Below, piece by piece: positions 1 to 64,000 of a DNA stretch of 64,000 bases. The notes below the pieces were generated by a model that was given only the letters and a program-made list of their open reading frames with translations, did no database searches and had not been told where the DNA came from. The position numbers and the translations under genes were made by a program. The DNA lies in the NCBI RefSeq assembly GCF_009914755.1, contig NC_060945.1; one strand, 5' to 3'. Origin of the DNA: the human T2T-CHM13v2.0 reference genome, Homo sapiens. Within the stretch, counting starts at the first letter, position 1, and each line of letters begins with the position of its first letter.

Positions 1-985
1 AAGATAATTAAATCCTAATTCATGAGAAGGATTTCTTCAGGTAAAGAAAGTGGAGGAATAAACATCTGTAAAAAAAAAAAAAGTTTCCATTCAGATGTGT
101 TCTTTATCCATTTACTTTCTTAAAAGAATATTTGACAGAATGCACAGCTGGTGACATGGCCTCACGTGTGGCCCACAGGGTGTTGACAGGCAATACCGTG
201 AAAGGTGAACAGACAGACTGAGAAGGAGGAGGTCAATGTTGTCGCTCAGCACATGAGGAGACATGTTACACAGTCTCCCTGAAGAAGTGTATAGATTTTC
301 TAATTAAACAGGATTTGCTCAGTGAAAATCCGAGATCATTGACTGTTAGCACCTTTACTTTTTATAGAACCACTGCTATTTGCCAGTACCCCACAACCTC
401 CCAGGCACTGTGCAGTGTCTGAGGAAGGGCACTGGGCAAGAAAAGTTATAGGAAATGTGTTTGGTTTGTTCTTTCTATATTGTACCTTCCCTCATCAAAA
501 ACAGTCACATAGGAGAAAATTTAGATGGAGCATATTTATTTGTTAAAATCTAAGTGTCTTGAAAATAGAGAGAATAAAGGGTTTTAATATTGTTGAGGGA
601 GCAGAGTAGGAATACAAAAGAGTAAAAAAGAAACAGAGAGAAGTTTCACCTAACGCCCTTACAAAGAAAGAAGCATGAGTTCTGTCCCTGGAGCAGCAAG
701 AAGCTATGTACCACTCCAGGACACTAAAAAGTTAGCAAGGTCTCAAAGAAGATAGCAGAATTATGCTAAATTCCTAGCTTCAGCAAAGATTTCTGCACTC
801 CATACTTGGCCTACACAACTTAGCCAATGGATTTCAAAACCACATCATGGGCTAATGTAATGACAAAGTCTTTCATGACCATCACTAGCAAAAATTTATG
901 GATTTTGATGTTACCTTTGAAGTATAAGCATTACATCTGATGAGATGTAAATTATAATAAATTTACAGATGAAATTTTCTATTAG

Positions 986-1033
986 CTATTTTTTACACTA
1001 TTTTTACACTATTTTTTACACTGTTTTTTTACA
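986..1033. repeat. 12-bp minisatellite (CTATTTTTTACA) x ~4
   Basis: Tandem copies visible directly in the sequence. Confidence 0.8.
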
Positions 1034-1339
1034 GATGTTTATTCCTCCACTTTCTTTACCTGAAGTGGCAATTTGGTTTTGCATTATGCAATATAAAATC
1101 AATATTAGAAGTTGTGTAAAGCCTAATTCAAACCTATAAAATGTGTGAGGCAAAATTTTAATGTTTATATTTTATTCTTTTTGTTGGATTCTCGCAGAAG
1201 TTCCTTGAGTTTTTGGTCTTAGACTGCCTTTACATAAGTATATTTTGTGTATACAACAAGATACTAAAGAATGAAACTATGAAAGCCAGTAAAACAGCTA
1301 CATTTTTTCCCAGAAAGTAAGTCAAAGTATATACTTTTG

Positions 1340-1670
1340 AATACTCTGTCCTTTCCCCAATGTATGTTCTTGACATTTTTGTCAAAAATACATTGACTAT
1401 AAATTCTTAGATTACATTCATGAATTTATTTCTGGTTTTTCAACTTTGTTCCGTTGTTCAATGTGTCTGTTTTTATGACACTACCGTGCTGTTTTAGTTA
1501 CTATGGCTTTGTAGTATAATTTGAAGTCAAGTAATGTAAAGCCTTCAGCTTTGTTTTGTTTTTTTGTTTGTTTGTTGTTGTTGTTGTTGTTAAGAATTGC
1601 TTTGGCTATTCTGGATCTTTTATGGTTCTATATAAATTTTAGGATTATGTTTCTATTTCTGTGAAGAATG
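1340..1670 (-). mobile_element. Old L1 (L1MA-like) ORF2 fragment, antisense; probable inverted 5' part of a twin-primed insertion
   Basis: Antisense L1 ORF2 text (ttgaagtcaagtaatgt...ttgctttggctattctggatctt...aattttaggatt). Confidence 0.75.
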
Positions 1671-2632
1671 TAAATTAGCATAGCTACTATGGGAAAAAGT
1701 GTGGAGGTGTCTCAAAAAAACAAAAATAATACTGCCATAAATTACAGCAATCCCACTGCTAGGTATATATCCAAAAGAAAGGACGTTCATGTAGCCAAGA
1801 GATATCTGCACTCCCATGTTTATTGCAGCACTATTTATAATAATTAAAATATTGAATAAAACTAAGTGTCCATCAAAATTGATGAATGGATTGCCTAAGC
1901 CTAGGAGTTTGAGACCAGCCTAGGCAACACAGAGAGAGACCCTGTCTCTCCAAAAAAAAAAACAGTGATGCATGCTTGTAGTTCCAGCTGCTTGGGAGGC
2001 TGAGGCACAGGAGGATCACTTGAACCCAGGAGATCGAGGCTGCAATGAGCTGTGATAGTCCCAATGCACTCCAGCCTAGGTAACTGAGAAAGACCCAATT
2101 TAAAAAAAGAAAGAAAACCAAAAAAAAAAAAAGATAAGAAAAAGAAAATAAATAAATCCTAGCATTTGTAATAATATGGATGGAGTTGGAGGACATTATG
2201 ATACATAAAATAAGCCAGACACAAAAATACAAAAAGAGCATGTTCTCACCCATAAGTAGGAGCTAAAATAATTGATCTCAAGAGTTGAATGATGGCTACC
2301 AGAGACTGAGAACAGCGCTAGAGAGGAAGGATAAAGAAGGGTTGGACAATGAGTACAAAGATACAGTTAGATAGAAGGAATAAGATCTAGCATTTGATAG
2401 GAAAATAGGGCAATTATAGTTAACAATTATTTATTTTATATTTCGAAATAGCTAGAAGAGTGAAATCGGAATAATCTCAACACAAAGTAATAATAAATGT
2501 TTCAAGTGATGGATATTCCAACTACCCTGATTTGATCATTACACATAGTATTCATGGATCAAAATATCACATGCAACTATAAATATGTATAACTATTATG
2601 TATCCATAAAAACTGAAAATAAATAAAAAAAC
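1671..2632 (+). mobile_element. Old L1 (L1MA-like) 3' end with A-rich tail, interrupted by an Alu
   Basis: cagcaatcccactgctaggtatatatccaaaagaaagga and L1MA-type 3'UTR ending at aaataaaaaa. Confidence 0.8.
1888..2135 (+). mobile_element. 5'-truncated AluJ-like element inside the L1
   Basis: ggagtttgagaccagcct...ggaggatcacttgaacccaggag...gaggctgcaatgagctgtgat, A tail. Confidence 0.85.
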
Positions 2633-4654
2633 AAAGTATGGATTTTACTAATGGTGGGAATCACTTCGATTATTTAAAGATACATAATAGGTACAATGAA
2701 AGCTAGAGATGTCCAGGACCCCATGCGCTTGCATCCTCAATCAGCCCTCTAAAGTTCTCTAGAGAGAATGCAGATGAGAATTTTCAGGGAAATAGTTTAT
2801 TACAATTTATGGCTCTGACTCCAAACTTCTGTGTGGTCTTCTTGGCATGTGTGAATCATAAAGATTACTTGCGGTTTTAGCATTGCCCCCATGACATTTG
2901 AGTTGTAGATACAGATTCCAATTTTGCCAGTGCACTGTGCTTTCTTGAATGATCAGTTCCATGTCTTATACCTGTTTGTTTTCCTAGTGCTTACCATAAG
3001 CATTCAGTTCCTGTTTGTAACTTTTCCTCGTCTCTCTACCACAAACCAACTGTTCAGCTTTGGGCGGAACATTCAAGTGGTCATTATCTAAATTGACTTA
3101 TATAAAGAACGCTTTGAGGGAATGACATTTAAGGCCATCTCAAAGTTTCTCTTAAGTAATTCATTTTATTTTCGTTAATACCTTTTGAGATTTGAAGACT
3201 ACTATCACATCTTTTTTAAATTACTTTTCTGCCAAGTTCTCATAAGTCAGCTTGTTAGATCATTTCTGACTTGGAGGGCCTTAAATCTTATGAAAACGTA
3301 ATAATGATAGAATTAGCATCTCTATGTGGTTGTACCTCAAGCAACAGATCCTCTGTGGGAGAAAATGACCTTCAACTACGTCAGTCTGGACTGAAAAATG
3401 ATATAAGGTTAATTGAATTTGTCTGTTTGGTTTTGGTTGTTTGATTTTCATTCCCATATAGTATAGTTAAAAGCTGAGGTCTCGTTTTGTTTTGAGTCAA
3501 CTCTTCTATCATTTGTCCCTTGGAGTGACTTTTTACTGCCCTGTAGCTGAAGAGGAGGCCATAATTCTCTGATGCTAGAGAGTGCGGGAACATGCCATCT
3601 GTCCTAAGAAGGGGGCATGAGTCGAAAGAACACCAAAAGTGCAGTAAGTTACAGCTGACTCATACAAAGGGAAAAGAAGAAAACAGGGATCCACAGACAT
3701 AAATTTTCCAGGGAGAAAATTTGTGGCCTGGAATATATATCCCTGTGTTTCCTATGTGGTGTTCCCTTTGATAAACCATCTAACTAGAAGGACATTTTAG
3801 AAAAAGAGAGTTAGGCACTCTGTTCTTTGAAATAAAAAGTCAGTGAAGGAGAGGAAAGTGAAGATAATGGTGAATACAAATTTCTGATTCTATTTACCAT
3901 TTTCCTTTCTACTTTGCCTCCACCACAGTAATGTTTTTCCTATTATCTTATTAAAAGAACATTCATAACCAAGTCATCACAGTTGATTGTAATAATGTAT
4001 GAATTAACTGTGTAATTTATATTAATATATGATGACCTAAACCATTTAGGTTTTGCATCACTTTGCGTTACTTAGATTCTTGGTACACAATTGGAAAAAT
4101 ATGTGTGGAATTTTAACAGACAATGGTGGGCGTGGGATGGGCTTTAACTATGTATTTTCTTACCTTAGCTGACATTTACTTCTATTCCCATTTGAAAATA
4201 CTGTTTCCTCCTTGAAAAGTGCAATGTATATGATTCACCAGCAAGAAAAGCAGATACTTTTTATTGCAGCATTTTCATTGCTGTATAACTGAAGTTACAC
4301 TATGGATAACACAGCAACCAGCAAATTTGTTTCCATTTATAAACTGTTAACATTACATTTTCTATTTAAAATTGAAGTTCGTATTATTGTTGTTTGATTT
4401 CACAGGAAAATTTGATATTCTAATTGATAGATGATAATTCTATACATCAAATTTTTATTTTACATATTCGTAGTTTCTAGTGAATACAAATATCAAGGAA
4501 AAATGATGTAAGATAACATAGCCTTAAGTTGATTTTATCGACAATGGAGTGCAATCACCTTGTCTACTTTTGGTCGTTGCTGTTGTTGAGAGTGAAGATT
4601 ATTTGTAATGATTTAGAGTTTAAAAGGACCATATTTCTGATCTTGCATTGGTAA

Positions 4655-4986
<332 letters not shown>

Positions 4987-5424
4987 TCGTTTTTGTATAA
5001 TCCATTTTCTCAGAGGCATTTCACCATTTTGTTGGGCTTTAATTTGAAAACACTATTGCAAAATACTCAAAAAATACAGTAATTATTTTAAAAAATCACT
5101 CAAGCAATGTAACGGTATACTCCAGTATGTCACACTCTGCTTTGCAGTCAAGATTCTAAAGTTATTACTTTTTCTATGATGAAGTTCTCAAATAGAGTTC
5201 AGTAGAGGTTAGAGGACTACATGAAGCCTATGAGTGAAGATGATACAGCACATATGTAGTGTGAGATGATGTTATCCTTTTTGTTCTTAAGTAAAATGAA
5301 TATACATATTATTTTGATATATATTATTTTTTAAATAAGAAAACCAAAATAACTCCAAGTAATTTCTAACTACTAAAATTTAAAATCTCACACATGCTTC
5401 TAAGTATCTGTATATTTAGAACTA

Positions 5425-5787
<363 letters not shown>

Positions 5788-6337
5788 CTAGTAATTTTTA
5801 TGTACTCCATGAATTCCAACAAAAGCATGAGACCAAAAAAAAAAAAAAAAAAGGAAAGAATAATAAAATCAGATGACTTAATTTGGAGGCTGCTACCTCT
5901 CAAAAGTTAGCATAGATGAAGCATTACATTGTTTGCTGCAAAACAACATACATAAGGAGTCATTTGCCAACAAAAACAAAATCCTATTATTACGTATCAT
6001 GCTACATGCTAAGTATACTATCTCATTAACTATGGCAACAGTCCTCTGACATCAGTGTTTATAACCTTTTTGTTTGAATGGAAGAGGAGACTTATGAAAT
6101 ATGAAGATTAAGAAGTTTTCTGACACATGCACAGCTAGGAATGGGAACATTGGCATCTAACGTCACTCTCTGTTGCCCCAAAGCCTGTGCTTTTTAAGAA
6201 AGAGAAATGTTGTGACTACACTTTGCCATAGAGGAGAATTGTTTGATATCCCCATATAAATAGTCCTAGACTCACTTTATCATACATAGCAGTCTCATAG
6301 AGCAATTCCTTCGCCACCACAGGAATGGAGTCAGGAA

Positions 6338-6378
6338 TTTTTTTTTTTTTTAGATGAGTCTCACTCTGTCACCGGGCT
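6338..6378 (-). mobile_element. Very short Alu 3'-end fragment
   Basis: T tract followed by gatgagtctcactctgtcacc. Confidence 0.6.
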
Positions 6379-6696
6379 TTCTTAAATAATTTTATAATTA
6401 TGTAACAAATATAACTGAAGAAAAAAACAACTGATTTTTGACTTTGATTTTGAGAGAGAGAAAGATATGAGGAGAAGTAGAAGGAGGAGGAGAAGGGAGA
6501 AGAGGAGGAAGAGGAGAAGTAGATGCAAGGTGATGAACAGGGAAATAGTGTAAGAATGTCATTTCTATTTCAAGTGGAATGTTAGGCAAAGTCTCCTAAG
6601 GAGTTCATATTAACCAGAATCCCAAAAAAAGTGACAGAACTGTCTATGAGAATGTTTGAGAAAAGGCCGACGGAATTAGAATTAGAATCATTGTGT

Positions 6697-6698
<2 letters not shown>

Positions 6699-6732
<34 letters not shown>
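6699..6732. repeat. (GT)n microsatellite
   Basis: About 17 GT units. Confidence 0.95.
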
Positions 6733-7044
<312 letters not shown>

Positions 7045-7525
7045 CTAAGGATGATATCATTCCACTTCCTTTCTTCATTTTGTATATTTAGAAGTATATC
7101 TAATTAACAGGTACATATTTATTTAATATTAAATATGTGGTGGATACTGACAATTAAATAACTCAAGTTTTATGTAGAGTAGAAAAGATAAAGAGAAAAA
7201 GAGTTATTGAAAGTTAAGAAGAAATTTCTAAGAAGCTAAGGATCAACTAATCTACATAGTGGTCTGGCTTTCAAGGGGGTAAAACATGCCCCAAATTGGT
7301 GTTGACTCACACACGCACACAAAGAGCATTTTATATTTTTCAAAATTTCAAAATAGTCATATTTTCCATCTCTCAGTGAAACCACATTATGTCTATGACT
7401 AACAGGTACTTTGAAGACAAATGGAGTTTTCACCAGATGAGTCATTTTTCTCTAACGGAGAACTATCAGGATTGAAGGTGATTAAAGCAGAACAGATCTT
7501 TGAGAAACTAAATAAGAAACAATGC

Positions 7526-7702
7526 TCAATGGCATTTCTTAGAAGCAAAAAATATCAGATCATCTATAACAGAATATTTATTTTCATAACAACCATAATA
7601 ACCGTTACAGCCACAGTGGGTGCTGTGTATACAGCCATACCCACAACCATAGCAAGAGCCAAATCCACAGCTCCCACACACACTTTTGTAATTGAAATAC
7701 AT
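7526..7702 (-). CDS. KRTAP21-3: Keratin-associated protein 21-3 (58 aa: MYFNYKSVCGSCGFGSCYGCGYGCIHSTHCGCNGYYGCYENKYSVIDDLIFFASKKCH)
   Basis: Hand translation from ATG at 7702-7700 to TGA at 7528-7526; Gly/Cys/Tyr-rich KAP N-terminus; TATA-like box upstream; below the ORF-track size cutoff. Confidence 0.88.
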   Translation of the reverse strand: MYFNYKSVCGSCGFGSCYGCGYGCIHSTHCGCNGYYGCYENKYSVIDDLIFFASKKCH

Positions 7703-7765
7703 AGTGTCAGGAGATGAGAATTCAGCCAGGTAACAGCATTTCTGGAGTTTGGAACCCTTGGGATC

Positions 7766-7776
7766 TTTCTATATAA
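7766..7776 (-). promoter_or_regulatory. TATA-like box of KRTAP21-3 (TATATAGAAA)
   Basis: About 65-75 nt upstream of the ATG, similar position to the TATA boxes of the paralogues. Confidence 0.6.
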
Positions 7777-8489
7777 TAAGAGGTCTGCAAAGTGTGTGCC
7801 ATCCCTACTTTGCCTTCTCATTCCCACAAGAATTTATATTTAACAAGCTTGTTGTTGTTTTATTCTGTGTCCTAAGAAAGCCTCTCATTTTAGACCTTCA
7901 TTTAATTCCTGCAAGTTAATCATAGACTGTAAAAAGTAATTTGTACACTCTGTATACATGTTCTCAGTGAGCCCCAAATGTACACTCCACAAATATCATG
8001 ATGCTAAATCTTGCAGGGAAGTACTTCCCTCAGCTCTAACCCAAAACATTGAGAATCCCCATCCCCAGCCTCCTAGAGAAAGGAAGGGGCTTAGTGATTC
8101 CTACCTTTTCAGGTGCCACCAGTATTACCATCCAATCCACAACTGTACTACTCAGGAGAGGATAGGCATAGGAAGGCTAAATTGAGAAACATGCGTTCAA
8201 TTCTATAATATTAGAATTTATTGAGAACTTTCCTAAAAAACAGAACATGACAGTAGGCACTGCTGAAAATAACATAAAAATAAAAATGAAAAACATAAAT
8301 AAGACCAAGAACAGACCTTCAATGAACTCCCAGCTTAGTAAGGAAGAGAAACATTTACACAAAAAAAGTCTCAGATTGATGCGGTTAGAGAAAAAGGAAA
8401 GAGAAATCCTATGAAATAGACCTCAAAACAATCCAGACCAGGTCCACTTAGGGCCTTCATCCATGCTGGGCTTTCACCTGCAGTTTTTA

Positions 8490-8730
8490 CAATTTAACAC
8501 CCATATCTATGACTCATTCCCTCACTGCCATCAGAGTGTGTTCAAATGTCACTCAAGGAGGCCCTCCCTGAACAGTATTATTTATAGCTAGCACCCTCCC
8601 ACAGATATATCTTTATTCTCTACTTAGCATTTATCAAGCCATTTATCACCATATGATAGACTTGCATTTTACTAATTTTGTTGACTGTTTTTCTCACTGG
8701 AATATAGGATATCTGTGAAGGCAGGAATTT
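8490..8730. mobile_element. L2-like fragment
   Basis: Degenerate L2 3' motifs (ttcaaatgtcactcaaggaggccctccctga...tgtgaaggcagga). Confidence 0.5.
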
Positions 8731-9508
8731 CTTTTTTTCTTTAGGGAATAAAATAGATTTTAAAAAAGTATAATAAACTGGGGCCAAATAATAAAGAGCT
8801 TTGAATATTAAGGTAAAAAGTGTGGAATTCATTCTAAAGGTAATGGAGAACCAGAGAAGATTTTGAGCAAATTAATGGCATAATCAGCTCAATATTTTGA
8901 GATACAGAAATCACAACCATTTATCCAGTGTACTTAGTAATGTCCTATTTCTTCGAAACCATTATTTGCTAAATTATTCTCTTGAGCAAAGATCTTTCCT
9001 TGAGCACTAGCCATGGTTGCATTGAATTTGTGGCATTTTATTTTCCAATTATGTTTCCAGGAACACTAGGACTGGGAGGTATTAAAATGTATTCCAAGAA
9101 ATAGAGTTTCCAAGATTTTAAAATGTGCTATCAAACACTATAAAATAAAAACACCTTCAGAGTATTCACAATTTACATATGCGCTGTAAGTTTTACTTGC
9201 ACCTAAATGCCAGGTATTGTAGTAGGAGTACAAACTGGAACGCCATGATAGCATTTTAATTATCCTTAGGAGGACAACTGTGTAAAGAAAACCAGCTTGA
9301 CATTCTTCAATAAACTAACATATTTGTGTAACAAAATAACTTTTTAAGTTGAGAAATAACTTTTAAGTTCTTTTGAAAGTTATCGTCTTAGAGTATATGT
9401 TCAAATATGAAAATCTTATGAGTGTTCAAGTTTCCAAATCACTAAAGAGACTGTTGGCGTTTTTATACAGCACAAGCAAATAGGCCACATTAAGTCAAAC
9501 AGGTCATC

Positions 9509-9746
<238 letters not shown>

Positions 9747-9958
9747 AGGTCATCTTTTAAAATAACCATTGGGTAAGCAGTTTTGCCTAGATTAAACTGA
9801 ATATTTTGAAAATAAACCTTTGATGGGACTCAATTACAAAATTAGTCTCAACTCAACCTAAATATGGTATTTTCTTGCCCATGAGAGTTGAAAATCTATA
9901 TTTAAGATGCTCAGTGAGGATTGAATCTTAGACAATCTGAAAAAAGCTTCTAAAATTT

Positions 9959-10256
<298 letters not shown>

Positions 10257-13130
10257 TGTTTTTAATTGATACTTTATTTGAACCATCTTTTGCTGCAAAT
10301 TATCCGTATTATGATGTATCATGTGTTTCTTTGCATATATGTCTCATGTTACCTATTTTAATATATGCAGTCTCTTTAAAAGTGAGAACCTTGTTATTAT
10401 TTTTATTTTTTGTTTTATATTTTGCTCTGTACATTCTATACCCCTGCAAGCATCTTACTTTGTACAGGGAAATTAGAACTGCAATATGTATTTTATTGTG
10501 GATTTTTTTTTCTATCATTTCATACACTTAAGTATCTGTTCCTTTTCAGACTTTTGACTTTCATGTGACTGTAAGGAATTGTGGTTGCTATTTTTCTCTT
10601 GACCCAAAAATGCTGAGTTGCTCTGAAAAGTATTTCCTAACCATATAAGAATTCATTCGTATTCTGAAAATTTGTTTCTGCTTAATTTCCCGATTATTGA
10701 TGACATATTATGTAATTATTTTCAGCTTTTCATTAGTAAAAATTCACCACATTAAGTCAAATGCAAAATTTATTGCAAATTTATTCATCTTTCCCATATT
10801 TTCCCTTTCATTTTCTCAGCTAAGGTCTCATGTTAATAGCAGTGATGACCCTGTGCCACTTTAAGTAAAATTCGGAATTTGTATACCCCTAGCCTTCATT
10901 TGTAAAGTATACAACTATGTCTTTGACCATAATAGCCCTCTCTGTAAAATCACCAATAAATTTCCAAAATATGTGATGGTAAAATTAAGTTTCATATTCT
11001 TCCCCCAGCTATTTTCTACTTCTTACCAAATATACTACTGACCTTTTAGGCCCATTTTTCTTTCTTGAATCAATGGTGTTATTTCTCTACCTGGAACATC
11101 ATCAAATCTGAAAATTTCCATTCCCACCTCTGAAAGTGGCTTAACTCCTATGTTCTCCATCCTCATGAAGATTTCTCTACGTCAGGGGAAAGAAAATGTG
11201 AATGTTCACATTCATTTGCCTGCAAATTTTTTTAAATAGAAAGAAGAAAATAAGCAATTTATTATTCTACTAGATATTTTATAATTCACTTTGTTAGATT
11301 TAATTTATCTCATTCTCCAAAATATTCATGTAAAAATTAAATACGATGATAATATTAATAGAAATACCTTTAGTTCAAAGTCAGCATCCATTTAATGTTC
11401 ACATTTAAATGCATATATAATTTATAAGAGTAGATTATATGCAAAAAATATTTAATCATTATAGATTTATGTAAAAATATATGTTTAATTTTGAAAAAAA
11501 GATTGTATTGAAAATAAGTCATATTTCTGTTGTGTTTTCCCTTCAGTCTCAGAAGATGAGGTATTTTTTTCTTCCTTCAAATTATTAGCTCTCCACCAAC
11601 GTGGTATCCTAACTTGTTTCTACTTTTATTGCTCTATGGCTCTATCTTCATCAGTCTCTTCAAATCTACTCCCTTCTTCTGCCTACTCTTCCCTAAGAGA
11701 TTTTTAATGTTTTCTTTTGCCAATGCCAGTCACATTTCTTCTCCATGGTTATCGTTGACCTCTGCTGCCACAAGGTATCATTTCCTCTACTTCCAACCCT
11801 TTTCAACACCATCCTCATTCTCTTTTTACAACTGTACCTTTCATGTGTTTTCTTCATTTATTCCTCTGACTCTACCCAAACTCTAACTAAGGAGCCCTTC
11901 CTAGATTCAATTCCTTGACTTTCTCTCTCTAAATTCTCTTATTAATTTCCCATTTGTACTCCCACTACAATGTCTGACTTACAGAAAGTGATCCATTAAA
12001 ACTTAAGGAATAAATGTGTGTGAGTAAATATTTTCTCTCACATTTACAGCTTTAAATAAAAAATTAATATCAGTTACTTTCAAATTGATATGTCGTGTAC
12101 TCTCCTTAAATATACAAATCTTAGCTAGATAATTTTTTTGAATGTATTATTACCTCAAATCAACATATCCAAAACCAGATACATCTCTCTGGCAAAACTA
12201 AATTTTAAAAATATTTCTCCCTGTTAATAACATTTCCTTTCTTGATGAATACCCACATTCAAAAGTACCACATTTATGCATTTGTTTATGTCACTGAAAC
12301 AAATCATTTTCCATACAAAATTTTGGTATCTATTTTCTTACTCTTACTGCAACAGGCTTAATTCTGGTCCTAATCTTCTCACTCTTGAACCCCCCCACCC
12401 CAATAAGTCCTTAGCTCCAGGAACTCAATGCATCTTTCGTTTCCACACTGTCCAACCTATTCTGCACATTGTTTCTAAATTTATATTTCCTACATATTAC
12501 TTTTATCATGCATTTCTTCTGCTTAATATTCTGAATCTCCTACTGTGCTAATTCTATATCCTCTGCCTGGGCTCACAGATCTCTCATAATATACCTCTTC
12601 CCCTAACCATTCCAAATCTGTTTACCACTCTAAGTCATGGTAATCATCACATTATTTGTTAAATACATTCATGTGCAAGACACCAACCATTTCCCCTAAA
12701 CAGCCGATTTAATGCCCATTCTGCCTCTGTCCCCAGTGACTCTCCCACCTTGAATTTCTGATTTTCTAATCTATTAATGCAGTTCTTCCAAGCCCAGTTC
12801 ATTTCCCCTTCGACAGAAGCTTTCTGCAGTTCCCGGAGTCCTCATTATCTTCCTTTCCTATGAACTCCTGCCAGTCTTTTCATCTGTGACACATAAGCTG
12901 TTATATCTCAAGTTTTGTTCTTTTCTACAAATAGGTATGTTAGTCTTGATCTTCCAAATGGATGGTTAGTTCTTTGATCTCAGCAACTATTCTCATCTAC
13001 ACAACACTATCATGGTGCTGACCAAACACATATTAAGTGCTCGATAAATCCCTGTTGATCACCTACTGAACCCAGGTGAAAAAATATATTTTCCATTAAT
13101 TCATTTGCTCCACTGCAATTTTTAAGAGTT

Positions 13131-13318
13131 AGAGTTTCTAAAAGTGGAGTGTATGGATCAGCAGTTATCAGCATCACTTGGGAATTTGTTAAAATTGCAG
13201 ATTTTGAGGTTCTACCCAAAACCTACTAAATCAGAAGGTCTAGGAGTAGGACCCAAAAACTCTATGTTTTTCAAGCACTCTGGTTAATTTAATACACACT
13301 ATCATTTCAGAACCACTG
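13131..13318. mobile_element. MER5A-like DNA transposon relic
   Basis: cagcatcacttgggaatttgttaaaattgcaga...cagaaccactg. Confidence 0.75.
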
Positions 13319-13971
13319 CCATAGATCAATCGTCTTGTCCTCATAACAAGGTCTCTAGATAAAATAGCAGTGGCCAACACAAAAGGTTAATGGCTTACTG
13401 AGCTTTTATTTTTGAGGACATTCTGACCTGTTTAAAACCAGACAAGTGGTGATTAGCAGTGTACTTTCTGTGATTCACAAAGCTTAGACAATAATGGAAA
13501 CAGGCTATTTGAGCAATCAGTTATCTAAATGAATCTAAAAGGTTTTGCTGTGAAGGTTAATATTCCATGTTTTATCTAACATTTGCCTTGTACCCTCCGC
13601 CAAAATTGGTTTAATGTGCAGTTCTGAAACTGGAATCTAAAGTGCAGAGGTTATTGTGGAAAGCTCAATCATCTAGCTGCTACATAAGTCTGAATATTTG
13701 TAAAGGTTTTAGAACCCAAATGTTAGATTTTAAGTTTATCATCCACCATCCTTTATGCATATCTTACCAGCTCTGAATAGGGGTGAGATAAGGAACAGAG
13801 ATCACAGACTCGAGCTGAGGACCCTAGAGAGACTATCTCATGCTCAGGTTTAAGAGAAATTCAGGGGACTCAATGTTGATCTGTATTCTGTTCAGGGGAC
13901 AAAGTTACCCAAAGGGAAGCCATAAACCCCAGGGCCTTAGCAGTTAATCTCACTTCCACCTAGTTCAATGG

Positions 13972-14065
13972 TGTGTTACGGTCCTCCCAAGAAAAAATAA
14001 CAGTAGGATGTGTGTGTCTACATGTAAGTATGTGTATACACATACCTACAGGATGCATGAAGGAA

Positions 14066-14114
<49 letters not shown>

Positions 14115-14782
14115 AGGAAGAGGTGGAAGAGTGAGGGAGAGAGAGGCAAAGAGGAATGAGAGAGAGAGGAGAGAAAGGGAAAGAGAGGGAGGAGAGAGAA
14201 AAAAGAGGGAGAGTGAGGGGGAGAGAGAAAGAGGAGAGTAGAGAGGGAGAGAAAAGAGAGAGAAAAGTGGGGAGGGAGAAAAGGAGGAGGAGTAGAGAGG
14301 AGAGAGGCCAGAAGGGAGATAAGCGGGGAGAGAGAGAAGAGAGAGAAGCAAGGAGAGGGAGAGAAATTGGGGGACAATAAAGAGAGAGAGAGAGAAAGGG
14401 AGGGAGGGATACAGAGAGACAGAGCGAGAGAAGAGGCAGATTTTAAAGCATTGGCTCACATGATTGTAGGGGCTAGCAAAATCAAAATCTGCTGAGCAGG
14501 CTGGAGACCCAGGGAAGAGCTGATCTTGCAACTTGAATGTGAACTCAGGTTGAAGGCAGATTTCCCTCTTCCTCTGGTAGACATCACCCTTTTCTCTTAA
14601 GGCCCTCAACTGCCTGGAGGAAGCTCACCCACATTATGGAAGGTACGTGACTTTTCTCAAGTCTGCTGATTAAATGCCAACCTTATCTGAAAAATATCAT
14701 CATAGCAACCTTTAGACTGGTGTTCGACCAAACATTTGGTCTTTGTAGCTTAGCCAAGTTGACGCATAAAATCAGTCATCAA
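13972..14782 (-). mobile_element. MLT2-type (ERVL) LTR with an expanded internal (CA)n/GA-rich tract
   Basis: ttaaagcattggctcacatgattgtaggggctagca...gccaagttgacgcataaaatcagtcatca resembles MLT2. Confidence 0.7.
14076..14435. repeat. (CA)n followed by a ~330-bp polypurine (GA-rich) tract
   Basis: Directly visible. Confidence 0.95.
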
Positions 14783-15775
14783 CCGTAAGTCAGAAGCTGA
14801 ACTGCCTGAATCCTCAGTCATTGTTATAATTTGCATTCTCCACACAAATTTAACTACAGAGATACTTTTGAACTTTAATCTCAATCAAATGGAAAGTACA
14901 CATTTCCAGGTGGAAGAAAAGAAAGATGGTTTGGCAATTTGGGGAAAATTCTCACTTCTGTGGTCTGGGGCACAATTCTTAGCCAACTTTGAGGTGATAG
15001 GGATATCTTCTCAATCATGGATGTGCATTGTATTTCGTGGGAAAACTTTAATAAAATGCCAGTACTCCCATCTCAGACCAATAAAACCAAAATCTCAAAG
15101 GTGGGACTCAGGTATTGCCATTTAATGGAATCTGACATGCATTCGGATTTGAGTCACTGCTCTAAATAAAGGAAAGCTTCAAATAAATCTGAAAGTGCAA
15201 TATCTGAGAAAAGCAATGAATCTGAAATCAAATCAGTCTGAAAGCACAATATCTGAGAAAAGCAATGAGTAGGTACAAGGGGATTGAAAGGCATGGGGAG
15301 TGGATGCTGCAAGGCTGAGAAACTTACAGGTAAAAACCATCTCCAACAATGGCGTGGCTGCATTGGAGGCTTTCCTTTCAGCTTCTCTGATCTGTTTTCT
15401 CTATTCCTTATCTTTTCTTTTCCATCTTCTCTTCCTTTTAAGTTTTAGGAATGGCAATGACATTGAATTAGGGTTGATGGTGGAGTTTTACCTTTGTTCT
15501 CTAACTACTTCTAAGTTTTGGAAGAAACAGGAGGACCCATGTTTCTTCCAAAACTTAGAGGTAGAATTGGAAAACGGGTGAATGTTTTCTTCCAGAACTT
15601 AGAGGTGAATGTGGGAAACAGATGAATGCTGGATTACGAAGTCCCAGTGAGGGAGTGGGCTTCAGGAGGTGAAGGTGTACTTCACTGGGATAGCACACAT
15701 GAAAGGGTATTGAAGATTTGGCAAGGCTTGCTTTTTTGTGAAACATGGCTGGATAGGACTTCAACTTCACAGAGT

Positions 15776-15968
15776 TGTAGGCTATTCAAAAATAGTCCAG
15801 GAACCAGCAGCATTAGGATCACTGTAAACTTGTTAGAAAGGCAAATTCTCAAGCCCCACCCAGAAAAACTGAATCAGCATCTCTGGAATCAGCATGTCTG
15901 AGGCCCAGAAATCTGTTTCAGCACAGTCTCCAGTGATTCTTATGCATGCTGAAACTGGAGAACCATAG
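15776..15968. mobile_element. MER5A-like relic
   Basis: accagcagcattaggatcact...gttagaaaggcaaattctcaagccccac...gtgattcttatgcatgctgaaactggagaacca. Confidence 0.75.
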
Positions 15969-16369
15969 CTATAAAATAAATGAGTGAAGAGTCTGCTGTC
16001 TTGACTTCATCCTGTTTCCAGTCTATTCACTACGAGATTTTATTGGTATTTATTTTGGTGTATTTATTTATAACCAATACCCTTGAGAAATTTATTATTT
16101 ATTTTTAATATTTTTAGCTGTTCTTTTAGGTTTTCTGAGTCAATAGCCAACTCACCTAGTCTTACATTAGCTGCATGCATTATTTCATCTTATTACCTTA
16201 TTAATTTTTTTAAATGGTGATGGTGGACACCATTATCTTACTCATTTGTGGGAATTTTTAGGATTTCAACCATAAACTTGATGTTAAAATTTGTCTTGTA
16301 AAAGATAAATATTCCTCACAAATTTTACTAATCACTTTTTTTTTTTACTGTGAATGGACGCCGAATTTC

Positions 16370-19300
16370 ATTTAAAAAGAACGGAAATCATAACAAACAG
16401 TCTCTCAGACCACAGTGTAATCAAATTAGAACTCAGGATTAAGAAACTCACTCAAAACTGCACAACTACATGGAAACTGAACAACGTGCTCCTGAATGAC
16501 TGCTGGGTAAATAATGAAATTAAGGCAGAAATAAATAATTTCTTTGAAACCAATGAGAACAAAGACACAATGTACCAGAATCTCTGGGCTACAGCTTAAT
16601 CAGTGTTTAGAGGAAAATTATTAGCACTAAATACCCACAAAAGAAAGTGGGAAAGATCTAAAATCGACACCCTAACATCACAATTACAAGAACTAGAGCA
16701 GCAAGAGCAAATAAATTCAAAAGCTAGCAGAAGACAAGAAATAACTAAAATCAGAGCAGAACTGAAGGAGATAGAGACACGAAAAACCCTTCAAAAAAAT
16801 CAATGAATCCAGGAGGTAGTTTTTTGAAAAGATGAATAAAATAGATAGCACGCTAGCCAGACTGATAAAGAAGAAAAGAGAAGAAGCATCAAATAGACAC
16901 AATAAAAAATGATAAAGGGGATATCACCACAGATCCCACAGAAATACAAACCACCACCAGAGAATATTATAAACATCTCTACACACAAAAAACTAGAAAG
17001 TCTAGAAGAAATGGATAAATTCCTGGACACACACACCCTCCCAAGATTAAACCAGGAACAAGTTGAATCCCTGAATAGACCAATAACAAGTTCTGAAATT
17101 GAGGCAGTAATTGATAGCCTACTAACGAAAAAGAAGCCCAGAACCAGACGGATTAACAGCTGAATTCTGCCAGAGGTACAAAGAGGACCTGGTACCATTC
17201 CTTCTAAAATTAATCCTAACTATAGAAAAAGAGGGACTCCTCCCTAACTCATTTATGAGGCCAGAATCATCCTGATACCAAAACCTGGCAGAGATACAAC
17301 AAAAAAAGAAAACTTCAGGCCAATATCCCTCATGAAGATTGATGCAAAAATCCTCAATAAAATACTGGCAAACCAAATCCAGCGACACATCAAAAAGCTT
17401 ATCCTCCACGATCAAGTCAGCTTCATCCCTCAGATGCAAGGCTGGTTCAACATACGCAAATCAATAAACGTAATCCTTCACATAAACAGAACCAATGACA
17501 AAAACCACATGATTATCTCAATAGATACAGAAAAAGCCTTGGATAAAATTCAACACACTTCATGCTAAAAGCACTCAATAAACTAGGTATTGATGGAATG
17601 TATCTCAAAATAATAAGAGCTCTTTATGACAAACCAGCAGCCGATATCATACTGAATGGGCAAAAGCTGGAAGCATTCCCTTTGAAAACTGGCAAAAGAC
17701 AAGAATGCCCTCTCTCACCACTCCTATTCAACATAGTGTTGGAAGTTCTGCCCGGGGCAATCAGGCAAGAGAAAAAAATAAAGAGTATCCAAATAGGAAG
17801 AGAAGAAGTCAAATTGTGTCTGTCTGGAGATGACGTGATTGTACATTTGGAAAACTGCATCGTCTCAGCCCAAAAACTCTTTAAAGTGATAAGGAACTTC
17901 AGCAAAGTCTCAGGATACAAAAATCAATGTGCAAAAATCACAAGCATTTCTATACACCAATAATAGACAGAGAGCCAAATCATAGTAAACTCCCATTCAC
18001 AATTGCTACAAAGAGAATAAAATACCTAGGAATACAACTTAAAAGGGATGTGAAGGACCTCTTCAAACAGAACTACAAACCACTGCTCAAGGAAATCAGA
18101 GAGGACACAAACAAACGGAAAAACCTTCCAGGCTCATGGATAGGAAGAATCAGTATCGTGAAAATGGCCATACTGCCCAAAGTAATTTATAGATTCAATG
18201 CTACCCCCATCAAGCTACCATTGACTTTCTTCACAGAATTAGAAAAAACTACTTTAAATTTCATATGGAACCAAAAAAGAGAGTATATAGCCAGGACAAT
18301 CCTCAGCAAAAAGAACAAAGATGGAGGCATCACACTACGTGACTTCAAAGTACACCACAAGGCTACAGTAAACAACACAGCATGGTACTGGTACCAAAAC
18401 AGATACATAGACCAATGGAACAGAACAGAGGCCTCAGAAATGATGCCACACGTTTACAACCATCTGATCTTTGACAAACCTGACAAAAACAAGCAACGGG
18501 GAAAGGATTCCCTATTTAATTAATGGTGTTAGGAAAACAGGCTAGCCATATGCAGAAAACTGAAACTGGACCCCTTCCTTACACCTTACACAAAAATTAA
18601 CTCAAGACGGATTAAAGACTTAAACATAAGACCTAAAACCATAAAAACCCTAGAAAAAAATCTAGGCCATACCATTCAGGACACAGGCATGGGCAAAGAC
18701 TTCATGACTAAAACATCAAAAGCAATGGCGACAAAAGCCAAAATTGACAAATGGGATCTAATTAAATTAAAGAACTTCTGCATAGCAAAAGAAACTGTCA
18801 TCAGAGTTAACAGGCATCCTACAGAATGGGAGAAAGTTTTTTCAATCTACCCATCTGACAAAGAGCTAATATCCAGAATATACAAGGAGCTTAAACAAAT
18901 TTACAAGAAAAAAAAAACATCAAAAAGTGGGTGAAGGATATAAAAAGACACTTTTCAAAAGAAGACATTTATGCTGCCAACAAACATATGAAAAATAGCT
19001 CATCATCACTGGTCATTAGAGAAATGCAAATCAAAACCACAGTGAGATACCACCTCATGCCAGTTAGAACGGCAATCATTAAAAAATCAGGAAACAACAG
19101 ATGCTGGAGAGAATGTGGGGAAATAGGAACGCTTTTACACCGTTGGTGGGAGTGTAAATTAGTTCAACCATTGTGGAAGATAGTGTGGCAATTCCTCAAG
19201 GATCTAGAACTAGAAATACCATTTGATCCAGCAATCCCATTACTGGGTATATACCCAAAGGATTATAAATCATTCTACTATAAAGACACATGCGCAAGTA

Positions 19301-19747
19301 TGTGTATTACAGCACTATTCACAATAGCAAAGACTTGAAACCAACTCAAATGCCCATCAATGATAGACTGGATAAAGAAAATGTGTCACATATACACCAT
19401 GGAATACTATGCAGCCATAAAAAAGAATGAGTTCATGTCCTTTGCAGGAACATGGATGAAGCTGGAAACCATCATTCTCAGCAAACTAACACAGGACAGA
19501 AAAACACACCACATGTTCTGACTCACAAGTGGGAGCTGAACAATGAGAACACATGGACGCAGGGAGGGGAACGTCACATACCAGGGCCTGTCGGGGCTTG
19601 GGGACTAGGGGAGGAATAGCATTAGGAGAAATACCTATTGTACATGATAGGTTGATGGGTGCAGCTAACAACCATGGCACATGTATACCTATGCAACAAA
19701 CATTCACGTTCTGCACATGTATCCCAGAAATTAAAGTATAAAAAAAA
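16370..19747 (+). mobile_element. 5'-truncated L1PA (~3.4 kb), disrupted ORF2 (RT and C-terminal domain) plus 3'UTR
   Basis: ORF-track fragments 16354-19338 are L1 ORF2 peptides ([43 protein letters not shown]) broken by stops and frameshifts; L1PA 3'UTR and A tail. Confidence 0.97.
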
Positions 19748-19999
19748 TTAGTTTTAACTAACATCCAAAATGGATTAACAGTTCATCAATTAAAAAAGTC
19801 TTTGCAACATGAATGAATACTTTTCATCTTCTTTAAACTAATCATGTGAATTCACAATATGCACTCTCCCAGCAGTTTTAGAATGAGCACTACTTAGTGA
19901 AGGGTCTTTTGAAATATAATTGTAACTATATGTAAAATACAACTGTTTTCTATAACATTTTACCTTTTTGCCTATATAATCAAAATGAAAGTATTATTT

Positions 20000-22650
20000 A
20001 TGTGCTCAGTTTCACAAGTTTGGAAGCTTTCCTACCTTTTCCTGTGATCTATAGATTACTCAAACTCTTCAGAATTGTCTCTTCCTTGAAGTCTTTGAAG
20101 CTATCTGGATAGCTTTTAGGGGTAGGTGTAGAACAATTTCCTCAAGAATTTCATAGATACTAAACTACATATATTTCCTATCTATTTTAGCAACATTCAG
20201 CAATTTAGGTCTTCCTGGAGAAAATACATTTTTCTAGATTTTAACATTTTTAACATAAATCAATAGAAAGTATTACCCAATAGCTTTGACTTCTGTGTCA
20301 GCTGGCTTTGTCTTCTTATTTATCCCTAATTTGTGTGCTTGCCTGTTTTTTTCCTTCTTTGAAAAACCACTTAGATATTTATCACCAAGGTACAAAAAGC
20401 TCTTGGATTTATTATACTTTATACTGCTTTTCAGTTTTCTATTCATTAATTTTAGCTAAAATTATTTTCTCCTGCTTTTTTTGTCTATTTTTTCTTTATA
20501 TAAATTTTCAAATTCAGTAGCTTTTTGTTCCATTTTTACATTTATATAATAAGAATGTAATAAAGGCGCTTAATTCTATAACTTTCCTGTAAATACAGCT
20601 TTGGCAATATACCAGAGGTTTTTATATGCAGTCTCCTTGCTTATTAAATTTTAATTTATTTTCTTCTTTGACTACAAAATTGTTTATTCTCACATTTTTT
20701 AACACTATTTTTCTTCTGTTATTTATTTCTAGCTTTCTAATATTGTTCCCAGTGTCTATAACCTACACTAATTCTATCTTTTGGAATATATTGATGTTCA
20801 ATTAAAAAAAAAACCTTACAAGTGCTTAAAAGAAGGTGATTTTCTGTAGTGCATGGAGTTTATTACATAGTTTTGAAATCTTTTTAATTTCCCATTCATT
20901 TATCTGTGTTCAATGTAATCTTTTAAGGACTAAAGGAGGCAATTAGTTTCACACTAGTACTGATTTTCTGCCAATATCTCTAGATACAACATTTACTTTG
21001 GTTTTGACTTTATAGATTTCAATACTATGTCACTTGTTGAGTTACATTTCAGTAAAATATAAGCCTCCTTTGTAATTGTTTAAACATGTTACATTTATTT
21101 AAAGTTTCATATTAAATTTGCAAACATTTTTATATTTGTTCCATTTGATAACTAATCTTCACATTTAATTTTTAACTTCTGATTTATTTTTACATGTGAG
21201 TCTCATAGAAATTATGTAATAGTATTTGTAGTTTGCTTTTGTATTTACTCAATTTATGTATTTATTTGAAAAGCTAAATTTGTCATGTATATTTGTATCT
21301 TACTTCTGTCTCTTAATATAACATTTTGTTTTACATCCTTCCTTTTTGTGTCCTTTATTTTCTCTATTTTGTTTTATAGTCTGGGTTTCTTCTATTTCCG
21401 ACATCCCCAAATTACCTTTATTTTTATTGTTATATTCACTGAACATTTTCCTAGTTTTCTAATTATTTTTACTCTTAGCACTTAATTTATTTCTTTAGGT
21501 TTTAGACATATGTTAATTATCTATACTAAACTGTATGTTTAAATGGTTTTAATACTTAACATTACCCCTTGGAACCAAAACTCTCCTATTTATCAATTAT
21601 TTGTTCCTATTCAACCTTCAGTTGAGTAGTGTATATCTTCAAGTAGTTTTGGGGTTTTTTTAATTGTTTTACCTTGCTTTGTTTTTCCATTTTCCAAGTT
21701 ACATTAGTAATCCTTCCTGGAGGTTTGCATATTTGAAAATAATTTAATGTTATCTCAATCTATGAACAATATTGGGGTAAGGTTAAAATTCTTGATGTAG
21801 CAACTCTTTTCCTCAAGATATTGTAGTTGATATTCTATTTCCTTCTGATTTCCTAGCTATGGAAGAAAAGGACAGAATTGTTACTGTTCTCTTTAGATGG
21901 CTCTCCCTAGTCCCATGTAGGTTTCGGTTTATTCATGAAGTTCAATAATCCTGGTAAGTTATGTTTTGTTGTTTCTGCTTTTCATTTATCTTGATGAACA
22001 TTGACAACTCTTGTTATCAGTAGATTTAATTTTTTCAATTTAATAAAATTTTCACCTACTGTACCATTTAATGTTTTTGTTTCTTTTTTTTTTCAATTGT
22101 TTTCATTGAAGATACCTGTTATGCTTGTTTTGGAGTGCCGTCATCTTCTGGACAACATCTAATTGGATGCTACCACCTTCTGGTCACTTTGTTCACCATG
22201 ACTATTTGTTGGATTCAATATTATATTTTTCATGTCTATCCTCTATCACTGATACATTTTTATTCATATTATTTTCTTTCTTTCTTCACTTTAAAATCTT
22301 TTCTGATATTATTTCTTCCCTCACTTTATTTTCTAATTCTACCAATACCTTTTCTTATCTCAATATAGTGACTTATTTAATTTGGTATTGAGTTGATCTT
22401 CTTAATTTTTTTTTGGTATTAAGCAATACATTCTAAATTTTTCTTCTGGTTCCTAGTGTAAATCATTTTCAGAAATATTGTTCTGTGTATGTTTTTAGTA
22501 ATATATTAATCTTCTTTGTTGTTGCAAAACATTTACAACAGTCCCATGCTGTGGTGTGTTTTTTATTCTTTTTGGGAAAGTTCATTCAAGGTTACTATCT
22601 TTCATTAAGTCTTTTTTGTTAATCTGGGAAATACCCGAATCCATTCCATC
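20000..22650 (-). mobile_element. Highly degenerate old L1M fragments
   Basis: T-rich antisense L1-like text (aaatacagctttggcaatataccagaggtttttatatgcag); boundaries approximate. Confidence 0.5.
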
Positions 22651-23339
22651 TCCATATCTGGATTAAAACCTGCAATTTCACCACCATCTTATTCTGAATT
22701 TTTTCCTTTTCCTTTCCTTCGGTGCTTTGAAATAGCTCCAACTATGCCAAAGATATTTTAAAAATAAATGACTTACTTCACAAAAATACAGATATCTATA
22801 TATTTGTGGAAAAGGCTGATTGGCTTAGGTAAAATTGTTACTAATTATGCAATTTGTACTAAATGGAATTTAAAAATCAATGGTAAAACCCAGGAAACTT
22901 GTAAAAGACCTTAGATTTAGAAATATTTGCTTGAGGCAATTCGCTAGGCTTCTGAGGGCGAATATTTCAAATCATGTTATTGCTACTGCAGTCTCTCTTC
23001 ATCACCATACTAAAGGTGTCTATAAGCCATTATTTCTTATCACAAAAGCTGCCAATATAAAAATCAAAGCACAACAAATAGCAAAACACACTGTGTCTCC
23101 TGCTGTAAAACCTGCTGTGGATGCAGATGTGTGTCCACTTTGAAGTGTCAAGAACTAACCAGAAATTTTGAAATGTTTGTGAATAGATGCTTAATTTTAC
23201 CTAAAACCAAATAAGCAATACTGTAGTTGATTCGCTTATAAAAGGTAACCTATTATTGGCTTACAACCAATAAATGATTATGTTATAAAAGGTAATCATT
23301 CATTGGATTACAACCAATAAATGTTCTAAGATATACAAA

Positions 23340-23750
23340 AAGCAGACTTCCTATCACAAAGGAAACTTTATTAGAAATCTCATTCTAAGCTCCTATTCTT
23401 AGAATATTATGATCACAACAATGCAGAATCAACAAATACAAGTGGTTTTTTTTCTGAGTGTCTGAGTTTTTATGTCTTCCAAAAATAAGGTATAAATTCT
23501 AAAAACTGAAATCTTTTCATTGATTTGCAAGTACTTAACAATAAAATGTTTGAAAGTGACTCTCAAACTTGTATGGAGAGGAAGAGTATTTACATGCAAG
23601 GACAAAGAAGGAAACTATATATAAGAAGATGAAGTCAAATATACAGAATGTGTTGGAATTCACAATCTGGGATAAAAATAAATGGCACCTTAGGTCACTA
23701 GATAGTCTATAGCCAGAGCAACTAGAACTGTATGGACGTCAAGAGAAGAC
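23340..23750 (-). pseudogene. Degenerate KRTAP21-like remnant (C-terminal coding part plus 3'UTR/polyA)
   Basis: 23682-23733 aligns ungapped to KRTAP21-2 36578-36629 at 37/52 nt (YSSSCSGYRL..RCH vs YSSSCCGYRP..RCY); AATAAA at 23367-23372 in a paralogous context. Confidence 0.55.
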
Positions 23751-23879
23751 TCCTACCCCACAGACTCAACAGGAGCCAGAGGCATCACTTTCACCAGCAC
23801 TGCACAAGCACGCTGGTTGGTTTCCACACCTCTCTGCCAGCAACAACCGTAAAAACTGTTACCTGTCTGATGATAAATA

Positions 23880-25200
23880 AAATTAAAATAGTATGGATTT
23901 TTTTATTTTGAATTTTCCTAACTACGAGTGGATTTGAATATCTTAATATGTTTGGACTATTGTACTTCTCTTACATAGAATGTCTACTTATAATCATCTG
24001 CCTATTTTTCTATTGAGTTATATAACTTTCTATATATTAAGACATTAATATTCCTGTATTATCCCCATTCGTCTCTGGGTTTCTGTTCATGATAGAGGTC
24101 TCCATTGTGTGTGTGTATATGGACGTGTGTGTGTATAATGTGTGTGCATTTGTGACTGTGTTGTGTGTGGATGTGTATGTGTACTCCCTTGGTTTTTCTT
24201 TTTTGCAGAGGGCTTTTTTAATTTTCATTTTGCTTTGTTTGTTTTTTCACTTCACTTTTTATACTTAAACTGTTAATATTTCTGCAATACTTTTTACAGA
24301 TAGTTTAACTGAAGATCCACTTTTATTGTTTTCTAGATGGACGGTCAGTTGTATTGGCACTATTTCTCAAATAATTTTTTTTCACCATGTTGTACTATGA
24401 AGTTTACCTTATGTTATATTCTCAAAAGTACTCAGATGTGTTTCTAAATTCTTGTTTATATTCCTTTTTATTTTTCTATTCTTAAACCAAAACAATATTC
24501 TCATTTCTCATGAGAGAAAATTTTCCCTTGAGTCCTGATAATGTATTTTATGCACATTTTGAATAATTTTATTGAATAAAGAATCCAGTAGATGTCTTAA
24601 TTTACGTATCAATTTAGAAGATTTAAATTTTATGATAGATCTTTCCGGTCAAGATTACATCTGCATTTCCATTTCTTCAGCTTTTTATTTTCTTTCATAA
24701 GATATTCTATTATAGTATTGTGCAAATTGAATAAGTCTTTGAAACTTTCTTTCTAGCTTTTCCTGAGCATTGTATAGTTATAGCACATTATCAGAATCAT
24801 CTCCATTTCTAAATGTAGGTAAGCAGAAAATCTTTTTAAACTTATTTTTCTGGTGTTCATACATCTTACAAATTTTCTGATTAATTTTGCTATATTTGTT
24901 TTACTTTAATAGCTTGAGTTTTCTTTGCACACAAAGATATAATCAAAAAGATCATTTCTTTTTTCCAATGTTTTTGCCATTATTTTATTTTCTTCTCTCT
25001 TTGCACTTGATAATGATGTTGGCAGCTGCTAACCCTGTCTGCTTCTTAATAATAACTAAAATTGCTTTATTATTTGGCTGAAGTAGATAAAAACATGCTG
25101 CTTTTGCTATTTGGTTAAAATCCTTTATTATATTTAAACAATTTTCTTCTATTGTATTTTATTTCAAATATTTCAAGGTAAGAATTATTTAACTCTATCA
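23880..25200 (-). mobile_element. Degenerate old L1M fragments
   Basis: Antisense L1 ORF2-like text (tctgcctatttttctattgagtt etc.); boundaries approximate. Confidence 0.45.
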
Positions 25201-26089
25201 AAGACTTTTTCTCACCTAAATATGCAATCTGAGCCAATATTTGAAGCTTACATGTCACTTACAATCTTCAGAATTTTGAAAAAGGATGGCACATATCAAT
25301 TTTCAGAAAACAGCTATTGTTGTTATGAAGATTTTCACTTTAATCAAGGATATCTGTGTTTTGTTTGCCACATAATATTAATCTTAGAAAAATGTGTGCA
25401 TTTCTGCAGTAGAAATCTACTCATCTCAAAACATGTCCTCAATGACAAATTTTCATGATAAATTTGTAATAGTGTTGCAATGTCTAATTGCATTGATTTA
25501 CATCCCAGTCGCATTTTATATCTCTTGATCTTACAGTAAATTTAACATTCTGATTACTGGTACTGCTTCTCCTGTCTTCAGAATATCCCAAGTAGTAATT
25601 TTCAGACTTATTTTCAAATCCTTGCTTGTCAGCATTTGCCACAATTAGAATATTGCAAATATTTAAGGAATACTGTTTTGTTTTTTGTTTTTTTCTATTT
25701 TGGAGCCCTTCTTTCATTTTAGTTACAATTATTTCCCAATGAAAATTCATTTCCCTTGCCTCATGCCAAGATTGCAAAAATTAGTTTTCCTAAATTGGTT
25801 GTTCTACTTTCAGGATTTAATGTCTTTATAGAAAATTTTAATTCAAAACTAAACTTAAATATGTTATGATTTTTCATAGCATTTTTCATTACTATAAAAC
25901 TTTTTAGGTTCTTTTTAGTCCCATTAAGTATGGTTACTTCCCCTACGAAATATAGTGACTGAAGTGCTATCCCAGCTTCTCACTATGGATCCCAGGCAAC
26001 TTTCTATAGCTTGTCTGTAATCAAGTTTCTGATAGCCACTAGTCTTTGCATCTTTAAAAACTACATTACATTTCTCACTCTCAGACTAA

Positions 26090-26469
<380 letters not shown>

Positions 26470-27900
26470 TAAACTGAACAAACATAAGAAACGTTCTTCA
26501 ACTAATTGAGCATCAACTAAAAATGTGTGTGATAATATGTACCCCAATCATTTGTTCAATTTCTATTAATTGAACGTTAATGAAGAAAACAAATACAAAT
26601 CCTGAGAAAAATATCTTAATGTTAAACTAACTGCAATGTGATGAAAGCATTTTATACGATAAATTATTGCTGAGACCACTGCATCAATTCACTGGACCTG
26701 TAATCATAACATATATTCAATTCCACAATTATGGAAAGTGTGTATCTGCTACTTGAAAACATTTGGTTGGAAAACATTTTATTATTTTAAATGGAAAACA
26801 ATTCAGATCCTTATTTCAAATTTTGATATCACTGAAAAGATTAGTATCGTAGGAAAAGAGATCATGTTGGAGAGTATGACTATTTTGCTTATATTCATAA
26901 TTTTAGATGTTACATCTGGAGATTTAAGAAAATATAAACGTTAATTATAGAACATCTATCACTAATTACAGGGAATATGTCTTAGAGAGCCCTGTGCATA
27001 AATGTATTAATTAGTCTCTTAAAACCCTGATTACTGCTTTCCCTTTGCAGCCTCCCATAGAGCAAAGAAATTCATTATAATGAAGAGATCTTACAAAAAT
27101 TCACATTATGCAAATTGCCTTTGGAAATACTATGAAATGTGAACCTCCCAAAAACTTTGAGAAGATATTTTATCCCATGTTATATGTAAGAAAACTGAGT
27201 TTTAGGGAGCAATTGTGTTACTAAACCAAAGTAAGAAAAGAAATAAGTAGCAAAGAAATATGCCATTGAGGACATAATCCTGGCAAATGATCATCACCTC
27301 AACTGTCCTTGAAGAGTTACCAGAATGAGATGACTGTTTCCCAGGGCAACTGAACTATTACCATATTATATCTCCTAATCTCTCTGCATCCTAGTGTGAG
27401 TAGGTTGCTATATCCCTTCAAGAACTGAAACAGACCATATTCATTATAGCATTAATCCATGAACACATTTATGAGTTCCTCTGCAATGGCTTTACTAATC
27501 TTGTTCCTCTTTTCCCTGCTTTGAGTTGCATTTTCTGTACAGATCCCAGAAATCCAGAAATACTGACTCTAACAGTAGGTAGATGCTTCAAAGCTCACTT
27601 TGAACGTGATATACTCCTTCCTAACTCTGCAATAGAATCGAGCATAATTTTTTCTTTTTGGGTCACATTATTCTTATTCATGTTGCCCTGACCCAACCTT
27701 CAATTATTTTTATTATAGAATCACTAAATTACAAAGTAGAAGTGAATAATGTGAATGAATTAATTAAGCCCAAGTTTTGAATGCACATATTTACTCAGAC
27801 TTTTCTAACTGAAGATGCAAATTCTTCAACAACTTCAGGATAGAAATGTTTACAAGACAGCCTATTCCAATTTCACACTATTCTAGCCTTTAAAAAAAGT

Positions 27901-28104
27901 TTCTTTGTTTTTTGCTTTTTTTTTTTTTTTTTTTTTTTTTGAGACAGGATCTCACTCTGTTGCCCAGGCTGGCGTGCAGTCGTGCGATCATGGCTCACTG
28001 CAACCTCAACCTCCCAAGCTCAAGTGACCCACCCACCTCAGCCTCCTGAATAGCTGGGACTACAGGTGTGCACCATCATGCCTGGCTAATCCTTGCATTT
28101 TTTT
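27901..28104 (-). mobile_element. Partial AluJ (right arm), present only in the left duplicate copy
   Basis: gagacaggatctcactctgttgcccaggctgg...gcgatcatggctcactgcaacctcaacctcc; absent at the paralogous site near 34030. Confidence 0.9.
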
Positions 28105-28249
28105 CATAAACATGATATTTTGCAGAAAAAACAATTTATCTTGTAAAATTTATTTGTCTTTAAATTCTACCCATTGAATCTTGTGGTCTTCAGTGGAAAC
28201 ACAAAGCAGAATAAACCTAATTTTCTGTCTCACACATACACACAAGAAG

Positions 28250-29330
28250 TCTTTGAAAAATGCCAAACAACTTAAACATAAAACAAGCATGAAACAGAGT
28301 ACAGAGATAAACTCATTTACAAGCAATAACGGAGAATAGAGGTGGCAACACCAACCAATGACAAAGGGTTTAGTAGGTGGTGTTAAAGAAGCTGGCTTAA
28401 TTCAGTGAAAAGGGAAACTGGAGCACCGCATATAAAGGTAGGCTCCAGCTGGACTAATGATCTGAGTGTGAAGTGTAAAACTTTAAAAATAATAAAAGAA
28501 AATGTAGCATATCTTTGACATAAAAATAAGGTAGATCTTCTCAAAAAATAACAAATCATAGATTTAAAATGTTTGTTCAATTATGCACGATATGAGCAAA
28601 AATAAATGATAGTTTTGGCGATATTTGCAATGTCTAAAAATGACAAGGAAATTTATCAAGAATATACAATGAAGTCCTACAAATCAGTAAGAAAAAGACA
28701 GAAATCTCAATGGAAAAATGGGCAAAGGATATGGAAGAGAAACCACAAAGGTTAACACATACTGGAAGAAATGAAAATGTTCAAACCCGTTAGTAATCAG
28801 AGATATGCAAATTAAAACAGCAAGATAACTTTTTACTTCTCAAAAAAACATTAAAAGGTGATATAAAACAATATTGGCACATGTTTGAGGACATATAAGC
28901 TGCAATTTGGCAGTTTGGACTGATGCAGACATCCTGGAGACTAACCTGATGGTACTTACTAAAATAAAATATAAACACATCATTTGTCTCAGCAATTTAC
29001 ATTTTGGATTGATTCTCATAGAAGCCCATGGAGGACATGTTCATTGCACCAGTGCTGTGCTGAAGAGGCTGGGTGTGATTTAAGTGTGCATCCCTGAGAT
29101 ACTGAATGGACAAAATCTTGTGTATTAACCACATGGAGTACCAACCAACAATTAGAAATGATAGTTTAAATCTACACATAATAGCATAAATGAGACTTTC
29201 AACACAAATAGCACTGAGAGAGAAAAGGTCTTCAGAGGATATAAAATAACACCATTTACATAGATTTAAAATATTTAATAAAATGACCGACTTTCTTGGG
29301 ACTTTGAAAACATGAATAAGGATGGTTGCA
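28250..29330 (+). mobile_element. Old L1M 3' fragment shared by both duplicate copies (paralogue ~34150-35150)
   Basis: gtcctacaaatcagtaagaaaaagaca...aaaatgggcaaaggatatg...tagtaatcagagatatgcaaattaaaaca. Confidence 0.65.
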
Positions 29331-30386
29331 TATGAGATAAATTGCAATATGGCTATAAATGAGAGATGAAGGTGGAAACCAAAAAGAAATAAAAGAGAAT
29401 AAATAAATTATTATGTTAGCAAAATATTAAAACACATAAAGATCCATGCGTGTTCAAACAATAACATTATATGAATAGGGGAGTATATTAATCCTCTACA
29501 TTTCAAGAAAAAAATTAGTGAAGACATCAGTTGTGCACCTGCCCTAACTAAAATTGATGTAAGGACATATATTAATTTACCTAAGATTTTGCTTGCTCAG
29601 CCTTTTGTCCTTTCCTCTTGATCCCCAAGACCTATAAAATTTGGGCACACATTCTTGGCTGACTAGCACAACCCCAGTCCACAACCCCCTTTTTTTTTTC
29701 ATTACACCCATCTTCAGATAAGAGTGGCCGCAGAACACATGTGTCCAAACAGGGCAGTCAAAAGTCTTCCAGGAAGTGTTCACCTTCCCCACAATGAAGG
29801 AAAAAAGTTTTAAAAGGCCTGATGTTCATCATTTATCCTTAGTCGTGCAGGATGTTGGTCATACACAGCAACCACTTTGAAACCATGAGTATGAAAGTCA
29901 CACAGCAGGAGTGGGGAGTGGGAAGACAAAAGGGTCCTGATGTTTTCTGACTTCCTTGAGCATTTGTAGTAGTCTTATCTGCTTGGTGCAATATTTCTTG
30001 TTTTATGTATTTTGAAAGCTATTAACATTAAATTAATAATGTTGCCTCTTAATTCCCGTGACTTAAGCCCAGGACAGCCAGTCATTTCAGGACTAGTGCA
30101 TTAACCTCGTAAGTAGATTCCTTTTCTCACTAATCTCCTTATTTTAGTCCTTTGGTCATGCATATTATAATATTTTAGTGTGATGTTTGTGTTTGTGTTT
30201 AGATATGAATGTAAATAATTAACATACAAAGAATTTAGAAAATACGTAAAACAGCCAATATTTGGATTCAACCAATAAAATATTATCTTATTTTAAGTTG
30301 CCATCACCCATCTTGTAAGGAAGCCACAAACCCTGAAACTAATGCTGATTCTGACATGAGACCAGTTTTCCTACTGAACAAGGCTT

Positions 30387-30392
30387 TTTATT
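30387..30392 (-). terminator. AATAAA polyadenylation signal of the KRTAP21-4P-like unit
   Basis: tttatt on + strand, at the position equivalent to 36217-36222 of KRTAP21-2. Confidence 0.7.
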
Positions 30393-30719
30393 AAGAAACT
30401 TCCATTTTTATTCCCTTGTAGTATGCACCAATTACGTGGCCCTCCTGTGCTTTTTCAGAAATCCACAATACAAAGACAGAGAAGATGATGTAAAAATTTA
30501 CAATGGAAAATTAATCAGAATAAAATCTTCTGTCTTCAGTGATGTGATGGAACTACTCAGTCTCCATCCACTGCAAACAGCTTCTTGTATGTTCATTCAG
30601 ATAGTTAGTGGACCATAGTTAATCTTTACTTAGATGTGAAGATAATGGGTAGGGGAGATTTCAACTGGACTTGATCTTGGAGAGGTCATCATTAAGGCAA
30701 GGATCATCTGTGGTGATGA

Positions 30720-32234
30720 TTAGCAGCAAGAGGAATAGCATCTTCTGTAGCAAAATGGTCGACAGCCCCAGCAGCCAGAGCTGTATTTACAGCCGTAGGG
30801 AGAGCCGAATCCATATCCAGAGCCATATCCACAGCCATAGCCAGAGGCAGAGCCATATCCACAGCCATAGCCACAGCCATAGCCAGAGCCAGAGCCATAT
30901 TGACAGCCGGAGCCATATCTACAGCCAGAGCCATATCCACAACCATAGCCACAGCCAGTTCCATATCCACAGCCATAGCCAGAGCCAGAGCCATATCCAC
31001 AGCCATAGCCAGAGCCAGAGCCATATCCACAACCATAGCCACAGCCAGTTCCATATCCACAGCCATAGCCAGAGCCAGAGCCATATCCACAGCCATAGCC
31101 AGAGCCAGAGCCATATCCATAACCATAGCCACAGTCAGTTCCATATCCAGAGCCGTATTGACAGCCAGAGCCATATCCACAGCCATAGCCAGAGCCAGAG
31201 CCATATCCACAACCATAGCCAGAGCCATATCCACAGCCATAGCCAGAGCCAGAGCCATATCCATAACCATAGCCGCAGCCAGTTCCATATCCAGAGCCGT
31301 ATTGACAGCCAGAGCCATATCCACAGCCAGAGCCAGAGCCATATCCATAACCATAGCCACAGCCAGAGCCATATCCACAACCATAGCCACAGCCAGTTCC
31401 ATATCCAGAGCCGTATTGACAGCCAGAGCCACATCCACAGCCAGAGCCACATCCACAGCCAGAGCCATATCCACAGCCATAGCCAGAGCCAGAGCCATAT
31501 CCACAACCATAGCCAGAGCCAGAGCCATATCCACAGCCATAGCCACAGCCAGAGACATATCCACAGCCATAGCCAGAGCCAGAGCCATATCCACAGCCAT
31601 AGCCAGAGCCAGAGCCATATCCATAACCATAGCCACAGCCAGTTCCATATCCAGAGCTGTATTGACAGCCAGAGCCATAGCCACAGCCAGAGCCATATCC
31701 ACAACCATAGCCACAGCCAGAGCCATATCCACAGCCATAGCCAGAGCCAGAGCCATATCCATAACCATAGCCATAGCCAGTTCCATATCCAGAGCTGTAT
31801 TGACAGCCAGAGCCATATCCACAGCCAGAGCCATATCCACAACCATAGCCACAGCCAGAGCCATATCCATAACCATAGCCACAGCCAGAGCCATATCCAA
31901 AGCCATAGCCAGAGCCAGAGCCATATCCACAGCCATAGCCAGATCCAGAGCCATATCCACAGCTATAGCCAGAGCCAGAGCCATATCCACAGCCACATCC
32001 ACAGCCAGAGCCATATCCATAACCATAGCCACAGCCAGAGCCATATCCACAACCATAGCCAGAGCCAGAGCCATATCCACAGCCATATCCACAGCCAGAG
32101 CCATATCCATAACCATAGCCACAGCCAGAGCCATATCCATAACCATAGCCAGAGCCATATCCACAACCATATCCAGAACCACAATCATATCCACAGACAG
32201 AACCCCAGGCAGAGCCATATCTGCATATGTCCTC
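30720..32234 (-). pseudogene. KRTAP21-4P: Start-less, repeat-expanded KRTAP21 paralogue: 504-codon open Gly/Tyr/Ser/Cys frame ending ...GCWGCRPFCYRRCYSSCC*
   Basis: Hand translation: TAA at 30722-30720, no in-frame stop until the upstream TAA at 32237-32235, no in-frame ATG; N-end CRYGSAWGSVCGYDCG aligns to KRTAP21-2 CGYGSGWSSGCGYGCG. Symbol assigned from recalled gene order, not verified. Confidence 0.8.
30810..32200. repeat. Coding-type VNTR built from 6-nt Gly-X units with higher-order blocks
   Basis: Units agagcc/atagcc/acagcc/atatcc; perfect 90-bp tandem copy 30931-31020 = 31021-31110. Confidence 0.97.
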
Positions 32235-33505
32235 TTAGATCTGCCTTTGCTGCATCCCAACGTTTTGGTATGTTATGCTTTTATTTTCGTTTGTTTCAAG
32301 ATATCTTTAGTTTTCCTTTCTTTTTATTCTTGACTCATTTGTTGTTTATGATGATGTTGTTTAGTTTTCATATATCTGCACATTTTCCAAAATTCCTTCC
32401 ATTATTGATTTGTTGATTCAAACCATTGTGGTTGGAAAAGATACTTAATATAATCACAGTCTTCCTAAATATATTAAGACCTGTTTTGAAACACATTTCA
32501 AAACAACAAAAGAAAACTTAAATATGTTAAGACTTCTTTTGAAGCATGTTTTCTGTGTTTTGAGCAGAATTGTATTCTGCTGCTGTTGGATGAAATGTCC
32601 TATATACGCCTATTAGGTCCATTTGCTCTAAAGTATAGTTCAGATCTAATGGTTACTTACCTATTTTCTATCTGAATAATCTGTTCATTGATGAAAGAAT
32701 AATAATAATAATAGTATAATAAAATACAATAATAAAATAATAGTAATATTACATTGTAAATGTCTCTTCAACTATATTAATATTTGCTTTACATTTTTAG
32801 GTGTTTGACATTGGGTACATATGTGTTTATAATTGTTATGTCTTCTTGATGAGTTAATCCATTTACCATTATATACTGACTTTCTTTTCCTTGTTTTACA
32901 GTTTTTTTTAATTCAAAGTCTAATTTATTTGATATATGTATATGGTCTTTTTTTGTTTCAATTTGCATGGAATACCTTTTTCCATCCTTGTTCTTTCAAT
33001 CTATATGTGTCCTTAAAAGCAACGTGAGTTTCTTGTAGGCAACATTTAGTTGGGTCTTTGTTTATATATATACGGATATATATATATATGAATATATATA
33101 CGAATATATATATATGAATATATATACGAATATATATACGAATATATATACGTATATATATACGTATATATACACGAATATATATACGTATATATACGAA
33201 TATATACGTATATATATACGAATATATACGAACATATATACGAACATATATACGAACATATATATGAACATATATATATGAACGTATATATGAATATATA
33301 TATATGAACGTATGTATGAATATATATATGAATGTATGTATGAATGTATATATGAATATATATATGAATGTATATATGAATATATATATGAATATATATA
33401 TGAATATATATATGAGCATTTTCTTGTTTTCTGGGTGTTTTGTAGATCTTTTCTTTCCTCCTCTCTGCTGTCTTCCATTGTAATTAGATAACGTTTTTCT
33501 ACTGA
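32230..33505 (-). mobile_element. Old L1M fragment (early ORF2 region) abutting the truncated KRTAP frame
   Basis: Minus strand encodes WDAAKADLRG near 32259-32230 and [11 protein letters not shown]...[13 protein letters not shown] (L1 endonuclease motifs) at 32958-33060. Confidence 0.85.
33062..33414. repeat. AT-rich compound microsatellite (TATATACGAA / TATATATGAA variants)
   Basis: Directly visible, embedded in the L1. Confidence 0.95.
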
Positions 33506-33509
33506 TATA

Positions 33510-36500
33510 TGCATTCCACAGTGAGTACTTCCTGGGATCCCTTCAATAACTGAAATAGATCCCACACATTATTGCAGTAATATCTTACCACTCTAATGAG
33601 CGCTTCTGCAAGGGTATTACTAATCTGTTGTCTTTCTTTCTCCTGCTTTGGAAACCATTTTCTGCATGGACTCCCAGAAATCATTTAAAACTTGATCTAA
33701 CAGTAGGTTAGCCTCAAAACTCATGTGAAACCTTACATTCTTCTTCCTAACTCTATAATAAAATTGAGTATTATTTCTTGGCATTATAGGCCATATCATT
33801 CTTATCCAGCTTGCCTACAACTAACATTCAATGATCCTTTACATATACAATCACAGAATTTCAAAGTAGAAGTGAATGATGTGGATAATTTAATTAGGTC
33901 CACGTTCAGAGTGCAGAATTACTCAGAATTTTCTAGGGGGTGGAGATACAAATTATTCAATAACTTCAGGATAGGGATGCTAACAAGACAACTTATTCCA
34001 TCTTCATACTGTGTTAGCCATTTGAAAAGTGTCTTATTTTTTTAAGTCTTCCTGTCTTTAAATTCTATCCATTGGACCTAGTTGTCTTCAGTGAAAAAAC
34101 AAACCAGAATAAACCTAATTCTGTATCACACATATACCTTCCCTGCAAAACCTTTTAAAAATGCTAAGAAATATAAACATAAATCAAGCATAGTACAAAG
34201 TCCAGAGACCAACTCTTGTATATGTGATAAAATCATAGACTAACGATGGTCACCACCAATCAGTTACAAATGGTGAGCTGTTTAGTAGGTGGTGCTGGAG
34301 AATCTAGCTTAATATAATGAAAAATGAAACTGGACCACCATATATAGAGGTGGACTCCAGGTGGATTAATGATCAAAGAGTGAAATGTAAAAATTTTCAA
34401 TTGACAGATGTAGAATATCAATGAAATAAAGATAATATGTATCATCTTTTAAATAACTAAAAAGTCAGAAATTACAGTTTGCAATGTGGTGCAATTATGC
34501 ACACTATTAACAAAAATAAACAAATGACAGTTTGTGAGATTTTTCCAGTGTCAAAAATAACAAGGGAATTTTATTAGGATTATACAATAAATGCCTACAA
34601 ATCAATAAGAAAGAGACAGACACTTCTGTTTAGAAAATGAGCAAAGGATGTGGAAGAGAAAACATTAAGGATAACACATATGGAAAGAAAATTGTTCACA
34701 CCCATTAATAATAAGAGATACATAAATTAAAACAGCAAGATGATATCTTTGTCACTGTGCAAACAAGCAACATTAGCATGTTAGAGTAAACAAATATTGT
34801 TACATATGTGAGGACAGATTTTGGGATTGACTTTCATAGAAGCCCATAAGGGTCACGTGTTCATTGCAGCAATGTTGTGCTGAAGAAGAGCTGGGTGTGA
34901 TTATGTGTGCATCACCGAGATAGCAAAAGGCAAAATCTTGTGTATTAGCCACGTGAAGTATCATATGGCAATGAGAAATAATAGTCTAAATGTACACGTA
35001 GTAGCATAAATGAATCATTCACTGCAATTGTGCTGAAAGAAAAGGGGTTTTAAAATATATATATAATAATACAATTTAAATAGGTTGAAAATATATAGTA
35101 GAATGGCCAACTTTTGGGGGATACTGACAAGATGAAAAGGGGTATTGCATATAAAATAATAAATAACAAGGTGTTTATGAATGAGAGATGAGTGTGAGAA
35201 TGGAAATAAAAGATAAATGTAAGAGAATAAATAAATTACTCTGTTAGACAAAAAAAAATAGAAAAAGGGAAAAGAGCTATGTGTGGACAAACAGTAATAT
35301 GATATAAATAGGACAGTATATTAAGCTCAAACCTCTACACTTGAAGGAAAAAAATGAGTGAAGTCATAAATTGTACCCCTTCCCAAACTCAAATTGCTGT
35401 AGGAACATATGGCCATTTACCTGAGGTTTTGCTTCCTCAGTCTTTTGTCCTTTCCTCTTGATCCCAAAGACCTACATACTTTGGGCACACATGATTGCTG
35501 ACTAGCAGAACCCCTGAACACCTTTTTGTTCTTTACACACCTTTAGCTAAGAGTGGTCACAGTACACATGTGTACAAACAAGGGCAGTCAAAATTCTTCC
35601 AGGAAGAGTGTCCCTTCCCAAATAAGAGGACAAAGTTTTAAAAGACCTGATGCTCTTCATCATTTGTCCTTACTTGTGCAGAATGTTGGTCATACACAGC
35701 AACCACTTTAAAACCATGAGTATGAAAGTCACACAGAAAGGGTGGGGAGTGGGAACATAAAAGAGCCCTGATCCTTTCTCACCATCTTGAGCACTTGTAG
35801 GAGACTTATCTGCTTAGTCTAAGATTTCTTGTTTTACATATTTCAAAAGCTATTAACATTAAATTAATATTGTTGCCTCTTAATTACCTTGACTTAAGCT
35901 CAAACAAGATAGTCATTGCTGAACTAGTGCATTAACCTCATGAGTAGATCCCCTGTCTCATTCTTGGTTCTATTCTAATTCTTTTTTCATGCATATTTTA
36001 AAATTTTGAGCTTAATATTTGTGTTCATGTTTAAATAAAAATGTAAAGAGTTAACATACAAGGAATTAAGAAATATGTAAAACACAAGTATTTGGATTCA
36101 ACCAATAAAATAACGTTGTCTTATTTAAAGTTGTGGTCACACAGCTTTTGAGGAAGCCACAAAACCTCAAATTAAGGAGACATTAAGGAGACCAGACTTC
36201 TTAGTGAGTAAGGCCTTTTATTAAGAAAATTCTATTTTTTTTCCATTTTAGTATGCTCCAATTATATAGTCCTCTTGTGTTTCAGCAAATAGTCATGGCA
36301 CAAAGATTCAGAAAAAGATGTAAGAGCTTACATTAGAAAATTACACTAGAAAATTAATCAGAATAAAATCTCCTCTCTTCAGCGATGTGATGAAACTACT
36401 CAGTCTCCATCCACTGCCAACAGCTTCTCTTATATGCATTCAGATAGTCAGGTGACCATAGTCAACCTTTACTTAGATGTGAAGATAATGGGTAGGGGAG

Positions 36501-36790
36501 ATTTCAATTGAACTTGATCTTGGAGAGGTCATTGCAAAGCCAAGGATGACCTGTAGTGATGATTAGTAGCAAGAGGAATAGCATCTTCTGTAGCAAAGTG
36601 GTCGGTAGCCACAGCAGCTAGAGCTGTATCCACAGCCATATCCACAGCCAGAGCCGTATCCACAGCCATAGCCACAGCCAGTTCCATAGCCAGAGCCATA
36701 TCTACAGCCAGAGCCGTATCCACAGCCATAGCCACAACCATATCCACAGCCGGAACTCCAGCCAGAGCCATATCCACAGCCCCCACAGCA
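33510..36790. repeat. Tandem duplication, right copy (contains most of KRTAP21-2 and its 3' flank)
   Basis: Collinear with 27385-32225. Confidence 0.9.
36217..36222 (-). terminator. AATAAA polyadenylation signal of KRTAP21-2
   Basis: About 340 nt downstream of the stop; conserved in the paralogue. Confidence 0.7.
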
Positions 36791-36814
36791 GTTTCTGTAG
36801 TAGTTGCAACACAT
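36563..36814 (-). CDS. KRTAP21-2: Keratin-associated protein 21-2 (83 aa, high Gly-Tyr/Cys)
   Basis: MCCNYYRNCCGGCGYGSGWSSG...GYRPLCYRRCYSSCY; single exon with TATA box and polyA signal. Confidence 0.95.
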   Translation of the reverse strand: MCCNYYRNCCGGCGYGSGWSSGCGYGCGYGCGYGSGCRYGSGYGTGCGYGCGYGSGCGYGCGYSSSCCGYRPLCYRRCYSSCY

Positions 36815-36892
36815 GATTTCAGGAGGTTAGATTTCAGTTGAGGTGTAGGAGGATATTTCTGAAGTGTGACTGTCCTCTACTCTTCTAAGACC

Positions 36893-36900
36893 TTTATATA
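36893..36900 (-). promoter_or_regulatory. TATA box of KRTAP21-2 (TATATAAA)
   Basis: 79-86 nt upstream of the ATG, identical spacing and context (agacctttatatac) to KRTAP21-1. Confidence 0.85.
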
Positions 36901-37582
36901 CTTCCAGGGATGCATGGGTCATCCTCACATGGGCTCTATTTGCTCATTTTATAATCATCTGCCTAAAATGAGCTCATTCTGTGTACATCTACTTTCTTTG
37001 GAATTCATAATTTGCTTATGACTTCCCTAGGAATATTTTTATGCCTGAAAAGAAAACAAATATACAAGTTCTAAACACACAAGCTTATACAACCATAATT
37101 TTGTTTTCCATAGTTTCATTTCATAGCCATGACATAACACATCACCAAAATATGTTTGACCTATAAATGTATGTTTATCTTTCTGTTCTTGTAAGGTCTT
37201 GAGAATTATCTATTTAATAAGGAGTTCTCACTGCTCTTAATACCATCATCATCATCATTTCTTCTTATTCTTTCCTAATACCTTGGTGTTCTTTTCTTAT
37301 CATAGTCACTAAAAATTACTAAATCATGGTTTTTGGACAAAGAATTGGGTATTTCCACGTGCTACCTCAACTTCTTGAAACCCTCTCCTTCTCTCTGAAG
37401 AAAAGTTTGACCATTCCCCCCTTTTCTAGGCAGTCTATGACCTTCTCTTGCTTGAAAAAAAAATTTTTGTTAAACGTCTGACAGGTCAGTTATGTAATAT
37501 GTGTCATTTAAAATTTATAGAATAAACTTTTGATTTTTCCATTTAAAGTGAGGGGAATTCCTTGGTTCACAACTTTGTTGTT

Positions 37583-37657
37583 GATGTCCAGTTGTTAAAT
37601 TCTGTTCTTAAACACAGGTTTGTTTGTGTTTAAGAACCGAATTAACAATTGGATATC
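37583..37657. other. Near-perfect inverted repeat (33/34-bp arms, 8-nt loop)
   Basis: gatgtccagttgttaaattctgttcttaaacaca / tgtgtttaagaaccgaattaacaattggatatc. Confidence 0.9.
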
Positions 37658-38579
37658 CATAATAATTGGACCACTCTGATGTTTATGCTGTACATCGGTG
37701 CTTTCTACTGAATAATAATTTCCAGCATATCCTGGACCCAAAACTGAGGTGGAGCTTCATTGGATATCCTTAACCCACACTGCTGATACCTTCTACTGCC
37801 CTTCTGTGCCACACCCAAAAATGCAGGAGCTCTGTTTCCTCCTGCAATGTCCCTGCTGCATCCTCTCCTGAGAAAACTTGAAGCCATGCTCACAGTGAAG
37901 GAGAAATACTTAAAGGAATCCCATCTATCAGCACAGAGAATATACTGAAGGATGAATTAGATGCTGAGGGGCCACAAATTGATAATCAGTACAATGTCCT
38001 CCATGTTCCAGAGGCTCTGTAGTAGAAATAGCTTTCCCTGGAAAACAGATTGGTTAATTTCCTGACTGAGTCTTTTCCTAATTATATGACCATGGAAAAT
38101 GTCCTCAACTTAGATGAACCTCAGTTTCTGCAACTGCCAAATGGGAATAAAAATAATTACTTTTATTTAAAATTTTATTAAGAGGCCTACAGAAAATACA
38201 CAGGCAATATAAGTAGTGTAGCAATGACCCTGATACATGGTGGAGACAAAACTTTTTCTTTCTTTTCCCCTTTTCTTTTGCCCAAATATAAGCATTCCTA
38301 AACAGTAACAGCTTTTCAAATTTCTGTATATACTTGTATTGATCTATTTGTTGTACTAAAATTTTGAGATTTGAATTTTAATTTTGCTATTTTTAAAGTA
38401 TGTGATATACATATGTGTAAATATACATATGTCAAGTAATGTTTTCGTAATAAACTTTCAAAAGTGAGCAAATGCTCTCAGAAAATGAACTTCCATGTAA
38501 TTGACCTCAGTTTACCTTGCCTGAAGCATTTTATACAATAATGTTTTGTAAAAATACAGAATCAAGGAACACATCACAG

Positions 38580-39190
38580 GGCTACCAAAACAGTGTGGTA
38601 GTGGTATAAATATAGATAAATAGATCATTGAAAAAGAAGAGAGAACCCGGAAATAAAGCCATATTATTTATAGCCAGCTGTTCTTTGACTAAGTCAACAC
38701 GAACATACATTGGGGAAAGGATATCCTCTTCAATAAATGATGCTGGGAAAATTGGATTGCTATATGCAGACGAATGAAACTGGACCCCATCTCTCACCAT
38801 ATACAAAAATCAACTCGAGATGTATTAAAGACTGCAATGTAAGACCTGAAACAATAAAAATACTGGAAGAAACCCTAGGGAAAACTCTTCTGAACACTGG
38901 TCAAGGCAAAGAATTCATGACAAATACTTCAAAAGTATGCAATGAAAACAAAAATAGATGAATGGGACTTAATTAAACTAAAAAGCTTCTTCACAGCAAA
39001 AGAAATAATTAACAGAGTGAACAGACAACCTGAAGAATGGGAGAAAATATTTGCAAACTATGCATCTGACAGGGGACTAACATTCAGAATGTACAAGAAA
39101 CTCAAACACTTAAACAACAAAAAAAACCACAAATAATTTCATGAAAAAAGTGGACAAAGAACATGAATAGACATTTTCCAAAGCAGACAT
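38580..39190 (+). mobile_element. L1 (L1PB/L1MA-like) ORF2 fragment without a 3' end
   Basis: [11 protein letters not shown] and [18 protein letters not shown]2 peptides. Confidence 0.9.
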
Positions 39191-39269
39191 CCCCTTTTAA
39201 TTTTTGAGTCACACTTACATTTATTACTTCATTGATTCTTATAAAAACAATGTAAAGTAAGTTGTGTTT

Positions 39270-40200
39270 TTTATTATTTTCCAGCTTTATTGAGGTATCA
39301 GGGACAAAGATAATCATATGAGCTTAAGTTATACAATATGATGATTTGATATACATATTTACTGAGAAATGATTGACACAATCAAGTAAGTTACCACAAT
39401 AATCACATAATTAGCATTTTGGTTTTGTTTTATGGTGAGAACAATTAAGATCTCCCCTTAGCAAATTTCGAGTATACAATAGAGTATCGTTAACTATAGT
39501 TAGTTACCGTGTGGTAAATTGTATCTCCAGAACTTATTCTTCTTGTAACTGAAGATTTGTACCCTTAAACTAACATCTTCCCATTTCTTCCACCTCCCAA
39601 CCCCTTGGCAACCACCATTCCACATTCTGTTTTTTGAGTTCTACATTTTAGATTCCACATATAAGTAAGATTACTCAGCATTTGTCTTTCTCTGGCTGAC
39701 TTGTCACTTAGCATAATGCCTTCCATGTTTATCCATGCTGTTGTCAATGGCAGGATTTCTTTCCTTTTTATAATATTTCATTACAAATATACACCACAAT
39801 TTATTTTTTCATTCACTCATTAGTGAACAGTTAGGTTGTTTCCATGTTTTGGCTATTGTAAATAGTGCTGCAACAAACATGGGAATGCATATATCTCTTT
39901 GAGCTACTGATTTTGTATCTTTGACATATAAACCCAGAAGTAGGGCTAGATCGTGTGGTAGTTCTAATTTTCATTTTTTAAGGAACCTCCATATTGTTAT
40001 CCATAATGGCTGTATGAATTTATGTTCCCATCAAAAACAGTGCACAAATGTTTCTTTTATTGCACTTCCTCGCCAACACTTGTTATCTCTTATCTTTTTT
40101 ATAATACCCATCACACCAGGTATGAGGTGATAGCTCACTGTGATTTTGATTTGCATTTCTCTGATGATTATTGATGTAAAGCAACTTTCATGTACCTAAT
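39270..40200 (-). mobile_element. L1MA-type 3' end, antisense
   Basis: ccagctttattgaggtat...ttttagattccacatataagt...tttgatttgcatttctctgatgatta. Confidence 0.9.
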
Positions 40201-40630
40201 GGTTTTTGTTTTTACACACGTCGCAGATGTGAAAACAGAAGCCACAGGTAGTTGTCACTTGCCCAAGGACTCTCAGCTGTTTAGTGGTAGAGTCAAATCG
40301 ATTTAACTCCTGCAAGAATATTAAAGCTCAGGAAGGACCCATAAATTATTTTTTCCTTTAGTTTTTCAAATGGAAAATATGCACTTCATTTGACTAAAAT
40401 TGCCAATATTTTGCAACTTTTGTCTTACACCTCTATCATCTGGATTTTCTTTCTTTGTGATCTTTACAATCCTAGCCAAAATGCCTAAAACTCTATACCA
40501 TCTTCTAGTACTTTCATAATTTAACCTTCATGTGCAGAACTTTAATCAATGTGGAATTTCTTATGTGTATAGTGTGAGGTAGGTATTTATATCATTGTAT
40601 CTAAACAGATGGGAGATTGATCAATCCCAT

Positions 40631-41007
40631 TGCTGTGATTTAAATGTTTGCCCCCTTCAAAATTCATGTTGCAACTTAATTGCCATTGTGAAGGTATTGG
40701 GAGGTAGGACCATTATGAGGTGTTTAGGTCTTGAAGGCTCCACCCTCATAAATGGACTAACACCATTATCACAGGAGCAAGTCTGTTATTGCGGGAATGG
40801 GTTCACCCCGTCTTGCTCTCTCTCTTGCCCTCTCTTGGTCTTTCACCATGTGATGCCTTTTGCCATGTTTTGATGCAGCAGGAAGACTCTCACCACTTTG
40901 ATGCTGGATTTTCCAGCCACCAGAACTATGAGCTAATAAATTTCTGTTTATCATAAATTACCCAGTCTCGGGTATTCTGTTGCAGCAGCATAAAACAAAC
41001 TAAGACA
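40631..41007 (+). mobile_element. MST-type MaLR solo LTR
   Basis: TG...CA ends; caaaattcatgttg and aataaatttctgtttatcataaattacccagtctc motifs; 5-bp TSD-like cccat/cacat. Confidence 0.85.
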
Positions 41008-41232
41008 CACATTTACTGAATAAACTATCCCAGATGGAAAATTTGTCTACACAGGGACTTTGCTCCTCCCCTGAATTCTGCAGCACTGGCAACTGTGGTC
41101 CTATTGCCTCAGGCTGATCTACTCCTTATACCTGGATAACATGGTTAGACTTCCTAATCTTTGCTAGTGGCCTAACATGACTTCTCTTTCTAGCCAGTGT
41201 CCTTACCTGGCCAGTTGGTTATGATTGGCCCT

Positions 41233-41550
41233 CTAGGACAACACTCTACAATAGAAATATACCATGAAACACATTGAGAAATTTAAATTTTCCAATGTCC
41301 ACATTTTAAAAAGATAAAAAGAAACAGGTGAATTAATTTTATACCATATTGTATTCACCCTAATGTCTCAAAATATTATCATTTAATATATAACAAATAA
41401 TTTAAATGTATTTGATACTTTCATTCTTTTTTTTCTATTAAGTCTTTGATATCTACTCTGTATTTTACACTTACAGCGCATTTCATTTTGAATTATCCCC
41501 ATTTTGAGAACTCAACAGCTGGCTAGTAGCACCATATCAGACAGTGCAGC
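41233..41550. mobile_element. MER33/MER3-like hAT relic
   Basis: caatagaaatata...ttacacttacagcgcatttcattttg...tggctagtagcaccatatcagacagtgcag. Confidence 0.7.
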
Positions 41551-42221
41551 TTACTCAAGAGACCTGATAATTCTTTTATGGAAGTGGACACTGATTAAAA
41601 TTTCCCAGTGGGGCCTCCTACTCTTTCAATAAACTGACAGCTTATTTTCTTCTTTCCTTGAATTTCTTGGCCTTGAATTCCATTTTCCGTCTCTTGTAAC
41701 TGACCAAATCTACCTCATCCTTTATGGCTCTGTTCCTATCATTCTTTGGAAGCAATTTCTGACACTTGTCGAGCCTTCTCTTTCCACATTCTGATTTAAG
41801 TTTCCCCCTTGAGCTCTTCTTGGTAACACCATCGTACCTACAAGCATACCTGCTATGTATGATTTAGTATTTTGTGCCCAGCTGAAGATTCTGAATTCTT
41901 AGAAGGGACTATGTGTTTTATCTCTCTGTCTCCATACCAATCACAGCACATAGCTGAAACATGAATCTTAATGTTTGTTAAAGAACAAATTTTACAATTT
42001 AGATTTTACAATTTAGAGCCTCTACAATATGTAATAATGTATCCCAAAAAAAGACTTTTGTGTTTTTTTTAAAGGAGCTTTGAAGCTTAAATCATTTTCC
42101 AACCACAGAAAGTATTGTGAAATATAAATAGTTTTTCCTTTCCTCCATAATGTGATTACATATGTGAATTCAAATATTCGTTTTTCCCAACCTCCACCAA
42201 ACAGGCCACACCTACATGAGC

Positions 42222-42225
<4 letters not shown>

Positions 42226-42268
<43 letters not shown>
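42226..42268. repeat. (CA)n microsatellite
   Basis: About 21 units. Confidence 0.95.
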
Positions 42269-42271
<3 letters not shown>

Positions 42272-43187
42272 CTTCTCTAATTTTATCATCTCTGTCTCTG
42301 TTAACATTATCACCATTTTCTCATTGCACACAAGCTGAATGTCTCAAAATTTTCTTAAACTGAGATAATCACAATATTTCAGGTTTTGAAGATAAGTTAA
42401 GTGTTATCCACTGCTTGTAATACTATAATAACTTCAGAGTTCCAGACAGCACAGTTAGTCCTCAGATCTGACTCACAAATACTCCAGATGGGAAAGCTAT
42501 CCTGCTCTTGGAAGAAACCCCTATTGTCCATCAGTCGGACAGATTCTATCCTGGACATAGATTTCCTCCTGGGCTGATATTGATTGTAGGGCTATCTTTC
42601 TTAGAGCCAGGCATTTTGTGGGGTCACCCAGCTCCAGGGACCTCAGAGAGCCAGACTTGGTGTAATGGTCCCTGTTGTGTGGATGAAACAGGGACACATT
42701 TATTACTGCTGATTATAACAAGTTTCTACTGAATCCAGAAGACTTTCTCTGTTGTAAGATTTCAGTGATAGAGTTTGGATGGTCTAGAACTGGAGGAAAG
42801 GACACTAAAATCAGAATCAAAGAAGCAGTAAACACTCCACATCAGAAAGTCAGCCAGGAAACTAGAACAGACCCTTTAATCTCATTTTTATGACCACCCC
42901 AATCTAAAAAGAACTCCATTAAGATACTAGACCTTGCTCTTTTCTAACTGAAAAATGTGTCATCACCTTCATCATACCCAAAACTTAATGAACTGCTGTC
43001 CCCCTTGGCATTTGCTACTGTCCTTTTTAGTCTTTCTTTGCTGCTGGAAATGTTGTATTATGAGCTCAAATGTCATAACCTCAAGATACTTCCCTGAGCT
43101 GTCTCTCCAGTACTTCAAACCTTAATCTCCTCTCCATTAAGCTGTTTCATTCCCTCTATAGCAATTATCTGTCTGAATTTGTTATAA

Positions 43188-43553
<366 letters not shown>

Positions 43554-43827
43554 TAAACATTCTGAGAGCAGAACATTTGCTTATAATTTTTCTTCTGTGT
43601 CTTCAGGATGGTGTCTATTCAAAAATATTTAAGTGAATTAAATAGCATTTCTCAACCTCCATGTAAGCAAACATATATATTTGTACTTTTGTCAGATGTA
43701 GATACATTTGATAGTATATTTTTTCTTTGAACTTACCCTTTTTTAGGTTTTTATTTCCTCTTGCCTAACACTTGACCCTGACTCAAAATTTTCAACAATC
43801 CTGGAAGTGATCTCTCCTATTGCATTA

Positions 43828-44096
<269 letters not shown>

Positions 44097-44463
44097 TAAG
44101 CACTCAGGCTATATCTCCTCCCTGAGACTTTTGTCATAACATCCTGAATAGGTGTCACTTTGCCTCCCTTTCCCCCTCCAGCTCCATTCTAGACACTCAG
44201 TGCCATTTCCAAAGCACAGTTCTGAAATACTCTGTGATTTGTGCTTGGGTATGTGAGAACCTGAGCATGTGGGATATGAGAAGCAGGTAGAGAAGACATT
44301 ATTTATGATGCAAGCATAAGAGGAAATAATTGCGTTATATCAAGGAAGTACCTAAGGTTCAGCCAACATACTGTTAGCCCAATTTTCAAGAGATTCCAAA
44401 ACACCCCAAGAAAGAGTAATTCACAAGCAAGTACACAAAGATTTTTAGGAATAAAGAACCATT

Positions 44464-44469
44464 TTTATT
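44464..44469 (-). terminator. AATAAA polyadenylation signal of KRTAP21-1
   Basis: About 280 nt downstream of the stop. Confidence 0.65.
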
Positions 44470-44750
44470 ACAAATGATTGACTTCCGCAACTGTAGATGT
44501 TATGATCATTAACACAGTCATAACAGAGAATCAGAGATTAAGGGAGCAAAAGATAACATTTGGAAAACAGTCAGATGACACCATGGATCCTATGGCCATG
44601 ATTTCATTCAAAGAAATGTGAGGCTAGAGGTCGAAGATTCTGTCAAGCATGTAATTCTTGGATATAGAAATCTTGGAGTACGAATCCTTGAATCAGCATT
44701 ATCTTCAGACGTGTCATTTTAGAAGCAAATGGTCCTCCGACAGTGATGTT

Positions 44751-44990
44751 TTAGCAGGAAGAATAGCATCTTCTAAAGCAAAATGGCCGGTAGCCACAGT
44801 AGCCAGAGCCAGAGCCATATCCACAGCCATAGCCAGTTCCATAACCACAGCCATAATGGGAGCCAAACCCACAGCCATACCCACAGCCATAGCCAGTTCC
44901 ATAGCCACAGCCACAGCCAGAGCCAGAGCCATAGCCACAGCCACAGCCGGAGCCATAGCCACAGGAGTTGCCGTAGTAGTTGCAACACAT
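44751..44990 (-). CDS. KRTAP21-1: Keratin-associated protein 21-1 (79 aa, high Gly-Tyr/Cys)
   Basis: MCCNYYGNSCGYGSGCGCGYG...GYRPFCFRRCYSSC; TATA box and polyA signal present. Confidence 0.95.
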   Translation of the reverse strand: MCCNYYGNSCGYGSGCGCGYGSGSGCGCGYGTGYGCGYGCGFGSHYGCGYGTGYGCGYGSGSGYCGYRPFCFRRCYSSC

Positions 44991-45068
44991 GTTGTCAAGA
45001 GGAGAGAATTGAGATGGGTTTCAAGAAGATGCTTCTGAGGTGTGGATGTCTTCTACTTCCCTGAGACC

Positions 45069-45076
45069 TTTATATA
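45069..45076 (-). promoter_or_regulatory. TATA box of KRTAP21-1 (TATATAAA)
   Basis: 79-86 nt upstream of the ATG. Confidence 0.85.
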
Positions 45077-46299
45077 CTGTCAGTAATTGCCAAAGCATAT
45101 CACTCATTCCCTGACTTAGGCAACAAATATTTAATCAATTATTATGTGCCAGTCACTGTTGACCATCAATAATATTTTGCTTAAAATGAGCCAATTATTT
45201 TGGAGACTCTAGTTTCATTTCAGGAACATCATTTTAATCTGCTCTGCCAAAGAACTGCCTCAATGAAATCATGTGCCCAAATATAAAGCTGATACTAATT
45301 TTCAAAATCTCCTATCAGTAAATTTATATCTTACATAACAAGTTTTGGGAGGATAATAACAAAATTTTATCCTTTTTTTCCTCTCTTTTTTCCTAAAATG
45401 TCTACCTCTACCCATAGGGAAGGAGACACTCCTATCTCCTTTCCTGAGTCATTACAACTTCTTGCCAGACTTCTTTCTCCAACTCACTCTGCACTTCCAC
45501 ACCTACCCCTTGTCCAACCTCCCTCAAATCCCAAGAAACATATTCACATCTGATCATTCAAAGCCAGAATGTATGCTATCTGCAAGTGCTTCCTACATTT
45601 TCCTTCCATCCACCAGGCAAACCAAGACCCTGGGGAGGCAGAGAAGCCCTCCTTTTGTCTCCCATTTCTTCAGCTATATAAGTAATTGTCATTGAGGAGC
45701 CTTTTTAAAACTAAACAGCTTCATTTGGATAAGGAAGTAAAAAAATTCATTCGACCAGAAACTCAGTTCTTTCCTCCAATACAGATTTCATCAAAGTTTT
45801 GCATGATGAAATACAGATACATTCCTAGAATTTAATAAACCATTTTTCTTCTCCTTTCACTACTATTCCTTGGACATTTACTTCAGAAGCTAAAGGATAG
45901 TGGACAATTTTAGGTTACTGACAGCAAAAGCCCACCATTAACAACTAACCCTTCTATGATATAAAGTAGCACAAAAATAAATTTTGTCCCGTTTCCATAC
46001 ACGCATTTCACACTACTCATTCAAAATTCTCAATTACCCACTTATTACAAGTTCTCAATCTTCTACAAAAATATTCATCGTGATTTTGAAATCCGAGGTG
46101 CCCTCCTTCTTCCCAACAATCCTCTCTATCACACTTACCTTTTCAAGATACAAAAGAGGAAAATTAGTATCATTTTTTCTGCCATTAGTATTTTTCTCAT
46201 CACCCTCAATTATCAACCAAAAAAACCTTCTGTTTATACATCAAAAGTCAGATCTGGAATCACTTTCTACAGGATGCCTTTCCTCATTGCTACTGTGGA

Positions 46300-46490
46300 T
46301 TACATTTTCCCTTCAGTTGGAAATCTTTCCTTTTTTTTCTGCTATCTGTCACTCGTCTCATCTCATTTCTCTGCTATGTTTAGTCCCTTAAAAAAAGCAT
46401 AAATAGATCTCTGTCTCAATTTTTTCTTTTCCTTTAGTTTCTTTCTGTTTTTTCATCCTTGAAATTCAAAACTATAAATTCTACTTCACA
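46300..46490. repeat. Dispersed direct duplication, copy 1 (copy 2 at ~48940-49136)
   Basis: Both copies end in tcatccttgaaattcaaaactat(a/c)aattctacttcaca. Confidence 0.85.
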
Positions 46491-46690
46491 AGTGGATCCT
46501 CTTGTTTGCTCCTATATGCAGACGAATATAATAGATTTGTCATGCTTTGGTGAAACTTTATCCTGTTTACTAATAAAAGCATGATATTCTTGAGGAAAGA
46601 GACTATACCTTTCACAGTAGAAATTCCAGGCAAACCTGAGACCCAATCCACATTTTACATAAGAGGAACTTAAGAGTCAATAGGAGTCAA

Positions 46691-46787
46691 AGACTAGACC
46701 CAAACTGAAGCCACTGTAGCTTCAATTTGGGTCTAGTCTAGATATGACTGTAGCTTCAATTTGGGTCTAGTCTAGGTAAGACTGTAG
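46691..46787. other. 21-bp inverted repeat with tandemly duplicated right arm (34-bp period)
   Basis: agactagacccaaactgaagc-cactgta-gcttcaatttgggtctagtct; right arm repeated at 46747-46775. Confidence 0.9.
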
Positions 46788-48316
46788 ACATGATATTGGT
46801 GCCACAAAGAAAATTTTTTCTACTGAGGCTGAAAACATGGTCAGAACTCAGGAATTGGTGTTGAGCCATAAAATTTATACGACATTCCAAAATTGTCTAA
46901 TGTGTATGGCATCTTTATTTTCTCTAATATTTTTACAAATTTTATCTTTATAGTCATAGCAGGGCCATGGTGATTCTGCAAGAGGATACCTGTAATTAGT
47001 GCTTGGACCTGTTACTTATGTATCTGTTGTATATGTATATATGTGTGTATTCATGTATAAAACTATATATATGTTACCATCCATTACCTCAACTGCAAAT
47101 TTACATGAGCAAGCAACTTATCTCTCCACTTGCAGGATACAGAATATCCATCTGGTATACTGAAAGTACTTAGATAAGCAAAGGATTCATGGGAAAAAAT
47201 ATTTTTCAATAAACTTCAACTTTGCATTCCTATCACTAAAGGATTGAAACATTTATCCATCCATAATACAAATTAAGAGTAGAATCCCATGTCATTTATC
47301 AGGGTTCTTTAGACATTTATAATGACTGATGGTCCTTGTAATAATCCAGGTGAGTTAGAGTAGTGGGAAGTGATCACACAGACACCTGCTCCTAGTTATT
47401 GGTATTATAGGAAAGATACAGAACTTAGCAGAAATGAGATGCTATGCAGAACTGAGCAGCTTGCCTTGACCTGAGATTTCCCTCTCTCCTTGGTTCTTCC
47501 GTGGGGCAAACAGCTGCCAATAACATTCTATGTGCAGTATGGTCCTGTTGGAATTAAGTAAATATGCAAGCTCCTGCTCTTCACTTCCTTTTGCACTCCC
47601 GTTCACATGACCATACTGGAAGAACTTACACTGAGACACTATCAACTTCATTTAAGAGAATATTTACAAACTCTGAAGCTGACTGGTTCTTGAAGCAAAC
47701 CTAGATGTGGAGAGAGATGAAAACAATGTCAGGGCTTCCAGTGCCTTGGTATCTTAATCAACAGTGCTTCCCAGCTTTCCTGTATCCTTGTATTCCTAAA
47801 GTCTACTCCTGAAGTTCTAACATCAGGTTTAATCCAAAGAATGAGACCACAAATCCATTTACCTGCTTCCTCTCTTCTAACTAAAATGCATTCAGTTTTC
47901 ACTGAATTCACAAAGATTCACAAAGATTTCACTGATTCACAAAGAATCTGTGCTTTTTCTACATTGGGTTTCCTCATCTCCAGTTTTAGTTTTTAAATTA
48001 TAATATGTACTTAAACATTTTTGTTGGTTGCTTGCTTTCTTAGGCATCCATTGAACAACTCAGCTGAATTCCACAAACACTAACTGGACTCATGCCATAG
48101 GAAAGATGTTGTCTTGGGAACTGAAAGTTTTCAAAGATAGATCACATGTGGTTTTTGACTCAGGGTCAAGCATCTGCACGAATAAAGTGGCTCCCCCACA
48201 AAATGATCTCTGTTCCTCTTAGGACCAACTTACCGGTTTACTGCCCCTACTTTAGGGCTCATTTCTTTCCACACTACAAGTAAAACAGACACAATGGAGC
48301 TAGTGCACATCCATAT

Positions 48317-48517
48317 CAGTGGTTCTCAGTGATGGGTGTTTTTGCCCTCTCAGAGACACTTAATAATGTCTGGAGACATTTCACTTGTCACGACTTGGAG
48401 AGCGGGAGAAGTTACTGGCATTACTGGCATCTAGTAGTAGAAACCAGGGAAGTAGCTAATCCGAGAAGGCATAGAGTACTCCCCAACAGCAAAGAGTACT
48501 GAGGTCTAGAAACCCTG
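48317..48517. mobile_element. MER20 DNA transposon relic
   Basis: cagtggttctca...aatgtctggagacattt...tactggcatctagtagtaga...agaaaccctg. Confidence 0.85.
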
Positions 48518-48939
48518 ATTTATAGCTATACATCAATAAGTAGGCTTCTAAAACTACAGGTGTCTAATTGAAACTAATCCTTTCTTCTCACTTCATGCCC
48601 AGCATCTGACCCTTCGATCACCAAACATATAGTCCAAAAAGGTGGGTTTTTTCTTGTTTCTGGTTTGTTTGTTTGTTTTTAACTTATCTTACTTGTCTAG
48701 GTTTCATTTAAATCACCATTTTCAGAATCAGGTTGACTCTACACTTTTAAGTTATTTTTACTATAACAGCCACAAAATCCAAGTTGGAACAGAATACATA
48801 CTCAGGAAGATCAATTCTTCTCCTGGGTACTCGAATTTGACAACAAAGGAATGAGTGGTGATCCAGCACTTTATTAAATGCCTTCAACAGGGATTTTCAC
48901 AAAGCTGCCAATTTCATTTTCTGATAATCTTTATTATGA

Positions 48940-49136
48940 GACATTTTTCCTTCAGTCGAGAAATCTTCCTATTTTTTCTGCCATCGGTCACTGGCCTTAT
49001 CTGATCACTCTGCTATGTTTCATCCGTAAAAATAAGCATAAAGAAAATAAATGTCTGTTCCAATTGTTTTCTTTTACCTCGGTTTCTTTCTTTTTCTATC
49101 ATCCTTGAAATTCAAAACTATCAATTCTACTTCACA
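48940..49136. repeat. Dispersed direct duplication, copy 2 (copy 1 at ~46300-46490)
   Basis: Collinear with copy 1. Confidence 0.85.
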
Positions 49137-50930
49137 TCATTCCCTGGAATAGACACTTTGCTTTTCAACACTACTGCCAATACTCACTTCCAGGACACAA
49201 TACCCCTGAGTTATTGAAAAGGTCTTCTATCAAGATTGCATTACTTCTAATCCTTTCCACTCAGATCTCTGGACACTCTTTCATAAGGGCAGAAACTATC
49301 TATATTCCCTGAAAATCCAGCTCTGAATACATGTTTGGCACATAATTTGCACTCAATATTTCTCTACCATAAAAAAGATGATTAAGTCAAACATATGTTT
49401 CATTGTTTGTGTGACATTTATAAGCCATAAGATATTTGGATATATGTTTAAGTTCTCTGAATATCAGTTTCTTCTTTCTAAAATAGAATCTAAGCATTCT
49501 CACATCCTTTTTTATAGGTTACATGCCTATGCAGTGCTTTAGGCCAGGAACTGTATTCTATAAATGTTATTCCTTTGATTGCATTTTTCTCATACCATAG
49601 TTTTGAATTTTCATCTAATAATAGGTTTTCGAATATCCATACTTATTTTTACGGAAATGCTGATTTTATCAGAATTTAATGTGATAACTTTGTAATTTAA
49701 AGGAGGTTGTTCTATGGTATATACACACATGCTCTTATTTAAAATTTTTCTATGATGAACAAAGAAAACCTCACAGAAAATAAATTACCCTCCCAGTAGC
49801 TTTTGTACACCCTGACTGAGCCATTCTGTATAGTAATTTATTACTAAACGTACAGTGTCATCCGTATGTCATTAGGAATAGCATCATGTGTATTTTCAAG
49901 CTTAGCAATTACAAGTTGATTTTATGTTGCATTTATAAAGCATATCACTTGAAAACATGTTTAGCTACCAATCATGTGTTATGTAAAGGAAGCTCATGTG
50001 ATTTGTTGTTGTTGTTGTTGTTGTTTGTTTTTGTTTTTGTTTTTGGAATACCACTAGAGTCAAAAGATCAGCCTATAATACAAAAATATTTTATTTTTAG
50101 TACTATGGCTGTTTTGATAGCTTCATTAAGTGTCATCTTATAGTAAGAGTTTTAGTGAAGATCAAGGATGTATCATACAGTAAATCCTAAATATTAATAG
50201 GAAATATGTTTTAGAGATTTCCATAATTTGGGACGTACATAAATTTCCCCACTTATTGTATAGTATGTTTTTTCCAGCTTTCAATTCCAAGAGTTTTCTT
50301 GTCTAAACTTTGATTAAACAATGAAGAAATTCCCTCTAACCTTCCATCTATATTGTAGTTTGTAAAGTGTCTTTACACACATTACTTCAATTCATTCTCA
50401 CAATCTGGTGAAATGAATAGGGCAGATGCTACTCGAACTAGTGTTTAAGGAAAGAAGCTGAAGTTCAAGGTTATTAAATCACTAGTCCAAAGTCACACAG
50501 CTGATGAGTGTCATCCATCAAGTGCCCCTCCTGACCAGGCCCTCCAAATCATCAATGAGGTCTGTGCTGCTCCCTGGGTACCCTTCTTAGACTAGAGAAA
50601 GGCTAGGAATTTCCTCTATAAATCTGCTTGGTTATTGCAGTTCTGCCAGTAGTGTCATAAATGCATAAGAAGACGGCTTTTTGTTCTGCTGCCCTATCTC
50701 ACTGGCCATTCCTGTTCATGCCTCAGGCTTCAATTCAAATGCACCTCTTCTTGGAAATCTTTCCTATCTTCCCACAAATAATCCCTCTGTATTTTAAAAC
50801 TTTCATACTTATCACTATAAAAACAATAACTTCTTTCTATTTGTAATATTATCATATAACTTAAATAAGGTTACTGATTCACTGAGGACTGACCCCATTT
50901 GGATAGACAGTTGATGGGTAAGCAAGTAGG

Positions 50931-51007
50931 TAGATGGATGGAAGGAAGGAAGGAAGGAAGGAAGGAAGGAGGGAAGGAAGGAGGGAAGGAAGGAAGGGAG
51001 GAAGGAA
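50931..51007. repeat. (GGAA)n-type microsatellite
   Basis: Directly visible. Confidence 0.9.
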
Positions 51008-52325
51008 ATTCTCCAAAAATCTACCATAACATGAGCTATTTCTCTCTTTTCTTAGCCTCTAGGTTGAATAACAACTCCTTTCGACAGTGCTGGGTACTGA
51101 CTACACAGAAGACCTAATTTTATTTGAAGAAAGAATTATTGAGATTTCACACCAGCCATGATAGTCTTTCAATTTATGTAAGATACTTTGCATTGTGAAA
51201 AACTGACTCTCCTCTCTCCTTTACTTTCTTGTCTCTGTCAGCACCGGCATCATTTTCTCTGCTCATCAGGCTCAACAGTTCTGAGTCATTCTTGATGTGA
51301 AGTTCACAGAATTTCAGGACCAGAATGAACACTAGGTCACCACCTATCCTGGAGTTCTCACTCTGGTGATTTTGTCTGTCTTACCCGTGATTGGGAAGCT
51401 TCCATCATCTATATTCCCATGGAATAGCCAATTTAGCTCTCAGGGATATACTTGTAAAAAAAAATTAGAGGCTATTGCCCATTAGTCCCAATTCTGATCT
51501 CTGGAGACAAGAAGCAAATCCAATCCTCTTGCCATATTATAAACCTTTAATGTGTTTTGATAACCCATGTCACTTCTTCCTGACAAGTCTAATATCTTTC
51601 CTCACAAAAGATCACAAGGATGCATTTCCACTAAGTTTCTCTTCCTTGGACATCTCATCTACCTTCCTCTTTCATCATGTCCAAGGCTGAAATACTTGAC
51701 CTCCAGCATGTTTCATGAGTCCATCACTTTCTTCCCTTTATCAGTGACAAAACTCAATTCAGGCCCACATCACGTCATTCCTGAATTCTCCTAGGCTCAT
51801 GTCTCTTCCTCTCCAATCCATCCTACAAGATATTAGAGGTTTGCATAAACACAATTCTGAATCCTGTGCAATTGCATATATAAGCATGTGTTTCTGTTAT
51901 TTCAGATGTGAGTAATCACCAAATAGTAAATTACTGAAGAAAAATTCTTGGATAAATGTCTGAAAAAATGGCAAAGTCACAGGTAACCACACACATAAAA
52001 TGATAATAAAACAGGAAGATCACAAAATCTGTAGTAATGGATGATTTAAAATAAGATGGATGACACAGACTTGATAGATTCAAAAATGTATTTTATTGGG
52101 AAACTGATTTGCCATGTAGAGCACAAATGCTCATGGCCATAGTCACACCATTGGAAGAAACCATGAAACTTAAGGGTTAAATTTCAGGAAACAGTTGGCA
52201 TATAATCTTTCTTCCATTAACATCAAACCTATCTATGGCAAAAATATTTCAAAGGGATTTAAATAGAGTCACAGCTGTCATCCTATTGTTACTTCAGCAG
52301 CAAATAATGCTCTGATAGTGATTTT

Positions 52326-52494
52326 CTAACAGAAAGACGTCTAGCATGCTCTGTAGCAAAATAGATAATTAGCCATTGCAAACACAGCCAGAATGAGAGC
52401 CATTGACACAGCCGTAGCTCGACCCATCACCACAGCCAGAGCCAGGGCTATATCCACAGCCTCCACAGGGATCTCCATAGTAGTAGCAATTCAC
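52326..52494 (-). pseudogene. KRTAP21-like pseudogene
   Basis: ACC-GTG in place of the start; (V)NCYYYGDPCGGCGYSPGSGCGDGSSYGCVNGSHSGCVCNG* with premature TAA at 52371-52369; frameshifted tail LFCYRAC*TSFC*; decayed TATA (agaccttcacatgc near 52565-52578); AATAAA at 52092-52097. Confidence 0.85.
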
Positions 52495-55371
52495 GGTGTT
52501 AGGAGGTGAACGTCAATGAATTATAAGGGGTAATTCTGCATGTCTGAATGGTCCCCACAATCGCAGACCTTCACATGCAATCAGGGATGGGTGGGACACA
52601 CTGAGTCCACCTGGTCAGTCCCATAGCAATTTGCTTCAAAGTAGCTCATTTTAACTAGGCACTCCAGTTTTGTTAGGAAGTCACTCCAATATTGTTAGAA
52701 AGGCTCTTTCTAATGTACTTTTACCCGGGGTTTGTCTCTAGTTGATAATGAGCCTGGAGCAATACTGGCTTCTTTTTCATCAATGCTGTTCTATTAAAAA
52801 CATCCCACATGTGACTCGTGACCCAACATAGACCAAAATACGTGGTTTGTCCTCTAACTAAATGAAGTAGCCATGAGATTTTGTCTGGGTCCGTGTGTGT
52901 GTACATGTGTATATGTAAATATGTAGAATAATATTAATCCTACTTAACAGGGATTTTAATTCCTGTTAAGAGGGGTTTTTTTTGTCTAGAGTTGTTTTTT
53001 TTTTTTTTTTTTCTAAAAAAATCAGGTGACTTGGCTAGAACCACACAGCTGTATGACAGAAGTATAACTTAGTCATCAGACTCCAAATTCCATATTCTTT
53101 GAGTCTGACTTAAAAAGAGAGCAGAGTCCAAAAAATCAGCTTTCATAAAAACATTGAAATGCCAATATTACCATTCCATAAATTGTGAACATCTATGACT
53201 TGTTTTTTGATGCTAACAGATCCTTGCTTACATTTCATTTTGACCTTCATAGGTTTGTATAAACCAAATGCAAATTGACCATTTCTACCTCTGCCTTCTA
53301 TGAGTTCCAAGTCTCCCTTAATAAAAAAGGCATCATTATCACTTGCCCATCCAATCATGCTGCTCAGGATCAGAACTGTCTACCATTCTTCTTCCTGAAA
53401 GAAGAGTTAGGTAAAGATAGGGCTAAGGGAGAATGAATACAGTTTTTTCTGTTTTTCAAATTATGGGTCTAAGCCTGTGTAAAAGTATATCATCTTTAAC
53501 CATGATCATATATAATTAAGCCATGAAGTACAAGCCATCTTGAGATTTGGACTTCCATCACTATTGTCTGTGCCTTTCTTTCTGCGCTAAAAAAAAAAAA
53601 AAAAAGAAAAAAATCCAATACCTACGCAATTCTTTAAAATTCCATGAATCCTTCCACATAGCAGGCTCTTCCCTGCCTTCTCCCTAGACAATTATACAAT
53701 GGTGATATTTACTTGCACAAATTTAATTGGATATTTCACTACATAGTCACTAAACCAATCAATTCAATTTATCCATCATGGATTGAGAGCATGCCATATG
53801 TAAGGAACAATCAGAGCCAATCATACTGGTTTGCAATCCGTGCAGTTTATAAGGCCCAGTGCTCAGAAAAGGTTCCTGTGTTTGGAGTTTTAAGTTCTTA
53901 ATACTTTTATCTTTGAATTTGTGGTTCGTTGATGAAGTCTGTAGGGAATGGAACATGTGCTGGGGTGCTGGGATGGGGTGTCAATTCACACACAGTCCCA
54001 CCTCTCATCTCCAGCCCACCTCCCCAGAACAGGTCTTTGGTTTTCAGCTCCCTCACTCAGTGACTGCTGCCACCTTCTTTCCCCAGCAGGAGCCTGAACA
54101 CAGGCATGGGAAAGGTCAAGATGGAACATCTACGAGGATCTAGACTCATCCAACAGATATTCCCATGCCCAAGAGCACATGACATTAATAGCAAACAAAA
54201 AGCATCATGACATGTCAAGAAAGCACGTTTTCCGTTTGCACTGGACTCTGCGAATTATGTAGCTGACCCTAGATAAAGCCCAACGTGTTCCATTGCCCTC
54301 CAGACTTCGTTGAGAGGATGTAAGTGGCAAAAAACACACATTCTCAGACCTTCAAGTTTCCATTAATATTTCAGGAGTTGGTCCTTAACCCCACACACTC
54401 ATCCACCACTCACTCCACCTTGTTTCTTCCCTTCACCACCAAGTTTCTTCAACAAGTAGGCTGTGCCCAGAATTTTGCCATCCTTTTACTCATTAATTTC
54501 TCAATTAATTGCAATTTCTGTTCTATCCCCATCATATAACTAAGGCTGCTCTCAATAAGTCACCAAGGATGTCCTTGTTGCCTGGTTACTAAATAGACCA
54601 TAGCATTATTTAACCCCTTTGAAGCATTTCACAACACAAACCCCCATCTCCTTATTGAATTTTAACTCCTAACCTCATCATTTTTCCTTGAAAATACATA
54701 ATTCCTTACAAATTACAACAGATCAAAAGTCTATATTTTCCACTTACCACTGAACTGGTCTTGCTGCAAAATATTCTCAAATATATTCCCAAACATATTA
54801 TTAAATTGGTCTCTTAAAGTTTGGTTATTTTATTATAAATATATCTTAATTAATATTTTGATAACAAATAAAACAAAATGACCAAACACTCAGATAATAA
54901 ACAAATCCTTGTTAAGTGTTATGTCACATTGCCTGGAGCATTTTGTACAATAATTTATTACCAAACATAAATGCTCAACACTATGTCACTAGGTTTGACA
55001 TCATGGCATAGTTTAAAGTTTATTAACTGTGGTGGAAACAGATGTTACCTGTTAAATACTTCTAACCTAGAAACATTATTATGCGTAGTATATAGAAAGG
55101 GCAGTATGACATGATACTAAGTACATTTTTTTCTTTATGGCTACTCACCAATGAATGCCAGCGATGTTAAGAACCTAAGTCAATAACCTATTGAGTCATT
55201 CTCTCATACCAGGAAAAATACCATCCAACAGAAAAATATATGTATGCTTAATTAATTAAGCAAGTCTTCAAAACTATTTTATATATATATTATATATATA
55301 TCTCAATCACATGGTTACATATAACACATGGTCTCAGTCACCAATTCATGGACACTTTGTGAATGCAGTGA

Positions 55372-55521
55372 AAATATATATATATATATATCTCAAATAT
55401 ATATATTCTATATATTATATATAGAATAGTAATATATAATATACATTATATATAGAATAGTAATATATAATATATATTATATATAGAATAGTAATATATA
55501 TATCAAATATATATATTTGAT
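55372..55521. repeat. AT-rich minisatellite (31-bp unit x ~3) with palindromic TA tracts
   Basis: ttatatatagaatagtaatatata repeated three times. Confidence 0.85.
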
Positions 55522-56519
55522 CCTTGTAAAAGTACTGTAAAAGGCAGCACAGTTATTTTAATTCCAGTTTTACAGAAAGGATAAAAATGAGACTGAATAA
55601 GAATGAGTTTTTCCTAAGGTCTCCCAGCTCCGAAGTGGCTCCATAACACCTTTCAGATCCACAGCTCACTCTTCTCTGGACCCATGTCTTGCAAGATGGT
55701 TTCCCAGCCTCTTACTGAAGACTTGTCATAAGAAAAAGATAACTAGTTCCCCCCAAAACATCATTCCATTAAAAAAATTTCCAGCTATCAGAGAAATCCC
55801 TATATGCTTCAGAGTCTCTCAACATTCAACAATGAATAGTTCCCAACGCACTTAGCATCTCTGTGGAACTATTGCCTGCACTGGGTGCCTCTTAAAGTAA
55901 TTTTCATGAATCTTGATGTACCATCCTTTCCTAATGGTCTCCCCTGTTCCCAGTTTCCAGCTGGTATGGCACGCTGATTGATGGCTGCAGATGAGCTGAT
56001 GTGACGTCTTCTAACCAAGCCTTTCAAGTTACCCAAATTCTGTGACTATTTGCAAGGGAAGCCTCAGACTGTCTCTGCTAATCTGACTCTTCCAGTAAAG
56101 ACCAGACCTCTGTCAATAAGATGGCATGTTATTGATGCCTTCTCCTTTTTTTGATCCCTCTGGTCATTTCTGCAATCATCCAGCAGTCTACCTCCCATTC
56201 ATCCTTCGAGGATGATCTTTTTGTCTCCTGGAACTTTCCACTCCCCATCATCTCTGACTTTGATGTTTCTTTTTTTATTTTTTTCCAAAGCACCCTCTCA
56301 TAACTATTAGAAATATTGTAACATCTGTATCATAACCTGCCAGTAAGGTGCTGGTAAATGCACTTACTGGGAAAAAGTAAATAAATAAATACTTCCATCT
56401 TAGCCAGTTTCAAACCACCAACATGATGTCACTGATTGTGGAGCTGAGACGAGATATACACAATTAGCCTTCACAAGCCAACACAGCTAGCTCTAGCATG
56501 CTGCTGCAAGGGAGGCATC

Positions 56520-56740
56520 TCAGTGTGGCACTTAAGAACATGGATTCTGGCTTCAACTCTGCCTCTGCCACTAATTAGCCCTAAAATCTTGGACAATTCA
56601 TTTCATTTGTCTGTGCCTCACTTTTCTCATCTTAAAACGAATATAATGATAGTACCTACGTCTTAGGGTTGTGAAGATTATTTGAGCTAATATCTGTAAA
56701 TCACTTAGAATAGCACCTAGCCAATAGTAAGTGCTATTTA
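56520..56740 (+). mobile_element. MIR
   Basis: MIR core ctgtgcctcacttttctcatctt...gggttgtgaagatta...cacttagaatagcacctagc. Confidence 0.8.
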
Positions 56741-56975
56741 AGAGGTTTTATTTTTAATATAAATTAGAATGTGTGATCTTGTTATCTCTCCCATACTTCA
56801 CAGGTGCAAACTTCTTGGAGTCTAGAACTTTATCTTATGCCATTAAATCTACAGCATCTAATAAAGTCATTATATAAAATTTTATAAATGTTTGATAAAT
56901 GACTATTGATAGTTCAGGATCTAGAACAGAGGTTGGTCCATAAAAGGTGAATTTTTGTCTTTCCTCATAGCATCA

Positions 56976-56977
<2 letters not shown>

Positions 56978-57012
<35 letters not shown>
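56978..57012. repeat. (CA)n microsatellite
   Basis: Directly visible. Confidence 0.95.
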
Positions 57013-57015
<3 letters not shown>

Positions 57016-57417
57016 TTATCTGCTCCCGACTTTGAAATTCTAATTTATTCTATTCTAGAAGATATCTCTCTACAATGTGGTCAGATTTCTAAAACTAACT
57101 GATAATATTTGATCTCTCTCTCCATTACAGAATTCTATGGCAAATCGTGTTATTTTTTCTGTTCTATATTCAGCATCATCATTCTTCTCAAGCCTCTGTA
57201 TTTGAAAATCACTTTTTGTTCATAGAATCCCAGAGGTTAGAGTAAAAAGAAACTTCAGAGGGCAGTTAGCTCTGCCCAGCTCCCGGATGCCAGGACTGCA
57301 TTCACAAAGTATCCATGAATTGGTGACTGAGACCACGCATTAGTATCTTTAGAGACAGGGTAGGCCATAAAATTATCAATCCGCTTTTCAGATGCAACTA
57401 ATTATTAAAGGAATTAC

Positions 57418-57740
57418 TTTTTATTTATTATTTTATTTTATTTTATTTTATTTTATTTTGAGACAGAGTCTTGCTCTGTCACCCAGGCTGGAGTGCAGTG
57501 GCACAATCTCAGCTCACTGCACCTCCACCTCCCAGGTTCAAGTGATTCTCCTGCCTCAGCCTCCTGAGTAGCTGGGACTACAGGCGCCCGCCACCATGCC
57601 TGGCCAATTTTTTGTATTTTTAGTAGAAACATTGTTTTTCACCATGTTAGCCAGGATGGTCTCGATCTCTTGACCTCATAATCCGCCCGCCTCGGCCTCC
57701 CAAAGCGCTGGGAATACAGGCCTGAGCCATTGCACCCGGC
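57418..57740 (-). mobile_element. AluS with (TTTTA)n tail
   Basis: Full antisense Alu; TSD-like aggaatt(a/t)ctt. Confidence 0.95.
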
Positions 57741-58454
57741 TAGAGGAATTTCTTATGTCAAGAAGTCTGACCCATTGAATCTTCTATTCATGAATTCTGA
57801 TTATGGTCTCTTGAATTGTACAAAGCAAATAGAAAACAGTTACCTTATAATCTTCAAATATACAACACCACAGGCAATGTTTCCTGCTCCAACTTTTAAA
57901 ATCATAAACACTATAAAACAGGGTTTTTTTTCCTAGTAAGGAAAAGTATCCACGCTTTTATTTTCAAATGCTAATGTTCAGCATATCTGATAATTTAATG
58001 CTAACTTCTTTCCTTGTACTTCCTATATCTTGCCTATTATTTTTATCTTTATGGACCCAATTATAGTTTGTTTTCTAAGCAGATCACTGTGACTAGCTCA
58101 CAAAATTGTTGTATATCTTCTCCGAGGTACAGAATATCATTATCACTGCTGTTCCCTAATGACAGTTAAATCACAGTTGAATATATACAGAAAAAGAGGG
58201 ATCACTCCAAGAGTTTGTTTTTCTTACAGTAAAGGGAATACCAAAGCTCAACAATATCGATTATCGATACTCAATACAAAGCCTTAAGTTCTCATTCATT
58301 TGTATAAATGTCTTATTAGTAAATCATGATTGGTAAACTTTGATAATTTTTATCCTCAAAAAAAGCCATCCTCCCAGCATTCTGCCAGAAGCCAATAATT
58401 TTTCTGCATTTGTTTATCACATTTCTTCTCTTTCAAGTAGTTTTATAATGTTGC

Positions 58455-58754
58455 TTTTTTTTTTTTTTTTTTGAGACAAAGTTTTGCTCTTGTTGCCAGG
58501 CTGCAGTGTAATGGCATGATCTCTGCTCACTGAAACCTCCACCCCACCGGGTTCAAGCAATTCTCCTGCCTCAGCCTCCCAAGTGGCTGAGATTACAGAC
58601 ATGTACGACCACGCCCGGCAAATTTTGTATTTTTAGTAGAGACAGGGTTTCTCCATGTTGGTCAGGCTGGTCTCAAACTCCCGACCTCAGGTGATCCGCC
58701 CGCCTCAGCCTCCCAAAGTGCTGGGATTACAGGCCTGAGCCACCACACACAGCC
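58455..58754 (-). mobile_element. AluSp/Sq-like
   Basis: Antisense Alu with TSD aatgttgct; aactcccgacctcaggtgatccgccc. Confidence 0.95.
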
Positions 58755-58841
58755 CAATGTTGCTATTTTTAATTAACTTTGTTGGTTGTTTTAACAAAAA
58801 ACCAATCTTATTAAATGCATACAATATACAAAATCGCACAC

Positions 58842-59050
58842 CATAGTCAACAGAGTTCTAAGACGGCCCTCATGATTCCTACCTACTGGTGTCCATGCTT
58901 TCGTGTAATTCCCTCACCTTGGGCATAACAGGCAGGACGTGTAACAGCCTTCTAACCAACCAAATGTAGTAGAAGAGATGGCATAGCACCCCCATGATAA
59001 TGTGACTTCACAGGGCAACAGTGAAGAAATTTTCAGTTAATGGTTTTACA
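58842..59050 (+). mobile_element. MLT1-like LTR fragment
   Basis: cagagttctaagacggccctcatgattcc...gtgtaattccctcaccttg...ttctaaccaa. Confidence 0.55.
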
Positions 59051-60377
59051 GGTGAGTAAAGTAAACACATGACTTAAGAAAAGAAGTTGCTTTTATCTGT
59101 TGTTTTATTGTTCATTTAGAATTTTGTATATAAAGCAAAGATTCATAGACAAGCCTTAATTTAAAACAAATAAATAGTATCCTGGGTATAACTTTGTTAT
59201 AATCTTCAACTGGTAGCTTTTTGTTTGTTTTCTGATAAAATCTATGTATTCCTTGAGTATAATTTCTTTTCTTGTTCATCTTATGCTCCCATTGCCTATT
59301 CATAGGCACCAACTGTACTCATAGGCTGTCATTAATTATTTGCTTAATTAAATTGAATTGAATTGAATCAGGTTGGATAAAAGAAAGTAATTCTTGCAGT
59401 AATGTCTTTGCTACATTAAACAAAAGAAAGACTGAACTCATAGAGAATCTTTATTAAGCTATTGTACAACATAAAAGGTCAGGAATTTCTGACCTAGAGC
59501 AATTGAAATGACACTCAAAAGAAGGAGAAGTTAGTCATAAGGAACACAAACAGAATTTGGCAAGACAATGTGTCTGGTAGTGAAGGAAAAGGAGGAGCAG
59601 ATGATGTTATATTTTCAGACCTTTTCAATTTGGCAATGGCGACACCATTTTAATACTTATCACTACTTTTCTTTATAGTTAAGTTGACTTCTGCTCTCTA
59701 CATGTAAGTTCTTTGGGATCAAGGAAAGATTCCCACAAAGTATTGTGAGAAAATGACCCAGTTTACATTACTTGGCAATAACAGTGATTAAAATGAGTAA
59801 TGAGAACTCTGATATTCATCTCCGCTAGGTATTACTCATTCAAGAGAAGCTCATAAAAGCAATGATCTAGTTAACAACTTTACACCTATGGCTAATGTTG
59901 CAACCACCACAATCCCTTATTATAAACACAGTTTATAGTCACGACGTAATTTATTTTCTCATCTTAGTATAACAGCAAGTGAGGTAATCATGACAATGTA
60001 TAAATGTGGGCCTGCCTGGCTAAGCATTCCTATTAGGAGTGACTCTACTAATTTCATATCAGACAGTTTCTCTCTCAGAAGCTTTAAATTACCAACAAAG
60101 TGTAATTGGTTAAATGTCTGGGAGGATGTAAATGTCAACAATAACTGGTCATTACTTTTTCTGAATTTTAGGAGAATTCCAAGGAAGCTGGTATGGGGGT
60201 GTGATCCCAATTTGTACAGAGCGGAAGCCCAAGGCAGGCCATGCCTATTGGCCTGAATCGTGCTGATGCTGATTTTAGAAAAGCAAGCAATGCTTCATAA
60301 GTACTGAGACTGTGTTTGGAACCACCAACGTTCTAAAATTAGGATGTAATGACAAACCATGTGTGATGTTTTGCTAG

Positions 60378-60754
<377 letters not shown>

Positions 60755-61633
60755 TTTTCAAGAGAACAGAACTACACTCACATACTGCATTTGATTTAGA
60801 AAGAAAAAGAAGACCATCTCAAAGAATACACAACTATGCCCCTACAGGTCATAGAAAGCATTGTATGTGCACCTGAGAATTAAAGTCCATAATAAGACCT
60901 ATAATAAAACAGGCAGCAAGAAGATTCATGACAATGCGATCTAAACTATTCATGATACGAGTTTGAATAATTCATTCAAACCTAACTTTTCTTTTCATTT
61001 TTTAAGACCTGAAATTCAGGAAATACACAAATAAATTGCAAAGCTACAATTTCATACATTTTGTCGGATATAATTTGATTCTGCCCAGATTTCATCTTCA
61101 AGAGAAGAAAGTTAATTGCTTTTTTACCTAAAATTATATGCAGAAAGCAGAACAAATTAATTTGTAAGACATCCTTGGCTTATATGATTAGTGAGTAAAT
61201 ACCTACCCACCAGAAGTAGTTTTAGAAATAAATTTTAAAGTTAAAAAATAGAATGTCTGAGTAGGAGAAACTAGGAGGAGGTAGAGATCGATTTAGATTA
61301 TTGCTTAATTTTTTAAAATTTATCTTGTAAGTAAACTAGTATAAACATTGTCAAAAATGTAAACAAAATCATTTTGGGATAGCCAGATCTCCTTAACAAT
61401 GAATAAAAAGAATAACCAAACAGCAGACTCAAATTGTTCAAGACTTTATGAAAATATTTAGGAAGCCAATTAAATGATTCGCCATGTCACAGAAAATGTA
61501 ATAAATAATTGCATTAGGAAATCCTCTAGGAATATAATAAATAATGCAATCTTTTTCACTCCTGTTGAATTTTGTGCTAGTATACTCAGTCAATGAGAAC
61601 TCAGCAGGTAACAATACTTTTGATTCCTTCTTA

Positions 61634-61753
61634 TTAGCTTATTATAAGAATTGAATAGAATGTTGTTTACCAAAAGTGTTTTATGTTAAAAATCAAAGGC
61701 AACACAATTTGCATCATTACAATACAAATTATCCATACATAAACTTATTTCAC
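61634..61753. repeat. 120-bp inverted duplication, left arm (right arm 63257-63376)
   Basis: Reverse complement of 63257-63376 matches at roughly 90% by eye. Confidence 0.9.
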
Positions 61754-62781
61754 AAAAATGCATTCAGTCCATATATCTATGCTGGACAGTGTCCTGGGCT
61801 GGAAATACAGTGGAGAAGAATAAACGAGGTGCAATCTCTGACCTCAAAGAGTTTCCAATTAAAAGAAGTGTTTCCAGATCTCTCATCTCTTAAGATCTCT
61901 TCTTGGCATCTCTCTCTGTCTTAAATGTCTCTACTATAAATAAATTGATACAATTTGGCAGATACATTCTTTTTAATAGCAGGAAATATTTTTATTTTCT
62001 TCCCTATGACACTAACAAGATTTCATCTCTCTGCCTAGGTTTACAAAGTTTTGACTATTACTTCAGGTAATAAATATCATAATATAGGTTCTTAGATGTG
62101 AAATAAATTGAAATAAGTACAAAACTATACCTCTCTTTGGCACCTAATATAATCCAATTCATAGAAACGTCTGTGTTTTTCACCAAGTTAAGCAGAAAAA
62201 TACTCAGACTATGCCTTCCCATGATTATACATCATACCTGAAACCTGAAAAAAATATTAGACAGTAATCCAGCTATTTCAAAGACTTGAATGTTTAGTTC
62301 CTATACACAAGTTCCTACATATTCTAACATTTTTAATTTTCAAATATTTATCATGGTCCAAAAAAAGAAAAAACCATCAATCAGACCACGTGATGTGATG
62401 GAGTAGCCACAGCACTCCATCTGATTAACCCTTCAGGCCATTGATTAATGCAACCAATCAAGTACCAGACCATTACATCTGATTAAGCACTCTCTGATTT
62501 TACTGGCAATTTAAGAACTCCAGCTTAATGCTTAGGAGGGAATCTAACGCATTAAATCTCATATATCTTTTTTTTTTCCAGGAGGAAAACTTCATTTGGT
62601 ATTCAGTCCACACTAGATAAATGGTGATCTATGGAGACTGAACTACTAAAGCAAATAGGCATGCAGACAATGAGTAAACAGAAGAGAAATGTCTTACAAA
62701 CACATAGGGTTTTAACCAGCGACTTTAATGTTGGGTCAAGTGTCCTTTCCACGAGCTCCTTTGGAACACAAATGATAACAA

Positions 62782-62935
62782 AGTCAATAATAACTATTTG
62801 TACAAAGTCTCCACTCCTTGCAATCTTGGGAAAGAAGTATTAACTTGAAAGAAGTAATAACTTTTGCACCAACATAATACGCCTTTCCCAGGATTACAAG
62901 GAGTGGAGACTTTGTTACAGTAGTTATTATTGACT
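62782..62935. other. 53-bp inverted repeat with a 48-nt spacer containing a MADE1-like terminus
   Basis: Arms 62782-62834 and 62883-62935 match at 47/53 ungapped; spacer contains acttttgcaccaacataata. Confidence 0.9.
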
Positions 62936-63256
62936 GTATTATTCAGTCTTCTTTTCAGATTTCTGCTCATCTCCTATGAATGTATCCCAGGAGTAGCATG
63001 AGGAACATGGGATTCTGTAGGAAACTGCCAGAGACCCAGGAAACGTGTGAACACAGGTGAAAGGAAAGAGAGGTGTGCCAAGGACTGAGGAAGAAGCAAA
63101 GAATCCTAACCCTGGATGTAGGAAACATCAACCCCTGGACATCAGAGATGGTCATACTCACAGAGAGTCTGTAATAACCTATGATACGTGAAAAAAAAGA
63201 AAAATGAGCTAGTTCACCAGCTGTCATAGATAGTGCAGAGAATCATCATACACTAA

Positions 63257-63376
63257 GTGAAATAAGTTTATGTATGGATAATTTTTATTGTAATGATGCA
63301 AAGTCTGTTGCCTTTGATTTTTAACATAAAAAACTTTTTCTAATAAACCTTCTATTCAATTCTTATAATAAGCTAA
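63257..63376. repeat. 120-bp inverted duplication, right arm
   Basis: Reverse complement of 61634-61753. Confidence 0.9.
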
Positions 63377-63799
63377 GGAAATGGGCAAGGTTGACCTTAT
63401 CCCATCTTACAAATGGGGAAACTGCATCTCAGTGAGTCTATATCATAAAAAAGATGGCTGGAGTTCAACACAGCTTTCTAATTTGCAATTCCATGGCTAT
63501 TTCACTATACAATTAAGTACTATGGAATTTTAGGTTCTTATTTTAATGCATTTTTAAAATATTAAAATAATAAATAATTCTTTGGGCTGCTTCCCCTAGA
63601 TGTTAATTTTAAGGAATTGTGTATTTTATTTTTAGTCTACTGTATAAAACCTAATATTCATTAAGTGAATATGAGAGAGAATAATTGAATGAATTAAAAT
63701 TGTAAAATATAAGACATATTACAGAATTATTTTAAACATATTTACATATGTATAAGCTGAACACTTTGTGAACCCCAATGCTAATATATCTTTTCCATA

Positions 63800-64000
63800 G
63801 TTATAAAAGAACATTCAATTTAAGAAGTGGGGCTGGGAAAATTGGTTATTCACATGCAAAAGAATGAAGTTGGATCCCTCCTCACTATATACAAATATTA
63901 ACTATAAATAGATCATCTTAAATATAAGAGCTAACATTATAAAACTCTTAGAAGAAAATATAGCAGTAATTTTTCACTTAGGCAAAGACTTCTTAGTTGT
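63800..64000 (+). mobile_element. Old L1M ORF2 fragment running off the window end
   Basis: gctgggaaaattggttattcacatgcaaaagaatgaagttggatccc...taaaactcttagaagaaaata. Confidence 0.8.

What the first reader, a model, noticed from the sequence alone, without database searches (positions are those of the whole stretch)
30720..32234. Hidden 504-codon giant keratin-associated-protein frame with no start codon, absent from the ORF track
Seen: the third minus-strand frame is open from 32234 to the TAA at 30722-30720. It reads (EDI)CRYGSAWGSVCGYDCGSGYGCGYG...[GYGSGSGYGC / CQYGSGYGTG repeats]...GFGSPYGCKYSSGCWGCRPFCYRRCYSSCC*. That is the KAP21 family C-terminus, and it is followed by a conserved 3'UTR and AATAAA. 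The frame is about six times longer than neighbouring KAP21-1 and KAP21-2 (79 and 83 aa). Only the first ~12 codons (MCCNYYRNCCGG in KRTAP21-2) and the promoter are missing. An in-frame ATA at 32228-32226 (context GAC-ATA-TGC) is one substitution from ATG and would give a 502-aa MCRYG... protein. Inference: this is either a decapitated gene for an unusually long Gly-loop-type hair matrix protein that may be intact in other lineages or haplotypes, or a pseudogene whose repeat kept expanding.
Basis: partly seen in the sequence, partly recalled or inferred. Interest (0 to 1): 0.82.

Follow-up and report, generated by a model that had tools for sequence, protein, structure and literature searches.

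The report
Headless KRTAP21-4P pseudogene with expanded repeat
This is the already annotated human hair-matrix pseudogene KRTAP21-4P, which lost its promoter and start codon at a junction with an old LINE-1 fragment and whose glycine-tyrosine repeat has grown into a 1.4-kb minisatellite that stays stop-free for mechanical reasons.

Summary
The minus-strand frame 32234..30720 is open for 504 codons, has no Met and ends in a KAP21-type C-terminus. A 3'UTR with AATAAA shared with KRTAP21-2 follows.

The length of the frame carries little weight. Across the 1,447-bp array, 4 of 6 frames have no stop, and three other frames give ORFs of 581, 518 and 477 aa.

The locus is a non-processed duplicate of the KRTAP21-2 body plus 3.4 kb of 3' flank, at 65-89% identity. 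Homology to KRTAP21-2 begins at its codon 13. Directly upstream lies a LINE-1 ORF2 endonuclease fragment. The "near-ATG" ATA sits in the 5-base L1/KAP junction and is not a decayed start codon. The window holds no orphan TATA box or head.

The core is a Gly-X hexamer array with 30/60-bp units and 38-86-aa blocks. Its internal copies are 96-98% alike, so it is much younger than the gene duplication. The unique ends give dN/dS of about 0.8.

RefSeq already annotates this span as KRTAP21-4P. Verdict: an ordinary decapitated pseudogene carrying a coding-derived minisatellite. Transcripts, alleles and orthologues could not be examined.

The parts
30720..32234 (-). Stop-free KAP21-type frame of 504 codons plus TAA. 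It has no ATG, GTG or TTG. This is the annotated pseudogene KRTAP21-4P.
   Evidence: hub gene table (KRTAP21-4P 30721..32238).
30775..32221 (-). Coding-derived minisatellite. It is a GGN-TNT hexamer (Gly-X) array with 30- and 60-bp units (decapeptide GYGCGYGSGS) and higher-order blocks of 38-86 aa, each starting with CQY.
   Evidence: TRF period 30 (46.4 copies, 81% matches) and period 60 (24.2 copies, score 1513). Gly occupies 94.3% of one dipeptide phase and 0% of the other, and block lengths are given. Internal copies of 125-227 bp are 95.7-97.6% identical.
32178..32225 (-). Unique N-proximal remnant CRYGSAWGSVCGYDCG, homologous to KRTAP21-2 codons 13-28. Four Gly positions are replaced (R, A, V, D).
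32226..32230 (-). Junction between the LINE-1 fragment and the KAP body. It contains the in-frame ATA (32228-32226).
   Evidence: L1 copies from other chromosomes stay alignable up to AAGAGG(A) and then diverge. KRTAP21-2 homology starts at TGCAGATATGG.
32231..32941 (-). Degenerate LINE-1 ORF2 endonuclease-region fragment in the same orientation as the pseudogene. It is cut off at about ORF2 residue 290-295. It may extend upstream to about 33060 (by eye only).
   Evidence: Colinear phmmer matches to solved L1 ORF2p chains: residues 76-119 (E 2e-7), 167-199 (E 4e-4) and 273-287 (E 0.15-0.8). Thirty-nine dispersed copies on other chromosomes at 74-79% identity.
30738..30908 (-). C-terminal KAP domain, ending ...GCWGCRPFCYRRCYSSCC.
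   Evidence: Pfam PF11759 KRTAP, residues 443-499, E 3.4e-10. Aligned to KRTAP21-2 and KRTAP21-1.
30340..30719 (-). 3'UTR-like stretch shared with KRTAP21-2, with a conserved AATAAA at 30392-30387.
   Evidence: 89% mean column identity. (87-89% in the first 200 bp).
27412..30960 (-). Duplicated block shared with KRTAP21-2 and its 3' flank (33537-36793). This shows a DNA-level (non-processed) duplicate. A roughly 200-bp interspersed-repeat insertion at 27915-28114 is specific to this copy.
33060..33420 (.). AT-rich simple repeat between the LINE-1 fragment and the end of the KRTAP21-2 flank.
   Evidence: Self and inverted self matches; repeat translations.

Best explanation
The interval is KRTAP21-4P, a dead, non-processed paralogue of KRTAP21-2.

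Shown:
- It shares the gene body from codon 13 onward, the 3'UTR and about 3.4 kb of 3' flank with KRTAP21-2.
- It has no promoter, no 5'UTR and no first 12 codons.
- At that point it abuts an internally truncated LINE-1 ORF2 fragment.

Inferred: a non-homologous deletion or rearrangement, with one break inside an upstream L1 and the other in codon 12-13, removed the head. Alternatively, the copy was made headless.

Shown: the Gly-X core is now a 1.45-kb tandem array whose length changes are all multiples of 6 nt and whose blocks are 96-98% alike.

Inferred: replication slippage and unequal exchange between GGN-TNT hexamers, 30-bp units and 114-258-bp blocks amplified the core long after the gene duplication. 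Such events keep every frame in register, and the hexamer has no stop in 5 of 6 frames. The KAP frame therefore stays open without selection. No protein is expected, because there is no start codon and no promoter.
For: - Homology to KRTAP21-2 runs over 27412-30960 against 33537-36793, at 65-89% identity per 100-bp window. The 3'UTR is 89% identical.
- Nothing upstream of 32235 matches the promoter or head of KRTAP21-2 or KRTAP21-1.
- The exact head motif occurs 2 times in the window (7 matches at up to 3 mismatches, none at this locus).
- The exact TATA motif occurs 2 times (4 matches at up to 2 mismatches, none at this locus).
- In the whole assembly the promoter-plus-head query finds 5 places: KRTAP21-2, KRTAP21-1 and three on chr13.
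- The upstream DNA is LINE-1 ORF2, with 39 dispersed copies that diverge from the locus at 32230.
- 4 of 6 frames are stop-free over the array, and other frames give ORFs of 581, 518 and 477 aa.
- The Gly phase is unbroken: 94.3% against 0%.
- Internal copies are 95.7-97.6% identical.
- The unique ends give dN/dS 0.78 (Nd 12, Sd 4). Their pN of 0.127 is about the 3'UTR divergence of 0.11.
- The 16-codon N-proximal remnant has 4 Gly positions replaced that are Gly in KRTAP21-2, and two of them also in KRTAP21-1 and a chr13 copy.
- Calibrated on the 5 stops of the Trp-rich frame, with transitions weighted 4:1, the KAP frame is expected to hold 1.0 stop, so P(0) = 0.37.
- The hub table annotates the span as a pseudogene. 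Human KAP21 is counted as 2+1 pseudogene in PMC3269608 (table passage).
Against: - There is no stop, no frameshift and not even a 3-nt phase slip in 1.45 kb.
- Without a transition bias, the same calibration expects 3.5 stops, so P(0) = 0.03.
- The proximal 3'UTR (87-89%) and the AATAAA are better kept than much of the distal flank (65-80%), though two distal windows also reach 84-89%.
- dN/dS rests on only 16 changes and mixes both lineages.
- The hub table lists RefSeq 'enhancer' features over both array edges.
- I saw no expression data, no second haplotype and no orthologue. Absence of transcription and the age of the truncation are therefore inferred, not shown.
- How the head was lost is unresolved.
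Confidence: 0.9

Rival explanations
1. A functional giant Gly-Tyr hair matrix protein. The frame would be transcribed from an unrecognised promoter in or beyond the L1 fragment and translated from a non-AUG codon, or from an allele in which ATA is ATG.
For: The frame is open for 504 codons. It has a family-typical C-terminus and a conserved 3'UTR and AATAAA. P(0 stops) is 0.03 if no transition bias is assumed.
Against: - The frame has no Met and no TATA or head in the window.
- The upstream DNA is the interior of an L1 ORF2, which carries no known sense promoter (the promoter statement is general knowledge).
- The ATA is junction sequence.
- 4 of 6 frames are equally open, and dN/dS is 0.78.
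- No KAP21 relative of 147 aa or more is known apart from a fused misprediction.
- The unique peptide occurs in 0 papers' main text.
Confidence: 0.03
2. The array has been co-opted as a regulatory element: a length-variable enhancer or chromatin element in the KRTAP cluster rather than a coding sequence.
For: The hub table lists RefSeq enhancer features at 30662-31162 and 31805-32347. One study lists a differentially methylated region labelled 'promoter KRTAP21-4P' in breast tissue (PMC8830042, table passage).
Against: Nothing in the sequence was tested for this. The features are of unknown assay origin to me. The structure of the array is fully explained by slippage of a coding repeat.
Confidence: 0.05
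3. The great length is an assembly artefact, meaning a mis-assembled tandem repeat.
For: Tandem arrays are error-prone in assemblies. Only one assembly was seen.
Against: The array has an aperiodic higher-order structure with distinct blocks of 46, 82, 38, 48 and 86 aa and unique variants (V, D, A, F, R) that anchor it. RefSeq places a pseudogene of the same span on it (hub table).
Confidence: 0.02

Closest known systems
KRTAP21-2 (window 36563-36814, minus), the sister paralogue
   Same: Same Gly-X core, the same C[RQ]YGSGYGTG internal motif and the same ...CYRRCYSSC tail. The 3'UTR is 89% identical with a shared AATAAA, and 3.4 kb of 3' flank is shared.
   Different: KRTAP21-2 has a TATA box, a 5'UTR, an ATG and the MCCNYYRNCCGG head, and is 83 aa. 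The pseudogene lacks all four and its core is about six times longer.
Size-polymorphic repeat cores of functional KAP genes (reported for KAP4 and others; cited in PMC4180150, passages)
   Same: Length change by gain and loss of in-frame peptide repeats within a single-exon KAP gene. The chr13 KRTAP21-1-like copies of 109 and 137 aa show the same tendency within KAP21.
   Different: Here the expansion is far larger (about 46 units of 30 bp) and sits in a copy without a start codon or promoter.
Minisatellites (VNTRs) derived from coding repeats
   Same: Head-to-tail 30/60-bp units, higher-order blocks and internal copies much younger than the flanks.
   Different: Length variation between individuals, the defining property of a VNTR, could not be examined here.

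Membership tests
KAP21 subfamily of high glycine-tyrosine keratin-associated proteins (as a gene relic) | Match to Pfam KRTAP (PF11759) above the gathering score | tested here: met
   40.7 bits against 21.1, residues 443-499. KRTAP21-2 and KRTAP21-1 match the same model.
KAP21 subfamily of high glycine-tyrosine keratin-associated proteins (as a gene relic) | High Gly+Tyr content (35-60 mol% per PMC3269608, table footnote) | tested here: met
   Gly 44.2% plus Tyr 20.6% gives 64.8%, above the upper bound because the core is amplified. Cys is 13.3% and Ser 14.9%, against KRTAP21 means of 17.9% and 11.5% in PMC4180150 Table 3.
KAP21 subfamily of high glycine-tyrosine keratin-associated proteins (as a gene relic) | C-terminal ...RP[FL]C[YF]RRCYSSC motif | tested here: met
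KAP21 subfamily of high glycine-tyrosine keratin-associated proteins (as a functional gene) | ATG and MCCNYY head | tested here: not met
   No Met in the frame. Homology starts at codon 13. There is no head motif at the locus.
KAP21 subfamily of high glycine-tyrosine keratin-associated proteins (as a functional gene) | TATA-box promoter about 85 bp upstream of the ATG, as in KRTAP21-1 and KRTAP21-2 | tested here: not met
   Exact TATATAAAGGTCT occurs only at 36888-36900 and 45064-45076. Upstream DNA is LINE-1.
KAP21 subfamily of high glycine-tyrosine keratin-associated proteins (as a functional gene) | Expression in the hair follicle | not testable with these tools
   No expression data are on hand. 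'KRTAP21-4P' occurs in 2 papers, neither on hair.
Non-processed (duplicated) pseudogene | Homology to the parent extends beyond the transcript into flanking DNA | tested here: met
   The block 27412-30960 matches 33537-36793, about 3 kb past the poly(A) signal.
Minisatellite / VNTR | Tandem head-to-tail units of 10-100 bp | tested here: met
   Periods 30 and 60, with 46.4 and 24.2 copies.
Minisatellite / VNTR | Copy number varies between individuals | not testable with these tools
   Only one human assembly is held.

The most novel reading that the evidence does not exclude
The array is a young, still-growing hominoid minisatellite whose length differs between people. In some primate lineage, or in a rare human haplotype lacking the L1-junction break, the same locus keeps its TATA box and ATG and makes a several-hundred-residue Gly-Tyr-Cys matrix protein. 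That would be far longer than any described high-glycine-tyrosine KAP.
Probability: 0.04. Interest if true: 0.6.

Novelty: already known. Interest (0 to 1): 0.18.

Why it matters
As it stands the finding matters little. It is an annotated pseudogene, and its long open frame is a textbook case of a repeat that cannot acquire stops easily.

It has two modest uses.
- It is a clear warning that ORF length is no evidence of coding in Gly-X hexamer arrays, since four frames are open at once.
- It records how the gene died, at an L1 ORF2 / codon-13 junction, and shows that the core went on expanding about six-fold. I did not find this in print in four searches; Rogers et al. 2002 was not readable.

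If the array is length-polymorphic, it could serve as a marker in the 21q22.1 KRTAP cluster.

Tried and rejected
- Codon-position test on nine pairs of near-identical array blocks. Of 57 differences, 6, 32 and 19 fell at codon positions 1, 2 and 3, and 42 were non-synonymous against 15 synonymous. I rejected it as uninformative: most differences are the patterned Tyr/Cys/Ser and GGC/GGT/GGA alternation of the repeat, not new mutations, and the pairs overlap.
- Pfam on four short L1-like translations gave no meaningful match. I replaced it with searches of solved structures.
- Model in which the KAP block was inserted into an L1. The L1 remainder should then lie below 27412. I saw no L1-like frames there by eye, and 26800-27424 is single-copy in the assembly. 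Not supported.
- Model of a tandem duplication that carried the L1 5' part along. There is no second copy of 32238-33536 below 27412. Not supported.
- Search for long intact relatives. None turned up among proteins of 277-882 aa with the C-terminal 65 residues (395 candidates). Among proteins of 147-2000 aa queried with KRTAP21-2, there were 2 hits from 2,409 candidates. One is a dog-family prediction that fuses two units of about 80 aa, and the other is an unrelated metagenome protein. The shorter search returned 3 hits from 778 candidates and did not return human KRTAP21-2 itself, so sensitivity is low.
- Whole-assembly search with the C-terminal 53 residues found only the locus itself (11 candidates). 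This says nothing either way.
- The sigma-70 promoter and terminator scan is a bacterial consensus and does not apply to a human locus. I disregarded it.
- Rogers et al. 2002 (J Biol Chem), the original description of the 21q22.1 domain, is not held.
- I did not open the supplements of PMC4180150, which may list the primate pseudogenes.

Full report
**1. The observation**

The minus strand of window 30720-32234 reads without a stop for 504 codons and ends at TAA 30722-30720. The frame has no Met. It has no ATG, GTG or TTG start, so a start-dependent ORF list omits it. The composition is Gly 44.2%, Tyr 20.6%, Ser 14.9% and Cys 13.3%. Residues 443-499 match Pfam KRTAP (PF11759) at E 3.4e-10, 40.7 bits against a cut-off of 21.1. 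KRTAP21-2 and KRTAP21-1 from the same window match the same model.

**2. Whether the open frame is more than chance**

It is not. Across the array 30775-32221 (1,447 bp), 4 of 6 frames have no stop, one has 5 and one has 52. With ATG, GTG or TTG as starts, three other frames give ORFs of 581, 518 and 477 aa. Two of these frames also contain ATG codons near their 5' ends.

The reason is structural. The array is built of GGN-TNT hexamers. Gly fills 94.3% of one dipeptide phase and 0% of the other over 454 residues. The units are GY 90, GS 60, GC 55, GT 7 and GF 1. Every length change has thus been a multiple of 6 nt, not merely of 3. Slippage in register with the hexamer produces exactly that, whereas selection for a reading frame does not require it.

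I calibrated the expected number of stops on the 5 stops of the Trp-rich frame.
- With transitions weighted 4:1, the KAP frame should hold 1.0 stop, so P(0) = 0.37.
- With no bias it should hold 3.5, so P(0) = 0.03.

The stops near 32185, 31962 and 31134 that I traced by eye in the sequence arise from G-to-A transitions. This favours the biased model. I did not run a script on this point.

**3. What the locus is**

Self-comparison of the window shows that 27412-30960 is homologous to 33537-36793. That second interval is the KRTAP21-2 coding body from just after its start, its 3'UTR and about 3 kb of 3' flank. Identity per 100-column window is 65-89%. The 3'UTR alone is 89% identical, and a TTAATAAAA signal is conserved in both copies at 30392-30387. 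Homology reaching far past the transcript makes this a DNA-level duplicate, not a retrocopy. One repeat insertion of about 200 bp (27915-28114) is specific to this copy.

**4. The missing head**

At the 5' end, CRYGSAWGSVCGYDCG aligns to KRTAP21-2 residues 13-28, CGYGSGWSSGCGYGCG. Upstream of this point nothing resembles the 5'UTR, the TATA box or the MCCNYY head of KRTAP21-2 or KRTAP21-1.

- The exact head motif occurs twice in the window, at the two intact genes. There are 7 matches at up to 3 mismatches against 2.4 expected by chance, and none is at this locus.
- The exact TATA motif also occurs twice, with 4 matches at up to 2 mismatches.
- In the whole assembly the promoter-plus-head query finds 5 places: KRTAP21-2, KRTAP21-1 and three on chr13.

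The upstream DNA is a LINE-1 fragment in the same orientation.
- Three colinear translated pieces match solved L1 ORF2p chains. They cover residues 76-119 (E 2e-7; 9 hits, 7 named LINE-1 ORF2 or endonuclease, 2 named LR1 and LTX), residues 167-199 (E 4e-4; the same 9 chains) and residues 273-287 (E 0.15-0.8; 5 hits, 4 named LINE-1 ORF2 protein).
- The last 190 bases before the frame have 39 dispersed matches on other chromosomes at 74-79% identity, out of 57 matches in all. The remaining 18 are 1 self match and 17 matches inside the array. The tool scored 40 of 995 candidates.
- Four of these copies, aligned to the locus, stay alignable up to AAGAGG(A) at 32231-32230 and then continue as L1, while the locus continues as KAP repeat.

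The junction is therefore at 32226-32230. The ATA codon belongs to the junction, not to a decayed start codon.

An L1 cut off inside ORF2, with no 3' end and no poly(A), cannot be a simple insertion. The junction must come from a non-homologous break.

I tested two specific models and neither holds.
- The block was not inserted into an L1. The sequence below the block is single-copy and has no L1 frames.
- The L1 5' part was not duplicated along with the block.

Two possibilities remain: a later deletion running from inside an upstream L1 to codon 12-13, or a copy that was headless from the start. I cannot separate them.

**5. The array**

Tandem Repeats Finder gives periods 30 (46.4 copies, 81% matches) and 60 (24.2 copies, score 1513), besides 12, 18, 42 and 90. 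Six CQY markers cut the protein into blocks of 46, 82, 38, 48 and 86 aa between a 143-aa head part and a 62-aa tail. Each block starts with a CQY[GS]SG motif, followed by YGTG or YGTD in five of the six, related to the CRYGSGYGTG of KRTAP21-2.

Ungapped internal copies of 125-227 bp are 95.7-97.6% identical. The two paralogues' flanks are only 65-89% identical. I infer that the amplification is much younger than the gene duplication, or that the array is continuously homogenised.

**6. Constraint**

Nei-Gojobori counts on the two unique ends against KRTAP21-2 are as follows.
- N-proximal 16 codons: Sd 3, Nd 5.
- C-terminal 24 codons: Sd 1, Nd 7.
- Together: dN/dS 0.78, with pN 0.127. This is close to the 3'UTR divergence of 0.11.

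Four Gly positions of the N-proximal remnant are replaced by R, A, V and D. The numbers are small and mix both lineages. They fit relaxed constraint but do not prove it. A codon-position test inside the array was uninformative.

**7. Relatives elsewhere**

- The protein database holds mammalian KAP21 predictions: a capuchin protein of 133 aa, a fox protein of 117 aa and an African wild dog protein of 236 aa. Their KAP21 units are about 80 aa. The 236-aa entry is two units fused by unrelated sequence.
- No relative of 277-882 aa was found with the C-terminal 65 residues.
- No intact relative of 147 aa or more was found with KRTAP21-2.
- Sensitivity is low, because human KRTAP21-2 itself was not returned. 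This is only weak evidence against a long intact form.

**8. What is in print**

- 'KRTAP21-4P' occurs in 2 papers of the library. One lists a differentially methylated region near it in breast tissue (PMC8830042, table passage). I did not open the other, a case report.
- PMC3269608 (table passage) counts human KAP21 as 2 genes plus 1 pseudogene.
- PMC4180150 (passages and Tables 1 and 3) counts gorilla KRTAP21 as 4 with 1 pseudogene, orangutan as 3 with 0 and gibbon as 3 with 0. It places all high-glycine-tyrosine KAPs in one cluster.
- PMC2528016 (passages) does not mention KAP21 by name.
- Searches for KRTAP21 with 'tandem repeat' (8 papers, none on this array by title or abstract), with 'VNTR' (1 unrelated paper) and for KAP21 with pseudogene found no description of the expansion or of the L1 junction.
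- The unique C-terminal peptide occurs in 0 main texts. Supplements were not searched.
- The original description (Rogers et al. 2002) is not held.

**9. Verdict**

This is an ordinary, already annotated, decapitated KAP21 pseudogene whose coding repeat has become a minisatellite. The open frame is a by-product. What stays open is whether the array varies between people, when the head was lost, and whether any lineage keeps an intact long form. None of these can be examined with one human assembly and no mammalian genomes.

Noticed in passing
Outside the window: L006 (G000:C13:62967700-62969400), L007 (C13:63053600-63055300), L008 (C13:45679400-45681100); wider context in L011-L013: Chromosome 13 of this assembly carries three copies of a 1.3-kb piece of the KRTAP21-1 locus (window 44442-45726). 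BLAST identity is about 92% overall and 96-97% in the 300 bp on either side of the ORF. The copies sit inside segmental duplicates that are 96-97.6% alike over at least 9.5 kb. Two copies keep the TATA box, the ATG and complete ORFs of 137 and 109 aa, with longer Gly-Tyr cores than KRTAP21-1 (79 aa). Their first 42 and last 66 coding bases are identical to KRTAP21-1. The third copy has lost the A of the ATG. Published surveys place all high-glycine-tyrosine KAPs in the chr21 cluster (PMC4180150, passage). I could not see how these copies are annotated..
   Followed up: partly
L011 3152-3597 and 6336-6695; window 19312-19747: In each chr13 copy, two same-orientation copies of a repeat of about 400 bp bracket the KRTAP21-1 piece. 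The same repeat is present once in the window, at 83% identity. The layout looks like a pair of long terminal repeats, which is a guess from the layout only and was not tested.
   Followed up: no
window 30704-32217, minus strand, frame +1 relative to the KAP frame: An ATG at 32217-32215, with G at -3 and G at +4, opens an Ala/Met/Val/Asp/Leu-rich ORF of roughly 500 codons through the whole array. The plus strand holds a His/Ser-rich frame of 587 codons containing ATG codons. Both are by-products of the repeat. The same two alternative frames are open in the chr13 copies.
   Followed up: partly
window 36406 versus 36230-36240: The RefSeq KRTAP21-2 transcript in the hub table ends at 36406. The AATAAA conserved between KRTAP21-2 and KRTAP21-4P lies about 170 bp further downstream (alignment columns 346-351). 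The annotated 3' end may be short, or a different signal may be used.
   Followed up: no
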